Shown here: in pieces, positions 1 to 64,000 of the stretch
Numbering within the stretch: position 1 is the first letter of the stretch
Layout of the letters: the number at the start of each line of letters is the position of its first letter
IMG/VR virus record: IMGVR_UViG_3300017700_000931
Span: 256,001 to 320,000 of that record
Reading direction: 5' to 3' (one strand)
DNA length: 64,000 bases
Origin: a virus
Taxonomy: Duplodnaviria > Caudoviricetes
The notes under the pieces: generated by a model
Seen by the model: only the letters and a program-made list of their open reading frames with translations
Database searches by the model: none
What the model was told of the DNA's origin: nothing
Translations under genes and position numbers: made by a program

Positions 1-66
1 TTGGTTAATACTTTGAATAAATAATATCAGGAAACAAATATAAGTATAATATTTTAATCTACCAAA

Positions 67-420
67 TTAAAATTCAAGTTTTATTTTAGTTATTAATTGG
101 TTATCGTACATTTGTTCTTTACCCTCAGTATATTCGTATGCTTGTATAATGTATGACAACCAACTTTGTTTGTCATCAAATTCTGAGCGGTTTTCATAAT
201 CAAAATGAACATCAATAATAGTTCCATCCAATAATGTAACACTCGTCCATTCATCAGAATCATTAAAAACTATTGTTTGTTTACATTTAATGCTAGACTT
301 TGAATCTTTTTGGAATGTCTCCCAACTTTTATCTTCAAAATCCAAAACAAGTTCAGTACCTTTTTTTAATGTGTATTCTAATACAACACTTCTAAATCCT
401 AAATTTAATATCGCTTTCAT
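67..420 (-). CDS. hypothetical protein (start corrected to ATG 420)
   Basis: ORF with leader motif directly upstream of MKAILNLG. Confidence 0.8.
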   Translation of the reverse strand: MKAILNLGFRSVVLEYTLKKGTELVLDFEDKSWETFQKDSKSSIKCKQTIVFNDSDEWTSVTLLDGTIIDVHFDYENRSEFDDKQSWLSYIIQAYEYTEGKEQMYDNQLITKIKLEF

Positions 421-469
421 GGTTATCCGGTTAAATTGGTTATTTGATAAAGGGCATAAAGCCCTTTGG

Positions 470-640
470 TTAACCACCCATATCCTCTGAAACCTCAGAC
501 ATCAATGTGCCGTCTTCAAATTCTTTGCCTTCTGCAAGGGCTTCAATTTCCTCACCCTCAATAGAACGAGTAACGGCTCTTAATGCTGACAAAATTTGTT
601 CCTTTGTTCCTGAACCAGTAATTTTAATTTGTAATTGCAT
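470..640 (-). CDS. hypothetical acidic 56-aa protein (not in ORF track)
   Basis: MQLQIKITGSGTKEQILSALRAV...; directly behind promoter 666-697, stop abuts hairpin 449-467. Confidence 0.75.
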   Translation of the reverse strand: MQLQIKITGSGTKEQILSALRAVTRSIEGEEIEALAEGKEFEDGTLMSEVSEDMGG

Positions 641-823
641 ATCGTTTGTTTTAGTTTGACTGATACAAATATAATACTATATTTTCAATTGACCAAATTA
701 TTTTGAACTTATTTTATGAATTAATTTCACAACAATTGGTTGAACATAAGAAAGTGTTATAATCATTCCGCTCACAATTAAAATAAAGTACATAGGTTGA
801 GTTTTTGATAAGGGTTTTACCCC

Positions 824-1622
824 TTATTCTTCTTCCTCAACATCAATAATATCGGAGGCAGAAATATCTGAAATGAAAATCTTTGGTTCTGCTTCCAGTT
901 CACTAGCACCAACAATATTATTCATTACCTCTAAGGTGTCCTGAACCTCTGTCAAATCATTCCCACCCTCTTTAATTAACAATTGAATTTGTACGGTTAC
1001 TGTAATTGCTTTCATATCTGGTTACTTTTATTAGTTTGATAAAGGGGTTTCCCCCTTTATTTAGTTAGTCGTATAAGCAATTGAAACAACAATATATTCT
1101 TCATCGACTGTATGTGTGTTAACCTCAACCGCAACATAGAAATCACTCTCAGTTTGGGCTTCAACACATTCGTGAATAATATCAATTGGTTGGTCATAAG
1201 TTTCAAGTGTTTCTTCAATCACTCGTTCTGCTTCTGAAACGAAACCTTTTTCTAAGGTATCCTCTCTATACTGTTCTACATTTTCTGTGAAGTCAGCATC
1301 AAAGAATAATTCTAAGAGGCTTTCTTTTGTAAGTTTACCATCTTCACCGAATCGAACAATTACTAATTTTGAATTTAATGTTACTTGCATATCTGGTTAC
1401 TTTTTAGTTTGATATTGGGGGCAATTGCCCCCAAATTTAAATACTTTCTTCAAAATTATGGTCAATAGCTTGGTCAACAATACCAGAGTCAACAACTTTA
1501 ACGCCATCAGTATTGGTTGTAATTGTACAATCAAGTTCTTCAGCAATTTTTCTCAATTGTTTTGGGGTTACTGGTTTGTCAAGTTCAACTCGTACATTTA
1601 AATAAAAAACATTCACTTTCAT
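824..1622 (-). CDS. three small acidic hypothetical proteins (824-1015, 1061-1390, 1437-1622)
   Basis: Each ATG preceded by the GTAACCAGAT-type leader; each stop abuts a hairpin. Confidence 0.8.
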
Positions 1623-1658
1623 ATCTGGTTACATTTTTAGTTTGATAAAAGAGGGGAA

Positions 1659-1778
1659 TTAATTCCACCCCTTTTTGTGCTTATCCTTTCGGTTATAAGC
1701 CTTTTTGTTTTTTTGCACCATTGGGCGTACCGCTTGGTGAATTTCGTGTTGGGTGAGTTGAATTGTTTGCAGTTTCAT
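1659..1778 (-). CDS. 39-aa basic peptide, ArfA-like (not in ORF track)
   Basis: Hand-translated MKLQTIQLTQHEIHQAVRPMVQKNKKAYNRKDKHKKGWN; own promoter 1804-1835; R-x-x-V-x-KNKK...Y-x-RK-x-KH resembles ArfA. Confidence 0.6.
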   Translation of the reverse strand: MKLQTIQLTQHEIHQAVRPMVQKNKKAYNRKDKHKKGWN

Positions 1779-1846
1779 AATTGGTTATTTTAGTTTGACA
1801 TGACAAATATAATACAATATTTCTTATCCACCAAACTTTTTTGCAA

Positions 1847-2179
1847 TTATTTTTTACTTAAATCGTAAGGCACTGCATCCAAGCCATATTCACAGGTATA
1901 TCCAATGGCTTCCAATTTCTCCACTAAGGTAGCACAAGCCTCATAAGTCATCGTATCAGTTGAGTACTTGTCTAATACTGCTTTAACCTCGTCCGGCAAG
2001 TTGTCGTAATCCTCAAATAAATCGGTACTTTGGTTAAATAACTCCAACCATTGTTTGGTTGTATATAAACCATATTTATTTCTACATTCGTCAATACTTA
2101 GATTGAATCTAATTGACGCAATATTCAAATATTTTCTGTAGGTTGAAATTGCTGGTAATTTGTCCTCTATTTGGTTCAT
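1847..2179 (-). CDS. hypothetical protein
   Basis: 110-aa ORF with leader motif. Confidence 0.8.
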   Translation of the reverse strand: MNQIEDKLPAISTYRKYLNIASIRFNLSIDECRNKYGLYTTKQWLELFNQSTDLFEDYDNLPDEVKAVLDKYSTDTMTYEACATLVEKLEAIGYTCEYGLDAVPYDLSKK

Positions 2180-2222
2180 ACTGGTTACATTTATTAGTTT
2201 GATAAGGGGTTAACCCCCTTGC

Positions 2223-2435
2223 TTATAATCTCTCAATTATAAGCATTGACTTTTTGAATTCATGGTTACACCCATCACATGCCATACTGAAATAAATTTC
2301 ATTATCGTGACCCAATAATTTGTATGCTTTTTTTAAATCTGGGTCAGCCTCCTGAATTTGGTTTTTACTGGAATGTGCCAATGGTTCGTTGTCGGTTGTA
2401 CGCACCATGAAAGAATTGCATTTTGGACAGTTCAT
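2223..2435 (-). CDS. zinc-ribbon protein (start corrected to 2435)
   Basis: CPKC ... CDGC pairs. Confidence 0.7.
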   Translation of the reverse strand: MNCPKCNSFMVRTTDNEPLAHSSKNQIQEADPDLKKAYKLLGHDNEIYFSMACDGCNHEFKKSMLIIERL

Positions 2436-2482
2436 AAAGTTGTTTATTAGTTTGATATTTGTGGGGCAATTGCCCCACAAAT

Positions 2483-2767
2483 TTAATAAACACAAATTTC
2501 CTCCATCTTAATATCCTCATAGAAATCTGAATCCTCAGCCTCAATTAAAACGTGTGCTGACAATACAACGGTTGTGCTTAATTGAAGACTTTCAACTGTA
2601 ACAATTTTCACCGGACAAGAATAATGTTCTTTCAATGCCAAAACTAGTTTTGGCTCAACAATTTCTCTTAGGTTAATTTTTTTAGTATCGTTGACTTCAC
2701 CTAAGTCAATAACACCAACATTTTTTTGACCTTCAATCGCAATGTTTACAAAGATTCTTCTTTTCAT
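2483..2767 (-). CDS. hypothetical protein (start corrected to 2767)
   Basis: The track N-terminus MYYIC is the translated promoter; real ATG follows the leader. Confidence 0.8.
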   Translation of the reverse strand: MKRRIFVNIAIEGQKNVGVIDLGEVNDTKKINLREIVEPKLVLALKEHYSCPVKIVTVESLQLSTTVVLSAHVLIEAEDSDFYEDIKMEEICVY

Positions 2768-2840
2768 AATGGTTACGTTTATTAGTTTGACAATACAAAT
2801 ATAATACAATATTTGATATAAACCAAATTATTTGTAATTA
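2761..2840. repeat. 80-bp exact direct repeat, copy 1 (copy 2 at 8182-8261)
   Basis: Base-by-base identity over leader, promoter and first codons. Confidence 0.9.
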
Positions 2841-2870
2841 ATTTTGATAAAGGGGTTTCCCCCTTTGTGG

Positions 2871-3380
2871 TTATCTGTAATACTCCCTTACAGTATAATC
2901 AATGGTTTGCTTGAACGCATCCAATTCCTTTTGCATCTCGTTTAGCTTAGCCAGTTTTTTCAATTCAGCATCCAAATCAATGGTTTTATCCAAATCGTAC
3001 TCAGTGACTAGTTTATCGTAATCCTCGACGCTAATCAATAAGCCGTCTTTAATTTGACCAATTGCAATTCTTCGCTCAAAGTATTCTGTATATGCAGTGC
3101 TTGGACGAACGTCATAAGAACCACCGAATTTGCATATCTTGAAATTAATATACATACATCCATGAGCAAAGGTAATATACCCAACGGAACGCTCACCTTT
3201 TTCATCCTTTACAATAAGAGGTAATAACGAATCAGCACTTTTAACCAGTACGTTACTTGCTTTAACAATTTTTTTGCCTAGGAAAAATACTAAGGCGGGT
3301 AGAATTTGTTTTAGGGTTTCTTTAATTGCGGTATTCAATTCCTTGTTACCTTCAATCACAATGTTAATAGGTGTTTTCAT
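2871..3380 (-). CDS. hypothetical protein
   Basis: 169-aa ORF behind promoter 3415-3446. Confidence 0.85.
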   Translation of the reverse strand: MKTPINIVIEGNKELNTAIKETLKQILPALVFFLGKKIVKASNVLVKSADSLLPLIVKDEKGERSVGYITFAHGCMYINFKICKFGGSYDVRPSTAYTEYFERRIAIGQIKDGLLISVEDYDKLVTEYDLDKTIDLDAELKKLAKLNEMQKELDAFKQTIDYTVREYYR

Positions 3381-3469
3381 AATTTAGTGGTTTAGTTTAT
3401 TAGTTTGACTGGTACAAATATAATACTATATTTTTAATCTACCAAATAAAAAGTGAATTATTTTTAAAT

Positions 3470-3500
3470 AAAAAAACCCCATCCAGACCGGACAGGGTTT
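3470..3500 (-). terminator. intrinsic terminator
   Basis: AAACCC..GGGTTT stem followed by a U-run on the minus strand. Confidence 0.65.
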
Positions 3501-3537
3501 TCCTCGTGAAATTGTCGTCAAACTATAACCACGGAAA

Positions 3538-3732
3538 TTATTTTGTTTTGTTATGGTTGTCCATAACTTGTTTATACTCTTTCATCAGGTCGTCGTGCAT
3601 ACCCTCATTGAGCGGTTTTAACTTAGCAAAAAAGAATCCACAATTTGCCTCCGCAGGTGTTTTGCTACCAGACTTTATTGCTCTCATTCCGGCTCTAATT
3701 TTATCAATACTCATTTCCTCGGTTGTCTTCAT
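3538..3732 (-). CDS. hypothetical protein
   Basis: 64-aa ORF with variant promoter (TATATTTA). Confidence 0.75.
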   Translation of the reverse strand: MKTTEEMSIDKIRAGMRAIKSGSKTPAEANCGFFFAKLKPLNEGMHDDLMKEYKQVMDNHNKTK

Positions 3733-3780
3733 AGTGGTTTATTGGTTTGTTGATAAATATAAGACTATATAAATAAAGTT

Positions 3781-3813
3781 GGGTCCGTAACTGGGTAGGG
3801 TTGTTACGGACCC
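3781..3813 (-). terminator. hairpin / probable terminator
   Basis: GGGTCCGTAAC/GTTACGGACCC 11-bp stem downstream of 3836-3985. Confidence 0.7.
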
Positions 3814-3835
3814 TCTTTATTAGTCAAACTAAAAA

Positions 3836-3985
3836 CTACTTAAAGTATTTTGCGTAATATGGTCTACGTTTTTGTTTGTGCTTGTATTCCTTTACCAATT
3901 GTGGCAACACAATTCGTTTAGGTAATACGGCACTGAATTGAACAGGTGAAAATAATAACAAGAATGCGAAAATAATTGCTTTCAT
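3836..3985 (-). CDS. 49-aa protein with signal-peptide-like N-terminus and basic tail (not in ORF track)
   Basis: MKAIIFAFLLLFSPVQFSAVLPKR...KRRPYYAKYFK. Confidence 0.6.
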   Translation of the reverse strand: MKAIIFAFLLLFSPVQFSAVLPKRIVLPQLVKEYKHKQKRRPYYAKYFK

Positions 3986-4010
3986 AATAATTTGGTTTTT
4001 GTGGTTAATA

Positions 4011-5171
4011 TTAATTCATTGCAAGGTTGTAAGCCTTAGAAATCTTGGTGAGGTTTTCATTAATAATACGAATATCATTCTTAATATCATTAATGGTAAT
4101 ATCACCCGTACCTTTAAGCCCATCAAACATTTTGGTGGCTTCAATTAACATTCGGTTACCATGTCGTTTTGCGACCATTAAAGCGAATAAATCCATATCC
4201 ATCAAAAAATGTTCTGGGGTCTGGTTTGTCTCTTCCAGAAACAACTCAGTTAATTGGTTTGCCATATTGGTTAATTTAGTTTGACTGGATAAAGGTAAGA
4301 ACAACTTTTCAATATTCCAAATTATTCTTACCTTTTTTTATGCTTTTTTCAATTTCAGTCGTTGAATGTTATTTGTGTGCTTATCTTTGAAGCGTCTCCA
4401 ACCAAGACCAGACCAATAAGCATAACATTCAACAAAATCATCCTTTGCCTCATCTTTATAGGCTTGTGGGTCGAGTTCTTTTAACACCTCTCTGAATTCA
4501 TCAAACTCTGCTTTAGAAATTCCATCAGTATATTGAATTGGGTCTGTGTCAGTTGGGAGTGTCCCGAATGGGCATTCTTTGTCATCCTCAATGCTTTCAA
4601 CATTATCAGACAAATCATGGTCAAGTTGTGTTTGAAGTCCTTTTTTTGCTTTTGAAAGCGTTTCTTCTCTTGTCGCAGTTTCATCAACAATAACACGAGT
4701 TAAAAGAGTTACATGTACTAGTTTGGCTACTTTCATATTTGGTTACTTTTAGTTTGATAATGGTGGGGCGGTTAAGCCCCCACCAATTTACTCTTCTTCT
4801 TCAATAGCTTCTAACCCTGCATCCTCACCATGCACTCCAATAGCAAACCAAATTTGTTCCATTGTGGCTTCATTTTTTAAAGCGTTGTGTAGAACTTTTT
4901 GTGCCTCTTCATCAGTGCATTTGAATTTCGCTTTAACATCAGCAACACTCCAAAGGTTATCAGTATAGAATCCGGCTTTTCTCAATAGTTCTTTAGCCAA
5001 TTCAACATCACTTTTTACCACATCGAATTCAGTGTTTTTCACTTTAATCCAAATATCTTTTCTTGGGTGTTTAACACTCATCAAAGTGTCAGAAAATTCC
5101 AGTGGAAGCCCTTGTGGAAATACAACACCGAATTTTTTACTTACTTTTTGTTTTTTTAGAATAACTTTCAT
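4011..5171 (-). CDS. three hypothetical proteins (4011-4265, 4338-4736, 4788-5171)
   Basis: ORFs with leader motifs; starts corrected to the ATG after each leader. Confidence 0.8.
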
Positions 5172-5214
5172 AGTATGTGTTTTAGTTTGACGATACAAAT
5201 ATAATACTATATTT

Positions 5215-5694
5215 CTAATTAACCAAATTTTTTATAATCTTTTTTACACTTTTTTTTATTTGGGGAATTTGGTTACGTCGGAATCTAGGATTCCAGCCCG
5301 TTTCACATAAGGCAATAGATTCCATTGTCGACCAAGAAATATTGGTTATTGCAGTATATCCAGACCAACCACTGTTGGCTAAATCTTTATAGACTCCTTT
5401 AGAGTCCATATAGCAAGTGCCTAATTTAACGAAACAATGGGCTAAATACATACCCTCTGAATTGAATTCAGCTAATGTGGGTTTGTTGTTCGTTTCTAAT
5501 ATTTTATTGAATTTATCCTCAGTACAATTACGACCTAACCAAACAATTTCGGCTTTATATCCGGCTTTGCAAAGTTCCTTTGCTAGTAAATAAGCAACAA
5601 TACCACATCCACCTGCATTCAGGTTAAAATAATTTCCTTCAAGTTCATCAGGGAGTAGTACGTTAAGTTTGGTTAAGACTTTTTTGGTTACCAT
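5215..5694 (-). CDS. putative papain/transglutaminase-fold enzyme
   Basis: NAGGCGIVA ... AHCFV ... YMDSKG give a Cys-His-Asp order typical of this fold. Confidence 0.45.
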   Translation of the reverse strand: MVTKKVLTKLNVLLPDELEGNYFNLNAGGCGIVAYLLAKELCKAGYKAEIVWLGRNCTEDKFNKILETNNKPTLAEFNSEGMYLAHCFVKLGTCYMDSKGVYKDLANSGWSGYTAITNISWSTMESIALCETGWNPRFRRNQIPQIKKSVKKIIKNLVN

Positions 5695-5741
5695 ATTTGG
5701 TTAGGTTTTTGATAAATGGGGGTATTGCTACCCCCATTCTT

Positions 5742-6554
5742 TTATTTGAAACGTTTCAAAATGTCCTTAACGCTTTCGCTTTTCAGGGCAATGTACAACT
5801 CAATCAATTTGGTTGCTTCGTCGCTTTTGTCCTCACGTTTGTCAAGGGCTTCAACAACCTCTTTCAATTTTTGCATTGGGCTTTTTGCTGTCAAAGTAGC
5901 AACGTGTTTTGTTGTCGCTTTTTTCGGTGCTTTGCCAGTTTCAACTGCCGTTGCTTTTGCTGAATCAATTGCCTCGGTAACAATTTTCAATTGCTCATCA
6001 GCATTTTTTGTTTGCTTCACAATTTGAACAACTGTACCACCAGAAATCAAACCTTCAATTACGAAGTTTTTAATTTGTTTCCCAACGTTGGCAAGTGACA
6101 ACAAGTTGTAAATGTGTGGAACTGACTTCGCAATTTTTTGTGAAATCTCTTCTGGTTTGTAGTGCATTGCAACAAGGCGTTTAATTGCCTCAGCTTGCTC
6201 CACTTCATTCAGGGCTTTTTGCCCCGTACCAGTCACAATCATTGTGAAAATCTGGTCTTCCTCATTCCCTGTGTAAGGCGCAACCTCAACGTAAGGAATT
6301 GACTCACCTCTTTTCAAAAGAATCTGAATCGCTGCGAAACGTCTGTGACCGTCAACCAATTCGTAGGTATCTTCACCACGAGTTTTTTTAGCCTTCAATG
6401 GAACTTCCAGACCAATTGAGGCAATTGAATCTGCTAGGGCTTCCAAATCACCCATGTCAAGACGCACGTTGAATCCCTCACGTACCACAATGTTGCGTGG
6501 GTCAACAAGCATTGTATCTTTTCTTTTTGTAACTAATACTGCTCCTTTTTTCAT
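5742..6554 (-). CDS. parB: ParB/RepB/Spo0J family protein (ParB N-terminal domain + HTH)
   Basis: FNVR, LADSI..GL..PL, YELVDGHRR, LNEVEQAEAIKRL and the HTH EEISQKIAKSVPHIYNLLSL. Confidence 0.85.
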   Translation of the reverse strand: MKKGAVLVTKRKDTMLVDPRNIVVREGFNVRLDMGDLEALADSIASIGLEVPLKAKKTRGEDTYELVDGHRRFAAIQILLKRGESIPYVEVAPYTGNEEDQIFTMIVTGTGQKALNEVEQAEAIKRLVAMHYKPEEISQKIAKSVPHIYNLLSLANVGKQIKNFVIEGLISGGTVVQIVKQTKNADEQLKIVTEAIDSAKATAVETGKAPKKATTKHVATLTAKSPMQKLKEVVEALDKREDKSDEATKLIELYIALKSESVKDILKRFK

Positions 6555-6656
6555 AACTTTTTTGGTTTTTAATTAATAATGATGTGACAAATATAATAGG
6601 ATATTTTTAATTGACCAAATAATATTATAATTATTTTCGTCAAAGTTATTAACAAT

Positions 6657-8778
6657 TTAGAAATTCGTAGTGTTTTTGCCGGGTTCAGGAGCATTCTTTT
6701 TTATTACTAGGAACGCATTGCCGAAAATATTGCTAGTGAATCCAACAATAATATGTTCACCCTTTGGAGTGTCAACAACCAAATTTCCTTTTGGGTCAAT
6801 CGAAAGTTGTGAAAGTTCTTTGTTATGGTTCATAATAATATTATTTTGATAAAGGGCTTTAAAGCCCTTTGGTTAAGTGTGAATTACAAATCTGCTCTCT
6901 GACCCATAATACGAATATAATAACGGGTAAGTATTGCTAATCTCACTCAAATATCTCACTTCAATGTTAATGGTTGCACCATCCTTGCAAATTGCTTTAT
7001 ACTTGTTGTGCAAGTGTTCCAAGGCTAATTGAATTAAGTTTACATCGGTTTCCTTTAACACCGTATCAAATACAACTGGTTTCCCATCGGTTTTAACTTC
7101 AACACTTACTTTTAGAATATCGTTTTTCATAGTTGGTTACATTCATTGGTTTGATAAGGGGTATTAACCCCTATTATTATTATTTTACATTATATTCAAT
7201 AATTCTTAAACTTTTGAATGGCGCACCAGTAACCGACATACCACCACTCGAATTTGTTTTAAGAATTTCAAGGTGACAAGGAATAAAACCAGTTGACTTA
7301 CCTACAATAAATCTTCTCTTTTCTCCGTATTTGTCAACAACCTCAACTCTGTGACCTTCTTTACCAATTAATTCAGGTATTAACTGGGACTGACTTCTCC
7401 AACCAGTTTTATCATTTCTATCACTAGCAATTTTTACTAAATTAGTATAATTGGTGTATGCTTTTTTTGTACCTTTTTTCTTTGGAATTAAATCCTCCAT
7501 TCCAAGTTCTTTGGCTAAGGCAATGGTTCTATCCTGACATACATCAAAACCAAGGCAAGTGAATCCACTACCACAATTTAATACAAATAACTGTTGTTCT
7601 TTATTTATTGAATTTAACATATCTAATAGTTTTAGTTTGACAGGACAAATATAATACAATATTTGATATAAACCAAATTATTTGTATTCTTTTTTAAAAT
7701 AAGTTTTTAACTCAGCTAATGTGAATAACTTTTGGTATTGTGTACATTGTGTTCTATAACCCCCATCCACCGGAATGACGTTATCAGACTTTAACCATTT
7801 GTTGAATTCTTTCATAGGATAAAGGAGGTCTTTCGACCTCCCTTGTAACTTGGTAATGAATTTGTACATTCCATACCTAAGCCTTGTTTTTAATCTCAGT
7901 CCATTCACCGTTCCACTCTGTGCCGTTCAAATACCATGTACCTTGACGTTGGCTAATTCTTACGTTAGGTAGGCCGTTCAAACGCTCCTTAGTGGTGTTA
8001 CTTTTCCAACCTGCATTTGTAATGCTTAGTTTGGACTTTGTTAGACTGGTCAATTCTCTTTTTGCAATTACATTGCCATGCAATAAAAGTGTTGTAACTT
8101 TATCAGAAACTTCAACACTCATGTTCGCTTTTTTGAAAGGAGTCCCAGTCAAAAATGCCTCAATACTTTCTTCAGTAATTTTTTTCATAATGGTTACGTT
8201 TATTAGTTTGACAATACAAATATAATACAATATTTGATATAAACCAAATTATTTGTAATTATTTTTGATAAAGGGTTTTACCCCCTTACCATGCTTCCCC
8301 GTCACCAATAAATAATTTACCATTCTGGAAACTTGGCTCATATTCTTTATGGTCTGCAACCATATCACCAGTTTCATAGAATGTACTTAAATCAGCTAAT
8401 TCTAATTCGTGACAAACACAAACAACAAAGGTATCCCCACCATGTATAGGGTGTTCAACAAATTGAATTTTCTGACCTAATGAATTAACCATTTCACTGT
8501 AAACAGTTGGGTTCAATTCCATTAATTTTTTATAGTTTAACATGGTATAGAATTTAGTTTGACAATAGAATATTATTTTAACTACATTGACAAGTTCCAT
8601 AATCACAACAACAAGTACTACTATATACTTGACAAGTGTTACACCAATTCATTTCACCAGTGTGGCATAAGTGACATATTTTAGTATGGTCATGGCATGC
8701 CTCACATAAATCAGGGTTACCATCATGTGAATTATTAACAATTGTTAATTCAATATTACAGTCTTCGCAGTGATTCAT
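6657..8778 (-). CDS. run of small early hypothetical proteins (6657-6833, 6873-7130, 7180-7620, 7678-7869, 7877-8188, 8286-8543, 8578-8778)
   Basis: Starts corrected past promoter-derived MYYIC artefacts; 8578-8778 has 13 Cys and 6 His in 66 aa. Confidence 0.75.
8182..8261. repeat. 80-bp exact direct repeat, copy 2
   Basis: Identical to 2761-2840. Confidence 0.9.
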
Positions 8779-8891
8779 ATTGGTTTAGTTTGACGATACA
8801 AATATAATACTATATTTCTAATTGACCAAATAATATTATAATTATTTTCTTATTTATACTCATTCTAAATTAAAAAATAAATGCAAAAAAG

Positions 8892-8923
8892 TTTGGTGGA
8901 ACGAAATATTATGCTTACCTTTG
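8892..8923 (+). promoter_or_regulatory. plus-strand promoter with no downstream ORF
   Basis: TTTG 8892-8895, TACCTTTG 8916-8923, 20-nt spacer. Confidence 0.8.
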
Positions 8924-9000
8924 TCTTGTCGGTTGGAAACAGAGACAGGTCAGGTGCGACAATCCTGAGAGAGTAGACTCCGTCACGCCCTATAACCAAA
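8924..9000 (+). ncRNA. candidate small RNA, twin copy 1
   Basis: GC-rich island behind a promoter; shares GAGAC(A/G)GGTC and TGAGAGAGTAGACTCC with 10241-10312. Confidence 0.5.
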
Positions 9001-9080
9001 TCCACCCATTTTAAAAAAAGCTACAAAGGTAATACTTAATTTTGATATATCCTAATTATTTAACATTTACTTATTAACAC

Positions 9081-9111
9081 AAAAAAAGGGGTAGTTGTTG
9101 AAAACTACCCC
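9081..9111 (-). terminator. intrinsic terminator of the DUF932 gene
   Basis: GGGGTAGTT/AACTACCCC 9-bp stem then a 7-U run on the minus strand. Confidence 0.85.
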
Positions 9112-9129
9112 CTCAATAATTAGGAATTC

Positions 9130-10038
9130 TTAAATTTTAATTCCGGCGTAATCTAAGGCGAATGCCAGACTTTCTTGGTTGGTACGGTAGTTTGTACCAA
9201 CTGTCAAACTCTCAATTCGACCATTCTCACGTTTTGGTGCTGACTTGTCGTGCGTTGTCCAACGGGTTACTCCCGAATGAAGTCCCCAAAGGTTTTGCCC
9301 CTTTTGGTTCATCTCAATTTCAATGGCGTTGTATAATGACTCCATCGCATTCATTGAGCGGGTTGACTTGTCAATCAATTCGCTTGTCATTGTACGGTCA
9401 AAGCCTAAAATGTGCTTTACCATTTTGTTAGCCAATTCTTTGCTAACTTTGTTCGACTGGAACGCATTGTAAATCTCAATCATTCTCAGGCTCTCAGAAA
9501 GTGACAATTCAATCAATGAAGGAATCGTAGCCATTTTTTCAACCAAGTTAGCTGAATGTCTCCATTTAGCCTGACCAGAACGGTAGAAACGAAAGAACTG
9601 GTTTTGACATGACATTGTTAAGTCACCAATACCAACTGACAATCCGGTGCTACCGTCGTTAGAGTCAATAATGGTCACATAACGTTTAATGCTATCCTCA
9701 CCAACTTTTGACATACCGTCAACGGCTAATTGAATAAACACTTTACGACCACCATCAAGCGCACCTGCTTTTGAAACTGACAACTCACCGAATTTGTTCA
9801 TTCCTGTTAATACCAGTTCAACCAATTCGTCGTTTTGACTCACCACATACGAACCTTTAACAGTATTCAGAATCTCACCGCTCTTGTCATTGTATAGACC
9901 GAAATAATCGCTCTTTACATTATCCACGCTTTGAACACCCTCTGGTGAGGTAATAATACGTGGAGCAACCAATGGCAATTTTTCAATGCGGAAATCTAAA
10001 CCGAACTGAGCTAAAATTTGTTGTGCTTTTTCTTTCAT
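9130..10038 (-). CDS. DUF932 / LGT_TIGR03299-type phage-plasmid protein
   Basis: GLDF..EK.PL, Y.V.QN, AGAL.GGRKVF, DSNDGS, SCQNQ, RH, NLWGL..GVT motif order. Confidence 0.75.
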   Translation of the reverse strand: MKEKAQQILAQFGLDFRIEKLPLVAPRIITSPEGVQSVDNVKSDYFGLYNDKSGEILNTVKGSYVVSQNDELVELVLTGMNKFGELSVSKAGALDGGRKVFIQLAVDGMSKVGEDSIKRYVTIIDSNDGSTGLSVGIGDLTMSCQNQFFRFYRSGQAKWRHSANLVEKMATIPSLIELSLSESLRMIEIYNAFQSNKVSKELANKMVKHILGFDRTMTSELIDKSTRSMNAMESLYNAIEIEMNQKGQNLWGLHSGVTRWTTHDKSAPKRENGRIESLTVGTNYRTNQESLAFALDYAGIKI

Positions 10039-10208
10039 AATAAGGAGTTAATTTAAGTTAGTAATTTATTTGACTGGTACAAATATAAGATAGTATTTCC
10101 GAATAAACAAATATATTATAGTATATTTTCAATTTATTTTTAAAATCCTAACGTTTATGCGGGTTTGAGTTAGTGAAATAAAATAATACGAAAATATATG
10201 CTTTTTTA

Positions 10209-10240
10209 TTTGGTAGATTGAAATAAAGTTCTTATCTTTG
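10209..10240 (+). promoter_or_regulatory. plus-strand promoter with no downstream ORF
   Basis: TTTG 10209-10212, TATCTTTG 10233-10240. Confidence 0.8.
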
Positions 10241-10312
10241 TTTTGTCAGTGGTGAATAACTGAGACGGGTCGACCAGAAAAGTTGAGAGAGTAGACTCCA
10301 CTGTGCCTTATA
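10241..10312 (+). ncRNA. candidate small RNA, twin copy 2
   Basis: Homologous to 8924-9000; ends pair (CAGTGG 10247-10252 / CCACTG 10298-10303). Confidence 0.5.
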
Positions 10313-10427
10313 TTTTTTTACACATGAATTTTCGACCTGTATAATATTTGACATGACCAAATAATTTACACAAAAGTTATTAACAATTATTTTGTTAATA
10401 ACTTTGATGAAAAAAGTTACATAAAAA

Positions 10428-10459
10428 TTTGGTAGAACCGAATTAATGTATTATCTTTG
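10428..10459 (+). promoter_or_regulatory. plus-strand promoter with no downstream ORF
   Basis: TTTG 10428-10431, TATCTTTG 10452-10459. Confidence 0.8.
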
Positions 10460-11016
10460 TTATGTACATTCCATATCTGCATAAACGGCAGACAGCCACC
10501 CCCTACCCTTTACACTGGGTTTTAGGGGGTAGAGTCGTTACACCTCTTTTTTAGGGGGTACCGAAAGGAACCGTTACATACCTATGTTAATAGCCTGTTT
10601 TTGCCTTACTGCAAAGATACTAAAAATATCTGACAACTGCAAGGAATAGAGGATATTAGACCACGCTTTTTATAAAAATATAATTGCTCAAAAACTTGCA
10701 TATTTCAAAAAATTTGTGTAAAGTATTGAGCGTGTTTATGTTGTACTTCATATTTTTTAGAGGTATCCGGTGCATCACATATCCAATAAGCAGGGTTTTT
10801 GGTATAATTTACCACGATTTACCACTTTCTACCATTTAATGACAACGTGCTAACTCAAGTACAAAAAGGACGCATAACCTATCTGAATGCGGATGCCATA
10901 TTACACAAGATGTAGCACACAATGGGCCTTGAGCTGGGGTATACACAAATGTGTACTAGGGTATGTCATGGTACAGGGTGTCCTGTGGGATTTAGGGTAC
11001 ACAAATGTGTCCTTAC

Positions 11017-11253
11017 TTACTGTGACCCCCAAGCACAATAATGTTCTTCATTAACAAAAAATCCTTTAGATAGGTCTTCACCAAAATCAACGAAATTATC
11101 TTTAATATGTTCTATGGAAAAGAAGTATTGTTTAACCGGATTAGATTCATTAATTACATTATAATATAATTTACCATTAAGTGATTTAATAAATCTAGTT
11201 CCAGCTGGACAAGATGGTAAAGCCATATATAGTATTACTACATCAGGTAGCAT
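11017..11253 (-). CDS. LPxCPxG-family paralog 11
   Basis: LPSCPAGTRF...KQYFFS. Confidence 0.85.
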   Translation of the reverse strand: MLPDVVILYMALPSCPAGTRFIKSLNGKLYYNVINESNPVKQYFFSIEHIKDNFVDFGEDLSKGFFVNEEHYCAWGSQ

Positions 11254-11474
11254 TATAGGGATATGTATGGAGTATTATCATCGAAGAAGAAGTCATAGTT
11301 ATTGAGGATTTCTTCTCTGGTGAATGAGTAGTCTTTAAAGTTGTTATTGATTCTATCTTCATCGGATAGGATGAGATAATAGAATGATTGGTTAAGAGAT
11401 GCTTTGAAGAACATTCCGGCTGGGCAAGATGGGAGGTCTTTGAGCAGTTTAATATTTTGAGGGAATTGCATCAT
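11253..11474 (-). CDS. LPxCPxG-family paralog 10
   Basis: LPSCPAGMFF...KDYSFTREEILNNYDFF. Confidence 0.85.
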   Translation of the reverse strand: MMQFPQNIKLLKDLPSCPAGMFFKASLNQSFYYLILSDEDRINNNFKDYSFTREEILNNYDFFFDDNTPYISL

Positions 11475-11782
11475 AAGCTACAGAATGTATTAAACCATTT
11501 GGTATGAATATCTGCTGCATCTAGTGTATTTCCAAACGTTAAAAATTCAGCACTAAAATTATGTGAGAAGAATGTTGTTATTATGTCTGGCGTAATGATT
11601 GTGGATAATTCATTAATTGAAAAAAAGTATTGTTTTATTTCATTTGAACCCTCATTATAGTAGAAGTTACCATCGATGGTTTTAATGAATGATGTACCTG
11701 CTGGGCAGTTAGGTAGTTCTTTAACTAGGGTTAATATGCTAGGTTGTATTTTAAATTGCATCATAAGTTTGACCAACTCCAA
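11471..11782 (-). CDS. LPxCPxG-family paralog 9
   Basis: LPNCPAGTSF...KQYFFS. Confidence 0.85.
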   Translation of the reverse strand: MELVKLMMQFKIQPSILTLVKELPNCPAGTSFIKTIDGNFYYNEGSNEIKQYFFSINELSTIITPDIITTFFSHNFSAEFLTFGNTLDAADIHTKWFNTFCSL

Positions 11783-12075
11783 TTATCGGCAATATGTTTG
11801 AGAAAGCGTTCATGTGAAATATTACAATGCGTTGTATGGTGATTATTATATGCAGCATATGTAACTATTGTTGTAAAAAATGATTCTGTTACGTTTGTAC
11901 TAAGAGACTTTAATACTTCATCAATTGTAAATATATAATCCTTAATATCATTAGATGATTCATTAAAATAGAATTTATTATCTAATGATAAATAGAACTT
12001 TGTACCAACCGGACAAGATGGTAGAGACTTAAATAATATGAGTATATGAGGTAATGTCATTCGAGGTGTAGCCAA
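11761..12075 (-). CDS. LPxCPxG-family paralog 8
   Basis: LPSCPVGTKF...KDYIFTIDEV. Confidence 0.85.
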   Translation of the reverse strand: MATPRMTLPHILILFKSLPSCPVGTKFYLSLDNKFYFNESSNDIKDYIFTIDEVLKSLSTNVTESFFTTIVTYAAYNNHHTTHCNISHERFLKHIADNWSWSNL

Positions 12076-12365
12076 TTGCTATAGTAAGTGCGCCAAATTG
12101 CTTTATAATCTTCTCGACCAGATACGGTTTGATAAAACTCCATATTTTCATGAGTATCTTTAAATACAAAGAATGTTTTATCTAATATGGGTGACATGGC
12201 CATTAGGATTTCTTCTATTGTGAATACATATTGCTTGGTTGAATCCTCTGGGGTATTATAATACTGACTACCATCGAATGACTTAATGAACTTAGTGCCT
12301 ACTGGACAAGATGGAAGGTTCCTGTGCAATACTAGAATATGTGGTATGTATTTAGGTCTAATCAT
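12057..12365 (-). CDS. LPxCPxG-family paralog 7
   Basis: LPSCPVGTKF...KQYVFTIEEI. Confidence 0.85.
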   Translation of the reverse strand: MIRPKYIPHILVLHRNLPSCPVGTKFIKSFDGSQYYNTPEDSTKQYVFTIEEILMAMSPILDKTFFVFKDTHENMEFYQTVSGREDYKAIWRTYYSNWLHLE

Positions 12366-12622
12366 TATAGTGTATGATTAAAGAGTGTATCCATTATAGT
12401 AGATGAGACAATATAAGTTTTACCGAATGGTATGAAGAAATCTGGATTAGTTAGTATTTCTTCTCTAGAGAATATGTATTGTTTTTCTGATTGGGATGTT
12501 TCGTTTGTTATGTTATAGAAGAATTGCCCATCTAGGGTTATTTTGAAGATGGTTAATTTAGGGCAGCATGGCAAATCCTTGACCAATAAGGTTTCTGTGA
12601 AGGATATATCTCGTGTATTCAT
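12365..12622 (-). CDS. LPxCPxG-family paralog 6
   Basis: LPCCPKLTIF...KQYIFSREEILTNPDFF. Confidence 0.85.
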   Translation of the reverse strand: MNTRDISFTETLLVKDLPCCPKLTIFKITLDGQFFYNITNETSQSEKQYIFSREEILTNPDFFIPFGKTYIVSSTIMDTLFNHTL

Positions 12623-12661
12623 TGTTTTGTTGATGTTTGTGGTGTTATAGAAGAATAATGG

Positions 12662-13072
12662 TTATTTTAAGAAGGCAGTATGGGAAATCTGTATTCCAGA
12701 ATTAAAGCCAACACTTAATGAGTGTGACTTATTTTTTGTTTGATTAGGTTCATCCTCATATTCATCCCATTTAATATCATCGCTCATATGAAATGACTCA
12801 GGGTATCTAATCATTCGTTCCTTTATATCAGGGAATATTCTTTCCCAATCCGTTAGTACGCATCTGAACTTATAATGAATTAATGCCCCATGAAAGAAGA
12901 AGTCTGGATTATCTATTACCTCTTGTATTGTGAATGAATATTCTTTTATATTAGCTTCATCATCCGGCATGACAAGTGTATAGTGTTTTTCATCAAGGCT
13001 AAGGTTGAATTGGCTTAACCTAGGACAATTCGGTAGGCTTTTTAATAGCGTTATAGTTTTATCCAGCATCAT
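12662..13072 (-). CDS. LPxCPxG-family paralog 5
   Basis: LPNCPRLSQF...KEYSFTIQEVIDNPDFF. Confidence 0.85.
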   Translation of the reverse strand: MMLDKTITLLKSLPNCPRLSQFNLSLDEKHYTLVMPDDEANIKEYSFTIQEVIDNPDFFFHGALIHYKFRCVLTDWERIFPDIKERMIRYPESFHMSDDIKWDEYEDEPNQTKNKSHSLSVGFNSGIQISHTAFLK

Positions 13073-13370
13073 GAATAGATTTGAATAGGGTGTTTAAATC
13101 AAGACCCAGCGATGTATTAAAATATTTCTCTTCTGGTACTAGAGTACCTAATGCATTAGCCCAAACTAAAAGCCTTTTGTAAGTTGTTTTATCACCCATA
13201 TAAAAGAATTCTTTATTGGATTCAACTTCATCAATTGAAAATATGTATTGCTTTGTGGTATCATCAGGTTCATTATAATAATATTTCTCATCTAATGATA
13301 GATAGAATTCTGTCCCAAGTGGACAATTAGGTAACGATTGCTTTAGCGTTATGATTTGGTGCTTACTCAT
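13059..13370 (-). CDS. LPxCPxG-family paralog 4
   Basis: LPNCPLGTEF...KQYIFSIDEVESNKEFF. Confidence 0.85.
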   Translation of the reverse strand: MSKHQIITLKQSLPNCPLGTEFYLSLDEKYYYNEPDDTTKQYIFSIDEVESNKEFFYMGDKTTYKRLLVWANALGTLVPEEKYFNTSLGLDLNTLFKSIHDAG

Positions 13371-13698
13371 TTAAAAATCTTCTTCTATGTGATGGTGAAG
13401 CACCATATATTTCATTAAAAGCATCACCTCTATCATGATGAAGCCAGATTTCTTTATTTCCATGAAAAAAGAAAGCATTATTAAATATAACCTCATTAGG
13501 CAAGAACATATATTGTTTTATATTTCCCCTCATGTCATCCTCGATGAGTGGATTATAGTAACATGATTCATCTAGTGCTAGGACGAATGATTCACCTCTT
13601 GGGCAATTGGGTAGATTAACCATAAGGATTACTTCTTTGGGCAATTCGGTTAATTGTATGTCTTCTGGTTTCATTGGTCTGCAAGCCATTTGTTTCAT
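13363..13698 (-). CDS. LPxCPxG-family paralog 3
   Basis: LPNCPRGESF...KQYMFLPNEVIFNNAFF. Confidence 0.85.
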   Translation of the reverse strand: MKQMACRPMKPEDIQLTELPKEVILMVNLPNCPRGESFVLALDESCYYNPLIEDDMRGNIKQYMFLPNEVIFNNAFFFHGNKEIWLHHDRGDAFNEIYGASPSHRRRFLNE

Positions 13699-13985
13699 TG
13701 GTTTAGTACTTGTATTATTTGGTTAAGCATATGATTGATTCTTTGATTGGTATTATCATGAATATCAATTTCACCACATGGGTTCATGTTATATGATATG
13801 AAGAAATCTGGATTGGTTAGGATTTCTTCCATGGTAAAGAAATATTGTTTAAACTTATCATTAATGACTTCTTCATCTGTCATTATGTGATAATACTGAC
13901 TACCATCTAATGTGGCTCTAAATTCTCGGCCACTTGGACAAGACGGTAGACTTTTACATAGGATTAGGTGGTCAGGTAATTCCAT
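13695..13985 (-). CDS. LPxCPxG-family paralog 2 (probable start 13985)
   Basis: LPSCPSGREF...KQYFFTMEEILTNPDFF. Confidence 0.85.
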   Translation of the reverse strand: MELPDHLILCKSLPSCPSGREFRATLDGSQYYHIMTDEEVINDKFKQYFFTMEEILTNPDFFISYNMNPCGEIDIHDNTNQRINHMLNQIIQVLNQ

Positions 13986-15011
13986 TATATGTTTGTTCAT
14001 TAAGTAATAGTTGCTTAATAGAATACCTTCTAAAAAAACCATCAAGAAATTCTTTAAAGGCATCCTTATCACTATATATTAAAATTTGATTACCACAAAG
14101 AATAACATTATTTCTATGACGTATTTCCCACCTAATACTCATTGATGTTATAGATAATATTTTCACCTTTAATTTTAAGTTATGTTTCTTACCTACCTTA
14201 ATAATCAATTTAACCATAGATTGAGAGCTTTTAAAGTTTTTCATCTATCAAAGCATGCGTTAACCAGAAAGCAATTGAGGTTGCTTTGGCTAGGTTATAA
14301 TCGTTATATCTCATGAAGGCATTTTCATCCCAAGGTTCCGGCTCTGGGCTATCACCAATGAATGCTGTATTCTGCTGTATTGGTTTTATCCTGATAGGAT
14401 TTGCACATTGAAAGTAATTCATCAAGTGATTTTGACATTGGTTTTCGATTATCTGCATCAAATGCATCATAACCCCATCTACCTCTCATGAAGTTCATAA
14501 TATCTGTTGGGGTTCTGAAGATATCATCAGCTTTCTCAGTTCTTATAGCCAAACGAACATCATAACCATTTCTCTGATATTTTTCACCATCCGGCAGATA
14601 TAGTTGTTCCATTAAAGCATTTTGTGGTACTTCTGATGGCACTACAAGAAAATATGGTTTGTCGTATGTATCTGGGTGAACCTTTGATGCAATTGGGGCC
14701 AACTGGGAGTTCAGTGCTTCTTCTAGTTTGGTTAAACTTTCTTTCACCAAATCATCTAGTTTACCATACCAATTTTTATTATGTGGATTACTACCATATT
14801 CAAATTTTTCTAAGTCAATCCAATATTGATAGACAAATGAATGTGTTGGTTCGGAACAACCTGTTCTTTCGGTGATATTAGCGAATGACCAAACACCATC
14901 AGAATTGGTATGAGGTTTTAACACTAGGATATTTTCGTTTTGCATTTTTGGTGCAACCGGATTTGAACCTCTTACAGCACTTACTTCAAAATAGATGTAT
15001 TTAATCTTCAT
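13972..15011 (-). CDS. three unrelated hypothetical ORFs interrupting the array (13972-14244, 14231-14470, 14352-15011)
   Basis: ORF track; start of 14231-14470 is uncertain because it overlaps the upstream gene. Confidence 0.65.
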
Positions 15012-15339
15012 AATTTTCCTTTATGTTTTTCTTTCTGAATTCTTCAATATCTTCAGTCTTTATTTTACCAGCCGCTACATTCTTACCTAGGGCCTGAAGA
15101 TAACCTTCTTCTTCAATATCACCTAGGAAGAAAAATTCAGAATTATATACAACTTCTTTAACTGAGAAGATGTATGCTTTTAGCTTACCACTTATAGCTT
15201 CTTCATCAGTCATTGAGTGATAGTAATGATTGCCATCAACGGTTAGTTTAAACAATCGCCCAACCGGACAATTAGGTAATGCTTTTTTGACCATTACGAT
15301 TTTAGGTGGTTCAAGTAATTCTTTTGGAGGATTTGCCAT
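15001..15339 (-). CDS. LPxCPxG-family paralog 1
   Basis: LPNCPVGRLF...KAYIFSVKEVVYNSEFF. Confidence 0.85.
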   Translation of the reverse strand: MANPPKELLEPPKIVMVKKALPNCPVGRLFKLTVDGNHYYHSMTDEEAISGKLKAYIFSVKEVVYNSEFFFLGDIEEEGYLQALGKNVAAGKIKTEDIEEFRKKNIKENYED

Positions 15340-15340
15340 G

Positions 15341-17014
15341 TTATTCAGGTTTAAATTCTTTTGCGTCTAATAAATCTATTATGGAATCAAGGTGTTCGAG
15401 GTTTTCAATTACTGTTATGAGTTGTGGTTCGCCAACGCCATCATTAATATCAAATAGCTCGTGTGTATTGGTATTGTACATGTAATCCCAATTACCATAA
15501 ATGAATTCAATGTTATTACCTTTAAGGCAAACGAATCCACGTTCTTTGAGAATATCTGGTGTAATCATATTTTACAAAGATAAGAATTATAAATCATGTT
15601 TGACAGCAAAATCAAAAATATAATTTAAAAATAAATCACTAGTATCAGATGGTCCTTTACCAATTAATAGAATTGGAATCCACCATGTGATTGGTAGTAG
15701 AACAATGTATACCACGAAAATGATATAAATAATTCCCAGATATATTCGTTTAATTATCTTCATGTACAAACATTATAAATTGCAGCAATAAAAAAGCTAA
15801 TTATCATTCCTATTGCGATACCTAGTTTTAGTGTTGCTTTATCTTCTTCGGTAATATCTGGGACGACAATCCCATTTTCTTTAACGTATCGTGGTGGAAC
15901 AATAATTGTTTTGACTTGTGATTTAACATCATCTAAGCTAATATTGAATTTCTTTTCAATATCGGCCTTTGTACCATATATGGTTTTACCAATGTTTAAT
16001 TGATGAGCATCCTCATATACTACCATGAATTTATCCACGAAACCAGTTTCGATAACGTGTATTAATTCCGGCTCACCTTCCCATTGGAATGTTTTGCAAT
16101 TATTCTTGATTGGTATCCATTTAATATTTTCGTGCTCTTCCATGATGTCAAGTTAATATTACTTCTAGTTCGTGTCTCAATGCAATAAGTAGTGTCTCTT
16201 TATCCACTTCATAGCATTTTTTAGTTGTGTTAACACTGTTACGACTATCGCCGGAATGATAATATTTTTCACCTTGTCTTGGTATCACATCTAACATAAG
16301 GTCTAATGAATCTGATATATCAAATTCTTCTGAATCATTATACATTCTGTATGCCCATAATTCAGAAAACCATATACGTTTTACTTCATCAAATAATAGT
16401 TTATCAGGAAGACTATCAGACACTCTTTTAATGAACTCATCAATCTTAGCTCTTTTGAATTCAGTTGGGTCACATGGTTTAAAATGCTGTAGGTCCAAAT
16501 TATAATCTCTGTTAACATAGTTACCATTTTCATCAAAGAAGCAACTAATTGAGCCATATCCTTTAAAATATTCGAATTTAAAACCATGATATGTTGAAAT
16601 CTCAATTCTCTCATGGTATCTAGCAGCTACGCTAACTTCATCATATCCTTCAACTCTATGTGGATTCTTAGGCATAGCATCTTTAATACCTAATAAGATA
16701 TCATGTCCATCAGTTACGGTACCAAAGTTTTGTGTGAAGTAATCACCAACATAAAATTGTTTATTGATTTCCGTCAGCAATTTTTCTTTGGATGATGCTG
16801 GTTCAACAATGACATGTTTACCATGTCTATTTTTCACTAAGACTTCGGTATCACTAATGCGATTTATTACTTCACATTTACCTTGAAACATATCCTCTAT
16901 GATATTCTTATCTTCGATAACCCTAACGGCTTTAATTTTTGCTACCAATTCTTTATCAGTATTCTCAAATACTGAATAACCTTTTTGGTCAGCGTAATCC
17001 CCAATTCGTTTCAT
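15341..17014 (-). CDS. hypothetical proteins (15341-15568, 15587-15769 membrane, 15760-16143 C-terminal TM, 16148-17014)
   Basis: Closely packed co-oriented ORFs. Confidence 0.75.
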
Positions 17015-17022
17015 AATTATTT

Positions 17023-17655
17023 TTAATTAAATAGAAATTTATCACTTGTTGCTTCTACTTTAAAATCTGGTTGTTCTCTGTGGTGTGCCTTTATTACTGC
17101 AACCAATTTCTTGTCACTAGTTGGGTTGTTTTCTCTTATCTCAATACTATCAATAATGAAAAACCCTTTAAGACTAAAATTTTCACTGTATATTTCAGTA
17201 CTATTGGTTGGAGTGCAAGAAATCTTTTTCATATTTAAAGTAGAAATCTTTTCTGTTGTCCTAGCTATTTTTATTAACCTTTCCAAACATTTAGATTCTG
17301 CCTCTTCGTATGTTCCATTATAATTGATATCAGAAGTAACAAGTTTATCCGTTTTAGTATTGTATATCCTATAGGAAAATTCTTGTGAACCAATTTCTGG
17401 TAATCCAGCTAAGGCGTATTCAGTTCTAAACCATCTAAACACTTGTTGGTATGTTGGTGCCTTACATATTGAAATATTAGTTCTCATGTATGATTCAATT
17501 TCACTAGGTTTACCAACTCCAAGTCCGATTATATTTTTATTTTCTGGTTCTCCAGAAGTGCCAGAATTATAATAATAAGCGAAACAAGGTTCATTGAAAT
17601 CTAAATCTTTCAAACCTAACGCTTCTTCATATGTAATAAAATCTTTATTTACCAT
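17023..17655 (-). CDS. FNEPC-motif phage protein, paralog A
   Basis: LKDLDFNEPC...APTYQQVFRWF shared with 18538 and 25552. Confidence 0.8.
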   Translation of the reverse strand: MVNKDFITYEEALGLKDLDFNEPCFAYYYNSGTSGEPENKNIIGLGVGKPSEIESYMRTNISICKAPTYQQVFRWFRTEYALAGLPEIGSQEFSYRIYNTKTDKLVTSDINYNGTYEEAESKCLERLIKIARTTEKISTLNMKKISCTPTNSTEIYSENFSLKGFFIIDSIEIRENNPTSDKKLVAVIKAHHREQPDFKVEATSDKFLFN

Positions 17656-17835
17656 AACTTATCCATTTGATATTGTAATATCTTTAGGGTATTTAGCTTC
17701 CATTTTTTCGACGAAATCAATTATATCGTCAGCAATTTCGTCTCGCTCACCATGTGGTTGATTTGCTAGAAGCCTTTCCAGTTTATCGATGTGTTCTTTC
17801 GCCACAACATAATCTACATCCATTCCCATAATTCC

Positions 17836-18534
17836 TTAGTTATTTGTATAACCTTTATCTTCCCACCATTTTAACAAATCTGAGTCAGTAATTTTGTATA
17901 AGTCATCCTCACATTCCATCTTCAGAACCATTTGATTATATCCGGCATATGCAGAAATACAAACTTCAATGCACATACCAACTTTACTTGATAGATACTT
18001 TAAAAATTCCATAGCTAATTCAGGAAGGTCTTTCATTGGTAAGCTAAGCATTTTAATTGCTTCTTCTACTGCAAGATTGTTCGTTGTTTGTTCCATTATA
18101 TTGATGATTTAATTATCAGTAAACATAAATTCTGCAACAGGTTCCTTTGTTTTGGACCATAAGACAATCAATTCATTTCGTTTGGCCTCCATGTCTTTAA
18201 TCAATTGCAATTCTCTTTCTTCACCGTTTTCTTCCCACCAATTGGACCGGATAGAACATTCAATTGGGTCTTGGTTAATTAACCTCACTTCAAAGCTAAT
18301 GATATTAATCTTCATGTTTTTTATTCCCTCAACCACAACTGGTGTTATCTCACAACAATACTTTAAATCGATAAGTGAATCATCTATCTTCACGAGCATA
18401 TCCCTTGAGGATTCATTGTTGAATCGTTTATCTATGAAGGCTTCTACCATGTTAAGTATTCTGACTTCATTGGCTCCGCTTTCAAAGATATGGTCTATCT
18501 CAAGTTTGAGTTGTCTGGTAAATTCTTGGTTCAT
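17836..18534 (-). CDS. hypothetical proteins (17836-18096, 18109-18534)
   Basis: ORF track. Confidence 0.75.
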
Positions 18535-18537
18535 AAA

Positions 18538-18942
18538 TTATGAGTTTTTTTGTTGTTTTTTTACAACTTCAATTAGTTTTCTAAGTACTTCCAATTGTGC
18601 TTCAGGATGTGAATTGTAAACACCCACTGAATTATATTCACCTCTTTGCCAATACCGTCCTTCATAGGTTCTCGGTTCTTTTGTTAAATAAGGTTGAATC
18701 CAACTTTCGATAGGCCATTCAACATATACAGTTGTTTTAGCAAACCATCTAAATGCTTGTTGATATAATGGAGCGGATGTTACATCACCATTGACCAGAT
18801 TATCATTCCAATTTCTTGGTTCAGGGTTTATGTTTAAAAAATTATCAGTTCCTTCAACAAAAACACCATAACATGGTTCATTAAAACCTAATTGTTTTAG
18901 AGCTAATGCCTCATCCGGTGCAACAAAATCTTTTTTTTCCAT
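18538..18942 (-). CDS. FNEPC-motif phage protein, paralog B
   Basis: LKQLGFNEPC...APLYQQAFRWF. Confidence 0.8.
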   Translation of the reverse strand: MEKKDFVAPDEALALKQLGFNEPCYGVFVEGTDNFLNINPEPRNWNDNLVNGDVTSAPLYQQAFRWFAKTTVYVEWPIESWIQPYLTKEPRTYEGRYWQRGEYNSVGVYNSHPEAQLEVLRKLIEVVKKQQKNS

Positions 18943-18943
18943 A

Positions 18944-20578
18944 TTAATTAATACAATGAAATTCTTGAAGTATTGGTTTTAATGTTAATCCATTAATGTC
19001 ATTACTATACTCCAATAAATTAAGTTTAATATTTAAATCTTTAAATTTTTTGTTAATTTTATTAGTATAATCAATAACTTTATTTGGAAATTCTTCAGCT
19101 ACTAGATATCCATTATTTGAGTCCAATTCAATCATGTATTGTAATAATTGAGAAACATCTTTAACTTCTGCTTTATATAGTTTAACTTCCCACGGAATAT
19201 TATCTTCTTTGATGTATATATCTAATTTATTACCTGAACCAGACAAGACATATTCCTCCTTAGTTGAACCAATAATTGTTTTACCATAATACATACTACC
19301 AAAACTATTTAAACTTTGAGCGATTGTATCACGTAATTGATGTTCATCTGACATTTTTTGTTGTCTAATATATGGGTTAGATATCAAATTCATCCCACTT
19401 TTGTTGATGCTATTTTTAAATGATTTTGCTGATTCTTCATTATAAAATTTAAAATTATCTGAAGAACTAATTTTACCATTTTTCAAAAACAATTTTATTT
19501 GTTCTAGAATATTTAAAACATCATCACTTCTAATAATTCTATTTTTTGTAATAACAGTTTCCACACCATACCAACGTACTTGTCCTCGTAAAAATTGAGT
19601 CCAATTACTACCTGTATCATTAATAAAATCAACAACATGTTCTTCTATAAGAATGTCATAAATAAAAAAATCAAAACCACCATACTTAGCAGCAATATTA
19701 TATGGATAATTACTTCCTGATTTTAATAATTTTGGGTCCATATCAAGCATTTGATAATGCTTGATTCCTATAATATCATTTTTAGGTGAATAACCAAATT
19801 TTAATATTGCTTTAACATTACCACATGTGAACTCTTTACCATCAATTATAGGGTCTTCAATCTTTTTTGTCTTGTCAGCATCCCATTCTGGAGGATAATA
19901 ATATATTGGTTTAACACTATTGATTATTTCAGTCCTTATTTTTTCTTCATCAACAATTGTTAAGTTAAATTTGATTGAGGTATCAGTTAAAATTAATTGA
20001 TATTTTTTTCCTAAAATATTCTTCATTTGATTAATACCTTTATGAGTTGAAATTTTAAAAAATTTGTTCTTATCTTTTGAAACAAATATTTCAACTTCAG
20101 TTCCGTGGTCACCATCAAAATTAATAGGCGTTAGACTTATATCATCTCCAATACTAAATTCATCAATAGAATAACCATCTATTAATTTTATATGTTCTTC
20201 ATTAATAGCTTTTGTTTTAACTTCAAATTTTTCGCCTAAAAATAAAACACTAGATTTTAAACCAACATCATGTTCATTAATACTATTTTGAGTTTCCTTT
20301 GCGAATGGTGTAAGGGCCATATTTATTTCATGAGATGGTATCCCACACCCATTATCCTTTATAATAACTTTATCAACAACTTTAATATATTTGTCACCCT
20401 CCAATTCTGATTTAATGATAAACTTAAGTTCTATTGATAAATTATTAACTTTACTAGCGATAGAATTATTTATTAATTCATATATTGCTTCTTCTGGTGA
20501 CTCATATGGTGTTTTACTTAACCCCTTAAGTAAATTGACTGGTTTAGTACCTTTTATTTTAATTTGTGTTGGTTTCAT
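18944..20578 (-). CDS. GHKL (MORC/MutL/Hsp90-like) ATPase fused to a C-terminal PD-(D/E)XK-type nuclease
   Basis: EAIYELINNSI, IKDNGCGI, NEHDVGLKSS; C-terminal KLDIY...WEVK...DVSQLLQY. Confidence 0.75.
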   Translation of the reverse strand: MKPTQIKIKGTKPVNLLKGLSKTPYESPEEAIYELINNSIASKVNNLSIELKFIIKSELEGDKYIKVVDKVIIKDNGCGIPSHEINMALTPFAKETQNSINEHDVGLKSSVLFLGEKFEVKTKAINEEHIKLIDGYSIDEFSIGDDISLTPINFDGDHGTEVEIFVSKDKNKFFKISTHKGINQMKNILGKKYQLILTDTSIKFNLTIVDEEKIRTEIINSVKPIYYYPPEWDADKTKKIEDPIIDGKEFTCGNVKAILKFGYSPKNDIIGIKHYQMLDMDPKLLKSGSNYPYNIAAKYGGFDFFIYDILIEEHVVDFINDTGSNWTQFLRGQVRWYGVETVITKNRIIRSDDVLNILEQIKLFLKNGKISSSDNFKFYNEESAKSFKNSINKSGMNLISNPYIRQQKMSDEHQLRDTIAQSLNSFGSMYYGKTIIGSTKEEYVLSGSGNKLDIYIKEDNIPWEVKLYKAEVKDVSQLLQYMIELDSNNGYLVAEEFPNKVIDYTNKINKKFKDLNIKLNLLEYSNDINGLTLKPILQEFHCIN

Positions 20579-20596
20579 TTTACTATTATTTGTACT

Positions 20597-21632
20597 TTAA
20601 ATTACTGTATTTCCAGCTTCAATCAATCTTTTTATTGCTGCATCCATTTCTTCTTTACCTTTGGGGGTCCGGTTCCAAGACTTAACATCTTTCCAACCAT
20701 ACCAGACTTTCATTTGGATGAGATAGATTTCAGCTCCATCCCAATCTTCCCACGGACCGTACCTATACGTTTTCATTTTGATTGGCCTTAATAATATTTT
20801 CTAATTCTTTAATCTTATTATCTTTTTCAGACAACAATTTAGCGGCATGGTCTCTTACAATCACAATGTGTGGTAAGTAACGATTTATTAATTCTGGATA
20901 GATATAATTTCTTGCCCATTCTAAATGGTCTTTATCAAATTCTAAATCGAAATCTTTACTTAAATGAGAAATAATATTTTCTTTTATTTCATCATCAGTT
21001 GGTAACACATCTGGTTTTGGGTAAATCATATCACTCATATTACATACTAAATGGCATTTCGAGCCATCTACCTAATTTAATTTTAACTGTTACGGTTCCG
21101 ACCCAACAATCACCTGTCTCACCAACACTACGTTGGTCAATCCAAGCACGTTTTATCTTACCATGATTCTCGTATTGATAGTTGCCAACAGGTTTCCTAA
21201 CAATCTTAAATTTGTCACAAACTTGAGAATCTTCCATGAATGACAATAGGTCCTCATAGAACCTATCTGATTTAATGCTTTTGATTGCTTTAAGTATCCG
21301 GTAGTTTACTCGGTTACATTCATCATTATATTCATTCACAGATTTGGTATAATCATCCATCACCTTATCGAATTCTTTTTGGTTATCTTCCATTATATTT
21401 TGGTTATCTCTCCGTTAGTTGAACGATAATACTTATCACTTTTATAATCACCTAACACATTAACTTGTGTTGCATAGCTATTAAACATTCCGAATTGTTC
21501 CATCACAGGTTCAACACCTTCTTTGTATTCACAGAAGATAGTAAACTTATCCTTTGGGTCAAGCCAATATGGTGCTGCAAGAAATGTATCACCTGTTTCA
21601 ATTTCTTGTACTATTTTAAATGTGTTATTCAT
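20597..21632 (-). CDS. hypothetical proteins (20597-20776, 20763-21038, 21040-21393, 21393-21632)
   Basis: ORF track plus one 59-aa ORF read by hand. Confidence 0.7.
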
Positions 21633-22244
21633 TTATTTTTTTGTTGGTACATTGTATGTATCCATTAACCACATTGAGAATGACCTTGTGGTTTTAACTT
21701 CATCATACTCATTCATAATATCCCACCAAGTTTTTGCTTTTTCAGCAATTAATATGTTAGCACGACTATCAGATAGTCGTGGAGTATAATAATCTTCAGC
21801 GTGGATAAAAAGACCACCAGTTAAATCAGCATCAATACCATCAGAGTTTAAACCTCTTCGATATAATTCTACATGAACATTATCACCATCATGGATTTTA
21901 CCATCAACAATATCCTCTAGTGTTGTATTAGATATTTGTTCTGATAAGACAAGTACTTTGTAAAACGCTCTGTCACATGGGCCAGATAAAATTGCTGCAT
22001 TGTAATTTATGTTTTCATCGTCAGCAATTCCAAAATTATTTAACCTTGGATTGAAATACTGGTCTCCCAATTTTATATCCTGTGTTTTAGAAATAATAGC
22101 TGGTTGTAAATTTGCAATTTGATTATTCAGTGGAATAATTATTAAAACACCATTAGTAATAATAGCTTCATGATTAAGAAATCTAAAATATTTAACATGT
22201 TTTGCTTCAATACGAATCATAATTTCTTTTTTAGTGTGTTCCAT
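21633..22244 (-). CDS. hypothetical protein, distantly similar to 61326-61985
   Basis: QPAIISKTQDIKLGD...KVLV architecture resembles PQHIYIT...LEEGD...KIIAST. Confidence 0.6.
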   Translation of the reverse strand: MEHTKKEIMIRIEAKHVKYFRFLNHEAIITNGVLIIIPLNNQIANLQPAIISKTQDIKLGDQYFNPRLNNFGIADDENINYNAAILSGPCDRAFYKVLVLSEQISNTTLEDIVDGKIHDGDNVHVELYRRGLNSDGIDADLTGGLFIHAEDYYTPRLSDSRANILIAEKAKTWWDIMNEYDEVKTTRSFSMWLMDTYNVPTKK

Positions 22245-22895
22245 CAGTTAATGAAATGCCATGCTTAAATCCTCTTAAAAATTCTTCTTTGTTAAAGTCT
22301 TTCTCACCTTCACGTTCTTTAATAGCTGTACCAATAATAAAACCGACTGTATTCCCTAAATCGGATAAATCTGGCTTGAGTGTTGGCCTTATTTTCTCAA
22401 ACTTCTCAAACATGATTTTATCTTTGTTTAAAGCGGCGATTAATTTATCAATAGTATCTATCATATTAAGATTTATTTAAGTCTTTTTAATTTACCAAGT
22501 TCATCAACAAACTCTCTGTGACTTTCACCCATACCATTACTATAATTGTTTAGTGCATAATATGTATTATTTATTGAGGCAACAATAGCTGACTTTTCCT
22601 TTTTATTTAGTAGAAGGCTAATGAAAAAATATCTAACTTTTTTCATAACTTAAGTTTCTGTTGATTCAACTAACTCAAATCCTTGTTCAATTGCCATGAG
22701 GAATTCTGCTTTAGTGAATCCGGCTTTACCAATGTTATCCTTTACAGCTAATGCCATAACAACACCTACTGTACTACCAATATCCTTTAGTGTTCCAGTG
22801 GTCTTACATCTCGCATGGGTTTCTTTTTCCTTATTGAGCTCACGTATTAAAAGGTCAATTGTTTTATTCATTCTTTTTTTTGTTAATGTTGTCAT
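22231..22895 (-). CDS. paralog pair (22231-22464, 22650-22895) flanking a 57-aa ORF
   Basis: TID.LI..LNK.K...D.G.TVG.....A.K......F.K.EFL.....G. Confidence 0.75.
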
Positions 22896-23073
22896 TAATT
22901 GTTTTCAAAGCAATAAAAATATCTCTAAGATACATGAATAATGCTGCTATAAGTAAACCAAACGTTAATGATGTCCAAAAATCAAATGATATTCTAAGTA
23001 TTAAATGTATTATTAATACTTTTATAAAAAACAATTGAGGTACGCTTAAATCCTCAGTAAATTTATCACTCAT
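22864..23073 (-). CDS. small two-TM membrane protein
   Basis: Two hydrophobic segments. Confidence 0.65.
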   Translation of the reverse strand: MSDKFTEDLSVPQLFFIKVLIIHLILRISFDFWTSLTFGLLIAALFMYLRDIFIALKTINDNINKKKNE

Positions 23074-23422
23074 TAGATTTACACGATTTATGTCTAAGTT
23101 TATTCATACTAATTTGAAGTTCTTTAATCTCAATTAGTCTAACACATTTCATCGAATCAATGAACTCATAACTTCCTTTATCAGTAAAAGAAAAATCTGG
23201 TGACTTAGTAATTAAGACATACCCAGTGAAATCTTTATGAAATATAAGTGGATGGGTATCATCATCACCAAAAGAAATTGTATCAAGAGTATGATACTCC
23301 CAACTATCCTCAACATACGAAATAGTTTGTTGGATGTCGAATTCATCGCTTGATGTTTCCTCAAGGCATGATGTCATGCTGATTAATAAACTTGCGAATA
23401 ATGTGTAGATTGCTATTTTCAT
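23066..23422 (-). CDS. putative lipoprotein
   Basis: MKIAIYTLFASLLISMTS-C lipobox. Confidence 0.7.
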   Translation of the reverse strand: MKIAIYTLFASLLISMTSCLEETSSDEFDIQQTISYVEDSWEYHTLDTISFGDDDTHPLIFHKDFTGYVLITKSPDFSFTDKGSYEFIDSMKCVRLIEIKELQISMNKLRHKSCKSNE

Positions 23423-23460
23423 AAAACAAAATTATACTTTTTTATTTAATACCACAAGAC

Positions 23461-24585
23461 CTATTCTTCAATAGGATTGAAAATGCTCCAAATTGTAATT
23501 GCAATTGTCACAATTAGTGTAGTAATATGGCACCATGTAATTGCCCATCCGGGTGGGTCTACAGTCAAATAACTGAATTCTTTAAAGTCCTTTCTAATGA
23601 ATTTTTCACTAAGTTCTGTTTCAACAAATCCGGCTAAGGCAAGTAAGTCTAATTTAGATTGCTTCATGACAAAATCCCTCACATTAATCTTTGGTTCTTG
23701 CACTTCGGACCATGAGAATACATGGCACCAATTGATTGCTGAATAAGATGAATCAGTTCCAATACAAATAACGAATTCATTATCATTACCACCCTTCCAA
23801 TAACGCTCTTGCATTTGTCCAGTTGATGGTGTATGACTACCATATAATAGAACCCAAACTCTTAGGCCCTTAGCTTTACCCAATTTGGAGTTGAGCCAAG
23901 TGAATTCTCTTTCAGCATCTTTATGTAATTCTTTGTTCGCACCTAAGATAGAATGTTGATAACGTCCATTATAAATGTTAGCATACTTATGTAGTCCGTG
24001 GTGTTTAGCTTCTTCTTCACTTACATCAGGATAATTGTATACTGAGTGTGATGCTTGAACTCTATTTTCGTATGTGTGTTCAGTGTACATTGGTTCGAAT
24101 GTTTCCTTCTCACCTTGCCAATAGAATACATACTTATCACCATCATTTGTATATGAATTTCGAGCTAGCTCAACAAAGCTTGGTTTTTGTTTGAATTGCC
24201 TCATTAGACGATTGTATTCGGATTCACTAATACTTTGTACAATACCATTGTTATCTGTGATTTGCCAAGATGCTGGATGATACTTCACATATGAACAATC
24301 GTATGGTCTACTACATGTACTCTTACCACATTTATAATGGTGATAACAAGTCTTATGTATATACTCATTCCAATCCTCGTAATACTCTACCTTTTGGACA
24401 GTCCCACCCCAATACTCAGTATCACTTGTTATGGATTTAATAACAAAGAAACGGAATACGATAATGAATAGTATTGCCACACCAATTGGGATGAGTGCTT
24501 CCCACCAGATGACCTTGTGTTTAAAAAAGTACATTGCTAAGGCACCGATAATTATCGGGTACAATAAGGGAATCCAAATTTCCAT
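23461..24585 (-). CDS. membrane protein (2 N-terminal TM, large soluble domain, C-terminal TM); LemA partner, possibly TPM-like
   Basis: Hydrophobic pattern; VWVLLY...WKGGNDNEFVICIG core. Confidence 0.6.
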   Translation of the reverse strand: MEIWIPLLYPIIIGALAMYFFKHKVIWWEALIPIGVAILFIIVFRFFVIKSITSDTEYWGGTVQKVEYYEDWNEYIHKTCYHHYKCGKSTCSRPYDCSYVKYHPASWQITDNNGIVQSISESEYNRLMRQFKQKPSFVELARNSYTNDGDKYVFYWQGEKETFEPMYTEHTYENRVQASHSVYNYPDVSEEEAKHHGLHKYANIYNGRYQHSILGANKELHKDAEREFTWLNSKLGKAKGLRVWVLLYGSHTPSTGQMQERYWKGGNDNEFVICIGTDSSYSAINWCHVFSWSEVQEPKINVRDFVMKQSKLDLLALAGFVETELSEKFIRKDFKEFSYLTVDPPGWAITWCHITTLIVTIAITIWSIFNPIEE

Positions 24586-24610
24586 AGGAAGATTTTAAAT
24601 TGTTTTTTAA

Positions 24611-25156
24611 TTAGAATTCTAGATTCTTTTCATCATGTCCGGTTGCCCAAGTATCTTCAGTATATTGGTCAGTGATAACAACTAATTCAAGTTCTGAAGC
24701 ATCATCAATAAACCACTTATAAGGTTTTTGATTTCTTAGTTTATCATGTTCAGCCTTAATAGATATTTTCTTCTTTTGTTCCTCATGAAATTGTGTACGT
24801 GTAGCATTAACTGTTGTCATCAATTTCTCATGTGTAGCCAATGAATATTCTGGATTAGATTCAGCAATCCATTCGAATAATGGTTGACCCTTTTCTCCAT
24901 ATCTACCTTCCATAAGTGGTTGATAAATCTTAAGGAAATCATCAGATGTTTTGCTAACAACATTAGCTTCATCTTCAATGATGGACCACATTGTTTTAAA
25001 GTATGATTTGCATACTTCGTCCTGTGCTTTAAAGTCAGCACGTAATGCAACGTCTTTGTTGTCAGTGTGCCAATCAATACCCCAGATGGTGATAACGAAT
25101 ATCAGTGTTACTACACCACCAAAAATTAATCCCGCTTTTTTCAATTTGTTTTTCAT
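24611..25156 (-). CDS. LemA-like single-TM coiled-coil protein
   Basis: N-terminal TM then helical bundle (MEGRYG...IAESNP...VNATRTQF). Confidence 0.5.
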   Translation of the reverse strand: MKNKLKKAGLIFGGVVTLIFVITIWGIDWHTDNKDVALRADFKAQDEVCKSYFKTMWSIIEDEANVVSKTSDDFLKIYQPLMEGRYGEKGQPLFEWIAESNPEYSLATHEKLMTTVNATRTQFHEEQKKKISIKAEHDKLRNQKPYKWFIDDASELELVVITDQYTEDTWATGHDEKNLEF

Positions 25157-25171
25157 ATATTTGTTTTTAAA

Positions 25172-25571
25172 TTATCGTTTAAATTTTTCAGACCTTATAT
25201 AGTTATCCAACATAGGAAATCTACCATATTGCTCACCTGTTTCAACCTCAAACCAACAATAACCACCACCAAATGTATAGACATCATGGTCATGAGTATA
25301 TTCGATTGTTTTTTCTTTGCGACCAAATAATCTACCAATTAATCTTGGAGAGTATTTAACCTTAATCCTTTTGCCTTGCGAACTTACGATTTCTGCTTTC
25401 ATATTTTTTCATTTTCTTTCTTAGCTTATCAATTGCTGGTTTCATGTCATTAATCAACCAGTGTTCAATAACATTTGGGTGATGGTTTCCTTCATCTAGT
25501 TTCTCCCAAGCCTTTATTATTCTTTTGGCCTCAGCCAATAAAAAATTTTCCTTATCTTTGTTCTTTGCCAT
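25172..25571 (-). CDS. hypothetical proteins (25172-25402, 25362-25571)
   Basis: ORF track. Confidence 0.7.
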
Positions 25572-26067
25572 TCTTTTTAATTAAATCAACGTCCCCAACT
25601 GGAGAAGTTAATATTTCTAGTATTTCTTTTTTGTCTTTAGGGTTAATGATATCAATCACCTTTTCAATAGTTTTGTCCATCATATTATCTGTAATGTTTT
25701 CAGATTCTACTCGGATATCAGGATTAGAGAATTCATTTATCATGAAGTTAATAATACCATACGAATCAAGTATTTCATTAACCGTACAAACATGCTTGAT
25801 ATGAATATCAATAAAGTATTTAGTTTTAAACCAGTCAACCACTTGAGTATATAATGGTGCTGCTATTGCCCATTGAGGCAAACTAGAATTGGTTAAGTCC
25901 ATATTATACAATAATGGCCTTTTGGATTCCTCAGCATTCAATGGCCGATTGTTGTAATTGATATGAACATCAGTATCACCAACTTCAAACATACCCATAC
26001 ATGGTTCATTAAAACCAATTTGTTTAAGGAGCAATGCTATATGATATGGGACAAAGTATTTTTCCAT
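25552..26067 (-). CDS. FNEPC-motif phage protein, paralog C
   Basis: LKQIGFNEPC...APLYTQVVDWF. Confidence 0.8.
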   Translation of the reverse strand: MEKYFVPYHIALLLKQIGFNEPCMGMFEVGDTDVHINYNNRPLNAEESKRPLLYNMDLTNSSLPQWAIAAPLYTQVVDWFKTKYFIDIHIKHVCTVNEILDSYGIINFMINEFSNPDIRVESENITDNMMDKTIEKVIDIINPKDKKEILEILTSPVGDVDLIKKNGKEQR

Positions 26068-26070
26068 GTG

Positions 26071-26820
<750 letters not shown>

Positions 26821-26824
26821 AGTA

Positions 26825-27349
26825 TCAAATATATTGAATTATTTCTTCTTGTTTAATTTCTTTAATCGATTCATCCATTAAATACAGGTTCATTTTATCG
26901 TATACAATAATGGAATAGTACTTATCGTCTACCTTGTAAATCCGGTGTGCGCCATCTTTAACCCATTCACCCTCACCAATTAATTCAGCCTCATCATTAT
27001 GAATCTTCTTCAATGCGATATTAATTGGATTGGCCAATTCTGCTTGAATTCTAGTTATCTTTGCATCGAGTTTTAAACCATCTAAAACTCTTTCACAGAT
27101 AAGTCTATCAGCAAATAAATCAATTTTATGAATTAACTCTGACTTCTTAGATTTTTCCAGAGCATGCTCTACCCAGAAACCTCTACCACAAATGTCCAAC
27201 AAATCATTTTTAATTTGAAGTATCTCGGCTTTGTTTTTTTGAGTATAAACTTCGTATTGTTTTATACGAGTTCTGATGTTCTCCAATGAAGCAACATATT
27301 CATCTAGTGAAGTCTTTAATGATTGTAAATTGGCTAAACCTTGTTCCAT
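26825..27349 (-). CDS. coiled-coil hypothetical protein (start corrected)
   Basis: ORF track, second Met. Confidence 0.7.
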   Translation of the reverse strand: MEQGLANLQSLKTSLDEYVASLENIRTRIKQYEVYTQKNKAEILQIKNDLLDICGRGFWVEHALEKSKKSELIHKIDLFADRLICERVLDGLKLDAKITRIQAELANPINIALKKIHNDEAELIGEGEWVKDGAHRIYKVDDKYYSIIVYDKMNLYLMDESIKEIKQEEIIQYI

Positions 27350-27401
27350 AATAAAAGCAAAGATAGGAAATAAATTCCTATTTAACAAATTAAATTAAAA
27401 A

Positions 27402-27515
27402 ATGTTTGCGACTGATAGGATTTTTACCTATACTTGTGTTACTTCTTTTTGGGGATTCAATTCCCTAACGTCTGTTTTCTAAAGCTCCCGTATATGCAAC
27501 CCATTGTGCATTCCG
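27402..27515 (-). other. degenerate tRNA-like sequence
   Basis: D-arm-like TGCA-CAATGGGT-TGCA and T-arm-like ATAGG-TAAAAAT-CCTAT followed by CAGTCGCA; acceptor pairing poor. Confidence 0.3.
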
Positions 27516-27542
27516 CTCTCTACAATTGATTAACAGATAATA

Positions 27543-28213
27543 TCAGCGTCTAGTCTTTTGCGCCACAGGGCAAACATTTTCTAATATCTTAATAGCTTTT
27601 TTAAACGTTGCTATTCGTTCTTTTTGTCTTGGTATTGATGCTCGGTGCATATCATGGAAAGAATTAGGACTAACCTTACGACGAAGCAATTTGCGAGTAA
27701 TTTTTAATATTCGCTGTTGTTCATAAAGCTCACGTCTTAATACCTTCAATGCTGACTCCATGATTATCCAAATGAAATGCTATAACCTAATACTGGAAAT
27801 ATAATAATCCAGACTATTAACCAAACTAATTCAATCCCCCAACCAATGAGAGAACCAAGTTCTTCTTTGTATTCTTGTGGTAAACAACCCCAGATGGCTA
27901 AACCGACTATGATTAGTACAGCGACATTAAATAAATTTATTGTTATCATAATTTATTTTTCATCAAGAGCATCGATTCTAGTGGTGATAGTATCCATATA
28001 ATCACTAATTGCTGTCATTGTTTTACCAATTTCTTTAATAACATAATCGAGATATCTAATCGTACCCTCATGTCTGGATTTGAAAAACCATTTAGATTTC
28101 AATCTATGTTTTTCATTTTCTTTTTCCTTCTGTAATTGATTTTGGAAAAGCCATAATTGATGCAACTCTTCTTTACGTTTACGTAATTGTTGTCCTTCGT
28201 CTAATACTTTCAT
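27543..28213 (-). CDS. hypothetical proteins (27543-27761, 27764-27949 membrane, 27953-28213)
   Basis: ORF track. Confidence 0.7.
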
Positions 28214-28217
28214 ATTC

Positions 28218-28472
28218 TTAGTTTGTTTCGTTAATTAATTTATACCCAGAAATTTTATTAGCCGACATCAAATGGGCTTCCGCATCAATTTCAATAATCC
28301 ATACGTGATAATGTTCATCTCTACATATGAATATCTCCAATTCACCATTATCAGTTGGGCGTTCTCGCCAAATTATTTCTCCATAGTCTTCAACAGTTTC
28401 AGCTCTTTCACTAGGTGATGAACATGCTGTTATCATTAAACCAAGAAGAATAACTAAAATGTAATTTTTCAT
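28218..28472 (-). CDS. putative lipoprotein (start corrected to 28472)
   Basis: MKNYILVILLGLMITA-C. Confidence 0.7.
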   Translation of the reverse strand: MKNYILVILLGLMITACSSPSERAETVEDYGEIIWRERPTDNGELEIFICRDEHYHVWIIEIDAEAHLMSANKISGYKLINETN

Positions 28473-28473
28473 A

Positions 28474-28722
28474 CTACTTTTTTTTATTAAATTCGACAAT
28501 ATCTCCAACGTTATATTTTCCAATTGAATCAGAAAACCAAAAATCAATTGAGCCCAAATTAGTGTTATCCGGCATTTGAACATGATATGTTGTTAAATGT
28601 TCAAGCTGTCCATCTCTTGAAACAATATCAGTGATGATAAATTGACTGGTTGTTACTGGATAAGTTCTTTCACCACATGATACCAATAAGAATATTACTG
28701 AAATAAAAAATAGTTTTTTCAT
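28474..28722 (-). CDS. putative lipoprotein
   Basis: MKKLFFISVIFLLVS-C. Confidence 0.75.
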   Translation of the reverse strand: MKKLFFISVIFLLVSCGERTYPVTTSQFIITDIVSRDGQLEHLTTYHVQMPDNTNLGSIDFWFSDSIGKYNVGDIVEFNKKK

Positions 28723-28727
28723 CGTTT

Positions 28728-29299
28728 TTATTTTGTGTTTATAATTTTATAAATTTCCTTTACCAAATAGTCATGCTCAGCACGACCTTCTTTTGAAGTG
28801 TATGGTGTATAGCAACCAGAACCCCATTCAGAAAAACATCTTGTTGGTTTTTCTTCTCTATCCAACTGGTTGGCACAATTCAATAATTGGTAAACATCCG
28901 GCCCAGTGAATTTATCCTCACCATTTTCATCATCCCAATTGGGTGAGATGGCAGCGTATGTTTCGATAAACACCCAAATTCGTTCAGCTAATTCTTTCAT
29001 TTTTCAACAATATCTTTAATGTCTTTATTCAAGCCTAATTCAGTGCTTCGTTTACCTAATATAAAATGGATACCTCTACATCTGACCTGTACTTTCTCAC
29101 TACCAATTGAATTTTGAATATCAACCAATTTCCAAAATACATAAGCAAATTCTTTTGGGGTCTTTGCAATTTTAGCCTTATTTTCTAGTTTATTTAATCT
29201 AAATGGCATTGTTAGCAAATACCAAATCAAGTAAATAACTCCAATAACAGCTATAAAAAATACAATAGCTCCAATAATAATTAAAATATTACTTAACAT
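28728..29299 (-). CDS. hypothetical protein (28728-29000) and single-TM protein (28997-29299)
   Basis: ORF track. Confidence 0.7.
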
Positions 29300-29314
29300 A
29301 GTTTTGTTTTAAAA

Positions 29315-29448
29315 GTGAGCATGGTGTAGCTGTTAACTCCGGCATCCGAAAGGGTGAAAAGGATACCTTCATAGTCATTTGCGCCTCCACGTTTATTATT
29401 TACCCTTCGTATTTAACGTGCAACACAAGCCACTTCCGCCATGCTCAC
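29315..29448 (-). ncRNA. 134-nt structured RNA with a tRNA-like 5' end
   Basis: GTGAGCATGG/CCATGCTCAC 10-bp closing stem; ACGTT/AACGT and GGTATCC/GGATGCC helices; intergenic. Confidence 0.6.
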
Positions 29449-29452
29449 AATA

Positions 29453-31406
29453 TTATGTTTGAAAACAACCATTATCACAACCCAATTCACCACATCGCCA
29501 GATACCATGAGGTGAAACTTTAAGCATTGCTCCGTGTCTAATACAATATGGCGATTGTAAGCCATCGTTATGGTCTTTTAAATACACCTTACCGCTTGAC
29601 ACGCTATCAATACCGTTTGGTACTGATGGGTTAAAGTTGGCCATTTCTTTAATGTCAATTATTTTCATGTTGGTAAACCAAATTAGTCTTGGTAATTCCT
29701 TTATTATTTTTACCTGCACAAGTAATCATGAATCGACCATCTTCAAACAATTCCGGCTGACCATCCTTATCAAGTTTGCACATATGTATGGTTTCATCTT
29801 CTTCCTTAACAATAAAGAATAATCCATCGTTCCAAGAGAAGGAAGGTAATTCACATTTCATATGAATCACCTCAAATGTTGTAATGTTTGTTTTAGACAT
29901 ACTAAGTTATTTAATACAATATTACTTTTTGCGTAAATTCTTTTTACGTCTTTCTTCGGCATACTTTTTCAATCGCTCTTTATCCTCACGAGTTAAGAGT
30001 TCACCTTTTCGCTGTTTGAATTGTAATTCCTCAATTGAAAAAACGTGGGCTTTATAGTAATCTATTGTTCTTGGTAACATCATAACTAATTACTTTGCTT
30101 GTTTAATTGCGTGAAATGCGTTATAAATTTTAACTTCTTTTTCGTCATCAGTATGAACAAATTTTGGAAGTACTGCTTCAATACCAATCATTGCAACATC
30201 TAATGCTTTCTTCATTTTGTCATTTTGTTCAATAAGCTGTCCGGCATCAGTCTCAGCAAGTTTTTTTAGGTCCTCAATTATATTAAGAACTTGTCTCATC
30301 TCAGAACGCAAAAACAATGCTTCGTTTTCACTTAAATTATGGTACTTATCATACTCAGACAATAACTTAGCATGTTGGTCTTCCCACTTTTTAATCAATG
30401 TTTTAATCATACCTTATGGTTTAATAATGTTAGAAATCGTAATCAATTCTTCTTCATTCGGAGCTGACTCAAATAGGCCATCATCAAAATGTTTAATCAA
30501 TTGTCGCACATCATCATCTGCATGTTCATCACCAAAATATAATTGTACAATTCCTTCAATGGCTGAATTATCGTCAGGCAATGTTCGTGCAACAACCTCC
30601 AGAATTTTCTGACTTTCCACATATTTTCGACTGACCACCCAATCTTCTCGTGGTTCAAGCACATTAGCAATAGCAATTAATTGCTCATCACTTAATGTTT
30701 CTAAATCTTTTCTGGTATACATAGCAAATTGATTTTGACAAATGTAGTGATTATTTTTGAATCCACCAAATTAAATATGAATCTTATTTTTACAAGTGGT
30801 GCATTCCCACCAAAATTGACGACCAGCAAACCCAAGACCCATTGTTAATATACCAAAGAATAATGTTTCACCAGCACTTTGGTCCGAGCGTTTAATGTGA
30901 CTTGTTTCTTTCTTACATTTTGAGCAATCCAATTTTTGAACCTTCATAATTATTTGAATAACGATTGTCTGGTAAAAACCTTTACATATTCCTTATTAAA
31001 TAATTCAGCATAGACTAGTGTTGGTACTCTATCTGGTAGAACATCGCCTTCATCCTTATAAGTAACAGTGAATAATTCTAATGCATCAGTAATGCTGTTC
31101 TTCTTCACTTCAAAGGCCACGCCTTCTTTAAACGACTGAGATTTATACAATCCCTCAGCGGCAAAAATATCTTGAAATTTCATATTAGTAAGGAAAATGG
31201 AAGTAAGTATTGTTTAATGCACATAAAAACACGGAATACATTAGTATCATCCCCGCTGACAAGAATATAAAATATGCTGTTGACATATCATCTTGCCCAT
31301 AGAATTTATACAACTTCTTTACGGAATCACCAACTGTTGCTGCAATGAATACATGTGTAAGGAATGTCATCGCAATTGAAATCAGAATAATAATTGTTGC
31401 TGTCAT
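29453..31406 (-). CDS. run of hypothetical proteins (29453-29719, 29655-29900, 30090-30410, 30414-30722, 30950-31183, 31185-31406)
   Basis: ORF track; internal promoters at 30739-30770 and 31411-31442. Confidence 0.7.
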
Positions 31407-31448
31407 GTGACAAATATAATGATTAATTTTGATTCCACCAAATAAATT

Positions 31449-31940
31449 TTATTCTTTATTTGATGCTCTGGTTGGAATGCCAATCATCATATCCCAGATT
31501 TTATATACGTCACCTTTAGTTAGTTCATCAGTTCCTTCCGATTGTGGTTTACCAAATATGAGATGATTAAGTTCTTTTTGTTCTGATTCAGATTTTGATT
31601 CCCACCAAATTAATGCTTCTTCCATTGGTTTAGTTTGATTATACCATTCAATACCTCTAACCAATGAAGCCCACGTTTTTTCAATTGAATGAAATGCTAA
31701 ATAATTACCAGTTAATGACCTATGTTCAGAATGTTCGAATTCATGCTTACCTAATTTAAATTTCAAGTCCCTGAATTTAACCCAAGCTATCATTAACCAC
31801 TGATAATTACTATGAAATTGTAAACTAAATGATGGTGATGGAACTCCTTTAGTTGGGTCATCGCACATTCCATTTACGTGTACTTTTAGGTCTATGAACT
31901 CAGCAATAATTGAATTACCATATTTAAATCTTTCTTCCAT
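31449..31940 (-). CDS. two-module hypothetical protein
   Basis: N..IAEF...FHSNYQWL phage motif plus a C-terminal WW-helix module shared with 26071 and 50270. Confidence 0.7.
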   Translation of the reverse strand: MEERFKYGNSIIAEFIDLKVHVNGMCDDPTKGVPSPSFSLQFHSNYQWLMIAWVKFRDLKFKLGKHEFEHSEHRSLTGNYLAFHSIEKTWASLVRGIEWYNQTKPMEEALIWWESKSESEQKELNHLIFGKPQSEGTDELTKGDVYKIWDMMIGIPTRASNKE

Positions 31941-31942
31941 AA

Positions 31943-32977
31943 TTATTTCGTTAGTGTATTAACCTCAATCTTCTTTGATATCCAATGGCCATGTGAATTA
32001 TTAATCAATTGTCTAAACTCTGGCCGGACAAACTTAGCTACTGACCTTCTAAAATCAATATAATTAAATTCATCTGCAATCCTCACAACATAACCCTCAT
32101 TAGTCTTCTCATGATTGCTGAATGCTTCTATAATACTATCCTTATCATAGATACCATCATAAATTACTGGTACCATTTCAAGACCAAGTATCTTAGAGTA
32201 TTCAACTGTTTCATCCCAAGATAAGCATCTATTATCCATCCACATCGAAAACATCATAAAGTACGATTTAAGATTATCATACTTTACTGTGTGAACAGCA
32301 TACAAGTTCTCACCACAAATACGCATATTATCATCGAGCATATACCCAATTTGAGACCATAAACCTTTCACCCAATTGCGTGTTTCATGTGAGGCAGTTT
32401 CTAATGACCTAGCATGGATGTAATCATTATACATGGTGGTATTTTCACCATCCATCTTAAGTGATACAATAACCCTCTTACCAATGAAATGGCTATCATC
32501 TTTTAATATCCGGTCATCCTTTAATAAATGACTCCAAGGTAGGTGATATGTTCTAGGATATTTAACATGTTTTTGGAATAGGTCTAAGACACCGCCTTGT
32601 TGGAGAATTCGTTGTACTGATTCATCGTAGAATAATTCGCCTTTGATTCGTAGTCCGGTTGGGGTTATGATGTTACCCCATTTATCGTATGTGTAATCTG
32701 AATAGAAATGCTCTGGTAATACAATATTTTCTATACCAATTTTATTTCTAATTTCATCACAAGTGAGTGTTGTTTGTTCAGCTTCGATATGGTGTTGTTC
32801 ACAAAGGGATGCACCGTTGTTTAGATAGTAACCACCATCATGAAATAATCTACGTTCTATGATATGGTGAGCGTCCTTGGCTGGATTACCACAAATGATA
32901 CATTTGAAACCATCTCGTTCAAATGTTCCATTTCTAAATTCATCTCGTGATATGAGTTTATTTTTTTCGATAATCAA
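31943..32977 (-). CDS. ATP-dependent RNA ligase (Rnl2-like nucleotidyltransferase) with an N-terminal HNH domain
   Basis: KYPRT.HLPWS, motif I KMDG, RICGENL, FMMFSMW, EGYVVR, VAKFVR; N-terminal CIICG..AKDAHHII...NGASLCEQHH. Confidence 0.85.
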   Translation of the reverse strand: MIIEKNKLISRDEFRNGTFERDGFKCIICGNPAKDAHHIIERRLFHDGGYYLNNGASLCEQHHIEAEQTTLTCDEIRNKIGIENIVLPEHFYSDYTYDKWGNIITPTGLRIKGELFYDESVQRILQQGGVLDLFQKHVKYPRTYHLPWSHLLKDDRILKDDSHFIGKRVIVSLKMDGENTTMYNDYIHARSLETASHETRNWVKGLWSQIGYMLDDNMRICGENLYAVHTVKYDNLKSYFMMFSMWMDNRCLSWDETVEYSKILGLEMVPVIYDGIYDKDSIIEAFSNHEKTNEGYVVRIADEFNYIDFRRSVAKFVRPEFRQLINNSHGHWISKKIEVNTLTK

Positions 32978-33335
32978 TTATTTCTTCACCTTTATCATGG
33001 TTACACTCATAACAAAGTGTTTGTAAATTATTCTTTCTATTCAATCCACCTTTAATTAATGGTATGATATGGTCAATAGTAAGTGGGTTATTTTTGGAAC
33101 CAACAGACAAACACTTTAAACAAGCATTTCCATCACGTTTAAAAATGTTTAGTCTAAGAGATTTTCTAACCCGATTTTTTTTTGGCCGGATACCATATTT
33201 GAAATTTGTGTTTATTGTGTTTGGTATTTCAATTAGTCGTTTTGGTTTTTTGACTAATGGGTAAGGTGTTTCATCAACATTACCACAATTATAGCAGACA
33301 TATCTGATAAATTCATGCCCACACGAACACAACAT
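32958..33335 (-). CDS. HNH endonuclease
   Basis: IFKRDGNACLKC...LTIDHIIPLIKGG.N..NNLQTLCYECN..K. Confidence 0.9.
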   Translation of the reverse strand: MLCSCGHEFIRYVCYNCGNVDETPYPLVKKPKRLIEIPNTINTNFKYGIRPKKNRVRKSLRLNIFKRDGNACLKCLSVGSKNNPLTIDHIIPLIKGGLNRKNNLQTLCYECNHDKGEEIIDYRKK

Positions 33336-33336
33336 A

Positions 33337-33567
33337 TTATTGTTCGTTACGAAGTTTACAGAATTTACAGTTACCCTTATGGGTTAAAAAATCGGCTTGA
33401 CTACTAATGTTAGTAACACGCCCAATATATTCACAACTATCTATTGTGTATGTATTGAGTGTTCTACCATCAATAACGATATCTGTTGTTTCAACACTAA
33501 CATTAGCATTGGGATAATCACATGATGTGATTACTAGCAATGAAATAAAGAGTATAATTGTTCTCAT
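33337..33567 (-). CDS. putative lipoprotein
   Basis: LLVITS-C lipobox. Confidence 0.7.
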   Translation of the reverse strand: MRTIILFISLLVITSCDYPNANVSVETTDIVIDGRTLNTYTIDSCEYIGRVTNISSQADFLTHKGNCKFCKLRNEQ

Positions 33568-33589
33568 ATTATAATATTATTTAAAAAAT

Positions 33590-33809
33590 GTTACTTATAA
33601 AACGTCGGATTCGTAAAAACTAAGTAACTTTTCTGTATGATGTTTTTAGCACCCAAGGTATCTTCAAGGAATAAATTCCTACATGAACACCAAACCTCCA
33701 CAGAAAATGTTTTCGTTCCAAGTACAGATGAAATGTTTATACCGCTACTCAAGTTATGTCGTTTCCGAGCTTTCTTTTTTGCAAGAGGAAGTAAGATACT
33801 GACCTCCCC
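33590..33809 (-). ncRNA. ~220-nt structured RNA candidate with a loop-to-distal pseudoknot
   Basis: 7-bp 5' hairpin whose loop GTATCTT matches distal AAGATAC; 8-bp, 7-bp and 8-bp further helices; a TCG-GAAA-CGA tetraloop. Confidence 0.5.
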
Positions 33810-33823
33810 ATTCACTGTTTAAC

Positions 33824-33953
33824 TGGTGTGCCACAAGGGAATCGAACCCCACACTTTCCCAGAACAACGCTCCGTCGAGCCTTTCATCAGGTTACCCCGT
33901 ATATTATTGTTTTAACATAGCTGTCCGGCCCACTAAAACTCAATATGCAGCAC
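33824..33953 (-). ncRNA. 130-nt tRNA-shaped RNA with encoded CCA and an enlarged anticodon domain
   Basis: GTGCTGC/GTGGCAC acceptor + ACCA, TTCGATT T-loop, CCGGA/TCTGG stem enclosing ~60 nt. Confidence 0.75.
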
Positions 33954-33960
33954 AAGTAAA

Positions 33961-34079
33961 AGATTGGTTCCCATTAAAAGTATCCATCAGCTCAACAAAG
34001 GGCCTCGTGTCCCAAAAAAGCAGATACTCCGTTCTTTATTTCTTTATTTTATTTGCTTGATTCGGTAAGGAACCAATCT
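33961..34079 (-). ncRNA. 119-nt structured RNA candidate
   Basis: AGATTGGTTCC/GGAACCAATCT 11-bp closing stem; internal AGTATC/GATACT helix. Confidence 0.5.
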
Positions 34080-34083
34080 TTTG

Positions 34084-34184
34084 TGGGCGCAGAGGGATTC
34101 GAACCCCCATCACTCTCATAGAAGTTGGACCAGTTGCAACTGGTTTTCCCCCTCAAGTCGACATCCCCTTAGTCGCACACGCCC
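34084..34184 (-). tRNA. atypical 101-nt tRNA-like gene (possible GCA anticodon in an extended, bulged arm)
   Basis: GGGCGTG/TGCGCCC-A acceptor, CGAC/GTCG D-arm, GGGGG-TTCGAAT-CCCTC T-arm; non-canonical middle. Confidence 0.65.
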
Positions 34185-34218
34185 AAATTAAAAAATAATG
34201 ACACCCATTTCTAAGTGG

Positions 34219-34661
34219 AATGATTAGCAAGGCATCAAACATCCAAGCACCCTATTTAGTTATCTCTATGGTAACGTTTTAATCATCTTACAATAAACAA
34301 CATCACCTTAGCGTGATTATAACGAATGGATTTGGGCCTTTAATGTCAGTCGCACGACGTGTTATATCCTCACCACTCCAATTCCGTACCCCCTAACTCA
34401 GATATACACCTGCTGACCATTACGTTTAACAGGGTCGCCAATTTCGGCTTAATTTTCATCTGAGGATTGGTTGCATCTATTGTTTGTTACTGCTTATCTT
34501 CAGTAGTCATTATTTTTATGAGTGAGTATGACGTATGCCGTCCTTTGGATTTACCCGCAGACCAACGGTTCTCTCACCCATGTTTTTATAAAAATAGAAT
34601 CACTTTCATAATCAGGACCATTTTTATTCGGTGTGCCTCACCAACATGATTACTAATCACT
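34219..34661 (-). ncRNA. ~440-nt large multi-helix RNA candidate
   Basis: End-to-end 10-bp + 6-bp pairing with G-U pairs on the minus strand; internal 9-, 7-, 6-, 6- and 5-bp helices; no long minus-strand ORF. Confidence 0.65.
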
Positions 34662-34697
34662 ATCTATTTTTCAATACTTCAAAGAACTATTCTATTG

Positions 34698-34787
34698 TGG
34701 CGATACTGTGAATCTAACACAGTTTTGCAAAAATTACAGAATCAGTATCTGTGTCATCTAGCCGTCCTAACATTAGACGATACCGCC
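34698..34787 (-). tRNA. atypical 90-nt tRNA-like gene (Glu/Gln-type body, CTG in the anticodon hairpin)
   Basis: GGCGGTA/TATCGCC-A acceptor, GTC-TAATGTTAG-GAC D-arm, 10-nt insertion, ACAGA-TACTGAT-TCTGT, CTGTG-TTAGATT-CACAG. Confidence 0.6.
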
Positions 34788-34792
34788 AATTA

Positions 34793-35754
34793 TTAATTAT
34801 ATTCTAGGATATTTTCAATTAAAACATCCCCAACTTCATTTTCAAAATCAATATTCTTTATGATGGTTTGATTCTCCAAAACCAATACATCATGTTCATT
34901 GAGGGCCATCACTCTTCGTGTTGGTTCACCGTCCTGATAAAGGTCAAACACCATTCCTCGTTTCATCACCAAGTTATTCATTACCTGTTATTCGCTTCCA
35001 TATAACTCCAATCAATAAGCAAATTGCTCCAATGATTAAAAGTTCTAGAAATGTTATATCACAAGGAAGTATCATAATATTTTAATCAATTACTACAACA
35101 CCAATGTTATTATCAATACAAAAATTTTGAATGGCTTCATCAAATAATGTTATATCGCCAAACATCCGGTAGACTCTAAGTGTGTTTGCACTTGGGGAAT
35201 ACTTACCATCAAAATGAACACAAGTTCCATTTACTTCAATTCGTTCTTGTCGGTAGGTTTTTCTATCGTCTTTCATTGGTTCATTTATTTTGACAAAGAT
35301 AAGTAGAAAATTTCAATCTACCAAATAAAAATCAAAATAATTTACAACAATAATAAAACTAATGCAGCAAAGCCGGATAATACATAGGCTGTAATACCAA
35401 CACTAATAACTCCATAACCAGTAAATCTGAGTTTTAATTCTTTAAAACCGCCATTATATAGGTCACTAATAACCCAATTAAATGTCCAGAAAAGTACTGG
35501 TATCATCCATGCAATCAAATATTCATCTTTCATTTTATGTTGTTTTAAATAACTACTTCACCATCTTCATCCAGTTCACACCACTCTTGAACACACTCAT
35601 CAAAAGTTTCTTCATCATCACAATCTGAATATGTAAAGATTCGACCATTCCAATAACATACCATCATTTCAGTTTCATTCCATTCAGGACATTTTACTAG
35701 ATATTTGGTATCTACTTTTAATTGATTTTCAGTATTAAATCTATGTTTGTACAT
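34793..35754 (-). CDS. small hypothetical proteins (34793-34981, 35082-35276, 35342-35533 membrane, 35545-35754)
   Basis: ORF track. Confidence 0.7.
35294..35325 (-). promoter_or_regulatory. promoter upstream of the ncRNA island
   Basis: TATCTTTG 35294-35301 and TTTG 35322-35325 on the minus strand, 20-nt spacer. Confidence 0.85.
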
Positions 35755-35860
35755 AATAATATTTTATTGTTCCAGCAAATTTACAAAATAATTTTCAAAT
35801 AATTAGGAATATCAAAAGTTATTTATTATATTTGTATTCTAAATCATTAAAACCAATCGT
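35755..35860. promoter_or_regulatory. divergence point of the two gene arms
   Basis: Plus promoter TTAG 35803-35806 / TATATTTG 35827-35834; minus -7-like TAAATTTG 35776-35783 without a clear -33 box. Confidence 0.7.
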
Positions 35861-36393
35861 ATGACAAAGACACACATTGTTTTAGACTTACATTATACTC
35901 CAGATGAAGGCCAAGAATGTTTTGATGGTACCAAAGAGGAATGCGAAAACTTTGCTGCAACACAGTCTCCACACTTTATGTACAAAGTTGTTCCTATGAC
36001 TGAAGAAGAAATGAATACTCACCCAGATAACCAAACGAAGTAATGGAATTAACTGACCAACAAATGTTAGATGGTGTTCTTGGTGTTATTGAAAATGGAA
36101 TATTAGTTTGTTCTGTTACTAAACTACCAATAACTAAAGTTTCATTACTTAGTACTAAGTTTGAAGACATTTGGGTTAGTGTTTCTATGTCTAATAAGGA
36201 TAATACTATTCAAGTCCATGAATGTGATACTTTATTTCAAGCATTACTTTTTATGGATAAGCAAGAAGTGAAAGATGGTGAAACATTATTTGCCAGCTTC
36301 ATGGTGAACCGGATGAACCCAACCAAGTTAATAACTACTATGGGTAACATTGAAGCAATAACCAAGTATTTGAATACTGATAAAATAAATTAA
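35861..36393 (+). CDS. hypothetical proteins (35861-36043, 36043-36393)
   Basis: ORF track, TAATG coupling. Confidence 0.75.
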
Positions 36394-36783
36394 AAATTAT
36401 TATGATAGTAGAACCACCAAAAACACTGGAAGACTTTGAGGGTATTAAAAAGACAATCCTAGAACTTATGGAAAACCCTTTTTGTGATGAAGGTATGCGT
36501 TTAACCTTAACTCAAAAGCTTAATAAAATAAACGCCAAAATTGAGGAATTAAAATCTCAAAATAATTTAGATTAAATTATGGTGCTAAAAGAAAAACATA
36601 TAACATTTAGTTTTGTACTTAATATTGGTTTAGGGTTTGTGAAAAGTGATGTTGGAGTAATTGGTGAGTATAAATTTAAAAGTAAAATTTTTATGCTTCC
36701 TTTTTTTGCGATAACATATACTAAAGTATTTGTAGGAAACATAGATTAATTTATAGCTATCATTTATTTATAAAATACCCTGT

Positions 36784-37281
36784 ATGATTCAAACAGATAG
36801 ATTAGTACTAAATGAATTAACTGGTTCTGATGTACCAATGATTGTTGAATGTTATAATATTCCAGAGATTAGAAAAGCAATGCCGGACTTACCAAAAAAC
36901 TTCACTAAGTCTATGGCAAAGGAAGTGGTTGAAAGACAAAAATTCAATAGAGAATGTGATATACAACATTTATTCGCTATTCGATTGAAAGGTTCTAGTG
37001 AATTGATTGGGTGCGTTTCTGTTCACAATATTAGATGGGGTGATGCAGAGATTGGCTATTGGTTAGTACCTAAGCATTGGAAGAATGGCTATGCCACTGA
37101 GTCTACTAAAGCGGTGATTGATTATACTTTGAACACACTGAAGGTTAAGAATATTTATGGTCATTTTGAAAAAAATAATATTGCCTCACAAAAAGTATTA
37201 AGTAAATGTGGGTTAAACCAACATAGGGTGTTAACTGCCAGCATTATGTTTAAGTTGGTTAATGACTCTATTGAAAAATAA
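36784..37281 (+). CDS. GNAT N-acetyltransferase, RimJ/RimL family
   Basis: IQTDRLVL, LIGCV, AEIGYWL.PKHWKNGYATE, NIASQKVL.KCG. Confidence 0.9.
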   Translation: MIQTDRLVLNELTGSDVPMIVECYNIPEIRKAMPDLPKNFTKSMAKEVVERQKFNRECDIQHLFAIRLKGSSELIGCVSVHNIRWGDAEIGYWLVPKHWKNGYATESTKAVIDYTLNTLKVKNIYGHFEKNNIASQKVLSKCGLNQHRVLTASIMFKLVNDSIEK

Positions 37282-37348
37282 ATATAAAATTATTTGGTCA
37301 ATCCAAATTATTGTATTATATTTGTGATGTCATTAAAAACCAACCATC

Positions 37349-38891
37349 ATGAATACCACAAAAACAACTGATGTCACCTTTAACTTATTGAATGCTCTGA
37401 TTCTTATTGGGTCGGACATTGACCTCATGACTCTGTTTAAGAATGGTAATTTCAATACCGATATTAATATGATGATTGCCTTAGCTAAGGGCGATAACCT
37501 TAAGCCTAGTGCGGTTAAATTCATTCAGGGTATTTTCGATAATGTTATTATTAAACGAAAAGAATACCTCCAAGCCTACCAGAAGATTTGTAATAAAAGA
37601 GAAAACAAATTACCCAAATGGTATGGGAAGAAACAGATACTAACGGCCATTGAAAAACGTGGTGGAAGAAAGACTGAGAAGGAACGAATGATGTTAAAGG
37701 TTAATGACCTGAAAAACATATTTGCAAAGTTGAACCGGAAGGGTATTGCTAATTTACTTGGTGATGCAAACACATTGACTGACGAAGAATGTCGAACCAT
37801 TATAGCTTCTATTACCCAATTAGAAAATAAACTCAAAGATATTATTTAAAAGTTAGGATAAATCAAATATTATACTTACCTTTACTTAATTCAAACAACG
37901 AGATGGTAAATTTAAACAACATAGTTATTTCAAAAGACGATTTCAAAACAATAAGTAATTTATTGGATGGAACCGACTTTCATGGTGTAGATTATGATAA
38001 GTCAGTCTCATTATTTAAATACGGATTTGTTTATGATGGCCGCACTGGTATGTTGATTACAACACATAGTGCTACAGTGTGGAATGAAAAAGCTACGCCA
38101 ATTCATTTTGCTGTTGTTGAATTGTCATTGGATAAAATTGATGATGTTTTCAACGAATTCAGTGTTCAAATATTGTCTGAAAACAACTTGACAATTGGTC
38201 AATGGGATGAGTTATGTGATTCATACAAGATTAACTTAATTGAAATTTCTTGTGGTGGTCTGGAACTTAAAAAACCATTCATGAAAATGACAGCGTCTGA
38301 TTTGATTACTTACCTTAAAGGACTTGTTTAATGGGATTACCGACATTTGATTTATTTAAACCGGATTCGTACAAGATAGGTGGACACTTACAATTAAGTC
38401 CAATTACTATTAATGAGGATTACCGAAAGAAATGGAATATTCATGGACATGATTATGTTTGCCTAACTAAAGGTGGTGAACTAATTAGTAATGCACTATA
38501 CCGTGTTGGTGGATTCGGTGGTGATATCACTAAGAAGTATTTCATGTTGCTGAAGTATGTTGAAGCATTTTACCCAGATACAATTACAAAGGATAAAAAA
38601 AGAAAACCACACCTTGAGGGTAGATGGTGCATACTTGATAACAATGGTGTTGAAAAGGTTGAATTCAACCAGTTTGATACTCCATACCCAGTAAATGATA
38701 GTTGCATTTATTCTCTTAACCAAAAATATTATAATATAGAAACTGGTGAGTTTTATTGCCAGTCATATTCGTCAATGTCGTCTGGTGATTATCTATTTTT
38801 AGATAACGCATACGATAATGATAAGTCGAGACGTGGTGTTATGAAGATTAACAAAAAGGATGGTACTTGGGAATTATTTCCAAAAGATTAA
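37349..38891 (+). CDS. hypothetical proteins (37349-37849, 37903-38331, 38331-38891)
   Basis: ORF track with promoters. Confidence 0.8.
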
Positions 38892-38910
38892 AACACTAAA
38901 ATAATATTAT

Positions 38911-39342
38911 ATGAAATTAATACATTTTTTTGCCTTGGTCCTATTATTCACATCATGTAATGATGGTGGTGAATCAGAGGTTGGTGAACTCTTACAAGGT
39001 AAACATGAACTAAGACGATTTAAAGTCGTTAATGAAAGTGGCTACCGGATGAGTGGTTCTTATTTCCTATTGTCTGGAAGTACTAATGGTGAGACGTATG
39101 AAGATACAAAGATTGCATTTTCATTTCGACTGGCCGATAGTACTTATGCTATGGCTGAATTGGATTTCACTAAGGTACGAGTTAAAATTGATTCAACAAT
39201 CCAAACACCTTATGTAACGTTCAGATGGCGTAAGGGTGTCGAAACCGATATGGATTATATCATGTTGTACCACGTCAACTATATGGTTGTTCATTGTAAG
39301 GATGAAGATTACCCTTATGATGTTAGGATTGAGGACTTATAA
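38911..39342 (+). CDS. putative lipoprotein
   Basis: MKLIHFFALVLLFTS-C. Confidence 0.75.
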   Translation: MKLIHFFALVLLFTSCNDGGESEVGELLQGKHELRRFKVVNESGYRMSGSYFLLSGSTNGETYEDTKIAFSFRLADSTYAMAELDFTKVRVKIDSTIQTPYVTFRWRKGVETDMDYIMLYHVNYMVVHCKDEDYPYDVRIEDL

Positions 39343-39408
39343 ATTATTACGAATTTATTTGGTAAAACCAAATTAATATATTATCTTTGTTTCATCAATA
39401 ACATTACC

Positions 39409-40157
39409 ATGGAAAAACTTAACTATTCAATATTCTGTACTAACGAAATAGATTTTGATATAGCAAAACAGCTTACCATAAAACATAATTTCAATAGTGT
39501 TATTGTTGATGCAAATAAACCTTTCGACATTAAAGAACACTTAGACAATAATATTTTAGTTTTAAGTGGTTCTTTGACTGGTAAAGAAGAATCTGTTAAC
39601 TTTAAAAAAATTCGATTATTATTCATACAAGCTGGGATGGCAATTAAGCAATGCAAATTCAGTATGTATGACGCTGAAGAAATTTTAAACGGAAAATAAT
39701 ATTATGGAAAAACCAAAATTAATTATTCAGAAAACAAATTACTGGTTATTTGAAAAAACTAGTGAGAATAGTAAATACTATTTTGTTAGAATTCAAACGG
39801 ATGGTATTTCCACTCATAGCTGGAGCATGGGTTATGAGAATAGTTTTGGATTAGTTTCATGTATTGGTGGTCCACTTAACGAAGAACGAGTAAAAGATTT
39901 GGAAGAAAGATTTCAACTAACAAATAAATAAGTTACTTATGAAAAAGCCAAAAATTAATAAATTTGAATTCCAAGATGAATGGCCGAATTGGGTTAGCAA
40001 GGAAATTGTTAAGCATTCTGGTAAACCATTCAAGAGTGGTAAACTTGTTGGTGTTACATTAGGTATGGAACCAAACCCAAATTCTGGTAAGATGGGTTTC
40101 AAAATGGATGATGGAAGTATTGTTGATTGTTTTCAATGTAAATTACTTTCCATGTAA
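39409..40157 (+). CDS. hypothetical proteins (39409-39699, 39704-39931, 39939-40157)
   Basis: ORF track. Confidence 0.75.
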
Positions 40158-40162
40158 TGACT

Positions 40163-40236
40163 GGGCCTTTAGCTCATTCGGTTAGAGCAACTGACTCATA
40201 ATCAGTAGGTGGTTGGTTCGAATCCGGCAAGGCCCA
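40163..40236 (+). tRNA. tRNA with CAT anticodon, probably tRNA-Ile2 (lysidine type); elongator Met not excluded
   Basis: Full cloverleaf GGGCCTT/AAGGCCC-A, GCTC/GAGC, ACTGA-CTCATAA-TCAGT, TTCGAAT; C4-G69 and C5-G68 are the known TilS determinants; no encoded CCA. Confidence 0.92.
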
Positions 40237-40326
40237 CAATTAAATGTTATCCTCAGCCAAATCTAGGTATTAAATTAGACTTTTGGCCAATGATAGGAAT
40301 TAGTATTTTGTAAAAAATGTGATAAT

Positions 40327-40840
40327 ATGACAGCAAAAGAATTTGTAAAAGAAAAATTCCCAAACGCCAGAGCTGAACGCCATGTTGAGGGAAGAATTAA
40401 AGGCTTACAAAAACCATATTGGTTAATTAGAGATGGCCGGAACACAATGTATATGGCTTCAGGAAAGACTGAAAGCAATGCATGGGTTAATGCCAAAAAA
40501 ATGATAATTCAAAAGGAATTAAAATAATTCACTTTTTATTTGGTGGAATGAAATATTCTACTTATCTTTACCGAAACATTATTAAAATAACAACCACATG
40601 AATAAACCTGAAATTTATGAAGTATTAGCAAAGCGACAAGATTGTAATGCCAATACACTTCAAAACCCAAGTGAAGATGACCATTTAAGTCAATACTTCA
40701 AAGAAGCTGTTGAGGAAGCAGAAGACATGGATGACTTACAAAGTAAGTTGAAATATGCTGCTGATATGTTGAACTACTCTTTGGCTGAATTGAAACAGTA
40801 CGAGTCGAATAAACGATTAGAAGCAAAAGGTTTGAAATAA
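40327..40840 (+). CDS. hypothetical proteins (40327-40527, 40598-40840)
   Basis: ORF track. Confidence 0.75.
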
Positions 40841-40851
40841 AAATTATAAAT

Positions 40852-41178
40852 ATGAAAAAATTCCTAATTATTTTTACATTGGCCATTCTAATTTTTGGCT
40901 ACCCAGCGTTGAAATATTCAACCACTGAAACAATTGAGATTACCATTAAAGACAAAGAAAGAATAACCACTGGCTCCGGTGAAGATATTGAAAGCAAGTA
41001 CCTTGTTTATACCACCGATGAAGTCTTTGAGAATACAGATACTTGGCTCTTCATGAAGTTTGGTAGTTCCGATGTTCAAAATGATTTAACTGTCGGTAAA
41101 ACATTTAAAGTAAAAGTTTGTGGATGGCGATTACCATTCTTCTCAGCATACCGAAATATTATTTCAATACAGGAATAA
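40852..41178 (+). CDS. single-TM phage membrane protein
   Basis: N-terminal TM; KYLVYT.DEVFENTD...KF.SSD...GWR.PFFS.YRNI. Confidence 0.7.
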   Translation: MKKFLIIFTLAILIFGYPALKYSTTETIEITIKDKERITTGSGEDIESKYLVYTTDEVFENTDTWLFMKFGSSDVQNDLTVGKTFKVKVCGWRLPFFSAYRNIISIQE

Positions 41179-42103
41179 TGTCTACCAGAAAGGAAAACAT
41201 TATTTCTTATTTTAAGATTCTAGCCGGACTCATGCTAGTCTTCCCATTAGTCCATGTTTATTGGGCACTTGACTTCGGTCTATTGATTGGTGGAATTATT
41301 GCTGGTGTTGAACATTTGGTACTATGGTTTTTAGGCATAATGATGTTCAACTACTTAGAATACGATAGATTCAGTCTTTATGTTAAACGTATTAAAAACT
41401 AAAATATGGCATTAAACATTTTTTTCGTATTGACTCTTGGAATTGTTATTCTGAACGTGTTATACATTATAACATTATTTGGTCCTACTAGCTTAGTTTT
41501 GCCAAGTTATAAAACCTTTGGTCCCAAACATTGGCTCATATTTTACCCTTCATTCTTTTTTCAAGTTTGGTGGTGGTCTGATTTCATAGGGCTACTGCAC
41601 TAATCAAACAAAAACTGATAAACTATGAACAAGGTTTTAACTACTGAATTTGATATTCTAATTTTAGAGCGAATGAGTTATGCTCAATTGGACAAATTCG
41701 TGAATGATTTACTAGTTACGATTAATACACTTGAACAACTCAAGTTACAAGCTGTAATATTCCATGAAGATGAAAAAGCGGTGAAGTACCAGAAATGGAT
41801 TCATAATGCTACCAGCAACCGAGAAGCAATGATTGTTGTTATGCTGGGTAAAGAAGCTGATATGTGTGAACACCATGATTTAGAAACCATTTGGTTAAAC
41901 TAATGGATTTAACAGACTTGGAAAAGGATGCCTTAATTGTTCTGGGAGATAATTTATGTCTCCCGCAATTTACGACTAAGGCTCGTAAAAATACGCTAAA
42001 TACCTTATGTTTTAAGGGATTGGCTATTGACCCAGCATCTTCTAAGAGCAAGATGTGGGAATTGACTGATGAAGGTCGTGTAATGTATAATAGCATTTCA
42101 TAA
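41178..42103 (+). CDS. membrane and hypothetical proteins (41178-41402, 41406-41603, 41625-41903, 41903-42103)
   Basis: ORF track with corrected starts. Confidence 0.7.
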
Positions 42104-42170
42104 CCGATTACTTTGCACTTAAAGCCAACACTCGTTGGCATCATTCATAAGTGGTTTTTTAATGATGATA

Positions 42171-42200
42171 GAAAGGTCAAGGGTGGTTCCTTGACCTTTC
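42171..42200. terminator. hairpin between convergent genes
   Basis: GAAAGGTCAAGG/CCTTGACCTTTC 12-bp stem. Confidence 0.75.
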
Positions 42201-42204
42201 GCCA

Positions 42205-42777
42205 TTAATATAAGTCCCTTTTAATATCTCTATTAACCTTACTACATAATGGTTGTAAATTACTGTAGTGATTCAATCTAATTATATCTTCTTCTGTAAT
42301 AGCTGAACATAGTGGAATAACATGGTCAATATCCCAACCATAACCCAATTCACCGTTATACTTACCTTGGTTATCCCAGTTCATCCATTCAGCAAATTTA
42401 GATTCTAAATGTTCTTTGAGTTCTTCAAAGGTACAACCAATAATGTCATATGTTTTAGATTTTTTGGTATAACCCTTGTTTCTAAATGACAAACCAATTG
42501 AAGAACGAATATTAACCTTCAATTTAAATACTGGGTCAGTATTTATTCTATGTTTGCGATATTCTCTATTATATTCTATTAGGTCAGTTTTATTATCTTT
42601 ATAATATTGTTTTATTTTATCTGGATTTTCCTCACGATATTTTTTATTGCGAATTTTATATTCTTCCTGTCTTGTTTTCCTTCTTTTACGGTCATATTCT
42701 TTCTTTTTAGATTTATTCTTTTCTTTGTTCTTATGATAGTGATTCAAAGCCCTAGCTTTTTCTATTTCTGTTGACAT
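42205..42777 (-). CDS. HNH endonuclease (homing-type, basic N-terminal helix), antisense to its arm
   Basis: IIGCTFEELKEHLE..F..WMNWDN.G...WDIDHVIP...NHYSNLQPLCS..N..K. Confidence 0.85.
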   Translation of the reverse strand: MSTEIEKARALNHYHKNKEKNKSKKKEYDRKRRKTRQEEYKIRNKKYREENPDKIKQYYKDNKTDLIEYNREYRKHRINTDPVFKLKVNIRSSIGLSFRNKGYTKKSKTYDIIGCTFEELKEHLESKFAEWMNWDNQGKYNGELGYGWDIDHVIPLCSAITEEDIIRLNHYSNLQPLCSKVNRDIKRDLY

Positions 42778-42853
42778 AATTAGTTTTGTGTTTAATATAA
42801 TTATACAAAATTATTTTGTAAATGTTTGGTAGATTGAAATATTATACATATCT

Positions 42854-43303
42854 TTGTCAAAAAAAAATATGAAAACAATTAAATTAATGATGATAACACT
42901 AATAACGTGTTTAATGTTGAATTGTACAACAACTGACAATTCGGTTTCCGAAACCAGCAACAAAGTTCCATCTAGTGGTGAAGTTATGGTTGATAATGGT
43001 GAAGGTAAAACAGTAAGTATTCCATACAACATTATGTTTGGGGTTGACACTCTGTTAACATTTAAAAATTTAAATGATATTGCTGACAAAGCTAACAGTG
43101 ATGCAATAAATTCATGTGTGAACGAACGAACATTTAAACCAGAAAAAATGAGTATGTTCAGACATTCCAATTCTGATACTTTAAGCGTTACATATAAATT
43201 TGTTGCAGCTAATTCATATGGTGTTGAAGAAAATCTAACAAACATAATGTTTGTTAGTATTGATTCATTAATTAATGAAAATTATAATTTTGTTATTAAA
43301 TAA
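42854..43303 (+). CDS. putative lipoprotein/exported protein
   Basis: Signal-like LMMITLITCLMLN-C; start may be 42869. Confidence 0.65.
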   Translation: MSKKNMKTIKLMMITLITCLMLNCTTTDNSVSETSNKVPSSGEVMVDNGEGKTVSIPYNIMFGVDTLLTFKNLNDIADKANSDAINSCVNERTFKPEKMSMFRHSNSDTLSVTYKFVAANSYGVEENLTNIMFVSIDSLINENYNFVIK

Positions 43304-43322
43304 TACAAATGTTTTAGTGTAT

Positions 43323-43360
43323 AATAATGAAAGGCTGGGTATACCCAGCCTTTCATTATT
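43323..43360. repeat. 38-bp perfect palindrome (probable terminator)
   Basis: AATAATGAAAGGCTGGGTATACCCAGCCTTTCATTATT checked base by base. Confidence 0.85.
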
Positions 43361-43380
43361 TAATTAAATAAAATTTTTAG

Positions 43381-43905
43381 ATGACAAAAGATTATTATGC
43401 AACATCTCAGACCATTGAAGGTTGGGTTGAAAGTATTGAAAAGAAATTTCATAATATATCTGTTAGAGATTATCAGGAAATCGCTGATACGTTAGATATC
43501 ACTTCACCAGTTGAGATTGATAAAATCAAAAAAGCACAACTAATCATATTTGGTAAACAACTTGGAGTGCTGTCTTTCGAAGATGCTTGTAGAAAATTAG
43601 GTCATACTACAGTATTACCAGTCAGTAATAAATTTGTTATTGCCGGACATAAGTTAAGCATCATTGCTGAAGCACTAAATGAAGGATGGATTCCCAACTG
43701 GAATAATGAACAAGAATATAAGTATGTACCTGTTTTCGATATGCGAACCTCTGCAACGAAAGGAGTGTCTTTCGTTTATGTTGATACTCTTTGGAATCAT
43801 ACTCACTCGGTTGTCGGCTCTCCCCTTTGTTATAAAACCAATGATTTGGCATACTTTATTGCCAATTATTTTATTGATTTGTATCAAGATTATATGTCTA
43901 TGTAA
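43381..43905 (+). CDS. conserved Bacteroidota-phage-type hypothetical protein
   Basis: SFEDAC..LG...KL.IIAEALNEGW.PNW.N..EYKY.P.F...GS.LCYKT..LA. Confidence 0.7.
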   Translation: MTKDYYATSQTIEGWVESIEKKFHNISVRDYQEIADTLDITSPVEIDKIKKAQLIIFGKQLGVLSFEDACRKLGHTTVLPVSNKFVIAGHKLSIIAEALNEGWIPNWNNEQEYKYVPVFDMRTSATKGVSFVYVDTLWNHTHSVVGSPLCYKTNDLAYFIANYFIDLYQDYMSM

Positions 43906-44091
43906 AATATGGAGGTAGCTGAAAATCCTAGATAAGAGTAGGCAAAACAAATAAATCACATTATGAAAACTTTTTTTAAAAATGTATTTACGATTGCAAC
44001 AGGAATTATTGTTGCACTTGTAATTATAGGTGGGATTGTTGTGGCTGTCCTTTATGCTACAAATCCTAATCTAATGAATTATTAGTAAATC

Positions 44092-44116
44092 AGGGCAGTC
44101 TTAGACTGCCCCTTTT
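44092..44116 (+). terminator. intrinsic terminator
   Basis: AGGGCAGTC-TTA-GACTGCCCT then a T-run. Confidence 0.85.
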
Positions 44117-44240
44117 TATTTATCTTAGTGGTTCCCAGCCATCGTTCGTTATACCAATTTGTAAAATAATTCACTTTTTATTTGGTAGAACCAAATAATT
44201 GTATTATCTTTGTTACATCATCAATTAAAACCAACCACTT

Positions 44241-47200
44241 ATGCTAAACACAAACAGAAGATTCAGAGTAGTATTTCTTGATAGAGAAGATGTCAAAGAG
44301 AAGGATTTCTCAATGAAAGAATTATTGCTGGATGATGATGGTACAGAACTTTGTTACGCAGCACAAGATATTGCTGATGACATTCTTGACCTAAAATTGT
44401 GGGAAACATTATTCTTCCAGACAAACAGAGATGACAAGAATGCAAAAGGATTGATTATTCGGATTGACTAAGGGGCCAAAAACCCTTTATCATTAAAAAA
44501 ATAATTTATGAAAATTGAAAATTTAGGTAAGTTCAGAGTAGGTGGTTCAATTAACACCCAATTCGAAACCGGATTGGCGTTGGAGCGAATTATGATTGCC
44601 AGTGGTGAACGAGTAAATGGTCTTACTAGTTTTCTTACCACCCTAGAATTTTTTGGTCATGTTATTCTCATATTAACTGGTCTGTTTATTCTTGCTGCTT
44701 ATGGTTTGATTTATTTAGTTTTATTTTTTATTGAGGTTTATAAATATATAACCGGATATGATAAAAGACGTGAAGCTAATGCTAGTCGATTGACTGAAGA
44801 AGAAATTGATAAACGATTAGCAAAGTTTGAGATGACCGAAGAGGAAGAAAAAGAAGTTGAAAATTTTCATTAAAATATAATTTATGGCTGAAACATTATT
44901 ACCAATAAATTCTTGTAAAGAATGTCCTTTCTTTAAAACAGGAAACCAATGGTCTAGTGATGGTTGGGACCGGATGGAGGACTGGATTTGTACTAAACAT
45001 GAACCAGAAAAGGTAATTCAAGGTTCAGTTGAATGGCATGAAGAAAAAAGGATTAATATTCCTGATTGGTGTCCATTGCCTAATGATAAATTTAAAAAGG
45101 CTATTATTGAAGAATTGGTTGGTGTAGTTCTTCAGAACCCTGATATGGTTTCTGATACTTTTGTCTATAAAGATAAATTCACCTTTACCAGATTAACAAA
45201 GGACATGCTTTGGTATGTAACTTACGATAACAAAATTATTGCCCATGGGCAATACCGTCATGATATTGAGCAATGGATTGATATTGCTTATAAATTAAAA
45301 TAAATTTGAAATAACTTAAAATTATTGTATGAAACATAGAGTGATAATGGAAGCTATTCTGGAGGCACACCAAAACGTAGAAAAATATGGTGAAACTTGG
45401 TATGTCCTGAATGATGATTTCTTCTCCGTAGTTAAAGAGTCATACTTCATTACTGATGAAGGTGTGAGAAAAGATAAACCATTTGTTTCTTTGTATAACA
45501 CTGATGACAAGTTTTATGGTAGTCGTGGTGTTGGACATATTATTGAATATGTGAATGGTGAAGTAAAACCCACCATGCTTGATATTGAAATTAATAGCAT
45601 TTGGGATGACTTTGAACAACCCTATGGTGACCGAGTGAAAGAGGTTGGTAGAAATATGGTAATGATGGGTACTATTGGTCACGGACATACACTTGGTCTT
45701 CACCACCTATTACCTATAGCTAGGTCAGCTCATAGTCATGGTATGGACCATACCATAATTAATAAAGACGTGATTGAGGTTTATGATATGCCACGCCCAG
45801 AGTTGCCAAAAAATTTGTTGAAAACCATTCAAAGTGTGGATACAATATACGATGATAGTGAAAAACCTACACCGAAAGATATTGAAAAAATACGCAAAAA
45901 GCTCAGAATGAAACGTAAGAAAAAAGGTAAGAAAACTCACCGCAAAAAATAATTTTTTACATGAAAGTTATTTTAACTGAAATAGAATTGACTAACGGAA
46001 CGTTTACTGAAAAACAATTAAGCGTTTTGCATAAGTATTATGCGAGTGCTCGATTTAAAACATTGGATGATTTTGCTCTGAACACCTACGATAATGGATA
46101 TTCCGAAGACAAAGAGAAAAATATTGAACTTCAGAAAATAAGGTTCGACGAGTATTTAGCAAAGGACACTAAAGAACTGTATGGGTATTCACATTCTTTT
46201 ACTTGTGATATTAATTTATTCTTAACCGACTTCCCAAGCCTATTATTTAAAATAAAAGGTACTAAGGAAGTCATGGTAGACGTTGATAAATCTGATGCAT
46301 TAAAATTACAGCAAAAAGCCATCGATGAGATGGTTAAAAATCAACAAAAAAGGCTAGAATCAATGATGAAGTCTTTTGTGATTATGTCACAAAATATTGC
46401 TGAAAACCTTAAGGTTGAAACTCTAAACCAAAAATGTGATGTGCATGTTGGTGGTGGTCTTTTATTAACAATTAATGAAACTCTTCTATTGGAGGATGCA
46501 TGTACTGACCGATTACAGACCGAACTAAATTCTGGCTGGCGTATTATTGCAGTTAGTGTACAAGCTGATTGCCGGAGACCAGACTATATCTTAGGTAGAT
46601 TCAATCCAACTCTTGAAATTGATGGTAGAGCTAAAAGATAATTCATATTTTATTTGGTAGAACCAAATAATTGTATTATATTTGTCAAAACATTATTAAA
46701 ATCGACCGTATGAATTTAGAGGAAATTAAACAAGCTATTGCTGAACAACGTATGAAAAGTTCACGCCATGCTGTTGAAATTGATAACCTACAAAATAAAA
46801 ACATTAAGGACTTCACAACAGAAGACACGGTTTACTTGACCCTAAAGGGTAAAGATAATAATACAACTTACCTTTGTCAATTTATTAAATTCGAAAATGG
46901 TAGAGTCTTTGGTAAAGCATTGCAAGCAATGATTAACCCTGATACCTATTACTACCAAATTGATAAAGGATTAGATATTAACGTTAAACCAGAAGACGCT
47001 AGTTTAAAGGGTAAACTACCTAGTGATGATTATTCACATTACCACCATTGCAATTCCATTGGTCGTTTCTATGATGAAAACCTAGAAGCACCACTTGATG
47101 ATATGAATGTCAAAACACATGAGAGTTATGGTGTTATTGGATTCAGCAAAGTTTCAACCAGAAACATGACGTTATTTGGTAGCAGCATTAAGCATGACCA

Positions 47201-48785
47201 AATAATTACCCTAAAGATTTCTACGGCCAGTCAAAACAGACAATTCAACCGAGATTCTTACTATGCCAAAAATGAAATAATTGAGGTGGCTATGTCGCAT
47301 TCACAATTTGCTGAAATGATTACGTCATTCAACAGAGGTGATGGCATTCCTTGTACTATTAAAACGCTACAAGGTAAACGAATGGCTGAACCGAATTACA
47401 TTTCTAAAGTAGAACAGACTAACCGAGAGTTCCAGACCAAGATGTCTAACTTAAGTGTTAAGTTGAAAAACCTCACTGAAAAAACTGATGCAATTTTAGG
47501 TAAGACTTCAATTACTAAGGCTGACCGTGAAGCAATTAAAAAAGACATTGCTAAATTGACACAAGAGATTGGTGCAAACATGCCATTCGTTGCTGAACAA
47601 TTTGCTGAACAAATGGATAAAACCATTTCTGAAGCTAAGAGTGAAGTTGAGGCGTTCATTGCAAACCGGATGGAAGAAAAAGGTCTAGGTGGCCCAACCG
47701 CAAGTGGTTTGTTGGGTGATGGCTCTGGTAATTAATTTAAAATTATTTTAAGATGAAAAATACTACAGTAAAAGAATTGATTGAGGATTACAGACGACGA
47801 CTTAAAACCGTTGATGACATGCTATTGACTGATAAAAACTCTGGCAGCATTAATGATGAGAAGAAATTTGAAAGACTCAGAACAAAGGCTGGTGAATACA
47901 GAAGCATTATTACTGACCTTGAAAATGTAAGTGGACCGGATGAAGCAATTTTGTCTGCATTGGGTCAGACTCACCAGTCTCTTAAACTGATGTCAGAAAG
48001 TAAAGCAGTTAAATGTTTGGATGAGGTATTTGCAAACAACGAACGAATTTTAAACGAATACATAAAAGGATAATACTATGGGATTTTTATTAGGGATTGC
48101 AATATTTGTTGGATTATTATTTTATTCATGCTTTGCTTGGGGATTTGTTGTTTCAAAATTCTATGCGTGGTTTATTATTCCACTATTTCCTGACGTGCCG
48201 AACATTAGTGTGGCTGGCTTCATTGGTATTATGTTGTTTCTATTCGCATTATTACCTAAGCATGTCAATTCAATTAGAGATGAATACAAGAATGTTGGTA
48301 TGGAATGGGGTGGCTCGTTGCTTGGTCCTTGGCTCAGTTTATTTTGTGGTTGGTTAATATACTTGTGGGTTTAAAAAATAACCTATATCTTTGCCTCATA
48401 ACTATTTTATAAAATTATAATAATGAGCGAAAAGATTTTTATCTTCGATGAAGAAGGTTCACGATACGAAGTGACTAACATTGAGGCTTTACTTAAAGAA
48501 GTTGATAATGATGGATTAGAAATAATTTACAAATCAACTAGGTACTATCATGAGTTTAACAAGACAATCCTAGAATTAATTGAGCACCGGATTATAGAAC
48601 AAACTGAAGGAACACCATACGAATGTGGCGGTGTTGAGATTGGTCTAAAAGCGTTTGAGGATGAAATCACTAAACGACTGGGTGCTGAGAAATTGGCTGA
48701 ATTCATAACTGAGACCGATGCCCAATGGGAAGAAAACAAACCGAATGTGACTAAACCACCTGTTGATTTAGGTGACGAAGAATAA
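44241..48785 (+). CDS. run of hypothetical proteins (44241-44471, 44508-44873, 44884-45303, 45329-45952, 45961-46641, 46710-47735, 47753-48073, 48078-48374, 48423-48785)
   Basis: ORF track; start of the 46671 ORF corrected to 46710. Confidence 0.8.
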
Positions 48786-48820
48786 TATCTAACATAAATT
48801 AAAATAAGATGAAAATTATA

Positions 48821-49426
48821 ATGAAGAATCTGAAGCAAATTAAACCTGCTTCATACAATCCAAAAACACGTACTGAAAGTAGAAACTTAAAGGCGTTGAC
48901 CAAAAGTATTCAAGAACATGGAATAATTATTCCATTACTTACTGATGTAAGTGGTAACTTAATTGATGGTCACCGAAGACTAAGAGTTGCTACACTTTTA
49001 AAGTTGAAAGAAGTTCCTGTGTTGGAGACTACCACATCAATGACAAAGGATGAAGCATTTGAGGCGATAAACACAAATCAAAAAAAGATATCAAATAATG
49101 ATATGATGTTTATCTATGTCAATGGCGGTAAGATTCCACCAAAAGCTTTAAAAGAAATCCAAGAGATTGAAGAAATCGTTGGTAAAGCAGACTTGAAAAA
49201 ACTGGCAAACCTTTATGTAACTTATCGTGTTTTAAGTTATGCGAAAAAAGTACAAAAGTATTGCCGAGAAACAAATGACCCTGAGTTCCTACGTAAGTCA
49301 TTACTTTGGTTGGTTAACAACAAAATGACATTTACTGTTCGTAGAGCAATGGAAAGTAGAACAAGCCGAACTACCATCGTAAAAGCAGTTAAAACAAATA
49401 AACCTTTGAAGACCAATTACAATTAA
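48821..49426 (+). CDS. ParB/Srx-like N-terminal domain protein
   Basis: IKPASYNPK, LTKSIQEHG...PL, LIDGHRRL. Confidence 0.85.
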   Translation: MKNLKQIKPASYNPKTRTESRNLKALTKSIQEHGIIIPLLTDVSGNLIDGHRRLRVATLLKLKEVPVLETTTSMTKDEAFEAINTNQKKISNNDMMFIYVNGGKIPPKALKEIQEIEEIVGKADLKKLANLYVTYRVLSYAKKVQKYCRETNDPEFLRKSLLWLVNNKMTFTVRRAMESRTSRTTIVKAVKTNKPLKTNYN

Positions 49427-49446
49427 TAGGTCCAAAATAATTTACT

Positions 49447-49480
49447 AAAAACGACATAACTATTTGGTTATGTCGTTTTT
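49447..49480 (+). terminator. 14-bp hairpin whose loop holds the -33 box of the next promoter
   Basis: AAAAACGACATAAC-TATTTG-GTTATGTCGTTTTT. Confidence 0.8.
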
Positions 49481-49498
49481 TTGTTTTATATTTGTACT

Positions 49499-51826
49499 AT
49501 GGAAATAATTAAGAATTCATTTAAAGTTTCAATTAACTTACCTAAAAAAGATTTCACTGGTTTTGATTATGTGGCCAGTGAAATCCAGATTAATACTGAA
49601 TTCAGACCTGCGGTAAATACCTTTACATTTAAATGTAATATTCCAAAATATATATTTGATGTAGTTGCGGATAGTGATATTAAATACTTCACTAACCCAC
49701 CTAAACCAGAACATTATTTTGAACGTAAAGATAAAAAATTTACCACTACATTATCAGCTCCAACCCTTGATGGCTTACTTAAAGATTTACAAAATATATG
49801 TTCTGACGCATTAAGCACCAAAGAAAGAGAAACCGCACAAACTGAGAAATATATTGCAATTAAATTTAAGCAAAGTAATTCTAGCCAAAAAGATAATTTT
49901 AACTTTGCCAGCATGGGTTTTTTAACAAACTCCTCATTCCAATTTTTTGTTGTTCATAAAATTATAAAGTCACCTCATAGCCTTGACCGATATAATTTTA
50001 AGTCAAATGTCACTAATAGGGCATTAAATAGTCCTATTCATAATAAACATAAGGATGGGTGGTATTATTTCGGGATTGGTGTCGTTGAACAATTTCAATT
50101 AATTAAGTGGACCCAAGAGCGTGAGGATTTCCTAAAGGATGTGCAAAACAAATTTGTTTTAATGAATGAAAAATTGGAAACATTCTTAGGTGACATTGAC
50201 GATGATAAAATTATTGAATTAATGTCCAATGCTCAGTTCTTACTGGGTGATGGCAAATAAAAATAAATTATGGAAAATATTGAGAACGCCGCTGAAAAAT
50301 GGTATGAAGGAATGTCCAAAGAAGAATGGATTGAAATGGAAAAAAAACATGGTTATTATGGACATGACATTGGTACTACAAAAGAAGATATTGTAAATAT
50401 TTATAAGTCTGAATTTAGTACAAAAATAACAAAACAATCACCCAAAAATGATTTATCTTGGATGTGGCATTGCTCATCTACCCCAGATAATGTTTTAGAT
50501 TATTCTCATTTAACTGATGTTAGTGATAAAATCACACCAGCATTAACTAAAGCTGCGGCACATGGCTTTAGATTAGCCATGAGGAGAATGGAAGAGTTAG
50601 GTTTAATTGATATGAATGATATTGATAGAAAACCTAATGAGATTGACCAAAAAACATGGGACGAAAAATTTAAAAAAGAAAGTGATGAAGATTAGTGTTG
50701 ATTTAATGTTGTATGCCGTAAGAAACCAAGAAGGTAAGTTCTTCCGGTCCAAGGGTTATGGTGGCTATGGTCAAACATGGGTTGATGATATTAAGTCAGC
50801 AAAGATTTATACTAAATTAGGTCAGGCCAGAAGCCGTGTAACTTGGTTCTCCAATAACTACCCAGAGTTTGGTATTCCAGATGTAATTGAATTACATGTC
50901 ACCAATGGTACGATTCTTAATGAACAAGGTCGTGTGGTGAAAGCTATGGCCAAAAAGAAACGTGAAGAAATTAATCGTGAGATAGGTAATGCTCAACGAA
51001 AAATTAATGAGGCTCAAGAACAATTACAAAGAGCTCAGGATAAAAAGGACCTGATTAAAAATCAACAAGAAAAGATTGAAAAACTCAAAGACGATTTGAA
51101 AAAAATATAACATCATTAAAAACCACCGAACATGATAGCAAGTAAGATACTCAGGACCCCAACCAGAGAAAAACAAAAAAAGAAACAACGCATTCAAGTT
51201 CACCGAACAAAGCGTGAAAGGCTATTCACTTCTGAGGATTTGGCCGGAATGAATTCCTTACTGGCTAAGGCGATTGCAATTATTTATGGAAATTAATTGA
51301 TAATTTATTTGGTAGAACCAAATAAATGTATTATCTTTGTTACATCATTAATTAAAACCAACCAAGTATGAGAGGAATGTCTGAAACCGCAAAAGCGGAA
51401 TACAAAGCAAAATGTTCAGCAATTAAAGTCATTGTTTATGACTTAGAAAAAATGTCTGAAGAACTCACAAAACAGCTTAATGAAAACCCAGATTTTGCTG
51501 GTAACAAATATGAGGTTCGTGAGAAGAGATTAGCTCTTGTTGTTGGTCAAGACATGATAACGGATACTGAGTGTGCTTATTATGTAAATATTGCTGATGG
51601 TGTTCAAATGGATGTCTATAAAGCAAAAGAAGAAATTAAAAAAGAGGATGGAACCATTTGTTGGAGCGTTTCTATGTTCCCAGCATGTACTGTTACCTTA
51701 TTACCAAAACACTTTGAAGATTATAAAGTAGAAGAAACTACACTTGATTTATTTATGGGTGACCGTTTCATTTACAATGGAAGAGTTGTTGGGAATATGG
51801 ATAGTTTGCTTCATAATTTAAAATAA
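49499..51826 (+). CDS. hypothetical proteins (49499-50260, 50270-50695, 50685-51110, 51368-51826)
   Basis: ORF track with corrected starts. Confidence 0.8.
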
Positions 51827-51831
51827 TTCCT

Positions 51832-52770
51832 ATGACTAATATTTTCGAGGGTTTCAACCCACTTACTAAAAGAAGTGTTGAACTTGAATTTCTTCCTGAT
51901 GATAAGGATATTAGATTCTTAACTAACGTTAGTAAATACAAAAAAGAATCTGACATAGATAAAGATGACCTTGAATGGTTAGCGACTATTAAAGAAGGTC
52001 TTGAGGAGATTTCGGACTACAATAATAAAGTAGACCCAAACCATACTGATACAGCAACTGATTACCGATTAATTGATATACCTGAAGATGTAATTAGCTT
52101 AATTATTAAAGCCGAAACTGCTCTTGGGGTTATTTACAATGGTGGTGTTACCAATTACAAAAAGGAAAAACTAAAAGAGTGTTTAACAACTAAGGGATTA
52201 ACACCTAATGGTTATAAATGGGAACTTGATTATATGTCATTTTACCCAGAGGATTATAACCGCAAACTTAAACCAAAAGGTAATTGGATTCTAATTACTG
52301 TTGATGCTCCGGTGGAGTCAGCACCAGCTAAGTATACGATTCATTATGCTACACCAGTAAGCCGAGCATATAGTGGTTATGGTGGTGGTTACAGATTGTG
52401 GTACGCAAGTATTCTTGTTAACAACAAAGAGATTTTCATGCACCCTCGTGAGTATGTCGTTATTCATGATGCTAACTTATTGTTAGAAAACATTGGTAAA
52501 GGATTTGAAATGGTTGAGGGTTCTTCTTCGGCTAAACTGGATAAAAATAAAGTATTTTATTTGAAGTCCAGAGGATTCAACCAAGCAGAGATTTACCAAA
52601 TATTGTTTAAGTCTGTAACAAACAAAGGGTTTTGTCACTTTACAGTTGACCCAGACTTGATGGTCATGTTTGATAATATTAAAGAAGGTTTCATGAGTCC
52701 AGAAATGGCTTTTAGAATTCATGACCACAGACAAAATATGCCTAACTTTAAATTCGGTGAAAAATGTTAG
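51832..52770 (+). CDS. protein with a SufB/SufD-like C-terminal tail on an unrelated N-terminal region
   Basis: SSSAKLDKNKVFYLKSRGFNQAEIYQIL...GFC resembles the SufB/D C-terminal FYLxSRG segment; no beta-helix repeats seen; overlaps sufC. Confidence 0.65.
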   Translation: MTNIFEGFNPLTKRSVELEFLPDDKDIRFLTNVSKYKKESDIDKDDLEWLATIKEGLEEISDYNNKVDPNHTDTATDYRLIDIPEDVISLIIKAETALGVIYNGGVTNYKKEKLKECLTTKGLTPNGYKWELDYMSFYPEDYNRKLKPKGNWILITVDAPVESAPAKYTIHYATPVSRAYSGYGGGYRLWYASILVNNKEIFMHPREYVVIHDANLLLENIGKGFEMVEGSSSAKLDKNKVFYLKSRGFNQAEIYQILFKSVTNKGFCHFTVDPDLMVMFDNIKEGFMSPEMAFRIHDHRQNMPNFKFGEKC

Positions 52771-53495
52771 AAATAAAAAACTTACATACTAGTATTAAAA
52801 AAGTACCAATTCTTAATGGTATTGACCTTAGCGTTGGTGAAGGTGAAGTTCACACCATTATGGGTAAAAACGGCTGTGGTAAGTCCACGTTGCTTAACAC
52901 CATTATGGGTAGTGAAATGTATAAAGTAGATAAGGGAACCATTTCTTTGCATGGTAAAGAAATTCAAAAGATGGACCCAACTGACCGAGCAAAACTTGGT
53001 ATGTTTATTTCATTCCAGACACCATACGAATTCTTTGAGGCTACAACGATTAGTATTCTTACAAGGGTATGGAATATTAACCATAAGGTTAAGGGTTCGC
53101 CAGATGACTTCTATGCAGCTCACACAGACTTATTGAAATTACTTGACATTGATGATAACATGTTAGCTCGTGAATTCAATGTTGGTTTCTCTGGTGGTGA
53201 ACGCAAACGCTTAGAGGTTCTTCAATTGTTATTGATTAAACCCAAATTGATTCTTCTGGATGAGATTGATACCGGATTGGATATTGATAGCGTAATTGCT
53301 ATTGGTAATACACTTGCTACGTACCAAAAGGAAAACAAAGCTACTGTTATTATTGTAACACACTTGTCCACATTTCTGAAGTACTTGACACCGGATAAGG
53401 TTCATGTAATGTCAGATGGTGTTATGGTTAAGTCTGGTGATAATTCATTAGCCAAAAGGATTACTGATGAAGGTTATTCTTTTATTGGTAAATAA
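52764..53495 (+). CDS. sufC: SufC-type ABC ATPase
   Basis: GKNGCGKST, GMFISFQTP, REFNVGFSGGERKR, LLDEIDTGLDID, IVTH, PDKVHVM.DG..VKSGD..LA.....EGY. Confidence 0.92.
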   Translation: MLEIKNLHTSIKKVPILNGIDLSVGEGEVHTIMGKNGCGKSTLLNTIMGSEMYKVDKGTISLHGKEIQKMDPTDRAKLGMFISFQTPYEFFEATTISILTRVWNINHKVKGSPDDFYAAHTDLLKLLDIDDNMLAREFNVGFSGGERKRLEVLQLLLIKPKLILLDEIDTGLDIDSVIAIGNTLATYQKENKATVIIVTHLSTFLKYLTPDKVHVMSDGVMVKSGDNSLAKRITDEGYSFIGK

Positions 53496-54694
53496 TGGCA
53501 AAACTTACTAGTATATATAATGAATTACCTTTTGAAGAAGGTAAAACATACCAGACTAAATTTCAGACTGGTGAGAAGTTCTTGATTTCTAAAATTATTA
53601 AGTCAGGGGATAAAATTATTAGATTTGAAGGGATTTATGAAACAGCACCGCATTTAGGTCCTTGTCCATTAAATCCCGACAGATTAATTCCTGATAAGGT
53701 AAAACAATCAGAAATCTATGTTTGTGATAAATGTGGTACACCAATTGAATAATTATGGAAATTGAAATAATGAACAAGCCAATTTATGCTGTTGTTGATG
53801 CTGGAGTATTTGGTGCTAGAATTATTGCTGGTATAGTTATCGGTATTCAATTCACCAACAAGAAACCTGTATATTGTATAGGATTCGGTAAGAACTCAGT
53901 TTGGACCTCAAACATTGCACACAATAAGGAAGAATTACTAGGGTTGCTGGAAATTCCAGACCTTGATAAGGTTGCTGCCGCTGGTGCCGAAGTAAAATTT
54001 ATTCAATAATATTTTAATTAAACTTATGAACATCTTAGCCCTTGTTGTTTTTATCATCGTAATGACGTTTATCATTATCTTTTTAATTAAAGATAGAAAA
54101 GAACGATTGAAATTGACTGATGATTTTTTCAGTATTAAACGCAAATACGATTTGATTAGACATCCTGATGTATTCAGTGTTGAAAAGTTCAATAAGTGGT
54201 TTGTTAGCCCCAAGTCAAATGATATCTATGCAAATGCTGGAATTTTTGGTAGGACAGATAAATTAGGTTCGAGTCAATTTATTGATTATTTTATTTACTT
54301 AGGACTTACTAGGGCTGACGCTAAAAGTTTTTATGCTGAAAACTATAAGGTTGTGATGAAGTTTGAAAATGCTGTTCGTACAAATTGGTTACACCGCTAA
54401 TTTATGACTAACACATACGACACTAGTAAACATATTCTAGCGACACTAATCGAGATAACTTCATATCACCCATATAAAGTGGCTGATAGTGAATTCACTG
54501 AAATCCTAGAAGCTTACAATATGTCTGAAGAAGTAGTCATGGATATGATGATTAGGATGCCAGACCAATGTGGTTCATTTTCTAGAGTTGTGGATGGATT
54601 TATTTTCTTTGAAAATGATTTTGAAAGCCATTTGGATGATGAACCATTAGATTTTTTCTCTAAAAATAAAAAAGATTTGGTGGATTCAAATTAA
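53495..54694 (+). CDS. hypothetical proteins (53495-53752, 53755-54009, 54026-54400 N-terminal TM, 54404-54694)
   Basis: ORF track. Confidence 0.75.
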
Positions 54695-54731
54695 TTCACT
54701 ATATTTGTCACATCATTAAAACAAACCAACT

Positions 54732-55529
54732 ATGTATATTTTAGGAAATCCAATTCTTGGTAAAAATTTCAGACAATCTTCTCTTATATTAAATGAAGAT
54801 GGTTTATACCGATTGATTCAAGTCAATAATATGTCAGAACGCATTTTCCTTACAAATGACATTCATAAAATTCTTGAACTACTAGACCTTAAATTAGAAG
54901 ACCTAGATAATAAAATTGATGAGGACGCATTCATTCAATTGGTTGCTTGCCCATATTTCAGGTTAAATAAATTTATGGGTCATGAGGTTGAACGTTCAAA
55001 AGAATTGGAGACCTTCAGATTGTTCTTGTTAACACAGGAAAAACATTGGATGGAGCGAACTAATAGATTTGAAGCGATTCGTACTGAACGTCTTGAGAAA
55101 GTCTTAGGACTTGAGCTCAGGTCCAAGTTTGACCGGATGAAAATTATTTTAACTGACTTCCCGCACCAATTTCGTCGTAAATTTAATGGTACTAAAGCAT
55201 TGTTAATTAAATCTGGGTATAACCCACAGAATTTTTCAAAAGACATTCCAAAATTCTACGATTCCTTTAAAACAGAATTAGAGGTAATGGAATTTTTTGT
55301 TGATGGTACAATACAAGATATTGTTGATAGATTCAATATAACTTGTAAAACACCGGATTTACCAATTTCTTATTTGGATGAATTAACATTACCTTTATTG
55401 GAAGTCGAGAAAGAAGAATTAAGTAAGGCTAAAAAAGAAATTGAATTTTTTCACCAGAAAATTGGTAAAATTGATTTTCTGATTAAACAAAAAGAAAAGG
55501 AAATTAAGGCTTTAAAAAAACTTCAATAA
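54732..55529 (+). CDS. hypothetical protein resembling the non-catalytic C-terminal part of phage nucleotidyltransferases
   Basis: DGLY...IFLT.D...ILELL.L...CPYF...RRKFNG pattern; no GS..DxD catalytic motif seen. Confidence 0.35.
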   Translation: MYILGNPILGKNFRQSSLILNEDGLYRLIQVNNMSERIFLTNDIHKILELLDLKLEDLDNKIDEDAFIQLVACPYFRLNKFMGHEVERSKELETFRLFLLTQEKHWMERTNRFEAIRTERLEKVLGLELRSKFDRMKIILTDFPHQFRRKFNGTKALLIKSGYNPQNFSKDIPKFYDSFKTELEVMEFFVDGTIQDIVDRFNITCKTPDLPISYLDELTLPLLEVEKEELSKAKKEIEFFHQKIGKIDFLIKQKEKEIKALKKLQ

Positions 55530-55569
55530 AAATTTGGTGAATTGAAATATTATCTCTATCTTTGGCCCC

Positions 55570-55806
55570 ATGTCAAGAAATAAGAACCCACAATATTTGG
55601 CTGAAAAGCTAAGACGTACCAAAATACGTAAAGACAAACGTAATGACAATTACCGTCAGTGGTCTTCTAAAGCTAATGATGCTGGTAGAAATATTGCTTG
55701 TGTCAAATACCATGGTAGTTGGGATGACCCGAACTCTCCAACTGGTAGAAGTCAAATTTGTGAAATGGGCGGACATTGTGAGTCACCATGTAATGGGGAT
55801 TGTTGA
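55570..55806 (+). CDS. basic N-terminus / Cys-rich C-terminus hypothetical protein
   Basis: ORF track; near-leaderless start. Confidence 0.7.
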   Translation: MSRNKNPQYLAEKLRRTKIRKDKRNDNYRQWSSKANDAGRNIACVKYHGSWDDPNSPTGRSQICEMGGHCESPCNGDC

Positions 55807-55812
55807 TTATAT

Positions 55813-55870
55813 TGCGTGGTAGCTCAGTGGTAGAGCTTTTCGCCGGATGGTTCGATTCCTCCCTACGCAA
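55813..55870 (+). ncRNA. 58-nt tRNA-like RNA lacking the anticodon arm
   Basis: TGCGTGG/CTACGCA-A acceptor, TA-GCTC-AGTGGTA-GAGC D-arm, 8-nt linker, GGATGG-TTCGATT-CCTCC T-arm. Confidence 0.75.
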
Positions 55871-55886
55871 CAATTAAATTTAAACT

Positions 55887-58416
55887 ATGAAACGATTAAT
55901 TTTACTATTTACATTTTTCATCGCATTAAATGCGAATTCTCAATTAGATACGATACAGAAACCTTGTATTGCTGTCACTAATGAGACGAAAGATACACTC
56001 TATGTTGTTGTGGATATGTATACCATGTTTTTAATAATGTGGGAGAACCCAACCATTACTGATGCTAAGCCAGTAATTATACCTGTGACTTCACTTCAAT
56101 CGTATTACCGCCGAGAAGATTAATATGTTTCAACCACAACTAAAACATAAAGCCAAACATGGTAATTATAGGGATAAACCTACTAAAGGAGAGGTCCTTG
56201 GTTTGATGTCTTTATATAGTGGTGTGAGTGATATGGTTTTAAATAAAAAGCCAGTTAAAAAACAAATTGGTGTTCAACTTAGATTAGAATTTTAAATGAA
56301 AGAAAAAATAAAAAAATTCATTAATGAAACACCAAATAGTGTTCTGTTTTGGAATGCTATGTATTATGTTGTATTGATTGCATCAGCCCTTTACGATATT
56401 GATTTAATGATTTTCTTATATGGTATCAGTAGCCTTATTGCAATTGGTATTATCTACGATAAGGATGAGGAAAATCATTTGTGGACCGCAACATCCTTAC
56501 CTGTTTTATTTCTCATTGTGGTTACTGGAATTGGATTTGCTATTGGGTATCCGTTATATAAACTTATATTCTGGATAAACGACAAACTGGATGGTAAGAA
56601 GAAAAAATAGGACATTAACTTGGACACAGTGTCCAAGTTAAATAATATTATAATATGGAAAAATTTTCATTATTCAATGTAGCTTTGTACGCTAAAGGTT
56701 GGTATCTTAAAGAACACAAACAAGATATCTGGAAAGACCTTAAGGTTATGCTAACACTTGATGATTACTCCGGTGAGATAATGACTAAAAAGGATGTCAC
56801 CAATCTTATATTATATCATTGTGGAAGATTAGATATTAGAGCATTTAACGACCTAAGTTGTTTTGCTGACGGCATTAGTGCTGATAATGGTTGGCGGTAT
56901 GGTTATGAAACCAAATATAATAGACCATTTCTAACCTCTAAAGAAGAAAATGATTCATTGCCTGAATATGATTATCATGAGGCGATTGTTCGCTATTGCT
57001 TATCAGCGATAAAAAACACTACGATTGATAAATTGGTTGATGATTTAACATTGCCAAGACCCAACTACAAGCTTGGCCTACGCAAGCCAAAACACATTAC
57101 CACTGCAATGCTTAAACAACATTTTCCAGATAATGTGAAAACTGATGTTGTTAAAGTAGAAACTATTAAATTGAATTGGTCCAATGTATTTAACACAAAA
57201 CAATGGCTAGATACATTAAGTACTTTCACTACTATTGATGTGGCTCGTAAACGAGCAAAGGATAGTGGGTATGTTTATTTCATTTGGAATGATGTTGTGT
57301 ATAATACTAATGGTGAAAGATTAGAATGTACTCAAGAAGATATCAATACTAATTCTTCAAATTGTTTAATTAATTTATAAGAGATGTTAGAATTAAAAGG
57401 TGATGAACATATCATGTATGGTTGGACATACCACGGTGGGTGTCGTGACCATGCTGTACCGGATGAGATTATGGTTTCACAAATAAGTGGGCTATATCAG
57501 GATGGTAAATTAGTCACAACTCATTTCTTATATGGTCATAAATCACTTTCTGAAGATATGACACTAGATAAGATTGTGGCAATTGGTGACAATGAAAATG
57601 GAACTCTTGAAGTTAATGGTTGGGGTGGTAAGTATCGCATCGTTAACCAAGAACTTTTTGATAAGTACGTTGAACAAGGATTAATCGTTTTTAAACAATA
57701 ATATGACAACACAGCACCACAAAAATGTTTGGACCACATTCGATGGTCGTAAGATATTCATTGATAGATTAGAGGACCAACATCTATCAAACATTTATTG
57801 GTTCTATCTATTATTCTGGGGTGAAAAGAATATCAGCCCGAAAATAATTACTGAATTGATGAAACGATTTGGTTCTCTTGATAATATCCTATATTTCAAG
57901 CCACTCCCAATACCAAGTGAGATTGCTGATTTACGTAAGAAGGGCCATATTGCTGGTCAAAAAATCGTTATGATTCAAAACGGTAAACAGGTTGTCATTG
58001 GTAGCATTTCTCACATTCCAGTATCTCAACAATATTAATTTAAACTAAAATTTATGGTATCATACGCACAAAAACACGGAAAAGAAATTATTAACTGGGA
58101 TAAAGAATTATCCGGCACCATCACTCCAAATCGTATGGATGATTTGGTTAGTTATTCTGATAGCTGGGATACTTGTCCGATTGGTCAGCTCTCTAATGTA
58201 ATACCTAGAGAATTATCTGGTGAGGCAAAGGATAGTTTATTAGCCACACTTGCTATAAAATTTACTGAGTCATTCAAAAGTAATGATATTGCTTCTGCAA
58301 AGCATTTTCTCACATTAATAAAAGCACACAGTAAATTTATTGTTGAGCAAGTTGAGTCAGCTAAATTGCTTGAATTGGATACCTTCTATAAAGAAAGTGG
58401 TAAAAAACGACCATAG
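55887..58416 (+). CDS. run of hypothetical proteins (55887-56123 exported, 56296-56610 multi-TM, 56655-57380, 57384-57701, 57703-58038, 58054-58416)
   Basis: ORF track. Confidence 0.75.
56615..56641. repeat. 13-bp inverted repeat with a 1-nt spacer
   Basis: TTAACTTGGACAC-A-GTGTCCAAGTTAA, intergenic. Confidence 0.8.
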
Positions 58417-58479
58417 TATTTGGTCAATTAAATTATTTGTCTTATATTTGTAACATCATTAAACCAATTTTGATGTAAT

Positions 58480-58992
58480 ATGGTTAGAGAAATAATTCAA
58501 TATAAGTCAAATACTGGTTCGACGAAGGAAATTCATACCATATATGATACACCGACTTCCGGTTCCTTCGCTGATTATATTCTGTTAAAGGATGAATTGA
58601 AAAAACAGGATGTTGATTTTTTATTAGAGAATATGGAATGGCAAATTAGATTGTTCTACCATTTTAATTTTCTGATAAAAAACCTAAATAATTCCAATGG
58701 CAATCTGATTTGTGTTTATTGTGGTAAACAACATTTAAAAATTCAGGCCGTTGGTACAACAATTCCTCACGAACAAATGGCTACGGTAGACCACTTTAAC
58801 CCAAAGTCCAAGGGTGGTGCCCATTTTGATGAAGATAATATGGTTGTTGCTTGTTTTAAATGTAACAATAAAAAGAAGGATAAAATTGTTTCGGTTGATA
58901 CATTGAAATACCTTGATGAGGAACGAAAGCAAAAATTTATTCAGACCTATTCCAAGAAAGAAAATACAAATAATTTGGTTAATTCAATTTAA
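58480..58992 (+). CDS. HNH endonuclease
   Basis: CVYCG...ATVDHFNPKSKGG...NMVVACFKCNNKK; own promoter. Confidence 0.88.
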   Translation: MVREIIQYKSNTGSTKEIHTIYDTPTSGSFADYILLKDELKKQDVDFLLENMEWQIRLFYHFNFLIKNLNNSNGNLICVYCGKQHLKIQAVGTTIPHEQMATVDHFNPKSKGGAHFDEDNMVVACFKCNNKKKDKIVSVDTLKYLDEERKQKFIQTYSKKENTNNLVNSI

Positions 58993-59009
58993 AAGACTAT
59001 CTTTGTGCT

Positions 59010-59429
59010 ATGCAAATGACTAAAGAAGAAATACTTGATGAAACGGTTGCGTTTTATTCTGAAGACCCTAAACGTAGAGCTTTAAAAGAAGATGGTAAAT
59101 GTGCCTATAGTACGCCGGATGGTAGACATTGTGCTGTCGGTAGATGCCTTAAACCATCACTATTGAAGCAAGGTACTGAATTACTTGGAAATGGTGATGG
59201 TGTTTATCGTTTGGTACAAAAACAAAACAACATTCCTATTGGTGAATTGGTAACAGGGATTGATAATCTATTAGATGATAGATATCATGGACATTCTATT
59301 GCTTTTTGGGGTGACCTACAAAATATTCATGATTATAAATATTATTGGTGTGATTCAGGTTTGACTGAACGTGGTTTAAAAATGGTTAACCATGTAAAAG
59401 AAAAAATTAAAAGTGGTGTTTATAATTAA
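59010..59429 (+). CDS. hypothetical protein, paralog of 60642-61085
   Basis: Y.EDPKRR...C.Y...C.VGR.L...LQ..HD...YW....LT..G. Confidence 0.75.
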   Translation: MQMTKEEILDETVAFYSEDPKRRALKEDGKCAYSTPDGRHCAVGRCLKPSLLKQGTELLGNGDGVYRLVQKQNNIPIGELVTGIDNLLDDRYHGHSIAFWGDLQNIHDYKYYWCDSGLTERGLKMVNHVKEKIKSGVYN

Positions 59430-59432
59430 ATT

Positions 59433-60634
59433 ATGAAAGGAAAAATATTTTTGTTAAGTCTTTGGTTATTATTCACACTGATTCTAACATTCTCGGTATT
59501 CGGAATGTTATTATTCATTAGGTCTGATGGTAATGTTAAACATTGGCAAGGCATTGAAGGTCGTTCTTCTTGGATGGCCTTTGGGCATAAATTATTGGAT
59601 GATATAGTCAAAAAATAATTATGGGATTACTATATTTCTATATCGGCTTTTCCTACCTATTCCAAATTGGTTCTGCTATTAATAAACCATTACCCACATG
59701 GAATATTTTATTCGCCCCTTTATTATTACCTATGGCGTTAGGTAAAGCATTTAGTATCATCATCGAAAAATGTAATCGTTAATGGGATTGATAATTATCA
59801 TATTAATCATACTGCTTGCCATTTATCTGGATGGTGATGAGTCTAGTATTACTAATCAACCAAACGTAACATTCGGTGGTCATATTGATTACCCAACTGA
59901 CATTAAATGTGAGTGTGGTTGTACTGATTTCTCCATAAATAATATTGACACATCTACATGGGATATGATTTGTCCTAAGTGCAACAATATTGCCTATAAG
60001 CACCCAAAGCGAGAAGAAAGACAAGAGCAAATTAAAAACATGTTAGACTGGTGATGGAAGAGAATTTTAAAATATTAGCTCAAAATATCAAGAATAATCC
60101 TGATGATTTTTCCGCTGAACAAATTGAAAAGTATTTAAATGATGCTTTCACATTAGGAAAGAATAAACGTGTTGCAGACAATCCGGTTATTGCTAAGTGG
60201 ATTAAAACTACTGATGAAAAAGAATTGGCTGATTTTGAAGCACGATTACATAAGTCATTTGAATTCACAGAAAATGATACCAAAGAACATATCGCTTATC
60301 TATTTGGTTGTTGGTTAAACCAATACTTTGAGGTTTGGAATTCAGATAGTGATGTCTGGATAGATGGTAACCATAATGCTTGGACCACTAAAGAACTGCA
60401 TACTGAATTCATCAATGTTTATAAAAAATAATTATGTTGAAAAAAAAATTAATGAGAGATTTAGATGATATCAATAAATCTAACCTCTCGGAACTAAATG
60501 TTGACACTAAATCATATTCGGCTGGATATTCTAATGGTTTCGTAAGAGGATTTTATCATGCGATACCATTGGTTATAATCATATCAATGATTACTGTTAT
60601 GGTTGCAGTTAGTATTATTTTTTATAATAAATAA
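59433..60634 (+). CDS. membrane and hypothetical proteins (59433-59618, 59782-60054 Zn-ribbon, 60051-60431, 60434-60634)
   Basis: ORF track. Confidence 0.7.
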
Positions 60635-60641
60635 AAGAATT

Positions 60642-61985
60642 ATGGAAGTATCATTGAGTAAACAATTGGCTGACAATTTAGCTTATTACGTTGAAGACCC
60701 AAAAAGAAGATGTTTTGGTCTAAGTGAAATAACCAAACAAAATGGTTGCTATTACAGTGGAAGTACTATTGGTAAAGAAACTGATGGTTGTTTTGTAGGT
60801 AGATTTTTAACACCAGAAGATAGGGTTAAAGCAGATACAGTTCTAGCTAATAATGATGCTGGAAGTGATATCATTAATTTGATTAAAATTGCTCCAGACA
60901 ATGATATTATTATCCCTGATGTCATAAAAAATAACGTTGAATTATTTCAACTATTTCAACAACTACATGATGCTGGTGAAATATATTGGGGTGAAGGTTC
61001 ATTAACTGATGACGGTAAGAAAAAATTAAGTAAAATAATTAGAACGTATGCACTTGATGCTGCTGAATTCTCAAAATTTTTATAATCATGAAAAAATACG
61101 ATAAACCAGATATCAAGATTGCCTTCAATAAAATCAAAAAGACAATTGATACCATGACAAAGTATGGTCATCGCAAACCAATATTGCGAATGATTGTTAC
61201 GTTTATTCAATCATATAAGAAATCGCATAACAAAGAAATGCTTGATTACTTAGACATTCTATTTGAATCCTTAAATACAAAAGGCGGAAGTATCTTGCGA
61301 AAAAAATTAAATCTAGACTAATCCAATGAGAGGCACATTTAATATCCAAACAGCCCAAACTGAAAAGGCGGTGGGATTACCAATGCTTTGTATTAAAAAG
61401 TGTTCCGGTGGTTCTGTTGGTAACATGGGTATATGTCATGATGTAGATTCATTTAACATCAATGGTGTAAAGTATTGGGAACCTCAACACATTTATATTA
61501 CTACTAACAATTATGGTGATGCCCTTGAAGAAGGAGACTATACCATTGTTAGTTTACCAACACATAATTTAGTTTCTAAATGTGAAGGTAATGGTGTATT
61601 AACTGCTAACATTGCTAGGCAACCCAAGATAATAGCTTCCACTGATAAAACAATCACACCAAATGCATGGATTCCATTGGCATTTGTTAGAATATTTGTT
61701 CAAGCTCATGAGGCAAAGCGACCACTCAAACATGTTTTCTTAGAAATGATTGAGGAAATGTCTGGGGGTTGGGTTCCTAGTTATAATAACCCTGATAACG
61801 CTAACTTTGATGAACCATCTGAACCAACTGGTAGATTAATACCTAAAGTTAAGCCTGATGGCTCCGTAATCGCTTTTCCAGATAAATTATATACTAGGGA
61901 TGAAATGATTGCTTTTGTTAAGCTATTTAATACCCAACAATTCGACTATGAATCCGTGGATAAATGGGTAAATGAAAATTTTTAA
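60642..61985 (+). CDS. hypothetical proteins (60642-61085, 61088-61321, 61326-61985)
   Basis: ORF track with corrected start. Confidence 0.75.
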
Positions 61986-62051
61986 TGAAAAAATTTGGTT
62001 AATTGATTTATTTGTATTATCTTTGTTACTCATTATTAAAACAACCATATT

Positions 62052-62507
62052 ATGAAAAATCTAATTTTTGCTTTTTTAACACTGATTACCTTTGAGGCTA
62101 GTTCTCAAATTGACCTTTCTTGTGATGCTTCATTCGTTGGAGTTTATTCAACAATTGAAGTCACCTACCCAATTTATGATAAAATTGTTGTTGGTGGTTC
62201 GTATGGGTACAACATTACAACAAACCCTTATTTAACTGACCGTATTGGTGGTGTTGTTGGAATTAAATTTGATGAATGGGCACAATTGGAATTGAATTTA
62301 GATTTCATTGGTGGATTCAGTTACGATGACCGCACAAAAAGTTATTATAAAGATTATATGTTTGGTGCTGCATTTGGTGGTAAGTTCCATTTTTGTAATA
62401 ATTTATTTGCTACAGTACAAGTAGCATGGCCGGGGTTCATTAAATTTGGTTTTGGTGTAAGACTTAGACCATACAAACAATTGACCGTTTGGGACAAACA
62501 ATATTAA
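62052..62507 (+). CDS. putative small outer-membrane beta-barrel protein
   Basis: Signal peptide ending ASS-Q; about eight alternating Gly/aromatic strands ending FIKFGFGVRL. Confidence 0.55.
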   Translation: MKNLIFAFLTLITFEASSQIDLSCDASFVGVYSTIEVTYPIYDKIVVGGSYGYNITTNPYLTDRIGGVVGIKFDEWAQLELNLDFIGGFSYDDRTKSYYKDYMFGAAFGGKFHFCNNLFATVQVAWPGFIKFGFGVRLRPYKQLTVWDKQY

Positions 62508-62538
62508 ACTACGAGGGGTAAAACCCTCATCAAGAATT

Positions 62539-64000
62539 ATGAGCAAAGAAAAATTAATTACGTTGTTTAAACAATGCTGTGATAACAACAAACATATCAA
62601 AGTTAAAGCATTGGTTGAAAACCCTAATTCTCAATTCGATTTCAAATCAGAGGGAATACAAATGTCGCATGAACAGTTAACTGTTCTAAATAAGTCTGGT
62701 TTTGAAGATTTTAAATTTAATGAGGGTATTTCACCAGATGGTTCCCGTGGGCGAGTATTTAAATTCGATTCTGAACCGCCATTAGCATTTTTTAGTGCAA
62801 GTATTACTTGTCATACTAAAATCAAAAGAATTTTTTCATCCTTCGGACCAATAATTAAATTTCCATTATTTAAGGAAGAATACAAAACAATTACAACTTA
62901 TCGTAAAAATTTTTGGGGTAAGGAAGTTAAAAGAGAACGTAAGGAACCAGTACAATTCTTTGCAAGAAAAGTTAATATGCCTACATTCCCAACTGGATAT
63001 AATTTACGACAAATTTCATATGACGAGTCAGATTATTTGGTATTTGGGCATATAGATACTAATAAAAATACCAAAGCACATTTTTGGGCTCAAGATAATC
63101 TTAAAAAGTATAGAAATTCTGTAAAATATTCAGGGATTCATTATAATCATAATGACGTTGGTGAAATGCATGTTTTTGAAAACGATAATTTGCTTCATGA
63201 GAAAATATGTAATAAAGCATTTTATATTAAAGGTGGTATTTTATCGTTCGGTGAAGTTTGGGCATGGCTTACATTTGAAGAACATGCTGAACTTGAAAAA
63301 TATTATTTAGAATCACTTGTGAAACTACATAAGGATATTCTTGATACTCGAATTGAAGAAACTAAGTAATGAAGATTGAATCTCAGGAAAAGATATCGAA
63401 AGACGATAGAGCCATTTACATTCAAATATGCTTTAATATTTGGGGTGGGGTTCCGGTTGACTATGATTGGGCAACTAAAACAAATTTTTACATTAAATCA
63501 CTAGAGGATTTTAAACAAAAATAATTATGTGGTTATTCTGGACAATTTATTTAAGTGGATATATCTGTTCCTATTTATTAGGTCGATATGATTATAGAAA
63601 ATCTAATAGGCAATGGACTGTTGGTAACAGAAAGGGTGTTTTAATTTTCTGTATATTTTCATGGATTGCATTCATTGCAATATTCATTGGTCTTGAAAAC
63701 AATAAACCAGCTAAGTGGTAATTTTAAAATAATATAATATGTCAATAAATAATTTTCCACCTTTTTATACTGGACAAAAAATTGTTTGTGTTGCACCCGA
63801 TGGAGATTGGTATGATTCCAATGATAACGTAGTAGCTGGACCCAAAAATAAAGAGGTTGTCACTTGTGTTGGATGTTATTTCAAACAAGATTATGGTTGG
63901 GCTGTAAATCTATTGGAGTATCCGGCCATTGACCCTAATGATTATTTTGATATTATCTGGAAAGAAAAAAACATGCTTTTGTTTGTGCCAGTTCAAAACC
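62539..64000 (+). CDS. hypothetical proteins (62539-63369, 63527-63721 membrane, 63739 to window end, partial)
   Basis: ORF track; last ORF runs off the window. Confidence 0.7.

What the first reader, a model, noticed from the sequence alone, without database searches (positions are those of the whole stretch)
449..8288. Cassette-like early region: promoter and GC hairpin are interchangeable in front of one fixed leader
Seen: most genes in the first 10 kb start with (A/G)TCAAACTAA plus an A-rich leader often ending GTAACCA(G)-x-ATG. Upstream of that motif is either a -33/-7 promoter or one of 13 GC hairpins placed at the previous stop codon and followed by ATCAAA. Stems vary in sequence but stay paired; loops include GAAA (1048-1051, 2856-2859) and GCAA (5725-5728) on the transcribed strand, and several lack a U-tract. 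The same design recurs on the plus arm (44470-44487, 62513-62528). Known analogues: RNase III sites in T7 and SPO1 early regions and PeSL cassettes of T4-like phages. Inference: processing at the hairpin base gives each gene the same 5' end as a primary transcript, and/or the motif is a crossover point for gene shuffling.
Basis: partly seen in the sequence, partly recalled or inferred. Interest (0 to 1): 0.8.

Follow-up and report, generated by a model that had tools for sequence, protein, structure and literature searches.

The report
PeSL-like early gene cassettes, Bacteroidota phage
A 362-kb T4-type phage of a Bacteroidota host strings about 26 small early genes together with three repeated spacer parts (GC hairpin, host-type promoter, fixed A-rich leader). 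Related phages have swapped genes at these spacers, as already described for T4-like phages, so the design is real but mostly of a known kind.

Summary
TCAAACTAA occurs 19 times in the window against 1.8 expected, and 16 copies head genes on the minus strand of 651-8793. Fourteen GC hairpins sit at stop codons, and 13 of them are followed by ATCAAA.

The genome is a complete 362.5-kb virus record with a T4-type capsid and portal, Bacteroidota -33/-7 promoters and no Shine-Dalgarno sites.

- **Optional promoter:** the promoter is a 57-bp insert between two TCAAA repeats. The junction at 1039-1060 equals the junction at 2849-2866 minus that insert.
- **Short T-runs:** hairpin-only junctions have T-runs of 0-4 (median 3). 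Hairpins followed by a promoter or ending an operon have a median of 7 (p = 2e-6).
- **Orthologous site:** the site after ParB is a 6-7 T terminator, plus a promoter in three of the four relatives. Here it has 3 T and no promoter.
- **Gene shuffling:** only 11 of 26 genes have homologues in the closest long relative. Homology blocks end in the hairpin, promoter or leader.

Best reading: this is a PeSL-type shuffling array with leaky, trimmed terminators and a translation leader that starts at the transcription start. RNA processing is untested and not needed to explain the sequence. T7-style RNase III sites are unlikely, because stems are 5-11 bp. The scan has found PeSL-like arrays before on other phage DNA.

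The parts
67..10111 (-). Early-gene array inside the window: 26 small genes (31-302 aa). There are no paralogues among them, and most of the ten scanned have no family hit. The array continues below the window start to about genome 253.4 kb.
8266..8291 (-). Hairpin + promoter junction: stop codon in the stem, loop GTAAAA, 3 T. TCAAA at 8264-8268 and again at 8207-8211, 57 bp apart.
7821..7844 (-). Hairpin-only junction (loop GAAA, 3 T), followed by ATCCT and the ATG at 7815. In L022 the orthologous site is a 7-T terminator.
7157..7172 (-). Hairpin-only junction, loop TAAT, 2 T, then ATCAAACC leader.
6851..6870 (-). Hairpin-only junction, loop TTAA, 3 T, then ATCAAAATAAT and ATG. It keeps the promoter-upstream A-rich piece but has no promoter.
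5714..5739 (-). Hairpin-only junction after ParB, loop GCAA, 3 T. The orthologous hairpins in L021, L028, L031 and L033 have 6-7 T. L021, L028 and L033 also have a promoter; in L031 the hairpin ends the operon.
4761..4785 (-). Hairpin-only junction, 9-nt loop, 2 T, then ATCAAACTAA leader. It is absent from L021, where the two flanking genes are fused into one 191-aa ORF.
4291..4335 (-). Long hairpin that encloses a promoter-like site (-33 TTTGG in the loop, -7 TACCTTTA in the 3' arm) before GTCAAACTAA. It is conserved in L021.
3781..3813 (-). 11-bp hairpin before a decayed -7 box (TATATTTA). L021 has an unrelated hairpin at the same place between conserved flanks. An inverted copy of the leader motif lies at 3824-3832 on the plus strand.
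3471..3503 (-). Canonical terminator (14-bp stem, 7 T) followed by a promoter.
2849..2866 (-). Hairpin + promoter junction (AAAGGGG, loop GAAA, CCCCTTT). TCAAA at 2843-2847 and 2786-2790, 57 bp apart. The module is a near copy of the one at 8183-8296.
2457..2482 (-). Hairpin-only junction, loop AATT, no T-run. The stop codon plus the 5' arm spell a -7-like box, TAAATTTG.
2204..2220 (-). Hairpin-only junction, loop GTTAA, 2 T, then ATCAAACTAA leader.
1647..1675 (-). Imperfect hairpin-only junction, 4 T. The stop codon of the 39-aa gene lies in the loop. It is conserved in L021 with a different 3' arm.
1415..1434 (-). Hairpin-only junction, loop AATT, no T-run. A -7-like TAAATTTG overlaps the 5' arm.
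1039..1060 (-). Hairpin-only junction with the same hairpin as 2849-2866. It equals that junction minus the 57-bp promoter segment.
809..826 (-). Hairpin-only junction (stop codon in the stem, loop GTAAAA, 2 T), then ATCAAAAAC.
449..467 (-). Hairpin-only junction, loop TTTAT, 3 T, then ATCAAATAACC.
9085..9114 (-). Canonical terminator (12-bp stem, 7 T) after the DUF932 gene. It is the only hairpin in the region that the standard sense-strand terminator scan accepts.
10080..10111 (-). Promoter of the DUF932 gene (-33 TTTG to -7 TATATTTG), with leader variant GTCAAATAA.
8799..8830 (-). Early promoter. The predicted start is the G before TCAAACTAA (8785-8793).
8217..8248 (-). Early promoter inside the 57-bp optional segment.
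7646..7677 (-). Early promoter that overlaps the stop codon of the upstream gene.
6588..6619 (-). Promoter of ParB with the other leader class (TCACATCATTA), which is shared with plus-arm promoters.
5196..5227 (-). Early promoter. The upstream stop codon lies inside its spacer.
3415..3446 (-). Early promoter after the 7-T terminator.
2796..2827 (-). Early promoter inside the 57-bp optional segment.
1804..1835 (-). Early promoter heading a run of five genes separated by four hairpin-only junctions.
666..697 (-). Early promoter.
35..66 (-). Early promoter at the window edge. It drives the non-coding/tRNA-like stretch below the window.

Best explanation
This is the hyperplastic early region of a T4-type jumbo phage of a Bacteroidota host. 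It is built like the PeSL (promoter-early stem-loop) arrays of T4-like coliphages, but written in Bacteroidota signals.

Each junction is assembled from up to three parts:
1. A GGGG...CCCC stem-loop placed at the upstream stop codon.
2. An optional 57-bp segment holding an AT-rich upstream piece and a host sigma-A -33/-7 promoter. This segment is bounded by two TCAAA repeats.
3. A 16-24 nt leader that begins at the predicted transcription start, the G before TCAAACTAA. The leader is G-free, with A at -3 and at -11 to -13. That makes it an SD-less Bacteroidia-type translation initiation region.

Hairpin-only junctions are derived from terminator + promoter junctions by loss of the promoter segment. 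That loss leaves A-TCAAACTAA. Their T-runs have been trimmed to 4 or fewer, so the host polymerase mostly reads through. The hairpins therefore act as leaky terminators or attenuators, and probably also as protectors of the 3' end of the upstream message. Promoterless genes are expressed from the promoter upstream.

The repeated 40-100 bp modules are the substrate for homologous recombination, which adds, deletes, moves and replaces single genes.

Shown: the anatomy, the 57-bp relation, the link between T-run length and context, the state of the relatives, and the mosaic gene content.

Inferred: read-through, attenuation, the transcription start position and the translational role of the leader.
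For: Phage type: T4-type capsid (E = 3e-62) and portal (E = 6e-82) in a complete DTR virus record.

Signals: 11 consensus -33/-7 promoters. The -7 box positions T-12 to G-5 (PMC6847099, PMC9723704) place +1 on the G before TCAAACTAA and give 16-24 nt leaders. In the array leaders A is 0.69-0.88 at -11 to -13 and 0.65 at -3, with almost no G. These positions include the positive determinants reported for Flavobacterium johnsoniae (-3, -12, -13; PMC6847099). Genome-wide there is no SD signal.

Promoter as insert: the junction at 1010-1069 aligns to 2762-2875 with an identical hairpin and leader and one 57-nt gap, which is the promoter, bounded by TCAAA.

T-runs: the median is 3 (n=16, maximum 4) at hairpin-only junctions and 7 (n=20) at hairpin+promoter or operon-end sites (Mann-Whitney p = 2e-6; p = 1.4e-4 using this phage and L021 only). 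None of the hairpin-only sites passes a standard sense-strand terminator scan, whereas 9085-9114 does.

Orthologous sites: after ParB, L021, L028 and L033 have 6-7 T plus a promoter and L031 has 6 T at an operon end, while this phage has 3 T and no promoter. After the Kyano_Gp96-like gene, L022 has 7 T and this phage has 3 T plus a downstream gene.

Stems differ between orthologous sites while the flanks are kept.

Shuffling: there are no paralogous proteins in the array, and 11 of 26 genes are shared with L021, with block ends in the modules. L015 and L016 show the same mosaic at promoter modules.

PeSL definition: it includes an AT-rich upstream piece, a host-type early promoter and a polyG/polyC stem-loop acting as terminator/attenuator (PMC2839356).
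Against: There are no transcript data, so read-through, termination efficiency and the start site are all inferred. How the Bacteroidota polymerase responds to a 3-U hairpin is not known to me.

Two hairpin+promoter junctions in this phage (8266-8291, 2849-2866) also have only 3 T, so the link between T-run and context is a tendency and not a rule.

In most hairpin-only sites the few T are fully paired with an upstream A-run. That looks more like a plain stem-loop than a terminator.

ATCAAA follows the hairpin-only stems nearly always (15 of 16 in this phage and L021), but follows only some of the hairpins that precede a promoter. This could reflect selection on the RNA rather than the deletion route.

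The T-run samples include orthologous sites and are not fully independent.

The direction of the 57-bp change (loss or insertion) is shown only by outgroup comparison at one site, where the downstream gene also differs.
Confidence: 0.6

Rival explanations
1. Processing design. A host endoribonuclease of the RNase E/G or RNase Y kind cuts the single-stranded AU-rich stretch at the 3' base of each hairpin. Every promoterless gene then gets a monocistronic mRNA with nearly the same 5' leader as a primary transcript, and the upstream fragment is left with a protective 3' hairpin.
For: A/G-TCAAACTAA lies right after the hairpin at hairpin-only junctions and at the predicted +1 in promoter contexts. 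ATCAAA follows 15 of 16 hairpin-only stems in this phage and L021. The leader is predicted to be unpaired. The T-runs are too short for standard terminators.
Against: The shared sequence is explained by descent, through the 57-bp deletion between TCAAA repeats. Orthologous hairpins in relatives are ordinary 6-7 T terminators. Stems of 5-11 bp are too short for RNase III. No phage RNase III or RegB-like gene was found, although the RegB control search rang in no genome. No RNA data are available.
Confidence: 0.17
2. The hairpins do not affect transcription at all. They are kept as RNA stability or insulation elements: 3' exonuclease blocks for decay intermediates, or stops for antisense transcription coming from plus-strand promoters.
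For: The T-run is fully paired within a symmetric A(n)G(m)...C(m)T(n) palindrome. On the plus strand several of the same hairpins are followed by T-rich tails and pass the terminator scan. Plus-strand promoters exist inside the arm at 8916-8923 and 10233-10240.
Against: The graded relation between T-run length and the presence of a downstream promoter is what tuned termination predicts and is not expected for pure stability elements. The T-rich antisense tails may simply come from A-rich gene ends.
Confidence: 0.1
3. The GGGG...CCCC hairpin, or the 57-bp promoter with its TCAAA flanks, is the site of a dedicated DNA-level mobility system. This would be integron-like cassette recombination, or a small mobile promoter that duplicates its target.
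For: The promoter segment is flanked by 5-bp direct repeats. Promoterless ORF + 3' hairpin cassettes in series resemble integron arrays. Arbiol et al. themselves speculate about a GGGG/CCCC-binding recombination protein.
Against: No tyrosine recombinase is found in the genome, with a control search that works. Stems and loops have no common sequence beyond G-run/C-run. Homologous recombination by a T4-type replication/recombination system suffices (PMC2839356). One breakpoint lies inside a gene.
Confidence: 0.06

Closest known systems
PeSLs (promoter-early stem-loops) of T4-type phages RB49/phi1, PST/T4 and nt-1/KVP40 (Arbiol et al. 2010, PMC2839356; Comeau et al. 2014, PMC4122927)
   Same: T4-type phage. 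Hyperplastic region of small genes, most of the ten I scanned having no Pfam family. Repeated intergenic module made of the upstream stop codon, an AT-rich piece, a host-type early promoter, a GGGG...CCCC stem-loop and a translation start region. Gene gain, loss and replacement between relatives occur at the modules.
   Different: The promoter is the Bacteroidota -33/-7 type, not sigma-70 -35/-10. There is no Shine-Dalgarno site; a fixed A-rich leader starts at +1 instead. About half the junctions carry the stem-loop without any promoter and have shortened T-runs. The promoter is a discrete 57-bp unit between TCAAA repeats. Mini-circles and terminator activity are not tested here.
T4 immediate-early / delayed-early organisation, where downstream genes are reached by read-through of weak terminators (my own knowledge; review PMC2988021 listed but not read)
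   Same: Promoterless early genes lie downstream of hairpins in the same transcription unit as promoter-proximal genes.
   Different: No antitermination factor or Rho dependence can be assessed here. Timing is unknown.
RNase III processing sites between T7 early genes
   Same: Intercistronic hairpins in a phage early operon that precede each cistron.
   Different: T7 sites are roughly 20-bp irregular duplexes cut within the stem (my own knowledge). The stems here are 5-11 bp with perfect pairing and tetraloops, so the defining feature is not met.
Integron attC cassette arrays
   Same: Rows of promoterless ORFs, each with a 3' imperfect palindrome, expressed from an upstream promoter and reshuffled as single-gene units.
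   Different: There is no integrase, no conserved core site, and many cassettes carry their own promoter.

Membership tests
PeSL cassettes of T4-type phages | The host genome is a T4-type myovirus. | tested here: met
   Pfam Gp23 E = 3.4e-62 and Portal_T4 E = 5.7e-82 in the same 362.5-kb record.
PeSL cassettes of T4-type phages | Strong host-type early promoter with an AT-rich upstream region in the repeated motif. | tested here: met
   Eleven near-identical TTTGG-N19-TATTATATTTG promoters, with AAAAATAATT-like upstream pieces. They match the Bacteroidota consensus (PMC6847099). The promoter is absent from 12 hairpin-only junctions.
PeSL cassettes of T4-type phages | Stem-loop, generally polyG followed by polyC, within the motif. 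| tested here: met
   The stems have a G-run in the 5' arm and a C-run in the 3' arm (7821-7844 less cleanly) and lie in the region upstream of the -33. This is one of the five placements described in PMC2839356.
PeSL cassettes of T4-type phages | Preferential location in hyperplastic regions next to ORFans. | tested here: met
   Of the 10 array proteins scanned, 7 have no Pfam hit above the cut-off. The hairpin+ATCAA design is confined to this region of the genome.
PeSL cassettes of T4-type phages | Insertions, deletions and replacements between related phages occur at the motifs. | tested here: met
   Comparisons with L021, L022, and L015 against L016.
PeSL cassettes of T4-type phages | The stem-loop is an effective transcription terminator in vivo. 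| not testable with these tools
   Sequence alone suggests weak termination at hairpin-only sites (T-run of 4 or less).
PeSL cassettes of T4-type phages | Formation of excised mini-circles. | not testable with these tools
Canonical intrinsic terminators | GC hairpin followed at once by a 7-9 nt U-rich tract. | tested here: not met
   Hairpin-only sites have T-runs of 0-4, and none passes the 5-T-in-8 rule on the sense strand. The rule is met at 9085-9114. The hairpin at 3471-3503 has a 7-T run but is not in the scan's list.
RNase III processing sites (T7/SPO1 early regions) | Long (about two helical turns) duplex, often with an internal loop. | tested here: not met
   Stems are 5-11 bp at hairpin-only sites. 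The length requirement is from my own knowledge.
Integron cassette array | Tyrosine recombinase (IntI) encoded with the array. | tested here: not met
   PF00589 gave no match in the complete genome, and the control search rang in 14 of 14 genomes.
N4-type hairpin promoters | Phage-encoded single-subunit RNA polymerase that recognises a DNA hairpin. | tested here: inconclusive
   PF00940 gave no match, but its control search rang in no genome. Loop sizes are 4-9 nt and variable.

The most novel reading that the evidence does not exclude
The short hairpin followed by AUCAAA is a dedicated processing signal of Bacteroidota phages. A host RNase E/G- or Y-type enzyme cuts at the hairpin base and releases monocistronic mRNAs with the same optimised SD-less leader as primary transcripts. 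Promoter and hairpin would then be true functional alternatives for making one 5' end.
Probability: 0.15. Interest if true: 0.6.

Novelty: new variant of a known kind. Interest (0 to 1): 0.38.

Why it matters
The finding extends promoter/stem-loop shuffling cassettes from enterobacterial and vibrio T4-like phages to a T4-type jumbo phage of Bacteroidota, which uses different promoter and translation signals.

It also gives a clean natural series of the same junction: a 7-T terminator plus promoter, a 3-T hairpin plus promoter, and a 3-T hairpin alone. That series could be used to measure how U-tract length sets termination by the little-studied Bacteroidota RNA polymerase.

The compact promoter (57 bp) and leader (about 20 nt) are ready-made, insulated expression parts for flavobacterial or Bacteroides genetics.

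The finding does not reveal a new kind of system.

Tried and rejected
- **Close phage records:** megablast of 1-10500 against 50,697 phage records found no match.
- **Pattern scan:** a scan of viral contigs for promoter+leader gave 14 loci with single, unrelated matches.
- **ParB-based locus searches:** none were found in viral or metagenome contigs. Relatives came instead from protein look-ups.
- **Rfam:** nothing at the hairpins or leaders.
- **Phage polymerase promoter idea for the fixed leader:** no T7-like polymerase or beta-subunit hit. Four sigma-70-family genes exist elsewhere in the genome. The leader ends 2-4 nt before the ATG, so I dropped this idea.
- **RegB/RegA-like regulators of the leader:** no hits, but the control searches rang in no genome, so this is inconclusive.
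- **Integron-like recombination:** no integrase.
- **Alignment-based covariation across the five ParB 3' hairpins:** the two hairpin families are too different to be put in register. Only 2 compensatory pairs were found within one family.
- **L041/L042:** they hold a 67% homologue of the 146-aa gene but belong to a phage group with a different repeated promoter (TTGTAAC...TCGTTATAC). They say nothing about the hairpins.
- **GTAACCA as a general ribosome-binding signal:** rejected, because it is not among the enriched words upstream of starts outside the array.
- **Cryptic promoters at hairpin-only junctions:** two sites (1432-1439, 2478-2485) spell TAAATTTG across the stop codon and the 5' arm. 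About 0.4 such matches are expected by chance over all junctions, and there is no -33 at the right spacing. I keep this as a caveat.

Full report
**What the DNA is.** The window is bases 256001-320000 of a single 362,532-bp virus record with direct terminal repeats, rated complete. It is 33% GC. It encodes a T4-type major capsid protein (Pfam Gp23, E = 3e-62) and a T4-type portal (E = 6e-82). It also encodes four sigma-70-family proteins. No phage RNA polymerase, tyrosine recombinase or RNase III was detected. Its strong promoters have the Bacteroidota form TTTG / TAnnTTTG (consensus in PMC6847099 and PMC9723704). Its start codons have no Shine-Dalgarno signal, but A is enriched at -3 and at -11 to -13. 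This is therefore a T4-type jumbo phage of a Bacteroidota host.

**The observation.** On the minus strand of 67-10111 I count 26 small genes of 31-302 aa.
- TCAAACTAA occurs 19 times in the window against 1.8 expected, and 16 copies lie in front of these genes. Genome-wide, 17 of 23 copies lie in this 10-kb stretch, and the outside copies I looked at sit in contexts without a promoter or hairpin.
- Eleven junctions carry a near-identical promoter.
- Fourteen carry a GC hairpin that begins 0-4 nt after the upstream stop codon or overlaps it. Thirteen of these are followed, after 0-4 T, by ATCAAA.
- Hairpin + ATCAA is nearly absent from the rest of the genome. The two plus-arm cases exist but are looser.
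- The base before TCAAACTAA is G in all promoter contexts and A in every hairpin context of the array.
- No two of the 26 proteins are paralogues, so the repeats are purely intergenic.

**Anatomy.** There are three junction types: promoter only, hairpin + promoter, and hairpin only. In the two hairpin + promoter junctions (8266-8291 and 2849-2866) the hairpin is followed by A-TCAAA-AATAATT. This is a variant of the A-rich piece that precedes the -33 element at other promoters of this phage and of L021. The promoter ends in TATTG-TCAAA-CTAA. The two TCAAA copies are 57 bp apart.

Aligning the hairpin-only junction 1010-1069 to 2762-2875 gives an identical hairpin (AAAGGGG, loop GAAA, CCCCTTT). 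It also gives one 57-nt gap, which is exactly the promoter, and a leader with one mismatch and a small change before the ATG. Removing the segment between the repeats therefore converts one type into the other. It also explains why the hairpin type has A and the promoter type has G before TCAAAC.

Other hairpin-only junctions keep different remnants. One example is ATCAAAATAAT directly before the ATG at 6833. At 3732 the -7 box is decayed to TATATTTA, in this phage and in L021 alike. This looks like a continuum of promoter loss.

**The leader.** In flavobacteria the -7 box occupies -12 to -5. This places +1 on the G before TCAAACTAA and gives 5' UTRs of 16-24 nt, close to the 24-nt median reported for Flavobacterium psychrophilum. 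The 26 leaders are almost free of G. A is 0.69-0.88 at -11 to -13 and 0.65 at -3. These positions include those reported to promote initiation in F. johnsoniae (-3, -12, -13). The leader is predicted to be unpaired at every hairpin junction.

I read the leader as a short, optimised, SD-less translation initiation region. GTAACCA is present in 8 of 26 leaders and is not a genome-wide start signal. Other strong promoters of this phage use a different leader, TCACATCATTA. TCAAACTAA is therefore a property of this array and not of the promoter.

**Relatives.** Protein look-ups gave several contigs:
- L021, an NCBI Bacteroidota MAG contig, with DUF932 85% and ParB 79% identical.
- L020 and L022-24, with DUF932 98-99% identical.
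- L028, L031 and L033, with ParB 70-73% identical.
- L015 and L016, with DUF932 62% identical.

L021 has the same three junction types and the same leader consensus. L015 and L016 have a promoter plus a different fixed leader (TATTGTCTAATTAAAACA) in front of almost every small gene, and hardly any hairpins. The hairpin design is therefore specific to the clade of this phage and L021.

**Hairpins are trimmed terminators.** After ParB, L021, L028 and L033 have a hairpin with 6-7 T followed by a promoter, and L031 has 6 T at the end of an operon. This phage has 3 T, no promoter and a different downstream gene. After the Kyano_Gp96-like gene, L022 has a 7-T terminator. This phage has a different hairpin with 3 T and a promoterless gene behind it.

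Over all sites, hairpin-only junctions have T-runs of 0-4 (median 3, n=16). Hairpins followed by a promoter or ending an operon have a median of 7 (n=20). The Mann-Whitney p is 2e-6, or 1.4e-4 using only this phage and L021. A standard terminator scan accepts 9085-9114 on the sense strand but none of the hairpin-only sites. Up to four such hairpins lie in series between promoters (1835 to 697), so they cannot be efficient stops if the distal genes are to be expressed.

Stems differ at orthologous positions while the flanks are conserved, so the structure is what is kept. I conclude that these are terminator-derived stem-loops tuned down to let transcription pass. Attenuation and 3'-end protection are inferred and not shown.

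**Shuffling.** Only 11 of the 26 genes have a homologue in the 10 kb of L021. One cassette (terminator + promoter + the 169-aa gene at 3380) sits at a different place, and many genes are replaced. By my reading, 11-12 of 13 informative block ends fall in the hairpin/ATCAAA, the promoter or the leader, while intergenic DNA is about 18% of the array. The exception is a fusion in L021 of the first 60 codons of gene 5171 to gene 4736. That fusion removes a hairpin and a leader.

Against L022, identity drops from 96% to 74% at the DUF932 stop codon, and the next gene is in a different position. The L020 contig ends inside a promoter. An assembly break at a repeated module would explain this, but that is inference. 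L015 and L016 differ by reordered gene-sized blocks that end in promoter modules.

**Comparison with what is known.** Arbiol et al. 2010 and Comeau et al. 2014 describe PeSLs in T4-like phages. These are roughly 100-bp repeats in hyperplastic regions, composed of the upstream stop codon, an AT-rich piece, a host-type early promoter, a GGGG...CCCC stem-loop acting as terminator/attenuator, and the ribosome site. They mediate insertion, deletion and replacement of ORFans and can form mini-circles.

Every sequence-testable feature is met here. The differences are:
- Bacteroidota promoter and translation signals.
- The frequent promoterless stem-loop junction with a shortened T-run.
- The discrete 57-bp promoter unit between TCAAA repeats.

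RNase III sites of T7 are a poor match, because the stems here are 5-11 bp. Integron arrays are a loose analogue without an integrase.

**Verdict.** The processing half is untested and not required by the sequence. This is a new variant of a known kind. Earlier notes of this scan report PeSL-like arrays in several coliphage and Salmonella phage windows, which agrees with this classification. I did not use those notes as evidence.

Noticed in passing
window 8892-9000 and 10190-10320, plus strand: Two paralogous promoter-driven elements of about 70-90 nt with no ORF flank the DUF932 gene, antisense to the array. They share a 16-nt block, TGAGAGAGTAGACTCC. Similar GAGTAGACTCC-containing elements lie next to DUF932 or ParB genes in L015, L016, L022, L025, L028 and L031. 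There is no Rfam hit and no folding signal (z = -0.2 and +0.8).
   Followed up: partly
window 1659-1778, minus strand: A 39-aa gene has its stop codon in the loop of the hairpin at about 1647-1675. The arrangement is conserved in L021 (37 aa, 68% identity), with a different 3' arm of the hairpin.
   Followed up: partly
window 2762-2875 and 8183-8296, minus strand: Two near-identical hairpin + promoter + leader modules of about 110 bp form direct repeats around a 5.4-kb block of the array. They are an obvious substrate for deletion or circle formation.
   Followed up: partly
window 4291-4335, minus strand: A promoter-like site sits inside an 11-bp hairpin, with the -33 in the loop and the -7 (TACCTTTA) in the 3' arm. 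It is conserved in L021, where gene calling places it inside an ORF.
   Followed up: partly
window 4788-5171 and 4338-4736; L021 6526-7101: L021 encodes one 191-aa protein made of the first 60 residues of gene 5171 joined to gene 4736. This phage has two genes with a hairpin and a leader between them.
   Followed up: partly
genome 255.2-255.7 kb (just below the window start), minus strand: tRNA-like and highly structured GC-rich sequence lies directly downstream of the promoter at 35-66. It is partly conserved in L021 (9954-10847).
   Followed up: no
L041 and L042 (JGI metagenome contigs): Another phage group carries a 67% homologue of the 146-aa gene in a long array. There nearly every small gene is preceded by a different repeated motif, TTGTAACTTTTT-N9-TCGTTATAC. 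This is probably a promoter for another sigma factor or host.
   Followed up: no
window 43909-43944, plus strand: There is an Rfam DUF805b RNA motif hit (41.7 bits, above the gathering score), and a tRNA-Met at 40163-40237.
   Followed up: no

What the first reader, a model, noticed from the sequence alone, without database searches (positions are those of the whole stretch)
8892..10312. Twin promoter-driven non-coding elements flanking the DUF932 gene, antisense to the arm
Seen: two consensus plus-strand promoters with no ORF drive related ~70-nt GC-rich sequences: TTGTC(G/A)GT, GAGAC(A/G)GGTC (8942-8951, 10262-10271), a 12-14 nt variable part, an identical 16-mer TGAGAGAGTAGACTCC (8966-8981, 10284-10299), then GCC-x-TATA. 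Copy 1 also faces an opposing promoter (-7 box 9024-9031), giving a sense/antisense pair. The 16-mer contains the dyad GAGT-AG-ACTC. Inference: an undescribed small-RNA family (constant scaffold plus variable segment) or a pair of protein/recombination sites bracketing DUF932.
Basis: partly seen in the sequence, partly recalled or inferred. Interest (0 to 1): 0.7.

Follow-up and report, generated by a model that had tools for sequence, protein, structure and literature searches.

The report
Twin phage small-RNA genes bracketing DUF932
The two repeats are real genes for a small folded RNA of an uncatalogued family carried by many phages of Bacteroidota; in this 362-kb phage they are the only two copies and they bracket one gene (DUF932), as in many other phages. 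What the RNA binds is still unknown.

Summary
Observation confirmed. Two plus-strand Bacteroidota-type promoters (8892-8923, 10209-10240), the only ones near here with no ORF behind them, each drive a ~70-nt element ending in the shared 16-mer. A covariance model finds exactly these two copies in the complete 362.5-kb genome and 70+ distinct copies in other phage contigs, including cultured Tenacibaculum phage Larrie. No Rfam family matches.

The "variable segment" is not a guide. It is a hairpin (P2) with compensatory changes. The RNA reads: 5' hairpin P1, GG, hairpin P2, near-invariant RAGAG-UAGACUCC, an 8-nt semi-variable tail, then YUAUAY.

This scan found the same family at least five times on other DNA, function unknown each time. 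New here: the link to DUF932. Of 18 distinct DUF932 loci, 16 have an element within ~700 nt, and 14 have one converging on the gene's 3' end.

Neither the core nor its complement recurs in 151 Bacteroidota genomes or in the phage itself, so a long antisense seed or a copy of a host RNA is unlikely. Best guess, an inference: an early, trans-acting, protein-binding RNA, with a conserved host factor or DUF932 as partner. A recombination-site role is neither supported nor excluded.

The parts
8892..8923 (+). Promoter of copy 1: TTTG (-33), 20 nt, TACCTTTG (-7)
   Evidence: pattern scan; no ORF follows
8927..8995 (+). Small RNA copy 1. P1 8927-8930/8944-8947, with inner stem 8933-8935/8940-8942 and GAAA loop. 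GG 8948-8949. P2 8950-8954/8964-8968. Core GAGAGUAGACUCC 8969-8981. Tail GUCACGCC 8982-8989. CUAUAA 8990-8995. No T-run of its own.
   Evidence: R1 hit at 62.2 bits, E 5e-13; parse; sequence
10209..10240 (+). Promoter of copy 2: TTTG, 20 nt, TATCTTTG
   Evidence: no ORF follows
10244..10319 (+). Small RNA copy 2. P1 10244-10247/10264-10267, with inner stem 10248-10250/10259-10261. GG 10268-10269. P2 10270-10274/10282-10286. Core 10287-10299. Tail ACUGUGCC 10300-10307. UUAUAU plus a run of 7 T, 10308-10319.
   Evidence: R1 hit at 66.1 bits, E 6e-14
9130..10038 (-). DUF932 gene (302 aa), bracketed by the two RNA genes, which lie on the opposite strand
   Evidence: Pfam PF06067, E 1e-19; PHROG 1221; the same bracket occurs in other phages
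9085..9114 (-). Intrinsic terminator of DUF932: 12-bp stem and a T-run on the minus strand only. Copy 1 transcription runs into it head-on, and on the plus strand no T-run follows the stem.
10080..10111 (-). Promoter of DUF932, back to back with the copy 2 promoter (97 bp apart)
8799..8830 (-). Promoter of the small ORF 8578-8778 (-), back to back with the copy 1 promoter (61 bp apart)

Best explanation
Each copy is an independent gene for a small structured RNA of an uncatalogued family that is specific to phages of Bacteroidota.

Shown:
- Each copy has a consensus host-type promoter.
- The fold has two covarying hairpins, P1 and P2, joined by GG.
- After P2 comes a near-invariant 3' segment, RAGAG-UAGACUCC, then a semi-conserved tail.
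- The family has many copies in many unrelated phages.
- Here and elsewhere the genes lie opposite to their neighbours.
- The genes are tightly linked to DUF932.

Inferred:
- Host RNA polymerase makes the RNA early in infection.
- The hairpins serve as a scaffold and protect the 5' end.
- The invariant, apparently unpaired UAGACUCC segment is a recognition site for a protein.
- The RNA therefore acts in trans, either as a decoy or sponge or as the RNA part of a ribonucleoprotein.
- The partner is most likely a factor conserved across Bacteroidota hosts, or the DUF932 protein encoded between the two genes.
For: Gene status:
- Promoters at 8892-8923 and 10209-10240 have no ORF behind them.
- Of 73 model hits with enough upstream sequence, 59 have a strict TAnnTTTG box just upstream and 12 more have a one-mismatch box.

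Structure:
- P2: 82% of cells are paired against 63% in shuffles. There are 62 double-change cells against 22.5. The covariation score is 0.48 against 0.22 (0 of 500 shuffles reach it); slid controls give <=0.084.
- At one P2 pair, G-U occurs in 25 of 47 sequences. It would be C-A on the other strand, so the folded strand is the transcribed one.
- P1, in a register fixed by the promoter and by P2: 81% paired against 65% (0 of 2000 shuffles). Its fourth pair is AU 14, UA 7, CG 7.

Family and distribution:
- There is no Rfam match.
- 74 model hits were found (E<=0.05) in 28 sources.
- Three other jumbo-phage contigs give 8, 13 and 5 matches, clustered within 20-27 kb.
- The family was not found in host chromosomes of 185,579 species; the only matches lie on small phage-like contigs of two metagenome-assembled genomes.
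- Cultured Tenacibaculum phage Larrie has 2 copies on the strand that carries almost no genes.

Protein binding rather than base pairing:
- UAGACUCC is unchanged in 73 of those 74 hits, while the residues before it vary without compensation.
- Neither the 12-mer core nor its complement exceeds the reversed-pattern control in 151 Bacteroidota genomes.
- The phage itself holds no complement to the core.

Host partner or DUF932:
- By BLASTP, Larrie and the jumbo phages share only thymidylate synthase, a helicase, an SprT-like protein and a few others. No phage protein was found in all five genomes.
- The complete genome has exactly 2 copies, and both flank DUF932.
- 16 of 18 distinct DUF932 loci carry an element within ~700 nt.
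Against: - Transcription, RNA ends and abundance are therefore inferred.
- No binding partner was identified.
- The DUF932 model is confident (pLDDT 94.8) but resembles no solved nucleic-acid-binding fold.
- Larrie has the RNA but no detectable DUF932, so DUF932 cannot be an obligatory partner.
- A short seed of 6-8 nt that pairs with host mRNAs cannot be excluded by the 12-mer test.
- The fold of the conserved core is unresolved. Neither a GGG/CUC helix nor a GAG-UAGA-CUC hairpin is backed by compensatory change.
- Only 16 of 50 copies have a T-run soon after the tail, and no canonical plus-strand terminator follows either copy here. Some transcripts may therefore run on as antisense RNA.
Confidence: 0.5

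Rival explanations
1. Cis-acting or antisense regulator of DUF932. Transcription from the copy that converges on the gene's 3' end (and, in some phages, a sense copy ahead of the gene) controls DUF932 expression. It would do so by collision of polymerases, by antisense pairing, or by a structured leader that switches between termination and read-through.
For: - An element converges on the 3' end of DUF932 in 14 of 18 loci.
- In 5 loci the upstream copy is in the sense orientation, 200-360 nt ahead of the start codon.
- Copy 1 here has no T-run, and on the plus strand the DUF932 terminator stem is not followed by T's, so read-through into DUF932 is possible.
- In some members the tail can pair with the P1 strands, which would give alternative folds (permutation p about 0.04).
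Against: - Most copies in multi-copy phages sit next to other genes.
- Larrie has the RNA without DUF932.
- Many converging copies carry their own T-run before reaching the gene.
- An antisense or collision mechanism does not explain a near-invariant 8-mer shared by unrelated phages.
Confidence: 0.2
2. Base-pairing regulatory RNA in the manner of FopS/GibS. The conserved single-stranded segment would be a seed that pairs with host (or phage) mRNAs.
For: - It is a multicopy, promoter-driven small RNA with a conserved, apparently unpaired segment.
- Bacteroidota use such families, and FopS was also seen in a phage (PMC11697453).
Against: - The architecture differs. FopS has a single-stranded 5' seed followed by a terminator hairpin and is in Rfam. 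Here the conserved segment is 3' of two hairpins, and no Rfam model matches.
- The complement of the 12-mer (<=1 mismatch) is no more frequent than the control in 151 Bacteroidota genomes.
- That complement is absent from the phage genome.
Confidence: 0.12
3. DNA-level cassette boundary. The repeated promoter-plus-element units would serve mainly as short homologies for shuffling or excising early-gene cassettes, like the PeSL promoter/stem-loop motifs of T4-type phages.
For: - Two direct repeats bracket a single gene.
- Early regions of related phages are mosaics with many ~60-bp promoter repeats at block borders.
- PeSLs are a precedent (PMC2839356, PMC4122927).
Against: - Only 16 bp are identical between the two copies.
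- The stems change by compensatory substitutions with frequent G-U pairs, which is selection on a folded transcript and not on DNA identity.
- The core is conserved across phages that share almost no genes.
Confidence: 0.08
4. Guide RNA or CRISPR-repeat mimic. The RNA would be a constant handle plus a variable targeting part, or a solitary repeat unit that disables a Cas protein (Racr).
For: It has a constant and a variable part and is encoded by a phage. Racrs are a precedent (PMC10651486).
Against: - The variable part is self-complementary.
- The core 12-mer in the sense orientation is not found in repeated form in 151 Bacteroidota genomes ('reverse' column at control level).
- No nuclease gene is linked to it.
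Confidence: 0.03

Closest known systems
FopS / GibS multicopy small RNAs of Bacteroides (PMC11697453)
   Same: Multicopy, each with its own Bacteroidota sigma-A promoter, small, with a conserved unpaired segment. FopS was also seen in a phage.
   Different: FopS has a 5' single-stranded seed plus a terminator hairpin, is chromosomal, and is in Rfam. This family has two 5' hairpins and a 3' conserved segment, is found only on phage-like DNA, has no Rfam match, and no complementary targets were found.
RNA anti-CRISPRs (Racr, solitary repeat units; PMC10651486)
   Same: Phage-encoded, promoter-driven small RNAs thought to act by binding a host protein.
   Different: Racrs are defined by likeness to a host CRISPR repeat. 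No repeat-like occurrence of this core was found in 151 Bacteroidota genomes.
put / nut antitermination RNAs of lambdoid phages (from my own knowledge)
   Same: Two stem-loops plus a conserved linear element directly behind a promoter, in a few copies per genome. Several P2 loops are GNRA-like (GACAA, GAAA, GAGA).
   Different: Those act in cis on operons downstream. Here nothing co-oriented lies downstream, and in Larrie nearly all genes are on the other strand.
PeSL promoter/stem-loop cassettes of T4-type phages (PMC2839356, PMC4122927)
   Same: Repeated regulatory units that flank single early genes in variable regions.
   Different: PeSLs are co-oriented promoter-terminator motifs without a conserved RNA core. 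Here the unit is opposite to the genes and encodes a covarying folded RNA.
DUF805b RNA (Rfam RF02914), present elsewhere in this window (43909-43944)
   Same: It shares the heptamer AGAGUAG 3' of a hairpin and occurs in the same phage.
   Different: It is a 35-nt leader in front of a 40-aa membrane-protein ORF on the coding strand. Its model does not score the two elements even at E<=10.

Membership tests
   66.1 and 62.2 bits, E about 1e-13. The next best hit in the window scores 13.7 bits.
Uncatalogued phage small-RNA family | Own TAnnTTTG promoter, ending about 3 nt before P1 | tested here: met
   family-wide 59 strict plus 12 near matches of 73
Uncatalogued phage small-RNA family | P1 and P2 hairpins joined by GG, with covariation | tested here: met
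Uncatalogued phage small-RNA family | Expressed as a discrete RNA | not testable with these tools
Any Rfam 15 family (including DUF805b, FopS, ribozymes, riboswitches) | Score at or near the gathering threshold | tested here: not met
   No hit overlaps either element, even at E<=10.
FopS/GibS | 5' single-stranded seed followed by a terminator hairpin | tested here: not met
   The conserved segment lies 3' of two hairpins; FopS description.
Racr (solitary CRISPR repeat unit) | Sequence likeness to a CRISPR repeat of the host group | tested here: inconclusive
   The sense 12-mer is not above control in 151 sampled Bacteroidota genomes. The host is unknown and repeats were not searched as such.
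put/nut-type antitermination site | Co-oriented genes and terminators downstream | tested here: not met
   The next plus-strand ORF of 70 aa or more that does not overlap a longer minus-strand ORF starts about 26 kb downstream. In Larrie nearly all genes are on the opposite strand.
PeSL-like recombination cassette | Insertion/deletion polymorphisms bounded by the repeats | not tested
   No close relative of this genome is on hand. Only a mosaic structure in other phages was seen.
DUF932 (PF06067) for the bracketed gene | Pfam score above the gathering threshold | tested here: met
   71.6 bits against a cut-off of 23

The most novel reading that the evidence does not exclude
The RNA is an early phage-made decoy whose invariant UAGACUCC segment captures a protein conserved across Bacteroidota hosts, for example a defence nuclease or a global RNA-binding protein. 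It would work together with DUF932 as a two-part anti-defence or host-takeover module. That would also give a first functional handle on the widespread DUF932 family of phages and plasmids.
Probability: 0.25. Interest if true: 0.8.

Novelty: new variant of a known kind. Interest (0 to 1): 0.6.

Why it matters
Phage-encoded small RNAs with known roles are few. This family is very strongly conserved: the 8-mer UAGACUCC is the same in a 77-kb cultured phage as in jumbo-phage contigs of 158 to 362 kb. It is abundant in aquatic phage metagenomes and has no entry in Rfam or in the papers I could search.

The link to DUF932 gives a concrete hypothesis to test. DUF932 is a common gene of unknown function in phages, plasmids and integrative elements. 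Because the family also occurs in a cultured Tenacibaculum phage, the tests are practical. The family also marks unannotated gaps that gene callers leave empty in these genomes.

Tried and rejected
- Rfam at gathering and at permissive thresholds gave nothing on the elements. tRNA and tmRNA scans gave nothing there either.
- Single-sequence folding is not better than shuffles (z = -0.2 and +0.7), so the structure rests on comparison between members.
- Literature searches by motif name, by promoter and phage terms, and by the core letters found nothing relevant. The only letter match is the hantavirus terminal primer TAGTAGTAGACTCC, a 10-nt coincidence.
- BLASTN of the 1.65-kb region against 50,697 phage records gave no match. 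Short-query BLASTN found only Tenacibaculum phage Larrie.
- The third ORF-less promoter unit (10428-10560) is not a member by model R1, even with filters off.
- Search for a phage-encoded partner:
  - The recurrent neighbours are an SprT-like protease, a Kyano_Gp96-like protein, a DUF6011 protein, and a 195-aa family with no Pfam or PHROG hit. The model of that 195-aa family was too poor to search with (pLDDT 60).
  - None of these is present in all RNA-bearing genomes.
- DUF932 fold: there is no PDB relative by profile, none by Foldseek (best E 0.009, TM 0.13), and none by VIA-align (best Z 7.5 over residues 64-185 only, within the range expected by chance).
- A 5'/3' closing helix has only weak support (p about 0.04). 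A GGG/CUC helix or a GAG-UAGA-CUC hairpin in the core shows no compensatory change.

Full report
**What is there.** The window is bases 256,001-320,000 of a complete 362,532-bp phage genome with direct terminal repeats. Genes from 0 to about 34 kb of the window run on the minus strand. Each has its own Bacteroidota-type promoter, TTTG-N17-21-TAnnTTTG. There are 31 such promoters in the window against 4.9 expected.

Of the 31 promoters, 27 are followed by an ATG-led reading frame within about 35 nt. One lies at the window edge. The three plus-strand ones at 8892, 10209 and 10428 have no such frame.

**It is a family, not a chance pair.**
- The 15-mer GAGAGAGTAGACTCC occurs in 35 IMG/VR stretches. 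In about 30 non-redundant cases it sits at the same distance behind a TAnnTTTG box, with up to six copies per stretch.
- A covariance model built from 25 members (R1) finds 74 hits (E<=0.05) in 28 sources.
- Of 73 hits with enough upstream sequence, 59 have a strict -7 box and 12 more a one-mismatch box.
- Three other jumbo-phage contigs give 8, 13 and 5 matches, clustered within 20-27 kb.
- In this window and in the whole genome only the two copies match, even with filters off.
- A scan of one genome for each of 185,579 prokaryote species found true copies only on small contigs of two metagenome-assembled genomes. These contigs look like mis-binned phage DNA.
- The cultured Tenacibaculum phage Larrie (77.5 kb) has two copies. 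They lie in unannotated gaps on the strand that carries almost no genes.
- Rfam 15 has no match, even at E<=10, and I found no paper that describes it.

**Earlier notes of this scan.** The scan recorded the same family at least five times on other genomes, each time with function unknown. I re-derived the family independently here.

**Anatomy.**
- About 3 nt after the -7 box begins hairpin P1. Its first pairs are U-G, G-C and U-A; the fourth covaries (AU 14, UA 7, CG 7).
- Long forms, including both copies here, add an inner stem behind a purine/A internal loop.
- In a register fixed by the promoter and by P2, 81% of P1 positions pair against 65% in shuffles (0 of 2000).
- GG follows, then hairpin P2.
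- For P2, 82% of cells pair against 63% in shuffles. There are 62 double-change cells against 22.5, and a covariation score of 0.48 against 0.22 (0 of 500). Slid controls give <=0.084.
- One P2 pair is G-U in 25 of 47 sequences. It would be C-A on the other strand, so the folded strand is the one the promoter transcribes.
It is not a guide.
- Then comes RAGAG-UAGACUCC. UAGACUCC is unchanged in 73 of the 74 hits. The five residues before it vary (GAGAG 42, AAGAG 21, UAGAG 4, AAGAC 3; also GAGUG, AAGCG, GGAGG), and rare forms have UAUACUCC or UAGAUUCC.
- These changes are not compensated elsewhere. I therefore cannot support either a GGG/CUC helix or a GAG-UAGA-CUC hairpin, and I treat the segment as unpaired or engaged in tertiary or protein contacts.
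- An 8-nt tail of a few recurring types follows (GACACGUC, AACCUACC, GUCACGCC and others), then YUAUAY.
- Sixteen of 50 copies then have a T-run. Copy 2 does; copy 1 does not.
- P1 or P2 is missing in a few members. The core with GG is therefore the minimal unit.

**Setting.**
- The genes usually lie opposite to their neighbours. Of 37 with both neighbours called, 22 are opposite to both and 6 are co-oriented with both.
- Each RNA promoter stands back to back with the promoter of an early gene, 61 and 97 bp apart here. The RNA points at the terminator of the next gene.

**The DUF932 link, which is new here.**
- The bracketed gene is a DUF932 protein. Its two flanking RNA genes are the only copies in a complete 362-kb genome.
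- The same bracket, with both copies antisense, occurs in three other jumbo-phage contigs, in L007 and in L041.
- I sampled nine further independent metagenome contigs that carry close DUF932 relatives.
- Over 18 distinct DUF932 loci, 16 have a model hit within about 700 nt, and one more has a variant seen by eye (GGAGGUAUACUCC).
- Fourteen loci have a copy that converges on the 3' end of the gene.
- The 5'-side copy is antisense in nine loci and sense in five.
- In phages with a dozen copies this could be partly density. With two copies in about 360 kb it is not.
- Larrie has the RNA without a detectable DUF932, so the link is strong but not obligatory.

**What DUF932 might be.**
- It folds confidently (pLDDT 94.8).
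- It has no convincing solved relative.
- It has no functional literature. One preprint reports that a resident DUF932 gene mutated after phage challenge.
- On a conjugative Emticicia plasmid it sits beside a PD-(D/E)XK nuclease and an orphan adenine methylase.

**How it most likely works.**
- The 12-mer core and its complement (<=1 mismatch) are no more frequent than a reversed control in 151 Bacteroidota genomes. The phage has no complement to the core, and none of >=13 nt to either RNA outside A/T runs.
- This argues against a long antisense seed and against mimicry of a conserved host RNA.
- Larrie and the jumbo phages share almost no proteins by BLASTP, and none was found in all five genomes. 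Yet they keep the same 8-mer. That points to a constraint from outside the phage, most simply a conserved host protein.
- Host-type promoters, several gene copies, and a 5' hairpin that starts at the transcript's first bases fit an abundant, stable, early RNA.
- I therefore favour a trans-acting, protein-binding RNA (a decoy or a ribonucleoprotein part), with DUF932 as a possible partner or co-worker. This step is inference; no binding or expression data exist.

**Rivals.**
- Cis or antisense control of DUF932. The converging copy is the most constant feature, and copy 1 has no terminator of its own. Some tails can pair with P1 strands.
- A short-seed base-pairing RNA.
- PeSL-like recombination borders.
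- A guide RNA or CRISPR-repeat mimic.

**Verdict.** The 'new small-RNA family' reading is supported. The 'variable guide segment' and 'recombination site' readings are not supported. The opposing promoter at 9024-9031 is only a -7 box. The family is new to the catalogues but already known to this scan. The added value here is the conserved DUF932 bracket and the negative tests on base-pairing targets.

Noticed in passing
window 10428-10560 (+): A third plus-strand promoter with no ORF drives a different GC-rich unit (CCCCCUACCC...UAGGGGGUAGAGUCGUUACACC). It shares GUAGA and a similar tail with the family but is not scored by model R1.
   Followed up: partly
window 43909-43944 (+): An Rfam DUF805b RNA (41.7 bits) lies directly in front of a 40-aa single-helix membrane ORF (43963-44085). 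It shares AGAGUAG with the small-RNA core.
   Followed up: partly
window 33800-34800: A 1-kb stretch with no ORF of 70 aa or more lies at the switch between the minus and plus gene arms. It looked richer in G+C by eye (not measured). It carries tRNA-like 3' halves on the minus strand (GGGATTCGAACCCCC). ARAGORN calls no tRNA there, and Rfam gives only a weak tmRNA 3'-end match (34092-34108, E 0.09).
   Followed up: partly
window, all promoters: There are two leader types behind the promoters. Genes of the minus arm mostly start ..TGTCAAACTAAA..ATG. Genes of the plus arm mostly start ..CATCATTAAAACCAACC..ATG. This suggests two promoter or leader classes, possibly temporal.
   Followed up: no
L058 12700-13050 (Tenacibaculum phage Larrie): The 1.1-kb unannotated gap next to the second RNA copy holds two copies of another repeated promoter-like unit on the gene strand (TTTG..TATCTTTG tac TGACACCC..). 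These may be further small RNA genes.
   Followed up: no
L094 2469-3293 (-): In one relative, the place of the element that converges on DUF932 is taken by a 274-aa gene with a faint I-TevI DNA-binding hit. It is a possible homing-endonuclease insertion.
   Followed up: no
L047 versus L048: Early regions of two related phages are mosaics: collinear blocks, one transposed block, and dozens of ~60-bp promoter repeats at block borders. This is reminiscent of PeSL-mediated shuffling.
   Followed up: partly

What the first reader, a model, noticed from the sequence alone, without database searches (positions are those of the whole stretch)
11017..15339. Array of 11 paralogs sharing an LPxCPxG domain with unrelated C-terminal tails
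Seen: ten consecutive genes with mostly overlapping stops and starts (11017-13985) and one more at 15001-15339 share a ~60-aa domain: L-x-K-x-LP-x-CP-x-G-x-x-F-x-x-S/T-x-D-x-x-x-YY...K-x-Y-x-F-x-x-x-E-x-x-x-N-x-x-FF. LPxCP is invariant in all 11; two have L instead of G. Tails run from a few to ~75 aa with no mutual similarity, and the DNA copies are strongly diverged, so the expansion is old and retained. I do not recognise the family. Inference: a constant fold carrying variable specificity tails (anti-defence or host-protein-binding repertoire) or subunits of a hetero-oligomer; the invariant Cys may bind metal or be redox-active.
Basis: partly seen in the sequence, partly recalled or inferred. 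Interest (0 to 1): 0.85.

Follow-up and report, generated by a model that had tools for sequence, protein, structure and literature searches.

The report
Eleven-gene small-protein family in jumbo phage
A 362-kb phage, probably of a Bacteroidota host, carries eleven neighbouring genes for small proteins that share a compact, undescribed beta-barrel domain and end in different tails. All copies are kept by selection, but what they do is untested.

Summary
Eleven minus-strand genes (ten at 11017-13985, one at 15001-15339) share a ~60-residue N-terminal LPxCPxG domain. Core identity is 33-55%, and the tails (10-77 aa) show no detectable similarity.

This is the only paralog family with more than two members among about 555 ORFs of a complete 362.5-kb T4-like jumbo phage. 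The phage uses Bacteroidota-type promoters.

The domain matches nothing in Pfam, PHROGs, NCBIfam, PADLOC or the PDB by sequence. It also matches no GenBank phage record. About 80 metagenomic clusters carry it, normally once per phage, alone or followed by unrelated tails.

AlphaFold models (pLDDT 87) give a small SH3-like beta-barrel. The nearest predicted shape is the viral DUF7399, with no sequence link.

Conserved residues are hydrophobic or turn-forming. The "invariant" Cys is Leu or Tyr in four distant members, so it is structural rather than catalytic or metal-binding.

Each copy has a positional ortholog in two related phages. Pooled dN/dS is 0.27 for cores and 0.38 for tails. Copies are gained, lost, fused or disrupted between relatives.

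My best reading, at moderate confidence, is a birth-and-death repertoire of small non-enzymatic binding proteins aimed at host or defence targets. Function is untested. The scan has logged similar orphan paralog arrays in other jumbo phages.

The parts
11017..11253 (-). W1, 78 aa: LPxCPxG core plus a 12-aa tail. This is the last gene of the array.
   Evidence: Orthologs are in L001 and L003. The L001 ortholog begins like W3 (MQFKI), which suggests a W3/W1 recombinant.
11253..11474 (-). W2, 73 aa: nearly core only.
   Evidence: No ortholog in L001 or L003.
11471..11764 (-). W3, 97 aa from the ATG (103 aa from the TTG at 11782).
   Evidence: No ortholog in L001 or L003.
11761..12060 (-). W4, 99 aa from the ATG (104 aa from the TTG at 12075).
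   Evidence: A diverged ortholog is present in L001 and absent from L003.
12057..12365 (-). W5, 102 aa.
   Evidence: Orthologs are in L001 and L003; core dN/dS is 0.09-0.14.
12365..12622 (-). W6, 85 aa, with motif LPCCPKL (L in place of G).
12662..13072 (-). W7, 136 aa, with motif LPNCPRL and the longest tail (77 aa).
   Evidence: An ortholog is in L003. In L001 its 5' part lies in a ~290-bp inverted segment.
13059..13370 (-). W8, 103 aa.
   Evidence: An ortholog is in L003. The L001 ortholog is cut short by the inversion.
13363..13698 (-). W9, 111 aa, with a 25-aa N-terminal extension before the core.
13695..13985 (-). W10, 96 aa from the ATG (the frame is open up to the GTG at 14072). This copy was modelled with AlphaFold2: a beta-rich core plus a beta-hairpin and a C-terminal helix.
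   Evidence: (P0022). The tail is more conserved than the core against L003 (dN 0.037 against 0.193). It groups with the widespread single-copy clade.
15001..15339 (-). W11, 112 aa. It is separated from the other ten and is closest to the widespread single-copy form.
13972..14244 (-). A 90-aa non-family ORF just upstream of W10, conserved in L001.
   Evidence: No family profile hit.
14352..15011 (-). A 219-aa ORF specific to this phage, lying between W11 and W10. Related phages have an extra family copy (X1) and the 5' part of a 152-aa gene at this position.
   Evidence: No Pfam, PHROGs or PADLOC hit. Window 14253-14369 is the leftover 3' end of the 152-aa gene.
27358..27389 (-). The nearest upstream consensus Bacteroidota-type promoter. 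About 45 tightly packed genes (gaps of 39 nt or less, with a few larger exceptions) follow it down to the stop codon of W1.

Best explanation
The array is a lineage-specific, tandem expansion of a small phage-only protein family. The family is defined by a ~60-residue N-terminal 'LPxCPxG' domain that is predicted to fold as an SH3-like beta-barrel. The domain is a non-enzymatic scaffold: its conserved residues form the hydrophobic core and a Pro/Gly turn. Each paralog keeps its own conserved surface and C-terminal tail. The genes lie at the distal end of a long, tightly packed unit in an accessory-gene region driven by host-type (Bacteroidota sigma-A form) promoters. I infer that they are soluble intracellular proteins, each binding a different host, defence or phage partner, and together forming a host-takeover or counter-defence repertoire. 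The array evolves by birth and death through recombination between copies (gain, loss, chimeras, fusion, disruption), while retained copies are under purifying selection. Shown here: the genes are real, the family is defined, the fold class is predicted, selection is purifying, copies turn over, and the family is restricted to phages. Inferred only: the binding function, the targets and the timing of expression.
For: There are 11 copies, and this is the only paralog family with more than two members in the genome. The family is absent from Pfam, PHROGs, NCBIfam, PADLOC, PDB sequences, 50,697 GenBank phage records, IMG/VR pattern scans and one genome for each of 185,579 species. About 80 metagenomic clusters carry it. 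These are single-copy members in large T4-like phage contigs, sitting among runs of small unknown ORFs. Two AlphaFold2 models have pLDDT 87 and show five strands plus short helices. Their neighbours are SH3, KOW and RecD-SH3 domains at Z 4.2 or below, and viral DUF7399 at TM 0.55-0.69. Nearly invariant positions are L, LP.CP.G, F, Y.F and F, and the Cys is replaced by L or Y in 4 members. There are no transmembrane segments. Core identity within ortholog groups averages 77%, against 41% between paralogs. Orthologs pair with strong support in the tree. Pooled dN/dS is 0.27 for cores and 0.38 for tails. Copy content differs between the window, L001 and L003, and P0020 in L004 fuses two domains in one ORF. 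There are 34 Bacteroidota-type promoters in the window against 6.5 expected, and no T4-type late promoter enrichment. The -7 box consensus is taken from PMC9723704.
Against: No neighbour or fusion partner of known function points to a target. No consensus promoter lies within 12 kb upstream of the array, so early expression is assumed rather than shown. A subset of single-copy relatives is strongly basic (pI 9.4-10), which fits nucleic-acid binding better than protein binding. Fold matches are weak and generic.
Confidence: 0.42

Rival explanations
1. The domain is a small nucleic-acid-binding module (working like Sso7d, KOW or the RecD SH3 domain), and the copies are DNA- or RNA-binding regulators or chromatin-like proteins with different specificities.
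For: Several single-copy relatives are very basic: net charge +5 to +10 in 55-80 aa, pI 9.4-10. The best solved structural neighbours include nucleic-acid-contacting SH3-like domains: the Hpy99I N-domain, the RecD SH3 and Spt5 KOW. Some relatives add coiled-coil, Cys-rich or helix-hairpin-like tails.
Against: All eleven window copies are acidic to neutral, with pI 4.4-6.4. The family's median domain pI is 5.8. No conserved basic residues exist apart from one Lys. Structural Z-scores of 4.2 or below are at background level.
Confidence: 0.17
2. The paralogs are subunits of one hetero-oligomer, for example an Sm-like ring built from SH3-like barrels.
For: The genes overlap and are probably translationally coupled. 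One relative (P0020, L004) fuses two domains in one ORF. Sm/LSm paralogs with a related barrel form hetero-heptamers (established knowledge).
Against: Close relatives carry different sets. W2 and W3 occur only here, W4 is missing in L003, the extra copies X1 and X2 occur only in the relatives, and two copies are disrupted in L001. Most phages with the family have one copy. The tails are unrelated. No complex test could be run.
Confidence: 0.1
3. The proteins are packaged or ejected virion proteins, comparable to the polymorphic internal-protein loci of T-even phages. In this reading the shared domain would serve as the packaging or docking handle and the tails as cargo.
For: The phage has a T4-type large terminase. 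T-even internal-protein loci are polymorphic sets of small proteins sharing an N-terminal targeting part (established knowledge). Here too the N-terminal part is constant and the C-terminal part variable.
Against: The extreme N-termini are variable in length and sequence. No shared short targeting peptide or consistent L/I-x-E cleavage site is present. The array lies in a region of host-type promoters with no late-promoter motif and not beside head genes.
Confidence: 0.1
4. Most copies are decaying duplicates without function.
For: The relative L001 carries two disrupted copies. One ortholog pair (W6/A6 core) gives dN/dS 1.26, but on very few changes.
Against: All 11 frames in the window are intact. 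Pooled dN/dS is 0.27 and 0.38. Paralogs are older than the split of three phages, yet their orthologs stay 58-95% identical in the core.
Confidence: 0.04

Closest known systems
Pfam DUF7399 (PF24132), a viral domain of unknown function
   Same: It is the best structural neighbour of both models among predicted structures: TM 0.55 over 72 residues for W10 and TM 0.69 over 63 of 65 residues for P0013. The Atlas's own model of W11 gives TM 0.50. Its members are mostly from tailed phages.
   Different: There is no sequence relationship. The DUF7399 profile finds nothing in this genome at E up to 10, and no family member hits it in Pfam scans. DUF7399 has no known function, and no paper in the library mentions it.
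SH3-like small beta-barrels (SH3, KOW of Spt5/NusG, RecD/RecD2 SH3_13, Tudor/PWWP, DUF4926, DUF1653)
   Same: Similar size (~60 aa) and a five-strand layout. Nearly all weak structural hits belong to this class.
   Different: Z is at most 4.2 and Foldseek E is at least 0.04, which is background level. The LPxCPxG turn and the two short helices are not features of these families. There is no sequence similarity.
Hyperplastic regions and polymorphic internal-protein loci of T4-type phages
   Same: Variable blocks of small, mostly orphan genes lie between conserved modules and are shuffled by recombination between close relatives (PMC4122927, PMC2839356, seen). Here too, gene content differs among near relatives and a homing HNH gene is present or absent next to the array.
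   Different: Those regions hold unrelated genes rather than eleven paralogs of one domain. No capsid-targeting peptide is shared.
Other tandem orphan-paralog arrays in jumbo phages logged by this scan (e1-306069, e1-3285843, e1-161172)
   Same: They are head-to-tail arrays of diverged small paralogs with one constant part and variable remainders, in large phage genomes, with function unknown.
   Different: The protein families are different and show no sequence link; a lookup with a family member found no look-alike in other windows. In the window's lineage the constant part is a ~60-aa folded N-terminal domain that also occurs as a single-copy gene in many other phages.

Membership tests
LPxCPxG-domain family (defined here; no database accession) | A ~60-aa domain matched by the family profile, with L-P-x-C-P, F, K-x-Y-x-F and a terminal aromatic pair | tested here: met
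   All 11 copies hit the profile at E 1e-25 to 3e-33. The motif columns are invariant. 84 clusters in 1.84 billion representatives reach E <= 1e-3; one of them, P0058, is a false repeat-protein hit.
Pfam DUF7399 (PF24132) | Profile match at or above the gathering score (27 bits) | tested here: not met
   No match in the whole genome at E <= 10, and none in the Pfam scans of 10 window copies or of all 91 alignment members, W10 included.
Pfam DUF7399 (PF24132) | Shared three-dimensional shape | tested here: inconclusive
   TM 0.50-0.69 between predicted models only. For a short domain such values can arise from a common barrel.
SH3-like beta-barrel fold class | A five-stranded partly open barrel with a clear structural match to solved members | tested here: inconclusive
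   Strand order in the models fits. The best Z is only 4.0-4.2, and Foldseek gives no hit at E <= 0.001.
T-even internal proteins (IPI-III type) | A shared short N-terminal capsid-targeting sequence ending at an L/I-x-E protease site | tested here: not met
   The N-termini before the domain vary from about 7 to 28 residues and do not align. L-x-E is seen in only two copies, W9 and W11.
T-even internal proteins (IPI-III type) | Presence inside the virion | not testable with these tools
   This needs virion proteomics.
Sm/LSm-type hetero-oligomeric rings | Subunits assemble through edge strands into a ring of fixed composition | not testable with these tools
The variable copy sets among relatives argue against a fixed composition.
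Sso7d/Cren7-type basic DNA-binding barrels | A strongly basic, Lys-rich surface | tested here: not met
   Window copies have pI 4.4-6.4. Only a subset of distant single-copy members is basic.
Known defence-system proteins (PADLOC-DB) | Profile match | tested here: not met
   No hit for W7, W11 or their neighbours. No anti-defence library was available.
Metal-binding or redox Cys motif proteins | Cys (with further ligands) strictly conserved | tested here: not met
   There is a single conserved Cys and no conserved His or second Cys. Leu or Tyr replaces it in P0066, P0076, P0091 and P0083.

The most novel reading that the evidence does not exclude
The LPxCPxG barrel is a phage-specific, evolvable binding scaffold. 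The eleven copies would then be a birth-and-death repertoire of small inhibitors, each neutralising a different host defence or hub protein. That would make the array a phage counterpart of the host-range multigene families of poxviruses and giant viruses.
Probability: 0.3. Interest if true: 0.7.

Novelty: new variant of a known kind. Interest (0 to 1): 0.5.

Why it matters
Large phages devote much of their coding capacity to small orphan genes, and multi-copy families are the most tractable entry point because selection has kept many variants of one fold. This array defines a clean, previously undescribed domain family. It comes with a confident structural model, a clear ancestral (single-copy) form and a documented expansion. 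It also has natural knock-outs and chimeras in close relatives. If the copies prove to be binders of host or defence proteins, they would give a set of new inhibitors for Bacteroidota biology, where few phage-host tools exist, and a small stable scaffold that tolerates varied surfaces and tails. If they are nucleic-acid binders or one complex, the family would still be a new phage module. For now it is an orphan family of unknown function, and similar arrays exist in other jumbo phages.

Tried and rejected
- **Library searches with no result:** Pfam, PHROGs, NCBIfam and PADLOC gave no credible hit. A PDB sequence profile search gave only chance-level hits.
- **Phage and genome collections:** blastn and tblastn against 50,697 GenBank phage records found nothing. 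Pattern scans of IMG/VR and of GTDB species genomes found nothing (searches failed, 15, 44, 45). A first metagenome scan with W10 orthologs found nothing; the second, with the single-copy clade, gave 13 loci.
- **Structure searches:** Foldseek against PDB, BFVD and AFDB gave no hit at E <= 0.001. VIA-align reached Z of at most 4.2. The Atlas feature search gave no usable named hit.
- **Hidden or frame-shifted copies in the tails:** none found.
- **Tail-to-tail similarity:** none found.
- **T4 late promoter TATAAATA:** not enriched.
- **Sigma-70 promoter and terminator scans of the array:** at shuffle level.
- **Rfam over 8800-15600:** nothing.
- **Metal or redox role of the Cys:** rejected.
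- **Odd GC skew as foreign origin:** W1-W10 have coding-strand skew -0.14 against +0.11 to +0.17 in neighbours. This is at least partly explained by amino-acid composition: more F, P, S, T, N, H, C and fewer K, E, G, V. I do not read it as evidence of transfer.
- **General DNA-binding charge signature:** rejected for the window copies.
- **Literature:** no paper mentions DUF7399 or matches the query 'jumbo phage + paralogous + tandem + gene family'.
Full report
**What is there.** The window is bases 256001-320000 of a complete 362,532-bp virus record with direct terminal repeats. Its GC content is about 33%.

Ten are consecutive (11017-13985). Their stops and starts overlap by 1-14 nt, apart from one 39-nt gap. 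The eleventh (15001-15339) is separated from them by three unrelated ORFs.

Their alignment shows an N-terminal domain of about 60 residues with L, P, C, P, F, K-x-Y-x-F and FF invariant. Two copies have Leu at the Gly position.

A profile of the family finds exactly these eleven places in the whole genome, at E 1e-25 to 3e-33. A six-frame scan finds no decayed or frame-shifted extra copies. Core identity between copies is 33-55%.

The tails after the FF motif are 10-77 aa. They show no pairwise similarity beyond chance: the best z is 3.05 among 55 pairs.

An all-against-all comparison of about 555 ORFs shows that this is the only paralog family with more than two members in the genome. A Logan contig from a different run (L008) is 100% identical over 14,870 nt spanning the array.

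**The phage and the transcription context.** The large terminase is of the T4 type. It is at most 30% identical to those of Flavobacterium phage immuto and an uncultured 484-kb phage.

The window holds 34 matches to TTTG-N17-23-TAnnTTTG, against 6.5 expected, and they share a much longer consensus. TAnnTTTG is the -7 box of sigma-A in flavobacteria (PMC9723704). A Bacteroidota host is therefore likely.

On the minus strand no such promoter lies between 10111 and 27358. From the promoter at 27358-27389, about 45 genes follow down to the stop codon of W1, mostly with gaps of 39 nt or less. The array thus looks like the distal part of a roughly 16-kb unit of accessory genes. Nearly all of these genes are of unknown function. 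The T4 late-promoter motif is not enriched.

Co-transcription and early timing are inferences.

**The family outside this genome.** No Pfam, PHROGs, NCBIfam or PADLOC model matches. Neither does any solved-structure sequence. Searches of 50,697 GenBank phage records, IMG/VR pattern scans and one genome for each of 185,579 prokaryote species also found nothing.

An exhaustive profile search of 1.84 billion cluster representatives finds 84 clusters at E <= 1e-3. One of them is a false repeat-protein hit. The rest are 55-253 aa. The domain usually sits at the N-terminus, either alone (55-85 aa) or followed by unrelated extensions. A few extensions look coiled-coil or Cys-rich.

Fifteen loci of this wider clade each hold a single copy. 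They lie among long runs of small unknown ORFs. One locus is in a 215-kb contig that also carries ribonucleotide reductase and an intein-bearing T4-type terminase. The usual state is therefore one copy per large T4-like phage, and the window's lineage has an expansion.

**Fold.** AlphaFold2 models of W10 (96 aa) and of a 65-aa single-copy member both reach pLDDT 87 and pTM 0.67. Both show the same order of elements: strand, LPxCPxG loop, two strands, short helix, strand, helix, strand.

No library gives a significant match. Foldseek E is at least 0.04 and VIA-align Z is at most 4.2. Almost all weak hits are SH3-like barrels: SH3, Spt5 KOW, RecD SH3, Tudor/PWWP, DUF4926 and DUF1653.

The nearest predicted shape is the viral DUF7399, at TM 0.55, 0.50 and 0.69 in three searches. 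Its profile finds nothing in this genome. I therefore call the fold SH3-like with moderate confidence and do not file the family under any known family.

**What the conserved residues say.** Across 91 aligned members the nearly invariant positions are L, L, P, C, P, G, F, Y, F and F. None of these is a typical catalytic residue.

The Cys is the only conserved Cys or His. It is Leu in three distant members and Tyr in one. This fits a buried packing residue within a Pro-flanked turn, and not a metal ligand or redox centre.

The window proteins have no hydrophobic segment long enough for a membrane span. They are acidic to neutral, with pI 4.4-6.4. Some single-copy relatives are very basic (pI 9.4-10), but the family's median domain pI is 5.8.

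**Evolution.** Two related phages were recovered. L001 is about 87-95% identical in DNA to the window. L003 is about 74-94% identical. In both, the array lies in the same place, just upstream of a DUF932 gene.

In a maximum-likelihood tree of the cores, every window copy that has a counterpart pairs with its positional ortholog, mostly with starred support. The duplications are therefore older than the split of the three phages.

W10 and W11 group with the widespread single-copy clade (support 94/82) and look closest to the ancestral form. W1, W3, W4 and W5, which lie close together at the distal end of the array (only W2 interrupts them), fall in one starred clade that also takes in one L004 copy.

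Core identity averages 77% within ortholog groups and 41% between paralogs. Nei-Gojobori dN/dS pooled over the window-against-relative pairs is 0.27 for cores (976 codons) and 0.38 for tails (436 codons). These pairs are not all independent. For W10 the tail is more conserved than the core. The tails are therefore selected sequence and not read-through debris.

**Turnover between relatives.**
- W2 and W3 occur only in the window.
- The W1 ortholog of L001 begins like W3, as expected from recombination between W3 and W1.
- W4 is missing from L003.
- Two further copies exist only in the relatives: X1, with IPSC[LM] instead of LPxCP, and X2, whose domain is split by an insertion.
- At the position of X1 the window carries an unrelated 219-aa ORF, plus the leftover 3' end of a 152-aa gene.
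- In L001 a segment of about 290 bp spanning the end of W8 and the start of W7 is inverted and breaks both genes. The resulting truncated protein is on record from two Logan contigs.
- A short contig from a more distant relative (L004) packs five domains into 1.5 kb. Two of them are fused in one ORF.

**How it most likely works.** The shown facts are these:
- a stable small fold whose conserved residues are structural;
- paralog-specific surfaces and tails under purifying selection;
- restriction to phages;
- placement among accessory genes behind host-type promoters;
- rapid gain and loss of copies.

The reading that fits these best is a repertoire of small non-enzymatic binding proteins. Each would have its own target in the host, in host defence or in the phage's own machinery. 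The set would be renewed by unequal recombination. I put this at about 0.4.

The rivals are as follows:
- **Nucleic-acid binding (0.17).** Basic relatives and DNA-contacting SH3-like neighbours support it. The acidity of all window copies counts against it.
- **One hetero-oligomer (0.1).** Overlapping genes and one two-domain fusion support it. Variable copy sets and single-copy relatives count against it.
- **Packaged internal proteins (0.1).** The T4-like background supports it. The lack of a shared targeting peptide and of a late context counts against it.
- **Decaying duplicates (0.04).** The dN/dS values count against it.

**Novelty and score.** The domain family is undescribed, and its expansion is clean and well supported. 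However, tandem arrays of orphan paralogs in jumbo phages are a recurring pattern; this scan alone has logged several. Plastic regions of small genes are also a known feature of T4-type genomes (PMC4122927 and PMC2839356). No function is established.

I rate it a new variant of a known kind, with interest 0.5.

Noticed in passing
window 10039-11016; L001 12792-13151: A stretch of about 980 bp with no ORF of 60 aa or more lies between W1 and the DUF932 gene and is 92% conserved in L001. In L001 a 119-aa Cys/His-rich HNH-like gene sits in a 363-bp insert (L001 12781-13143) at the point matching window 10387-10392, which looks like a mobile homing-endonuclease insertion. Rfam finds nothing in this stretch.
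   Followed up: partly
L001 about 10500-10790 (corresponds to window 12912-13200): An in-place inversion of about 290 bp spans the 3' end of the W8 ortholog and the first 53 codons of the W7 ortholog and breaks both genes. The truncated W8-type protein (P0026) is on record from two Logan contigs. This could be a real polymorphism or a shared assembly error. The window and its 100%-identical copy L008 are not inverted.
   Followed up: partly
window 14231-15011: The 219-aa ORF (14352-15011) is absent from L001 and L003. It replaces an extra family copy and the 5' part of a 152-aa gene. The last ~117 nt of that gene survive at 14253-14369 inside a 79-aa ORF that overlaps the end of the 219-aa ORF. 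The 219-aa ORF has no hit in Pfam, PHROGs or PADLOC.
   Followed up: partly
window 11017-13985: The coding-strand GC skew of W1-W10 is -0.14, while W11 and all neighbouring genes have +0.11 to +0.17. The shift is seen at all three codon positions. It is at least partly due to amino-acid composition (rich in F, P, S, T, N, H, C; poor in K, E, G, V).
   Followed up: partly
window, 34 sites (for example 35-66, 8799-8830, 27358-27389, 37293-37324): There is a highly uniform promoter of the Bacteroidota form, roughly TTTGGT.GA...AAAT....T.TTAT.TTTG, at 34 sites against 6.5 expected. Sites face leftward below about 36 kb and rightward above. They are dense in 1-10 kb and absent from the minus strand of 10.1-27.3 kb.
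   Followed up: partly
window 18944-20578: The largest ORF of the unit (544 aa) has a GHKL-type ATPase domain (HATPase_c_3, E 3e-11) and otherwise no recognised domains. It has no PADLOC hit.
   Followed up: no
window 9130-10038 and 5742-6554: A DUF932-family gene (per the Pfam annotation of its orthologs in L001 and L003; phrog_1221) and a ParB-like gene (phrog_1033) lie just downstream of the array. The DUF932 gene is the conserved right-hand anchor of the array in all relatives.
   Followed up: no
L004 19-684 (P0020): A 221-aa ORF on a 1.5-kb NCBI metagenome contig contains two LPxCP-type domains in one frame and is followed by three more copies. It is either a natural fusion of neighbouring paralogs or a lost stop codon.
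   Followed up: partly

Follow-up and report, generated by a model that had tools for sequence, protein, structure and literature searches.

A modular, conserved non-coding island with non-decoding tRNA-like shells in a giant phage of marine Flavobacteriaceae

What does a gene-free stretch of 1.2 kb do in a 362-kb jumbo phage genome, and do its RNAs form a system with the nuclease and RNA ligase genes that lie behind it? The stretch, here called the island, spans positions 33590 to 34787 on the minus strand of the window (the whole 64,000-nucleotide stretch of DNA that was analyzed), and the phage is a giant phage of marine Flavobacteriaceae. The original prediction divided the island into six self-pairing elements (here, E1 to E6, in minus-strand order) and joined them with a free-standing HNH gene and an HNH-RNA ligase gene in a candidate RNA-based system. 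Our analysis shows that the island is modular and conserved.

No ORF was recorded by any gene caller between positions 33568 and 34792, and six-frame tblastn searches with the island against all loci and the phage's own genome revealed no protein-level similarity, which upholds the prediction that positions 33590 to 34787 hold no convincing gene. Furthermore, the alignment with a close relative, L049, contains a 1-nt indel (inside E2b), and 6/8 substitutions in E6 fall at the first or second codon position of the sole long ORF. On these grounds, the region is regarded as non-coding. Its GC content, 0.40 to 0.45, exceeds the roughly 0.32 of the flanking DNA. The minus strand folds more strongly than the plus strand (for whole E2, z-scores of -2.3 and -0.8, respectively), with modest z-scores across the elements (-1.0 to -2.7). 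A cmscan of positions 33300 to 35400 at E<=10 detected no GOLLD, ROOL, HEARO, group I intron, RNase P RNA, or 6S RNA. With Rfam and ARAGORN, no element matched an ordinary family, and E1, E3, and E5 went uncalled as tRNAs (RF00005) even at E<=10. Using blastn, the island found no match among the INPHARED phages and only T-loop matches in the ligase loci and five whole related jumbo-phage records. Exact-pattern scans for E5 yielded 0 matches in IMG/VR, JGI metagenomes, and GTDB genomes, and IMG/VR searches for related loci with the HNH protein and the adjacent 62-aa ORF found no close relatives.

Three of the elements are tRNA-like shells, all on the minus strand: E1 (90 nt; 34698 to 34787), E3 (101 nt; 34084 to 34184), and E5 (130 nt; 33824 to 33953). 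Each has a 7-bp acceptor stem stacked, as in a tRNA, on a 5-bp T arm with the T-loop consensus, as well as a rebuilt, over-long anticodon region, the central arms being 10 to 14 bp long or branched. No standard 5-bp anticodon stem with a 7-nt loop (U33, R37) exists at the normal elbow distance in any of them, so that the original description of three elements with tRNA acceptor and T arms and no canonical anticodon arm proved correct. Because the anticodon arm is 10 to 14 bp long or replaced, the shells cannot decode. E1 and E3 were recognized by R1, a covariance model trained on 37 tRNAs of this phage, at 19.3 bits (E value, 9e-4; together with its fold) and 21.7 bits (E value, 1.5e-4), respectively, and no non-tRNA sequence reached 17 bits in about 300 kb of the remaining genome. 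In E5, which was recognized by its acceptor and T-arm sequence, R1 scored the T arm alone (11.3 bits).

The three shells differ in how they are built. (i) E1 also has U8, a D arm, and the T loop TTAGATT; its anticodon arm is extended to about 10 bp with internal loops and ends in the apical 7-nt loop UACUGAU, with A at the U33 position, and its nearest paralog is the phage tRNA-Met(CAT) at genome position 56118. (ii) E3 derives from a tRNA-Val(UAC). Its acceptor, D, and T arms are intact, and the anticodon arm is swapped for a three-segment helix of ~43 nt with the terminal hairpin CCAGU-UGCA-ACUGG. The 23-nt T arm plus 3' acceptor strand is 100% identical to that of tRNA-Val(UAC) in marine Flavobacteriaceae, among them Dokdonia, Formosa, and Tamlana; a tRNA-Val(TAC) encoded by the phage itself has the same T arm. 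(iii) E5 has the T arm GGGGTTCGATTCCCT, the T loop TTCGATT, A73, and an encoded CCA, and carries a long hairpin at the D-arm position and two small hairpins between the acceptor stem and the T arm. ARAGORN (introns on, threshold lowered) gave forced, poor models with “introns” at 32/33 and mismatched stems, which were not accepted as evidence for intron-containing tRNAs. The inner domain of E5 contains CUGAUGA...GAAA; for neither a hammerhead nor a YrlA-like permuted tRNA was there Rfam support, and required elements of both are missing.

The proposed tiling by six elements is only partly right, as comparison with close relatives makes clear. Relatives were obtained from Logan assemblies and represent, with the window, three lineages in total: lineage A (L049, 93 to 98% identical) keeps E2 to E6, and lineage B (L070/L042) keeps E2a, E3, E4, E5, and E6. 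E1 was lost in L049 and L050 through a 77-nt deletion between GTATCG repeats and is also absent in L070. The 443-nt “E2” is not one conserved unit, as its first ~87 nt alone are common to all three lineages. Together with a spacer, these form E2a (34575 to 34677), which contains two hairpins, one small (GGUG-AGGCA-CACC) and one long with a GAAA tetraloop at its tip. E2a is 91% identical in L070, and in its stem GAUUAU-GAAA-GUGAUU both of the two changes keep pairing (A-U to G.U and U.G to U-A). The ORF-free remainder of “E2” plus a spacer, E2b (~386 nt; 34190 to 34574), has no Rfam match at E<=10. It is missing from L070 and L071, where the junction is a GGGYG microhomology within the 5' acceptor strand of E3. 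Between the window and L049, whole E2 differs by 8 substitutions and a 1-nt indel, of which 7 substitutions and the indel lie in E2b. The idea that E2 consists of successive decayed tRNA units, each with a 7-bp closing stem, was dropped, since shuffles yield as many such stems at tRNA-like spans as were observed (51 in both cases), the number expected by chance.

E3 is present in all three lineages. Its placeable substitutions in the acceptor, the apical stem, and stem II preserve pairing (C-G to U.G twice and G.U to G-C once); in L070, it has one long-arm mismatch (G.U to G.G) and a D loop that is shorter by 4 nt. E4 (33961 to 34079), a 119-nt hairpin identified by its fold, has a perfect 12-bp closing stem and an AT-rich interior. 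It is identical in L049, but its interior is not conserved in L042/L070, where a 68-nt version has a different interior and a 7-bp closing stem. The ~100 nt at the 3' side of E5 are 100% identical across three lineages whose flanks differ by 4 to 14%. The distal part of the long E5 hairpin is hypervariable (12 to 13 changes between the window and L049/L070) and keeps its topology. Within it, U17-A43 has become A17-U43, a compensatory pair, and there are several wobble conversions; in L042, an acceptor G.U pair is changed to A-U. The exchange at positions 17 and 43 of E5 is the only double-sided compensatory change in the whole island, among three lineages only, besides several one-sided changes that preserve pairing.

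E6 (33590 to 33809) is a 220-nt conserved non-coding segment just upstream of the next gene; it could be either an RNA domain or a 5' leader. It carries 3 substitutions relative to L049 and 7 relative to L070, with a codon-position pattern that is not coding-like. Part of the island, and E6 above all, might act in cis as a 5' leader that controls or stabilizes the downstream mRNA. E6 ends 22 nt ahead of the next start codon and is retained where the following gene is exchanged (L049) or truncated (L042/L070), as expected of a leader; yet it matches no riboswitch or leader family, alifold over the three lineages finds no covariation in the form of double compensatory changes, and E1 to E5 would be left unexplained. 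We therefore consider a leader very unlikely as the explanation.

With the E1 deletion and the E5 patch set aside, the island differs from L049 by 12 substitutions in 1,094 nt (1.1%). Synonymous sites differ at a rate of 0.174 in 14 flanking genes, 0.113 in the four upstream genes, and 0.055 in the adjacent 62-aa ORF, so that the island changes about ten times slower than the synonymous sites of flanking genes, and its low divergence is significant even against 0.055 (binomial p below 1e-13). The spacers are conserved as strongly as the elements. Because local divergence varies along the genome (per-gene pS, 0.055 to 0.39), a recent recombination tract could be behind part of the low divergence.

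An alternative is that the island is a decaying tRNA mini-array in which E1, E3, and E5 are pseudogenes with insertions in the anticodon arm and the rest is functionless spacer. E1, E2b, and the E4 interior are each dispensable in some lineage, which also fits decay: L049 lacks E1, L070 lacks E2b, the E4 interior is replaced, and the E5 patch is hypervariable. The modest folding z-scores, the chance frequency of 7-bp closing stems, the many aberrant tRNA-like genes tolerated elsewhere in the genome, and the frequent position of the ligase gene beside true tRNA arrays in relatives (L005, L008, L010, and L026) point the same way. Against this stand the roughly tenfold-slower divergence than at the neighbors' synonymous sites, the identity of the E5 3' part in lineages with diverged flanks, and the preservation of pairing by most changes in the stems of E3, E2a, and E5. 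Thus, decay appears unlikely.

Transcription of the island is predicted from a promoter at 35294 to 35325 on the minus strand, a perfect TTTG-N20-TAnnTTTG site of the Bacteroidota -33/-7 type (TTTG-N20-TATCTTTG). A scan for sigma-70 promoters and terminators had performed at chance level, and the Bacteroidota-type motif was used instead; it occurs in 31 copies in the window versus 3.3 expected, and no shuffle reaches 31. The promoter assigned to the island in the original prediction is hence confirmed as one copy of a motif family, and in L070 it is conserved and directly abuts the ORF-free region. Since the next minus-strand site lies at 31411 to 31442, the island, the lipoprotein, HNH, and ligase genes, and a 163-aa ORF form one predicted transcription unit, in agreement with the predicted position of these genes downstream of the island. 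The lipoprotein gene (33337 to 33567, minus strand; 76 aa; signal peptide with an SC lipobox) is a variable neighbor, with an 87-aa ORF in its place in L049 and a truncated version in L042/L070. It is followed by the free-standing HNH endonuclease gene (32958 to 33335, minus strand; 125 aa; PF01844, 6.9e-12), an accessory neighbor that is present in L049 and absent in L070/L042.

The ligase gene (31943 to 32977, minus strand; 344 aa) encodes an HNH-RNA ligase fusion, as predicted, with a KMDG motif I (KxDG) and an N-terminal HNH motif (CxxC...HH...HH). It matches PF09414 (2.5e-28; 99.8 bits versus a cut-off of 27) and, over its full length, phrog_24030 (2.7e-126; positions 2 to 341 of 342); a phmmer search against PDB sequences gave no match. 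The protein itself is nothing unusual among the HNH-Rnl2 ligases of jumbo phages, as it is 45 to 55% identical to those of Salicola SCTP-2, Ralstonia RsoM2USA, Caulobacter CcrSC, and Acinetobacter ME3. Such fusions in jumbo phages have already been described as tRNA-repair ligases (Iyer et al. 2021, PMC7824862). Only its cassette behavior is new: the gene is present or absent between phages that are 94 to 97% identical. In L049, which lacks it, the HNH stop codon is followed by 2 nt and then the 163-aa ORF, and in the window AAATAA stands at both ends of the ligase cassette. In lineage B, a deletion from window position 33423 to 29785 truncates the lipoprotein gene at its 3' end and eliminates HNH, the ligase gene, and further genes.

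These presence/absence patterns speak against the combined RNA, HNH, and ligase system that had been proposed. A lack of co-occurrence across relatives had been named beforehand as a refuting result, and the components do not co-occur: L049 has the island and the HNH gene without the ligase, and L070/L042 have the island with neither gene beside it. Because both genes behave as mobile cassettes, their adjacency is not evidence of a system here. In such a system, nuclease and ligase would cut, join, or circularize the island RNAs, or the tRNA-like RNAs would serve as ligase cofactors. This would suit the transcription unit predicted to be common to the island, HNH, and ligase and the occurrence of the ligase family near tRNA arrays or a tmRNA gene in five relatives' loci, as well as the proposal that tRNA-like RNAs next to RNA ligases (YrlA, and b7a-tRNA beside RtcB) are repair cofactors (bioRxiv 10.1101/312249). 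However, the ligase gene is found in other contexts in 26 IMG/VR loci (47 to 82% identity), and the island sequence is absent from all 26; in five of them that were scanned with R1, no tRNA-like shell was found within 6 kb. The genome also has a second Rnl2 gene, with no tRNA-like element nearby, and provides no TROVE, Band_7, or RtcB partner (searches of the 362-kb genome for PF05731, PF01145, and PF01139 were negative, whereas control genomes were positive). A joint system is thus extremely improbable, and the ligase likely serves general tRNA repair rather than island processing. The T4 tRNA region also houses homing-endonuclease genes, and the HNH and ligase cassettes resemble genes of that type settling in phage tRNA regions.

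We favor another explanation, with about even confidence in it as a whole: the island is a co-transcribed satellite cluster of non-decoding tRNA mimics and small structured RNAs, released by the host enzymes RNase P and RNase Z, and the HNH and HNH-Rnl2 ligase genes are accessory cassettes gained and lost independently. The most plausible reading of the shells is that they act as processing punctuation or as decoys. Judging from the motif, the promoter at 35294 to 35325 would drive a long early-type transcript. Host RNase P would then cleave E1, E3, and E5 just 5' to their acceptor/T-arm minihelices, as suggested by the geometry of these alone, and RNase Z or 3' exonucleases would presumably trim the 3' sides. 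Such cuts would part the intervening RNAs (E2a/E2b, E4, and E6) from the mRNA upstream, which carries the 64-aa and 62-aa ORFs, and from the mRNA downstream, and may also release stable, non-decoding tRNA-shaped RNAs with an elbow and an acceptor end.

Acceptor/T-arm mimics without a working anticodon have precedents in plant mitochondrial t-elements, the MALAT1 mascRNA, the tRNA-miRNA units of MHV68, and the tRNA-like intergenic motifs of Bacteroidales phages (DUF2693-FD/skipping-rope class). Like the island shells, these are placed between RNAs or genes as potential RNase P/RNase Z sites. Unlike minimal mimics of ~50 nt, however, the island shells are full length (90 to 130 nt) with elongated central arms and belong to no Rfam family; their cleavage is a prediction. 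If they are processing handles, tRNA punctuation, known from organelles and herpesviruses, extends to bacterial viruses.

In other respects, the shells resemble tmRNA, YrlA (a bacterial Y RNA), and b7a-tRNA, in which a tRNA-like acceptor/T-arm domain is kept and a different RNA domain takes the place of the anticodon arm; E5 shares its CCA end with tmRNA, and YrlA and b7a-tRNA adjoin RNA ligases (bioRxiv 10.1101/312249). In contrast to tmRNA, the island shows only T-loop matches of 13 to 17 nt (10.5 to 10.9 bits versus a gathering score of 47), and ARAGORN found no tag ORF and, in tmRNA mode, no tmRNA in the genome. It also differs from YrlA and b7a-tRNA in having no Rfam Y-RNA match and no gene for TROVE, Band_7, or RtcB in the genome, and from YrlA in that the shell ends are not permuted. 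As a long, ORF-free, GC-enriched stretch beside tRNA-like genes in a phage, the island is reminiscent of GOLLD, ROOL, and HEARO, none of which it matches at E<=10, and “E2” is not conserved as a unit. The closest phage parallel in organization may be T4 RNAC and RNAD (species 1 and 2), small stable RNAs of unknown role from the tRNA region, in that non-tRNA small RNAs are combined with tRNA or tRNA-like genes in a tight co-transcribed cluster (PMC3014915). Unlike that cluster, the island lies 220 kb from the main tRNA arrays, its tRNA-shaped members are non-decoding, and no INPHARED phage matches it in sequence.

E3 copies the top half of a host-type tRNA-Val(UAC) and E5 ends in CCA, so that the shells may occupy tRNA-binding host factors, which is speculative. 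The shells could be decoys that mimic the top halves of host tRNAs (E3, tRNA-Val) and absorb a tRNA-directed defense nuclease or another tRNA-binding factor, the fast turnover of modules reflecting an arms race. The identity of the E3 T arm and acceptor strand to the host-type tRNA, module gain and loss between lineages that are 86 to 98% identical, the hypervariable patch in E5, and the heavy investment of the phage in tRNAs and two RNA ligases are consistent with such a role. However, known anticodon nucleases recognize the anticodon loop, which the shells lack; no defense partner was identified; and the tRNA-Val identity may have no other cause than the origin of E3 from a captured tRNA gene (the phage tRNA-Val(TAC) has the same T arm). 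Decoys as the explanation of the island are accordingly rather improbable. Also quite doubtful is a broader version, a fast-evolving, modular “tRNA-mimic operon” in which RNase P would release non-decoding host-tRNA top halves and accompanying small RNAs. These would work as decoys or sponges for host tRNA-directed defense or a tRNA-binding factor, and an arms race would have left its record in the gain and loss of modules and in the hypervariable hairpin of E5. If true, jumbo phages would contain a broader, as yet undescribed class of tRNA mimics that lack an anticodon, with the operon as one member, and decoys of this kind would be a new counter-defense principle.

Codon usage and evasion of anticodon nucleases are the usual explanations for tRNA genes in phages. 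The present case differs: besides its 57 tRNAs, the phage maintains tRNA-shaped RNAs that do not decode and that are apparently under purifying selection. They are interleaved with other conserved non-coding pieces, and all are missed by standard finders. Its tRNA arrays hold about 16 further non-canonical tRNA-like genes. Between two ORFs, at positions 55813 to 55871, there is another tRNA-like element without an anticodon arm (32.4 bits with R1), as would be expected if this phage generally employs tRNA-like elements as signals for processing.

The minus-strand stretch at 33590-34787 is non-coding and conserved, it lies within a promoter-headed unit, and it is a real RNA island, apparently under selection. 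The original prediction that it holds no convincing gene was borne out: on both strands of 33568-34792 the longest ORF is at most 74 aa, none of the ORFs is a called gene on the record, and six-frame translations of the island gave no match when compared with the phage genome and with all the loci collected. The GC content is 0.40 to 0.45 over 33700-34500, versus about 0.32 in the flanking genes. Rfam searches of the island, at gathering thresholds and at E<=10, gave no match except for a 17-nt T-loop match to tmRNA. The sole ARAGORN call is a tRNA-Met at 40163, and no copy of the island was found in IMG/VR, JGI metagenomes, or INPHARED. Membership of the island in the tRNA, tmRNA, Y-RNA, GOLLD, and ROOL families was tried and rejected.

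Three elements, E1 (34787-34698), E3 (34184-34084), and E5 (33953-33824), are tRNA-derived shells. A covariance model (R1) trained on 37 of this phage's own class-I tRNAs was used to score them, with the search filters disabled. By this measure E3 reached 21.7 bits and E1 19.3 bits, while E5 scored 11.3 bits with the match confined to the T arm. Because the rest of the genome yielded nothing of at least 17 bits outside the real tRNA arrays, the shells stand well above background. In E5, direct reading reveals an acceptor stem (GUGCUGC/GUGGCAC), a T arm (UGGGG-UUCGAUU-CCCUU), A73, and an encoded CCA. None of the central arms is of the decoding-tRNA type. In E1, a further 5-bp extension with internal loops carries a 5-bp stem whose 7-nt loop, UACUGAU, has A in place of U33; the central arm of E3 is a three-segment helix of about 43 nt; and the central region of E5 consists of one long hairpin and two small ones. 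Model scores, direct reading, and folds thus agree with the earlier description of three elements that have tRNA acceptor and T arms and lack a canonical anticodon arm. Over 23 nt, the T arm and 3' acceptor strand of E3 match exactly the flavobacterial tRNA-Val(UAC), as found in Dokdonia, Formosa, Tamlana, Algibacter, and related genera, and its 5' acceptor strand differs by just two changes, both wobble forming. The nearest sequence to E1 is a tRNA-Met(CAT) of the phage itself (genome position 56118), and the E5 T arm and encoded CCA resemble the phage tRNA-Ala at 30443. Separately, a third copy of the tRNA-Val(UAC) 3' half, uncalled by ARAGORN, occurs in a Dokdonia sp. (L089:940-1030); its 5' portion is unrelated, which suggests a possible remnant of an integration site.

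The source record, in which the window spans bases 256001-320000, has 362,532 bp with direct terminal repeats and is that of a jumbo phage. Three lines of evidence read from the sequence point to a marine Flavobacteriaceae host: the tRNA-Val identity, a lipoprotein signal ending in SC in one gene, and a promoter motif. The motif, TTTG-N20-TAnnTTTG, which is of the Bacteroidota -33/-7 promoter type, occurs 31 times in the window versus 3.3 expected, a count reached by no shuffle; the consensus of the 31 copies is TTTGGTAGATTnAAATATTnTAyTTATaTTTG. Its strand agrees with gene orientation across the window, as in 35294-35325 (-), 31411-31442 (-), and 55533-55564 (+). The first of these, already proposed as the promoter of the island, is a correct call and belongs to this family. 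Since the next minus-strand motif occurs only at 31411-31442, the island, the lipoprotein gene (33337-33567), the HNH gene (32958-33335), the HNH-Rnl2 ligase gene (31943-32977), and a 163-aa ORF form one predicted transcription unit.

Near relatives were found in Logan assemblies via flanking small proteins and represent two lineages, A (L049/L050, 93 to 98% identical) and B (L070, equivalent to L071 plus L042, 86 to 96% identical). E1 is reduced to a stub in lineage A by a 77-nt deletion between GTATCG repeats. In lineage B it is absent together with 64-aa and 62-aa ORFs, all three being replaced, directly after the promoter, by an unrelated ORF-free segment of about 300 nt (L070:2062-2357) that matches neither Rfam nor the genome of the window. 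E2 (34661-34219) is composite. Its first ~87 nt (E2a, 34575-34677 with spacer) are present in both lineages, with 91% identity in lineage B, whereas the remaining ~386 nt (E2b, 34190-34574 with spacer) are present in lineage A and missing from lineage B, where the junction is a GGGYG microhomology within the 5' acceptor strand of E3. E3 itself is retained in both. E4 (34079-33961) is the same in lineage A as in the window, and in lineage B it is 68 nt long (119 in the window) and differs in its interior. The 3' ~100 nt of E5 are identical in both lineages, and an inner patch of about 30 nt carries 12 changes relative to the window in lineage A and 13 in lineage B. E6 (33809-33590) has three and seven substitutions, respectively. 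The proposed tiling of the island by six self-pairing elements is therefore only partly right: E2 is not a single element, E4 is merely a variable hairpin, and 7-bp closing stems at tRNA-like spans show no excess over shuffled sequence (51 versus 51).

When the window is compared with lineage A, pS is 0.174 (127/734 synonymous sites) and pN 0.025 over 14 flanking genes; pS is 0.113 in the four genes just upstream and 0.055 in the adjacent 62-aa ORF. Once the E1 deletion and E5 patch are excluded, the island has 12 substitutions in 1,094 nt (0.011), and even against 0.055 this divergence is low (binomial p < 1e-13). Divergence in lineage B is 3.2% for E6 and 0% for the 3' part of E5, versus a pS of 0.124 in neighboring genes. 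Together with the stem changes described below, these comparisons provide good evidence for purifying selection on E2a, E3, E5, and E6. However, the island spacers are conserved to the same degree as the elements, and so a recent recombination tract could explain part of the low divergence. Most of the stem changes that can be checked by hand preserve pairing, namely, C-G to U.G in the E3 acceptor and again in its apical stem, G.U to G-C in E3 stem II, A-U to G.U and U.G to U-A in the GAAA-capped hairpin of E2a, and G.U to A-U in both the E5 acceptor and the E6 5' hairpin. All three versions of E5 keep the topology of the hairpin whose distal part is the hypervariable patch, and the patch includes one true compensatory pair (U17-A43 to A17-U43). 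On the other side, the E6 alifold shows no double-sided change and two E6 changes break predicted pairs, two changes in E2b disrupt MFE pairs, and one position of the long E3 arm is mismatched in lineage B. The conservation data are no proof of any particular fold.

The nuclease and ligase genes beside the island are variable. The 344-aa ligase is a full-length phrog_24030 member with an N-terminal HNH motif, PF09414, and motif I KMDG, and it is 45 to 55% identical to proteins of Salicola SCTP-2, Ralstonia RsoM2USA, Caulobacter CcrSC, and Acinetobacter ME3. Fusions of this HNH-Rnl2 kind are known from jumbo phages, where they have been interpreted as ligases for tRNA repair (PMC7824862). The window cassette has AAATAA at both ends and is present or absent between phages that are 94 to 97% identical. 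In lineage A (L049:5328-5340) the ligase gene is cleanly absent and the 163-aa ORF follows 2 nt after the HNH stop codon; in L049 an unrelated 87-aa ORF also takes the place of the lipoprotein gene. Lineage B has lost HNH, ligase, and more through a deletion that runs from 33423 to 29785. Conversely, 26 IMG/VR loci with this ligase (47 to 82% identity) contain no island sequence, and an R1 scan of five of them revealed no shell within 6 kb. The island and the HNH and ligase genes, originally proposed as one candidate system, thus fail to co-occur in relatives, an outcome named in advance as refuting that proposal, and the evidence does not support an RNA-nuclease-ligase system. Ordinary tRNA arrays or a tmRNA gene lie near the ligase in several of the 26 loci, which is consistent with a general tRNA-repair role. 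A second PF09414 (Rnl2-type) ligase ORF of 351 aa (G000:C1:43232-43810, L053) lies between tRNA arrays, and no tRNA-like element was found within 9 kb of it. Because no TROVE, Band_7, or RtcB gene was found in the phage genome, a ligase cofactor of the YrlA or b7a-tRNA type would have no partner here. Among individual loci, a relative's HNH-Rnl2 ligase gene in L021 (L021:7760-8104) has a tmRNA gene less than 800 nt after it, and tRNA arrays occur no more than 6 kb from the ligase in L005, L008, L010, and L026.

RNase P and RNase Z normally act on acceptor/T-arm minihelices of this kind (7 plus 5 bp, with RCCA in E5), and hence the transcript is probably cut at the shell boundaries. Such cutting would free three stable non-decoding tRNA mimics and the RNAs between them, and it would divide the upstream mRNA from the downstream one. 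The mimics might also have a further role, for example, in decoying tRNA-binding host factors. Among the closest known cases are tRNA-like processing signals, such as t-elements, mascRNA, and the MHV68 tRNA-miRNA units. Another is the T4 tRNA region with RNAC and RNAD, the roles of which are still unknown (PMC3014915).

Remodeling of tRNA genes is a tendency of the whole family, and the island shells represent its extreme. The genome has 57 ARAGORN tRNAs, and its tRNA arrays (G000 9-70 kb; L045-L048 and L054-L057) hold about 16 more tRNA-like genes missed by ARAGORN (14 to 45 bits), some with extra sequence inserted in the D loop or separating the D arm from the anticodon arm, some D-armless, and some being class-I identities with long variable arms. 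Examples are a tRNA-Lys(UUU)-like gene in which 18 nt are inserted after the D arm (G000 13136-13223), a D loop with an inserted hairpin (G000 26786-26874), and D-armless forms (G000 15043-15110 and 67522-67588). There are several class-I identities with long variable arms (Thr, 88 nt; Met, 87 nt; Cys, 87 nt; Asn, 89 nt; Ile, 85 nt), usually with a canonical copy adjoining. At 55813-55871 (+), between two 78-aa ORFs and downstream of the promoter motif at 55533-55564, lies a 59-nt tRNA-like element (R1, 32.4 bits) with acceptor, D, and T arms and only 4 nt in place of the anticodon arm; it is a candidate mRNA processing signal. A weak tRNA-like match at 421-477 (+) (14.8 bits; E 0.026) has acceptor, D, and anticodon arms without a T arm, and a DUF805b RNA motif (RF02914) at 43909-43944 (+) scores 41.7 bits, over the gathering threshold.
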